A stretch of DNA of 64,000 nucleotides from Eledone cirrhosa (Eukaryota), in NCBI GenBank assembly GCA_964016885.1, contig OZ024761.1, positions 31,682,001-31,746,000 of the forward strand, in the 5' to 3' direction. Of the stretch, positions 1 through 64,000 are shown piece by piece. The notes under the pieces were generated by a model. It had not been told where the DNA came from and searched no databases. It worked only from the letters and a program-made list of their open reading frames with translations. A program made the position numbers and the translations under genes. Every line of letters starts with the position of its first letter. The first letter of the stretch is position 1.

Positions 1-47655: not shown

Positions 47656-48190
47656 GAATCGCTGGACAGTTTTCTCTCAGAATTGAGAGATCACAGCTCC
47701 GATACTATGGACCCGTGGTTAGAATGACTCAGGAAAGAATCGCTGGACAGTTTTCTCTCAGAATTGAGAGATCACAGCTCCGATACTATGAACCCGTGGT
47801 TAGAATGTCTCAGGAAAGAATCGCTGGACAGTTTTCTCTCAGAATTGAGAGATCACAGCTCCGATACTATGGGCCCGTGGTTAGAATGTCTCGGGAAAGA
47901 ATCACTGGACAGTTTTCTCTCAGAATTGAGAGATCACAGCTATGATACTATGGGCCCGTGGTTAGAATGTCTCGGGAAAGAATCGCTGGACAGATTTTAC
48001 GGGCAAAACCAACAGGCAAGAGACACAGGAGTAGACCCCGAGCAAGATGGTTGGATAACATCTATGATCTTGGCTGGTAACGCTTGGGGATCCAGCCGGA
48101 TCAATTGGAGCATAGCTGGAGCTTCTGACAGGACCCGCTGGAAGGAGTGTTTGCGGACTTTGCCCCCACGACCCTGTCAGGAATAAGTGA
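47656..48190 (+). mobile_element. RTE-clade LINE 3' fragment with a 4x 81-bp tandem duplication
   Basis: IERSQLRYYGPVVRM..ERI..GKR..RPRARWLDNI; gaatc(g/a)ctggacag at 47656, 47737, 47818, 47899, 47980. Confidence 0.85.
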
Positions 48191-48354
48191 GTGAAAAAGA
48201 TATATATATATAATAAAAAATATAGGGTTAGTTGAAGAGGAATGTGTGGACCGCATTATGGTCTGTCGGTTGTGAAGCGGATACAAAGACTTGTATATAT
48301 GGTGCACGCCGGAGCATTATATATAGAGAGAGAGAGGGGGGAGAAGGGTGTGGG

Positions 48355-48704
48355 GTTTGGTGGTAGTGTTCGTTGTATTGTTGTCGGTAGTAGTGTTGAT
48401 GGTGGTGGTTTTGTTGTTGTTGGTAGTGGTGTTGTTGTTTTGGTGGTGTTGTTGTTTTGGTGATAGTGTTGTTGTTGTTGTTGTTGATGGTGGTGGTGGT
48501 GTTGTTGTTGGTAGTGGTGTTGTTGTTTTGGTGGTGTTGTTGTTTTGGTGGTAGTGTTGTTGTTTTGGTGGTAGTGTTGTTGTTGTTGATGGTGGTGGTG
48601 GTATTGTTGTTGTTGTTTTGGTGGTAGTGTTGTTGTTGATGGTGGTGGTGGTGGTGTTGTTGTTGTTGGTAATGGTGTTGTTGATGGTGGTGGTGGTAAT
48701 GGTG

Positions 48705-48736
<32 letters not shown>

Positions 48737-49070
48737 GATGGTAGTGTTGTTGTTGGTGGTGGTGGTAGTGTTGTTGTTGTTGGTGGTAGTGTTGTTGTTG
48801 GTGGTGGTAATGTTGTTGTCGTTTTGGTGGTAGTGTTGTTGTTGATGGTGGTGGTGGTGGTGGTATTGTTGTTGTTGTTGGTAGTGGTGTTGTTGTTGTT
48901 GATGGTGGTATTGGTGGTGGTAGTAGTGTTGTTGTTGTTTTCGTGGTAGTGTTGTTGTTGTTGTTGTTGTTGTTAGTGGTGGTGGTGGTGGTGTTGTTGC
49001 TGGTGGTATTGTTGTTGTTGTTAGTGGTGGTATTGTTGTTAGTGGTGGTGGTGTTGTTGGTGGTGGTAGC
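48355..49070. repeat. (GTT/GGT)n compound trinucleotide repeat
   Basis: Direct reading. Confidence 0.95.
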
Positions 49071-49204
49071 CGTCGTTCTCGTCTTACCGAAGACTGGGTT
49101 GACTCCTGTTTTGTTAGGTTTCATTTTAAGGTCCTTGTATAACGAATGTCCTTCGCTTTACCGTCTTTCAAACTTGGTCACAAGTGAGACATCGTTCAGA
49201 ACTT

Positions 49205-49567
49205 AACCAGTGGTATATCAGTGGTATGAAATTATACAGAGCTTAGTGGTATACTGGTATGGTGAATACAGTAATACTGTGGTACAGTGGTAGGGTTGTA
49301 GGGAGTACAGTGGCACAGCTTTACGATGCTCTGCTAGTATAGTGGTATATTACCATACCACAGTGGCACGGTGGTATGTTATTACAGTGGTATACAGTGA
49401 TACAGTGGTATGTTATTGCAGTGGTATGGTGGTATACAGTGGCACAGTGGTATGTTATTTCAGTGGTATGGTGATATATAGTGGTATGGTGATATACAGT
49501 AATACAATGGTGTGGTGGTATACAGTGATACAGTAATACAGTGGTATGGTGTTCAGTGGTATGGTGG
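49205..49567. repeat. Degenerate cagtggtat-type minisatellite directly after the ZIP stop codon (3' UTR)
   Basis: Repeated acagtggtatg/gtgatatacagt motifs. Confidence 0.75.
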
Positions 49568-49702
49568 TTATGAAATACTGATGTTGTCACCGTACAGAGC
49601 CAAGATAATGACGATACTAAAACCCACAACGAGGCCAATTAGATGAAGAAAATGGATTTTCAAATCATTCATTTCACTGCTGACCGATCGCATTTCAGGA
49701 AT
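49568..49702 (-). CDS. SLC39A14: ZIP (SLC39, ZIP8/14-like) terminal exon: IPEMRSVSSEMNDLKIHFLHLIGLVVGFSIVIILALYGDNISIS*
   Basis: tttcttctttag acceptor, phase 0, PEM motif and hydrophobic TM8, TAA at 49570-49568; symbol is a best family-level guess. Confidence 0.88.
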   Translation of the reverse strand: MPEMRSVSSEMNDLKIHFLHLIGLVVGFSIVIILALYGDNISIS

Positions 49703-49744
49703 CTAAAGAAGAAATAGAAAATATATGTAACCATGTCTTTACAA

Positions 49745-50258
49745 AATACTGTTTTATTGTAAAAAACTTCAGGTGTCTTTTGTGGTTATGAAAACGGAAA
49801 GGGAAGGGAAAGGCAAGGGCTGTTGGGTCACAGAAGAATGGGTGGGGGAAGGAGAGGTTGATGGGCTCTGAGCCTAGAGTGTGGTGGTATTGTAGCTGCA
49901 CCCCGCGGACAAAACAGCAAAAGCATTCCCGCGGACAATAGCCAACGATACAAGCTGCAAAGCCATTCCACCTCGTGGGGCTCATTCCTCAGACGGGTTG
50001 CTGACGTTCTGATCTTGTGGAGGAGCTCTGCAGTATGGCGTCCAAGTACGTCTGAGGTCTCGATGTCCACCGGTACGAAGAGGGAACGGCCGTACAATCC
50101 CCGGTATTTGTTTGTCTTCCTTTGCTCTGAATTGCGGGCCGCAGTACCGGGGTTTGTAGCCGAAGCGCCTAAGTTGGGGGCGGAGAACATGTCACATGTG
50201 GCGTCCCAGATGAGGGATCTACTCCTTCGAATGGGAAGAAGGTAATTCCATCGGGGCG
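49745..50258 (-). mobile_element. Degraded 3' end of a CRE-like (restriction-like endonuclease) non-LTR retrotransposon
   Basis: RPDG..WDAT..AARNSEQRKTNKY..FVPVDIET..GNAFAVL with frameshifts; AATAAA near the 3' end; related piece at ~53290-53430. Confidence 0.7.
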
Positions 50259-50287
<29 letters not shown>

Positions 50288-50291
<4 letters not shown>

Positions 50292-50537
50292 CTGCCATGT
50301 CCTGCGTCTCCAACAGACCAGTGTCTGTCCTTAGGGCATCAAGATACGTTAACCTTGGTCTTCCTCTTCTAGTGTGTCCATGTAGGGGGTCCCAAAGGAG
50401 CACTGAGTGCAATGTCAACTCTGGATGTCGGTGAGCATGTCCAGCTAACCAGGACATGGCAGCGATAATGAGGGACAGAGACCGCTGGAGAGAACTCGTC
50501 CATGGATCTCGGGAATTTTACCCGCCTTAGAATAGAA
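50288..50537. mobile_element. RTE-like LINE 3' fragment with an inverted 5' segment
   Basis: Minus LAGHAHRH..LLW..RGRPRLTY..QDMAA continues on plus as QDMAAIMRDRDRWRELV; caggacatggcagcgat duplicated in inverted form. Confidence 0.8.
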
Positions 50538-50557
50538 TATATATATATATATACAAG

Positions 50558-50690
50558 TCCCAGGTTGAATCGGGGGTAACCACAATAAGTAAGGTACTAA
50601 ATCCATTAGTAAAGTGTAAACAACAAATTCAATATAGGAATAACTTCTACGAGAATAGAACTGTTTCAATCGAAGAAAATCCCCAGAAAA
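50558..50690 (-). mobile_element. Decayed family A element
   Basis: aaccacaataagtaaggtact..tagaactgtttcaatcgaag. Confidence 0.65.
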
Positions 50691-50774
50691 TTTGTTATAT
50701 ATAAGAAACGAAAGGAGCTGTGTAGGGAGCTGTATGGTTACTGTAAATAAAGTTTAAGATGGTAGTATGGATAA

Positions 50775-50842
<68 letters not shown>

Positions 50843-50843
<1 letters not shown>

Positions 50844-50979
50844 GTCCAGAATTAGCCGTCGAAACGGCTTGAGCTCAGCCGTCGGGGTCCTACTCGTTCC
50901 TATTACCCACTCTACTACCCTAAGTATTGAGTACTTTGGTGTGTTATGGTCCACCTGGTCCCTTACCACATTTCCTTCG

Positions 50980-50980
<1 letters not shown>
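50843..50980 (+). mobile_element. Family C element (hammerhead 3' half + tail) within (TA)n
   Basis: gccgtcGAAAcggcttgagctcagccgTCggggtc..actctactaccctaagtattgagtac. Confidence 0.75.
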
Positions 50981-51026
<46 letters not shown>

Positions 51027-51121
51027 CATATACATAGTGTCCCAAAACAATGTATACATTTATTTATTAGAATGTTGAGGAAGTATCTATACATTTTTGG
51101 CACACCCTGTATATATATGTA

Positions 51122-51163
<42 letters not shown>

Positions 51164-51346
51164 GGCGCGTTGCTGAGTGGTTGGAGAATTGGATTCGCAA
51201 TCGTGACATTGCGAGTTCGATTCCCGAACCAGGTGATGCGTTATGCTCCTTCTATCTGGAGTTGCGACCGATAGATAGTATTAGCAATTGCAAAAACCAA
51301 GGGAAACATTGTTTCCTCGGTCTGATTTGACGAAAATCGATCGACT

Positions 51347-51391
<45 letters not shown>

Positions 51392-51455
51392 GGTTATATT
51401 TAATTTGTTGGGGGGATTCAACAAGCTTTAAAATATTTGTATATATATATATATA

Positions 51456-51995
51456 TATATTATAACTGAACAAAAAATAAAAACGAACACAGACATTTAC
51501 ATATATGTGTTCAAATCGTAAAGGGCCAGAATCGCTAAGGTGAAAAAAATACTAACTAGAGACAATAGGGTTTGCCAAACTCAATTTAAGAATAAATTAA
51601 GAAAAATAAATACAAAAACCATAATTGTTGTAACAACCCTACACCCGGACAGTTTTGATAAAACTGTTTCGCAATATTATTTGTGAAAAGGATTACCAAA
51701 GTCCTAAGCTCATCAGCGGGTGAAGAAATTAGTAACCTGATCACTTCTAAATCTAATAAGGAACTGGATAACGTGTATATATGTAACGCACATGGTTCCC
51801 GAACTTAGCGTGTCTCGCACACTCGCGCCACTAAAAATAGCAGGCGAGTTTACTCGACATTTGAATTTGCTCGACGAATTAACGGAGCCGAATATATCAC
51901 TTTGTTAATCCTTAGCGGTTCTGGTCCATTACGATTTGAACACATATATATAAATGTCTGTGTTCGTTTTTCTTTCTTGTTCAGTTATAATATAT
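51456..51995. mobile_element. Fold-back element (~85-bp arms) enclosing a canonical hammerhead
   Basis: 51456-51540 vs 51910-51995 reverse complement with a few mismatches. Confidence 0.85.
51642..51722 (-). ncRNA. Canonical type I hammerhead ribozyme
   Basis: Minus: cacccg-CUGAUGA-gc[insert]gc-GAAA-caguuuu auc aaaacug-UC-cgggug; all core nucleotides and three stems intact; predicted cut between 51648 and 51647. Confidence 0.85.
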
Positions 51996-52348
51996 GGCTC
52001 GGAAAAACCTCTTTCTTAGAGCTAATTTACTGTAATGAGACTATTTTCAATTTCTAACTCAATACATACCTTGATATATATATATATAAAAATTAGGATG
52101 GATTCAGTAAGAAATTTAGGCACAAGTCCAACAATTTTGTGGAAGGGGGAAATCGACTCGAATGCGTTACTGGTACTTTATTTTATCGAACCCGTAAGGA
52201 TGAAAGGAAAAGCTAATTTCGGAGGGATTTGAACTCAGAACGTAAAGGGCCAAATCTATGCCGCAAAGCATGGTGTTCGATGCGCTACCAATTCTGACAA
52301 TCTACTCTCCTTCTTTAACTGACGATATATTATATTAAGAGGAATATA

Positions 52349-52753
52349 AGGTGGATTGGCAGTATCAGTGGAGGTCGGACGCCATGCTTCGTAGTATAGA
52401 GTTACGCCCCTTTATGATCTGAGTTCAAATCCCGCCGAGGTTAACTTTGCCTTTCATCCTTACGGGGTCGATAAAATAACGTACCAGTCACGCACTGGGG
52501 TCAATTTAATTGACTTTCCCCTCTCCCCCAAATTAATGGCCTTGTGCCTAAAGTAGAAACTATTATTCGCTTTGCAGCATAGAGTGGTGTCCCTTTACGT
52601 TCTGAGTTCAAATCCCGCCGAGGTTAGCTCTGCCTTTCATTCTTACGAGGTCGATAAAATAAAGTACCAGTCACGTACTGGGGTTGATTTAATTGACTCC
52701 CCCCCCACCCCCCAAAAAAAAATTACTGGCCTTGTGCCTATACGAGAAATCAT
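52349..52753 (+). mobile_element. Two tandem SINE family 1 copies inside one TSD; a diverged minus copy lies at ~52110-52305
   Basis: TSD aagaggaatata at 52337-52348 and 52757-52768. Confidence 0.9.
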
Positions 52754-52773
52754 ATGAAGAGGAATATACTCAC

Positions 52774-52961
52774 GATGACACCCAGTGATATATAAATAAA
52801 CAGTCCTCCTGTAGCGGCAAATATCCACGTGCTGGCCATAGTCTGCCCTCCGATCAATATACCAATAACCAGACCTAATATGCAGGTGAGGGCTGCCAGG
52901 AAGTTATACAGAAGCGCAGTCTTTATGCGAAGACCGGAACTCACCAAAATGGCGATATCAG
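52774..52961 (-). CDS. SLC39A14: ZIP exon (TM5 end to TM7): (A)DIAILVSSGLRIKTALLYNFLAALTCILGLVIGILIGGQTMASTWIFAATGGLFIYISLGVI
   Basis: atttcag acceptor, GTGAGT donor, LIV-1 motifs AL.YNFL and WIFA..GG.F.YISL. Confidence 0.93.
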
Positions 52962-53077
52962 CTGAAATATGGAAAGTAAGGATTTCATTAAAATCTGTGA
53001 ATGTCATGAAAAGCCGCTGTTGATATTATATTTAAATAATTTAATCAGTATCTAATAAAAACAAACCATGCTATTAA

Positions 53078-53285
53078 CCCTTTAGCCTTTACATTATCGT
53101 GAAAATACAATAGTAAATATAGAGTAAAGGCTTTATCTCACATAATATCGAAGCTATGCAATTTTCTTGTTATTTATTTTGAGAACAATACCTTAACATC
53201 AGTATGAGTGGCCAGTTACGGCCGGTTTGTACAGAAAGAGGTGAGAGAGTTCTAGCTGGTTACGACTGATTTAAATGCTAAAGGG
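53078..53285. mobile_element. piggyBac-type MITE
   Basis: TTAA-ccctttagc ... gctaaaggg-TTAA. Confidence 0.8.
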
Positions 53286-53454
53286 TTAAAGGGAATAGAA
53301 AGGGAAGGAAAAAGGGATGAAGCAACAAAAGAAAGGGAGAGGGGAGGAGTAGACACTACACCCCAGAACAAGTGGTACCTCGGCCTTGCTCCGCGGACAA
53401 AACGGCAAAAGCGTTACCGTATCTTTGTTTTTGTTTTTATCGGATATATATACA

Positions 53455-53569
53455 TAGATAGATAGAGATAGATATATATACATAGATAGATAGATATATA
53501 TACATAGATAGATAGACAGATAGATATAGATAGATAGATAGATAGATATACATAGATAGATAGATAGAT

Positions 53570-53624
<55 letters not shown>

Positions 53625-53647
53625 TAGATAGATAGATATACATAGAT

Positions 53648-53708
<61 letters not shown>

Positions 53709-53865
53709 CAGATAGATAGATAGATAGATAGATATACATAGATAGATAGATATACATAGATAGATAGATATACATAGATAGATAGATAGATATGCATAGA
53801 TAGATAGATAGATATGCATAGATAGATATGCATAGATAGATAGAGATAGACAGATAGATAGATAT
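53455..53865. repeat. (GATA)n/(TA)n microsatellite
   Basis: Direct reading. Confidence 0.95.
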
Positions 53866-54094
53866 ATTTCTTTATGTGCCACGATAGCATTGACAGTTCA
53901 AGGTCGCACATTTAGGTAGGAGGTGTGTGTCGGGTTTATTGTGGTCAATTATATCTTGTGCTGACCCGAAAACCGTGAGGCCGCGCATGACTGAAAGGTT
54001 TATATATATATATATATATATATATGAAACAAACAAAAGACAGGAGGCAATTTTTACAGTTACATTAGGTTCATGCTTGGTGGTATATATATAG

Positions 54095-54240
54095 TAATTG
54101 TTTCTACTTTTGGCACAAGGCCAGCAATTACCCAGTGCATTACTGGTACTTTATTTTATCGACCCCGTAAGGATGAAAGGCAAAGTTAACCTCGGCGGGA
54201 TTTGAACTCAGAATGGCAAGGACCGTAACTCTCTGCGTCA
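54095..54240 (-). mobile_element. SINE family 1, 5'-truncated
   Basis: Reverse complement of the family consensus. Confidence 0.9.
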
Positions 54241-54339
54241 TACTAATAATAATAAATGTAAAGACTAAAATCCAAAGACGGCTCGATAAGGATAAATATA
54301 TATCAAAAGCAGCGATTCTTTAATATATATATATATATA

Positions 54340-54706
54340 TACGATATTAAATAAATGGAAACTATATTTATAAAACCATATTTATTTCATTATATATATT
54401 TCAGGGATATCATATTAAAAATAGGGTATGCCTTCTTCAGACAAAATACAATATAAACAGTCTTATAAATAGATAGATTTGACATACCTTACAACTTCAA
54501 CTTCCATTTAAAAAGTTGATTTTTAAATGGAAGTTGAAATGGAAGTTGAAGTTGTAAGGTATGTCAAATCTATCTATTTATAAGACTGTTTATATTGTAT
54601 TTTGTCTGAAGAAGGCATACCATATTTTTAATATGATATCCCTGAAATATATATAATGAAATAAATATGGTTTTATAAATATAGTTTCCATTTATTTAAT
54701 ATCGTA
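54340..54706. mobile_element. Near-perfect fold-back, ~170-bp arms, with a minimal hammerhead-like motif
   Basis: 54340-54509 vs 54537-54706; CUGAAGA(54606)-agg..catatt ttt aatatg..cct-GAAA(54644)-tatata; tail tactcc..gagtg. Confidence 0.85.
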
Positions 54707-54789
54707 AATATACTCCAAATACTTGTTGAGTGCTTTTATATCAGTTATAAATATTTACTCGTTGTAACCCAACAATTTAAATAAAACTT

Positions 54790-54832
<43 letters not shown>

Positions 54833-54950
54833 GAAAAGAGTTTTCCTATTACCCACTCTACTACCCCAAGTATCGAGTACTCTGGTGCGTTATGGTCTAC
54901 CTGGTTCGTTACCACACTTTCTTCGCTATACATATATATATATATATATA

Positions 54951-55245
54951 TATAGTAATAATAATAAATGTGAAGACTACAATCCGAAGAGGGCTCGACA
55001 AGGATAATATATATATATAAATATATAAAACCATAAAGCAAATATTTATTAAAATAACAGATTAAAGTTTAAGCAAAGAATCGCTGCTTTCACCCTTAAC
55101 GGGATCTGCTGAAACTAAAAAATCAATCTGTGAACGCAGAAGTAAATATTTCGAAAAACGTTGCTTTGGTTTTTATATATTTGATATATAATTATCGAGC
55201 CCTTTTGGGATTTTAGTCTTCACATTTATTATTATTACTATATAT
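54951..55245. mobile_element. Family D fold-back element
   Basis: Terminal arms aataataaatgtgaagact.. / ..agtcttcacatttattatt; interior matches 43721-43785. Confidence 0.75.
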
Positions 55246-55728
55246 ACTGTATATATATATATATATATTTTTTTTTTTTTTAAACCGCGATAATATTGCT
55301 TTTTGCTGAACTCCTTATTGTAGAGTTTTTTTTTCGGAATGTTTTTGACTGTTGTTTCATGTAAACAAACATTCGTCTCATTCTGACGTCACCAGCCCTG
55401 TTTTTCCACATGTGCGTTTTATTTCCATAATCACGTATGATGTTAAACTAGCCTGCTTTTAAATTCTCTTTTTGGCATATTAATCAGTGAGAATTTGGCT
55501 ATCGTGTTGAGCTCTGCTGAGGATTCCAGCCGTGATCATCTCCACTGAAAGTTTTCGTGAAATAGTCTTTTCAAGACTATACAGAGCATTTGTAGTTGTT
55601 CCAAATTGAAGGATGAGTATTTTAAGCTTTATTTTATCATGAGTTAAGGCTCTATTGATTTTTCCCTAGATTTCACTAAATTCTGTTGGATAAATCTATA
55701 TCCTGATTCTTTTTGAATTGAGTTTGAA

Positions 55729-55962
55729 TTATTTTTCCCACATCTTACGTTAACTATTTTCCCATTTTGACGCTATAGTCACTTATATGTTATGTAATAC
55801 TTTGGGCTTCTTGCTACAATACTTTTTATACCTTTCATGTATATATATATAAATGAAAGGTATAGAAAGTATTGTAGCAAGAAGCCAACAGTATTCCATA
55901 ATATATAAGTGACTATAGCGTCAAAATGGGAAAATAGTTAATGTAAGATGTGGGAAAAATAA
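55729..55962. mobile_element. Fold-back, ~110-bp arms around a short (TA)n; second small one at 55982-56070
   Basis: ttatttttcccacatcttac...acctttcat vs atgaaaggt...gtaagatgtgggaaaaataa. Confidence 0.85.
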
Positions 55963-56004
55963 AGAGCTATATATGAAGCTAATAGTAAAGAGCTATATAT
56001 AAAG

Positions 56005-56046
<42 letters not shown>

Positions 56047-56162
56047 CCTCATATATAGCTATTTACTATACGTAGAGCACTCTTCTTTCCTTTACCTTTT
56101 ATACGGAAATACTTAACATTATATAGATGTGTGTGTGTATATATATATTATATATATATGTG

Positions 56163-56204
<42 letters not shown>

Positions 56205-56224
56205 ATATAGTTTTAATATAGAAG

Positions 56225-56275
56225 AGATTCTACAGGACTAGAACTGTTTCATTCATTAGAAATCATCAGGAATCT
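56225..56275 (-). ncRNA. Type I hammerhead ribozyme, family A (mirror copy, sense to the ZIP pre-mRNA)
   Basis: Exact reverse complement of 56547-56597. Confidence 0.78.
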
Positions 56276-56546
56276 GGGGATCAAAAAATAAATATGGTAT
56301 TTATAGGTCTCTACAAGTGGTAGGAGAGGGTGGGGAGTGGGATGGGTGCAGGTCATTGGTTGATAGAGAAGGGAATTCATTAAAGGCTAATTCTACATAG
56401 CTATAGTTAATTTATATTTATTTATGTAGAATTAGCCTTTAATGAATTCCCTTCTCTATCAACCAATGACCTGCACCCATCCCACTCCCCACCCTCTCCT
56501 ACCACTTGTAGAGACCTATAAATACCATATTTATTTTTTGATCCCC

Positions 56547-56597
56547 AGATTCCTGATGATTTCTAATGAATGAAACAGTTCTAGTCCTGTAGAATCT
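56547..56597 (+). ncRNA. Type I hammerhead ribozyme, family A
   Basis: agauuc-CUGAUGA-u uuc uaau gaa u-GAAA-cag uucuaguc cug-UA-gaaucu; 6-bp stem I; predicted cut after 56591. Confidence 0.8.
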
Positions 56598-56689
56598 CTT
56601 CTATATTAAAACTATTATACTCTGCTATGTATTGAGTACCTTACTTACTGTGGTTACCTCCGATTCAACCCGGAATAACGTATATATAT

Positions 56690-56722
<33 letters not shown>

Positions 56723-56755
56723 CATAAGTTGTCCAACATTATATGAGAAAGTATA

Positions 56756-56945
56756 GGGCGGTGGATTGGCAGTATCGGTAGAGGGTCGGACGCCATGCTT
56801 TCCAGCATAGTTACGTCCCTTTACGATCTGAGTTCAAATCCCGCCGAGGTTGACTTTGCCTTTCATTCTTACGGGGTCGATAAAATAAAGTACCAGTAAT
56901 GCACTGGGTAATTGCTGGCCTTGTGCCTAAAGTAGAAACAATTAT
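56756..56945 (+). mobile_element. SINE family 1, full length with 17-bp TSD
   Basis: TSD attatatgagaaagtat at 56738-56754 and 56941-56957. Confidence 0.93.
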
Positions 56946-56963
56946 ATGAGAAAGTATTCTTAC

Positions 56964-57210
56964 CGAGTTCGTGCGGTAGTTCCTCGCAGATCACTGCTAA
57001 CGAGATACTGAATCCTGTTGTAATATCTGTACTGAAGGCTGCTCCCATTGAAACGCCGTCCAGAAAGTTGTGAAGCATGTCTCCAATAAGCACTACCCAG
57101 CCGACTGTTCCTGGGGAATTTGAACGGTGGACCTCGTGTGAATGGCCATGTTTCTGACCTGAGTTGTTCATCATTGGTTGGTTGTGCAATTCTACATCTT
57201 TTGGTGGAGC
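56964..57210 (-). CDS. SLC39A14: ZIP exon (His loop, TM4, TM5): APPKDVELHNQPMMNNSGQKHGHSHEV...GDMLHNFLDGVSMGAAF...AVICEELPHEL
   Basis: ttttgtccag acceptor, GTAAG donor in phase 1; HNF.DG and EExPHE motifs typical of ZIP8/ZIP14. Confidence 0.95.
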
Positions 57211-57567
57211 CTGGACAAAATAATTCTGAGATTGTTTTTTGGGGGCGGCCCGGAAATAGATTTACGGCAGGTTGTGGGGCAGCGTGGGATGGGGCGGTTA
57301 ATATTGATGGACGTGACGTCGGGTGGGGGTTAATATTGATGAGTGTAGGGGGGAGGTAATAGAGTTGGTGTGGGGTGGCAGTGGGGTAACAATGAGCGAT
57401 GTGGAGTTGGGTGAAAAAGGTGGTGGTGGGAGTGTTAGAGGAGGTGGTGGTGGTGGGTGGGAGGTAATAGAGGTGTTGATCGTGGTGTGATAATGGCGTG
57501 TGGTGTGGCGGGGCGTATAGTGGAGGTGATGATGATGATGGTGGGTTTGGTTGATGGGGTGGTTAAT

Positions 57568-57730
57568 AATTATTTCTACTTTTGGCACAAGGCCAGCAAT
57601 TATACTAGTACATTACTGGTACTCTATTTTATCGACCCTGTAAGGATGAAAGGCAAAGTTAACCGCCACGGGATTTTAACTCAGACTATAAAGGGCCGTA
57701 ACTCTTTGCTGCTAAGCATGGCGTCCGACC
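57568..57730 (-). mobile_element. SINE family 1 (diverged)
   Basis: Reverse complement of the family consensus. Confidence 0.85.
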
Positions 57731-57757
57731 CTGTAATAATTGTTTCTACTTTGAGCA

Positions 57758-59549
57758 CAATTCAATTCAATTCAATATATTTGGCAGCAATTAAAACATA
57801 GATGCCTCTGATGCTATGTAAGGAGGGGAGGGGGACAAAATGTACACAGTCGGAAACACAGTGGTCCAACACCCGTCCAATTTCGCCTTGAATTGTTGCG
57901 TGGTTGACGCGTTGACTACTTCTTCTGGAAGCCGATTCCAGGGTCCAGAGATCCGGATCGAGAAAGCAGCTTTCCGTCTATTTAGGCGAAAGCGGCGGTG
58001 AAACAGCTTTTTGTCATGTCCACGTAGACCCCTTTCAAGTACCGGAGTGAATAGGAGATCTTGAGGGATATCGTAATGGCCATTGAAGAGATTGTAAGCC
58101 AAAACCAGGTCGCCTCTTAGCCGTCGACGCTCCAAGGAGAAGAGGTTCAGCTTCTGCAGCCGGCTTTCGTATGGCAGCTCATGAAGACCCTGTACCATTC
58201 GCTAGTCGTTGAACTCTCTCCAAGTGATGGATATCCCGGATGGGTTTGATGCTTGGATGTCATATTCTAGGTGCAGTATCACGAGGGCGACATAGAGAGG
58301 CCTGAAAATTTCTGGAGTAAGTTTGGCAAAGGAGCGTCGAATAAGAAAAAGAGAGCTCCTTGCCTTGTTTGCGGCTTGAATGCAATGTTTTGATGGTTTG
58401 AAGGATGAGTCGACCAGCAGACCAAGATCTTTAGTCTCCTCAACCTCCTTCAAAGGAGCAGTGCCACCGTTGAAGGTAAGAGCTGAGTTATAAGGTGTAG
58501 CCACTGCCGTATAGCAACACTTATCGACATTGAGGTATAAATCACAGTCAATGGACCAACTCCAGGCGAGCTGGAGGCTGGACTTGAGATTGTCGATCTC
58601 GTTCCTACGGGCTACCATTTTCACATTATCTGCAAATAGAAGCACGTTTCCACCAATCACGTCCGGCATGTCGTTGATGTATAGAAGGAAGAGAATTGGG
58701 CCCAACACAGAGCCCTGGGGAACGCCGCTGTCTACTCCCATCCCCGATGACAGACTGCCATTGATCCGAACTCTGCAAGTACGACCCTCAAGAAATGATC
58801 CAATCCACTTTATAATCGAGTGATGGAGACCGTAGTTGCTGAGCTTATGCAGGAGTAGGCGGTGCTTGACAGAGTCAAAGGCTTTGGCGAAGTCGAGAAA
58901 GATAATATCGGCCGCATCTCCATCGTCCATTATCCTCGGCACCCATTCTTCCATCACGAGTAGGTTTGTAAAAGACAGGAACGTTTCGGGATGAAACCGT
59001 GTTGAGATGGAGAGATGACGGTGAAAGACGCAAGATGAGCCATAACTGCCCGCTTGATTAAAGATTCCAAGGCCTTACAGACGATTGAGGTGAGGCTCAC
59101 GGGTCTGTAGTTCCCCGGGTCTTCTTTGTCGCCTTTTTTAAAGATAGGGCAAATTATAGCTACTTTCCAGTCGGCAGGAACAACTCCGGTAGCCAATGAC
59201 AGGTTGAATAGTGTGGCTAGAGGTTTAGCAAGGTTGGGTGCAACTGCACCCAAAATCGCTGGATGTAGACCGTCTGGACCATGCCCCTTATTCACATCTC
59301 AGGACAAAAGCAACTTTTCCACCTCGTACAGTCTGACGGTGGTTGGCTGCATGGGTGGGGCGATAGTGTTTAGATTTGGAGGTTCTCTGCCATCGTCCTC
59401 ATTGAAGATATTTGTGAAAACATCGGCAAAAAGAGAAGCTTGTTGGTCAGCGTGTTCAATAACTGCAACTTCGGGGCTTCGGAGAGTGACAATTTGGTTA
59501 TTTAGTTTTTGATTTCTCTGCACGTGAGCATAAAAGCGCTTTGGATTAC
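57758..59549 (-). pseudogene. 5'-truncated CR1-like LINE, disrupted ORF2 reverse transcriptase, (ATTGA)n tail, inserted into a SINE
   Basis: GPDG, NYRPVSLTS, QHGF, DFAKAFDSV, GVPQGSVLGP, FADN (catalytic D lost), RRRLRGDL, WNRLP; ORF broken into 4 pieces; SINE halves at 57735-57760 and 59550-59705. Confidence 0.93.
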
Positions 59550-59892
59550 GACCACTAATTACTCAGTACATTACTGGTACTTTATTTTATCGACCCCGTA
59601 AGGATGAAAGGCAAAGTTAACCTCGACGGGATTTGAACTCGGACCGTAAAGGGACGTAACTATGCTGGAAAACATGGCGTCCAACCCTCTACCGATACTG
59701 TCACCCTGTAATAATTGTTTCTACTTTTGGCTCAAAGCCAGCTATTACCCCAGGGTATTACTGGTACTTTATTTTATCGAACCCGTAAGGATGAAAGGAA
59801 AAGTTAACCTCGGCGGGTTTTGAACTCAGAATGGCAAGGGCCGTAACTCTATGCGTCAAAGCATGGCGTCCAACCCTCTATCGATACTGCCA
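59550..59892 (-). mobile_element. Two tandem SINE family 1 copies
   Basis: Family consensus; spacer accctgtaataat recurs at ~57729, ~59704 and ~59892. Confidence 0.88.
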
Positions 59893-60067
59893 CCCTGTAA
59901 TAATGGCACACGCCCCAAAATCTCACGCAGGGGGATCAAACCCGTGACCTTATGATTTCGAAGTTAACTTCTTCCACCATTGAGTCACCTAATCAATAAA
60001 AATGGCCTCAAATGACTTTAGGAGGTTACATAGCTTGAGATTTTAATCAGTATTAACATATGTTTCA

Positions 60068-60967
60068 GTGTGTGTGTGTATGTGTGTAGGTCTGTGTATG
60101 TATGTATGTATGTATGTATGTATGTATGTGTATGTATGTGTGTGTATGTGTGTAGGTCTGTGTATGTATGTATGTGTATGTATGTATGTATGTGTATGTA
60201 TGTGTGTGTATGTGTGTAGGTCTGTGTATGTATGTATGTGTATGTATGTATGTATGTGTGTGTATGTGTGTAGGTCTGTGTATGTATGTATGTGTATGTA
60301 TGTGTGTGTATGTATGTAGGTTTGTGTGTTCTGGTTTATAATTTCACAAATGTTTGTCCGTGTGTGTGTGTATGTCTCTATCTGTATATGTGTGTATATG
60401 TTTCATTGTGTGACGGTGTATCTGTGTGTTTGTGTGACTGCATATATGTATGTGTCTGGATATATGCGTGTCTGCATGTGTGTGTGTTTGCTTGTGTGTG
60501 TTTTGTGTCTGGATATATGTGTGTCTGTATGTGTATGTCTGGATATGTGTTTGTATGTGTATGTCTGGATAAATGTGTTTGTGTGTGTATGTCTGGATAT
60601 GTATGTCTGTATGTGTATGTGTGTGTCTGGATATATGTGTATGTGTATGTCTGGATATATGTGTGTGTATGTGTGTGTCTAGATATGTGTGTGTGTATGT
60701 GTGTGTCTAGATATATATGTGTCTGTGTGTGTGTCTAGATATATGTGTGTGTGTATGTGTATGTCTGGATATATGTGTCTGTATGTGTGTGTTTGTATGT
60801 GTGACTGGATATATGTGTGTGTGTATGTATGTGTCTGGATATGTGTGTGTCTGTATGTGTGTGTGTGAGTCTGGATATGTGTCTGCATGTGTGTGCCTGT
60901 GTATATATGTATATGTGTATATGTGTATATATGTAACTGGGTTTGTGTGGCAACATAAATGTGTATC

Positions 60968-61020
<53 letters not shown>
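60068..61020. repeat. TG/TA-rich compound repeat with recurrent gtaggtctg and gtctggata motifs, ending in (CT)n
   Basis: Direct reading. Confidence 0.9.
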
Positions 61021-61023
<3 letters not shown>

Positions 61024-61366
61024 ATCACAGATAACAAAAACATTTATTTTTAAACTAACTTAACATTTTTTTATCAGATAAATATGTTATGACTGGGGAT
61101 TTTGTGTGTGTGTGTATGTGTATGTGCGTGAGTGTGTGTGTGTATGTGCGTGTGTGTGTGCGCGTGTGTGTGTGTGTGTGTTTGTGTGTGTTCGTGTATT
61201 GGATGGTTTCCTTCACTTTGTTTTTCAACTGTATTTCATATATATACATATTGACTTAGCTTCTAAAGCAATAACTTAAATAATTCTTAATAACAAAAAC
61301 AACAATTATACATAAAGAGAGAGAGAGGGGGGAGAGAACCGAAAGCAAGAGGACCTCCAGAGGTCG

Positions 61367-62003
61367 ACTGTAAAGTGGTCGTGATGGTGACATAGCAACA
61401 AATATCCAGTCCATACTGTAAAGTGGTCGTGTAGGTGTGACGACAAAAAGCACCCAGCCCACACTGTAAAATGGTTTGTATAGGTGTCACAACAAAAAGC
61501 ACCCACCCCACACTATAAAGTGGTCATGTAGGTGTCACGACAAAAAGCACTCGGTCCACACTATAAAGTGGTCATGTAGGTGTCACGACAAAAAGCACTC
61601 AGTCTACACTATAAAGTGGTCATGTAGATGTCGCAACAAAAAACACCCAGCCCACACTGTAATGTGGTCATGTAGGTTTCACGACAAAAAGCACCCAGCC
61701 CACACTATAAAGTGGTCATGTAGGTGTCACAACAAAAAGCACCCAGCCCACACTATAAAGTGGTCATGTAGGTGTCACGACAAAAAACACCCAGCCCACA
61801 CTGTAAAGTGGTCATAACAAAAAAGCACCCAGTACTCACTGTAAATGAAGTTGGCGTTAGGAAGGGCATCCAGCTGTTAGAAACCAAGTCAGAATCAGTT
61901 CTGTATGAACAAGACATGATCACCTAGCATTGATGACCTAGCATTGCCCACAGCAGGACAACCCGTCTCGCGTGGAAGATTAGACGTAAAATGGTGATGA
62001 TGA
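61367..62003 (+). repeat. 48-bp tandem array (~10 copies) amplified from a SINE internal segment, followed by the SINE 3' part
   Basis: ctataaagtggtc at 61561 and 61609; continues into gttggcgttaggaagggcatccagctg..gacgtaaaatggtgatgatgat. Confidence 0.8.
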
Positions 62004-62056
62004 TTATATATATATAATCATCTCTAATCTGCAAAATGTTTGCCGATGTTCTACTG

Positions 62057-62089
<33 letters not shown>

Positions 62090-62094
62090 GCATT

Positions 62095-62282
62095 AATTGG
62101 GAGATTAGAATTGCGGATCTTTACGTTTTGAGTTAAAATCCTGTCTAGGTTAGCTTTGCTTTTCAACCTTCCAAGGTCGATAAATTAAAGTACCAGTAAA
62201 GTACTGGGGGGGTATATATTTGACCTTATTTGACCTTCCCCTACCCCGTAAAACTGTTGACCTTATGTCAAAATTAGAAAAC
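62095..62282 (+). mobile_element. SINE family 1 (old, diverged)
   Basis: gagttaaaatcc..ctttgcttttcaacct..ggtcgataaattaaagtaccag..ccttatgtcaaaattagaaaac. Confidence 0.8.
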
Positions 62283-62292
62283 ATTTCCTTAC

Positions 62293-62409
62293 CTTTTTTC
62301 GGTTAAAGAAATATTTGGCAATATTTCCGAACGAGTTCAATAGTAAAATGACCACACTGACCACAGTGATTTTGGCCAAATATTCCTCCGAAATGTCCAG
62401 CTCAATTGA
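62293..62409 (-). CDS. SLC39A14: Probable ZIP exon (TM3): SIELDISEEYLAKITVVSVVILLLNSFGNIAKYFFNRKK
   Basis: tttcttctatttcag acceptor, AAG/GTAAGG donor, 117 bp phase 0-0, Y..K plus hydrophobic helix plus basic cap as expected before the ZIP His loop. Confidence 0.75.
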
Positions 62410-62713
62410 CTGAAATAGAAGAAATATATTCGATTATGGTAAAGAGAATATATACACTCAGTAGTAATGGGTGTATAATGGAGGATTACCAGATGAAAAG
62501 ACTTTCAGTACTTCCTGTGGCTCTATGGTTGTACAGCTGTGAGCAGTAGTCAGTCCATCTGTTTAGGATGTCCCGTTCTTCAGTCAGGCTTTTTCCTCTC
62601 CTTATCCTGTATGGTGGGAGTTCACCATTGCTTATATATATGGATATAAGTGTGTGTGTATCCCGGGTTCAATCGGGGTTAACCACAGTAAGTAAGGTAC
62701 TCAATACATAGCA

Positions 62714-62765
62714 GGCTTTCCTGATGATTTCCTTCGAATGAAACAGTTCTAGTCCTGTAGAAGCC
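62714..62765 (+). ncRNA. Type I hammerhead ribozyme, family A, preceded by its inverted tail (62660-62711)
   Basis: ggcuuuc-CUGAUGA-uuuc cuuc gaau-GAAA-cag uucuaguc cug-UA-gaagcc. Confidence 0.78.
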
Positions 62766-62775
62766 ATTTCTATAT

Positions 62776-62830
<55 letters not shown>

Positions 62831-62952
62831 AATATAGACATAGAATATTCGAAAATATTCTGTATGTTTATAATAAACATTTTGAAGACCTAATCGCTAT
62901 AGAATAGAATACGTCACGTATTACAATTAGATTCTCGATAAAAGCAAGGGAA

Positions 62953-62996
62953 GTAAATCTACGCGTTTCATTCTTATTAGAAATCGTCAGGACTAC
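62953..62996 (-). ncRNA. Minimal type I hammerhead (inverted unit)
   Basis: Reverse complement of 63304-63347. Confidence 0.8.
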
Positions 62997-63303
62997 ATAT
63001 CCAGTGCTTTCATCGAGAATGACACAGCTAGAGACTTATAGAATACTTAGCTGTGTACAGGAACTGGTTTGAAAGAGCGGTTGCCGGTCCGGCAGAAATT
63101 AGAAATTGGAATAAATGCTCTGAAATAGCGATATATATGTGAATATAGACATAGAATATTCGAAAATATTCTGTATGTTTATAATAAACATTTTGAAGAC
63201 CTAATCGCCGGACCGGCAACCGCTCTTTCAAACCAGTTCCTGTACACAGCTAAGTATTCTATAAGTCTCTAGCTGTGTCATTCTCGATGAAAGCACTGGA
63301 TAT

Positions 63304-63347
63304 GTAGTCCTGACGATTTCTAATAAGAATGAAACGCGTAGATTTAC
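63304..63347 (+). ncRNA. Minimal type I hammerhead with palindromic stem III
   Basis: guaguc-CUGACGA-u uucu aaua agaa u-GAAA-cgcg-UA-gauuuac; predicted cut after 63340. Confidence 0.82.
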
Positions 63348-63614
63348 TTCCCTTGCTTTTATCGAGAATCTAATTGTAATACGTGACGTATTCTATTCTA
63401 TAGCGATTAGGTCTTCAAAATGTTTATTATAAACATACAGAATATTTTCGAATATTCTATGTCTATATTCACATATATATCGCTATTTCAGAGCATTTAT
63501 TCCAATTTCTAATTTCTGCCGGACCGGCAACCGCTCTTTCAAACCAGTTCCTGTACACAGCTAAGTATTCTATAAGTCTCTAGCTGTGTCATTCTCGATG
63601 AAAGCACTGGATAT

Positions 63615-63658
63615 GTAGTCCTGACGATTTCTAATAAGAATGAAACGCGTAGATTTAC
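63615..63658 (+). ncRNA. Minimal type I hammerhead (unit 2)
   Basis: Identical to 63304-63347, +311. Confidence 0.82.
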
Positions 63659-63925
63659 TTCCCTTGCTTTTATCGAGAATCTAATTGTAATACGTGACGT
63701 ATTCTATTCTATAGCGATTAGGTCTTCAAAATGTTTATTATAAACATACAGAATATTTTCGAATATTCTATGTCTATATTCACATATATATCGCTATTTC
63801 AGAGCATTTATTCCAATTTCTAATTTCTGCCGGACCGGCAACCGCTCTTTCAAACCAGTTCCTGTACACAGCTAAGTATTCTATAAGTCTCTAGCTGTGT
63901 CATTCTCGATGAAAGCACTGGATAT

Positions 63926-63969
63926 GTAGTCCTGACGATTTCTAATAAGAATGAAACGCGTAGATTTAC
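63926..63969 (+). ncRNA. Minimal type I hammerhead (unit 3)
   Basis: Identical to 63304-63347, +622. Confidence 0.82.
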
Positions 63970-64000
63970 TTCCCTTGCTTTTATCGAGAATCTAATTGTA

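Follow-up and report, generated by a model that had tools for sequence, protein, structure and literature searches.

Two-armed insertions of a hammerhead-bearing tandem repeat in Eledone cirrhosa with a Penelope-like footprint

We have analysed a stretch of 64,000 nucleotides of Eledone cirrhosa DNA (the window), which ends inside one copy of a young, non-coding tandem repeat family. The family bears a predicted hammerhead ribozyme in its unit and occupies more than 1,000 places in the genome. Its copies are typically laid out as two opposed arrays, and we consider it probable that the family is a non-LTR retrozyme, inserted by the reverse transcriptase of a Penelope-like element (PLE) that rolled round a monomeric RNA circle.

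The insertion and its repeat unit

When the genome contig beyond the window is included, the whole insertion at this locus measures 2,553 bp, is set in (TA)n and contains eight hammerhead motifs. It is composed of a 389-bp minus arm and a plus arm of seven units, inside which the window ends; the plus arm is 2,166 nt long (6.96 units, with one single-base difference) and reaches (TA)n 1,372 bp beyond the window. A first-pass annotation had reported 311-bp units at 63207, 63518 and 63829, an inverted block of 1.25 units, a (TA)n setting and no coding capacity, and each of these descriptions holds. The units are mutually 100% identical at a spacing of 311 bp, the block at 62820–63208 is 389 nt long and 100% complementary, the left flank and the right end of the plus arm (outside the window) are both (TA)n, and the element has no ATG-initiated open reading frame (ORF) of at least 40 aa. 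The 3' end of the short arm is a 'short' end, at unit position 265–274, and blends into (TA)n at 62820–62829. Unit positions are counted from 63207, which is position 1. The features are as follows.

62781–62827, no strand: (TA)n target tract, left flank; sampled copies are TA-rich at both outer ends
62820–63208, minus: short arm, 389 nt (1.25 units), from the inverted-repeat match
62953–62996, minus: type I hammerhead motif of the short arm, predicted cut 62960/62959, positioned from the unit phase
63207–63208, no strand: inner joint of the arms, 2-nt microhomology (unit positions 197 and 1)
63207–64000 and onward to the equivalent of 65372, plus: long arm, ending at unit position 300 (the 'tail' end)
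63280–63295 with 63354–63369, plus: 16-bp clamp helix enclosing the hammerhead, from folding; holds the recurrent A>G sites 83 and 155
63304–63347, plus: type I hammerhead motif of unit 1, predicted cut after 63340
63615–63658, plus: hammerhead motif of unit 2, predicted cut after 63651
63926–63969, plus: hammerhead motif of unit 3, predicted cut after 63962
63400–63486, plus: 3' structured domain (unit 194–280), the most conserved part among sister families
63472–63506, plus: 'tail' segment (unit 266–300), internal copy in unit 1, between two putative reverse-transcription start sites

We infer that the 3' structured domain is the binding site of a helper protein.

Immediately to the left of the insertion (window 62660–62775) is a small element, likewise two-armed, of a different hammerhead-bearing family, family C (CUGAUGA-UUUC...GAAU-GAAAC), and the 2,553-bp insertion sits within the (TA)n flank of this neighbour. 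Family C copies at loci L126, L133 and L201 are short, with TA tracts at their ends. Unit positions 50–93 (window 63256–63299) resemble a decayed antisense family C hammerhead (E=8e-5), and an old inverted joint may have given rise to the unit. A dispersed repeat that contains 'taaagtaccagta' has tandem copies at window 40911–41670, 45032–45448 and 15134–15240 (periods 172, 202 and 33); it recurs at 62170–62240 and probably represents a common short interspersed element. At window 1–3128, 22964–24019, 28833–34042 and 61336–61863, there are large minisatellites with units of 40, 63 and 48 bp, together with a (TA)n-like tract of 5.2 kb.

By inspection, unit positions 98–141 form a type I hammerhead with a predicted cut after position 134. 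Stem I pairs 98–103 with 135–141, CUGACGA occupies 104–110 and GAAA 125–128, and palindromic ACGCGU and then GUA follow. These four motifs and the three plus-strand cuts listed above had been named in the first-pass annotation and are all in place. The clamp helix that it proposed has a mean pair probability of 0.95, and its series of hairpins is recovered with mean pair probabilities of 0.98 (acacagcta), 0.95 (gccgg), 0.89 (agaatatt) and 0.79 (aatacgt), the weaker members being atagcgat (0.60) and atgttta (0.41). The unit as a whole folds at -74.7 kcal/mol (z=-4.45), and none of 100 shuffles is as good. The opposite strand folds as stably (z=-4.39), so that folding alone leaves the strand unnamed.

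Certain properties of the motif count against the retrozyme reading: stem II consists of 4 bp above a U.U mismatch and has a mean ensemble probability of only 0.09, the minimum-energy fold is 3.8 kcal/mol more stable than the catalytic arrangement, and the G10.1-C11.1 pair of the canonical type I hammerhead is absent. The base of stem II is A-U instead of U.U in one sub-lineage, and stem I of the window's haplotype has a bulged U. Stem III forms only between two motifs, with a predicted intermolecular duplex of -9.5 kcal/mol. Metazoan type I motifs with a short palindromic helix III and cleavage as dimers have been described (PMC4209133), and a hammerhead with a U.U-based stem II cleaves in axolotl (PMC7229834). 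The Rfam scan of 60000–64000 returned zero hammerhead matches; for the 96-nt motif the only match was Hammerhead_HH9, below threshold at 10.4 bits (gathering score 52) and E=5.2.

The pattern of variation tells more about the motif. Over the 95 loci with two or more full units, array-wide variation hits 9 of the 44 motif positions and none of the 12 core bases (P=0.04); four single-unit changes fall within these 12 bases. The motif variants are found at N7, in loop II, as the change of U.U to A-U, or with the pairing of stem I kept. Among the sister families, family B keeps the core with new stems and has compensatory pairs in the clamp helix (4/13), and family D has further helix swaps, including a U3-A8 variant of the hammerhead core that has been described before (PMC4209133). 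Since array-wide changes spare the core and the sister families show compensation, the motif appears to be real.

These sister repeats are observed as follows. Family B is an older hammerhead repeat of ~315 nt, about 5–7% diverged (L050 2440–2870, L139–L168), with the same two ends, inverted arms and 2,764 first-look candidates. Family D is a related repeat with a longer stem III (L117 8052–8550, L084 10–412, L159 827–1080). Family E is a tandem hammerhead repeat of ~490–510 nt (CUGAYGAUAGCUAA...GAAACUAGUA) whose 3' hairpin layout is similar (L083 2627–5207, L130 9021–9585, L094 1837–2013).

Copy number and the two-armed footprint

Exact pattern matching finds 17,938 intact hammerhead motifs in the genome (3.0 Gb, with a repeat content of animal type), as well as 1,051 'tail' ends and 1,300 'short' ends; all reversed-pattern controls gave 0. 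This genome-wide count, which had been suggested as a check, agrees with the earlier proposal of a young, dispersed and stand-alone hammerhead-bearing tandem family, and the sampled loci are without an adjoining Penelope ORF. The unit is 310 nt long in most loci, 311 nt being the minority, and has a GC content of ~34%. Arrays of more than 8 kb occur, and arms reach 25 or more units. The family thereby shows the features that define non-LTR retrozymes, namely tandem units of 150–450 bp, GC below 50%, no LTR, no coding capacity, a predicted type I hammerhead in each unit and dispersal over many loci.

The unit, its main variants and its TA-joined ends are also contained in contigs from public sequencing runs. 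None of the matches listed for runs X1, X2 and X3 bridges the joint 63207–63208. Runs X4, X5 and X6, whose kind is unrecorded, have one 340-nt unit contig each, with a 30-nt terminal overlap in X6. Since tandem DNA and an RNA circle both yield such contigs, we have not used them as evidence.

The inverted block had been noticed before, but as an incidental trait; it is in fact the rule for the family, and it carries the strongest evidence for the mode of insertion. Our main sample takes the tail ends in order, the first 100 of 1,051, which all lie on contig C1; two opposed arrays are present in 91 of its 95 resolvable loci. An opposed arm ending at 255–274 is found at 89 of these 100 consecutive sites (41 at 265 and 30 at 274). 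The other 11 include two that are two-armed beyond the fetched stretch, four that are single-armed, two at gaps and three unclear ones. Insertions have a median length of 2,415 bp (n=91, two cut-off loci among them). For 20 short ends without an exact tail match, 13 have a full opposed arm ending at ~302–306, one has a remnant and six have none. Loci chosen by BLAST are two-armed in 17 of 18 cases; TA at one end was required by construction in the two pattern-based samples, but not in these 18.

In the sampled loci, the outer ends lie at 300–306 on one arm and at 255–274 on the other, and these two fixed ends are about 26–35 nt apart. As hallmarks of PLEs, Craig et al. (2021, PMC8557442) describe a tail of 30–40 bp at a single end together with an inverted, truncated partner. 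In vitro, both strands of AT-rich DNA are cut and extended by a PLE protein, whose two internal start sites on the RNA bound the tail of 30–40 nt (PMC11167929). The offset between the ends at 300 and at 255–274 therefore reads as such a tail footprint and argues for insertion by a PLE, and the inverted 5'-truncated partner and the TA/AT-rich target are present as well. Any target-site duplication is hidden by the (TA)n tracts. As internal starts require no RNA 3' end, a circle could also serve as template.

The inner ends of the arms behave differently from the outer ones. One clear inner joint is seen in 64 of 78 loci, none in 13 and two in one. The 128 inner ends occur throughout the unit; near the cut site there are 3, where 4.5 would be expected, so the phase of the joints is random. 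An overlap of at least 2 nt is found in 35 of 56 non-gapped joints, compared with 18% under random joining, which indicates microhomology, and inserted bases occur at eight joints. At locus L203 (5680–5950), ~270 nt of unrelated GC-rich sequence have been caught at the inner joint between the arms.

Haplotypes, A>G changes and routes of copying

We have compared 746 units from the 95 of 120 loci that contain two or more full units. There are 35 haplotypes, 24 of them seen only once. The same majority haplotype is found in both arms in 62 of 66 loci; the arms differ in the other four, at L230 by a whole haplotype. Single-unit changes number 89 (3.8e-4 per base) and favour T>C and G>A (30 against 15, p=0.022), a lean that fits wobble errors of a reverse transcriptase.

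The array-wide changes have another spectrum. Of 44 array-wide substitution events, 18 are A>G and 4 are T>C, compared with 6 and 15 of 80 single-unit changes (p=7e-4); actually, A>G is the rarest transition among the latter. Counted by distinct site, array-wide A>G and T>C stand at 10:4 (p=0.018). The spanning tree passes through one private haplotype and so contains two spurious G>A at site 42, which leave the A>G and T>C counts unaffected. Of the ten A>G sites, eight lie in paired positions. Recurrence on three to four backgrounds is seen at sites 83, 100 and 155, each of which follows a U, and site 100 lies in UAG; a preceding U, and UAG, are the preferred context of ADAR (PMC11334849). 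The window's own haplotype carries 83G. With the common 119 variant left out, the A>G change extends to every full unit in 19 of the 20 loci that have one, and sites 83, 100 and 155 show no A>G confined to a single unit.

RNA editing is expected to be partial in any one molecule, yet these changes are array-wide and in both arms. The best explanation is apparently that one edited unit was copied many times, and the A>G bias of the array-wide changes points to one edited RNA unit having been read repeatedly. Together with the haplotypes shared between arms, it lends indirect support to rolling-circle reverse transcription in trans, which had been put forward in the first-pass annotation. Selection for G.U pairs is not sufficient alone, since paired C offer the same wobble (34 C against 55 A among paired bases) but array-wide C>T is found at two sites only. 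The recurrent A>G could nevertheless come partly from such selection or from recombination between haplotypes. Against the single-circle reading, 14 partial variants in seven loci indicate that long arrays undergo turnover in place, and hence some of the homogeneity may arise in DNA. At L102, the tail arm has the A>G at 100 in its inner two units but not in its three outer ones, and all five units of the opposite arm have it; such a pattern would fit a template switch, gene conversion or editing during copying.

Based on the above, the following course of events can be proposed. The arrays would be transcribed, and neighbouring hammerheads would pair via ACGCGU and cut after unit position 134. 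A host ligase would close the 310/311-nt monomer into a circle, and ADAR would occasionally edit adenosines in its long helices. The PLE protein would bind the 3' domain, cut both strands of a (TA)n tract and begin cDNA synthesis at internal positions, ~300 for one DNA end and ~265–274 for the other. Each enzyme would circle the template for less than one to more than 25 turns, and end joining of the two cDNA ends would give the head-to-head arrays. For the stronger claim, that the arrays record two PLE reverse transcriptases, each primed on one end of the same (TA)n break, circling one and the same ribozyme-made RNA circle, with A-to-I edits in all units of both arms, we regard the chances as evenly balanced. 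If true, RNA editing would rank among the main sources of the family's heritable variation, and this genome would harbour an entire radiation of circle parasites.

The strongest competitor, which we consider unlikely but well worth weighing, is a two-sided PLE insertion from an uncut, linear read-through transcript of a long array, with unequal exchange and gene conversion making the units alike. In vitro, unprocessed RNA is the main template of the anole PLE and cleavage is dispensable for insertion (PMC11167929). The arrays of more than 8 kb are available as possible sources, inner ends that ignore the cut site fit a linear multimer equally well, and the partial variants, periodic as well as scattered, would be in-place turnover. 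A linear multimer should however leave patchy edits, whereas A>G is array-wide in nearly all loci concerned and rarest in single units; the private haplotypes are uniform, across inverted arms too; and 5' truncation by itself can only shorten arrays.

We find it quite improbable that the PLE enzyme jumped repeatedly between linear self-cleaved monomers, with no circle involved. Length variants do cluster at unit 136–138, just 3' of the predicted cut, and haplotypes are mixed in two loci (within an arm at L102 and between arms at L230). But inter-unit scars are absent at the cut site and arm ends show no excess there (the 3 of 128 above), and a pool of independently edited monomers should give mixed arrays, where most are uniform. 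Overall, that the family is a PLE-inserted, RNA-derived and non-autonomous repeat holds for the circle, the linear multimer and the jumping between monomers alike.

Candidate helpers and related elements

From the footprint, we infer that the helper is an autonomous PLE. The genome contains many ORFs with reverse transcriptase and GIY-YIG domains, a CxxxxCxxC linker and a DKG motif, some of them long open frames, and one PLE ORF family has repeated open frames of 796 aa. The linker and the DKG motif are assigned to Neptune/Nematis-type PLEs (Craig et al. 2021, PMC8557442). We scored the best 150 of 10,596 and the best 150 of 31,329 helper candidates. A 3' region matching the unit was found in none of the seven PLE ORF families inspected; the GIY-YIG, protein, BLAST and family A/B HMM searches returned sister non-coding families and zero autonomous 3' ends.

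In the linkage check named in the first-pass annotation, none of the 120 sampled loci is the terminal repeat of an autonomous Penelope. PLE-protein matches lie in the fetched stretch of eight of the 120, none continuous with the inner end of an arm, and no arm in the 120 is continuous with a PLE ORF, two of them abutting assembly gaps. It is thus very improbable that the units are only the pLTR of an autonomous PLE, present as 5'-truncated copies. A tail with inverted 5'-truncated copies is typical of PLEs, and L089 has a PLE ORF across an assembly gap, but ORF-free head-to-tail units, up to 25 or more in a row, and the dissimilar 3' regions of the inspected PLEs are against it. Scarcely credible, too, is a DNA satellite, miniature inverted element or assembly artefact with an incidental likeness to a hammerhead: the lack of a significant Rfam match and the equal folding of both strands would agree with it, but not the more than 1,000 dispersed copies with differing flanks and differing asymmetric joints, the strand-asymmetric mutation spectra of the family, the conserved core with compensatory changes across sister families, or the unit, variants and TA-joined ends in the public-run contigs.

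Non-LTR retrozymes, their proposed dependence on PLEs, the PLE tail and multicopy non-autonomous PLEs are already published. Metazoan non-LTR retrozymes (PMC7229834; 10.64898/2026.07.22.740005) share with the present family the tandem, low-GC, non-coding type I hammerhead units of ~300 nt, the short palindromic helix III, for which a dimer is predicted to be necessary, and PLEs in the same genome, proposed as helpers; the axolotl HHR_Amex2 (PMC7229834) also shares the U.U at the base of stem II. In the present family, by difference, nearly every insertion is head-to-head, with two fixed ends that bound a PLE tail, in (TA)n. The word 'inverted' is absent from the main text of PMC7229834, and we found no two-armed layout described in the text consulted of the preprint 10.64898/2026.07.22.740005; the supplements of both may show insertion ends. 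Expression, cleavage and circles have been shown for the published retrozymes (PMC7229834; 10.64898/2026.07.22.740005), whereas the present family is known from sequence alone. Matching pLTRs were found for the retrozymes of 10.64898/2026.07.22.740005, but none among the PLEs inspected here.

EN+ PLEs (PMC11167929, PMC8557442, PMC4209133) share the tail at one end, the inverted 5'-truncated partner, the microsatellite or AT-rich targets and a hammerhead with palindromic helix III, and circles have been proposed in the same papers as templates for their more-than-unit copying. Unlike them, the present family has no ORF, and its arms hold up to 25 or more whole units instead of partial tandems. 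The Chlamys elements such as MRC1 (Craig et al. 2021, PMC8557442) are likewise non-coding PLE dependants with multicopy head-to-tail insertions, but they are green-algal, mostly lack hammerheads and have a 3' end like that of their helpers (PMC8557442); the present family is animal and hammerhead-bearing, with a helper pointed to only by the footprint.

In the titles, abstracts and main texts that we consulted, we found neither two-armed retrozyme insertions with a PLE tail nor array-wide editing scars in retrozymes, and RNA editing is mentioned only as a possible cause of circRNA heterogeneity (PMC7229834). In the same literature, the return of retrozymes to the genome with a circle as template and a PLE as helper is proposed, without demonstration. 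The present family supplies the footprint of the helper with both of its start sites, as well as the target and the signature of a single re-read RNA unit, and it gives the existing in vitro PLE assay a defined 310-nt substrate with clear predictions. A general test for circular templates in genomes can also be suggested, in which one asks whether editing scars run through the whole array or are patchy. As a DNA-writing tool, a protein able to copy a small circle into the two sides of a break would likewise be of interest.

Some minor observations concern the PLEs of this genome. Hammerhead-like motifs with a palindromic stem III (AAGUACUU or ACCGGU) occur in the 3' regions of several PLE families (L122, L123, L125 and L129; L119, L120, L126 and L127; L136), and the motif of one PLE family shares the U.U at the base of stem II. 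ORFs of autonomous-type PLEs are also seen as head-to-head inverted pairs, like the arms of the retrozyme, at L124 (2995–6010) and L125 (3995–6190).
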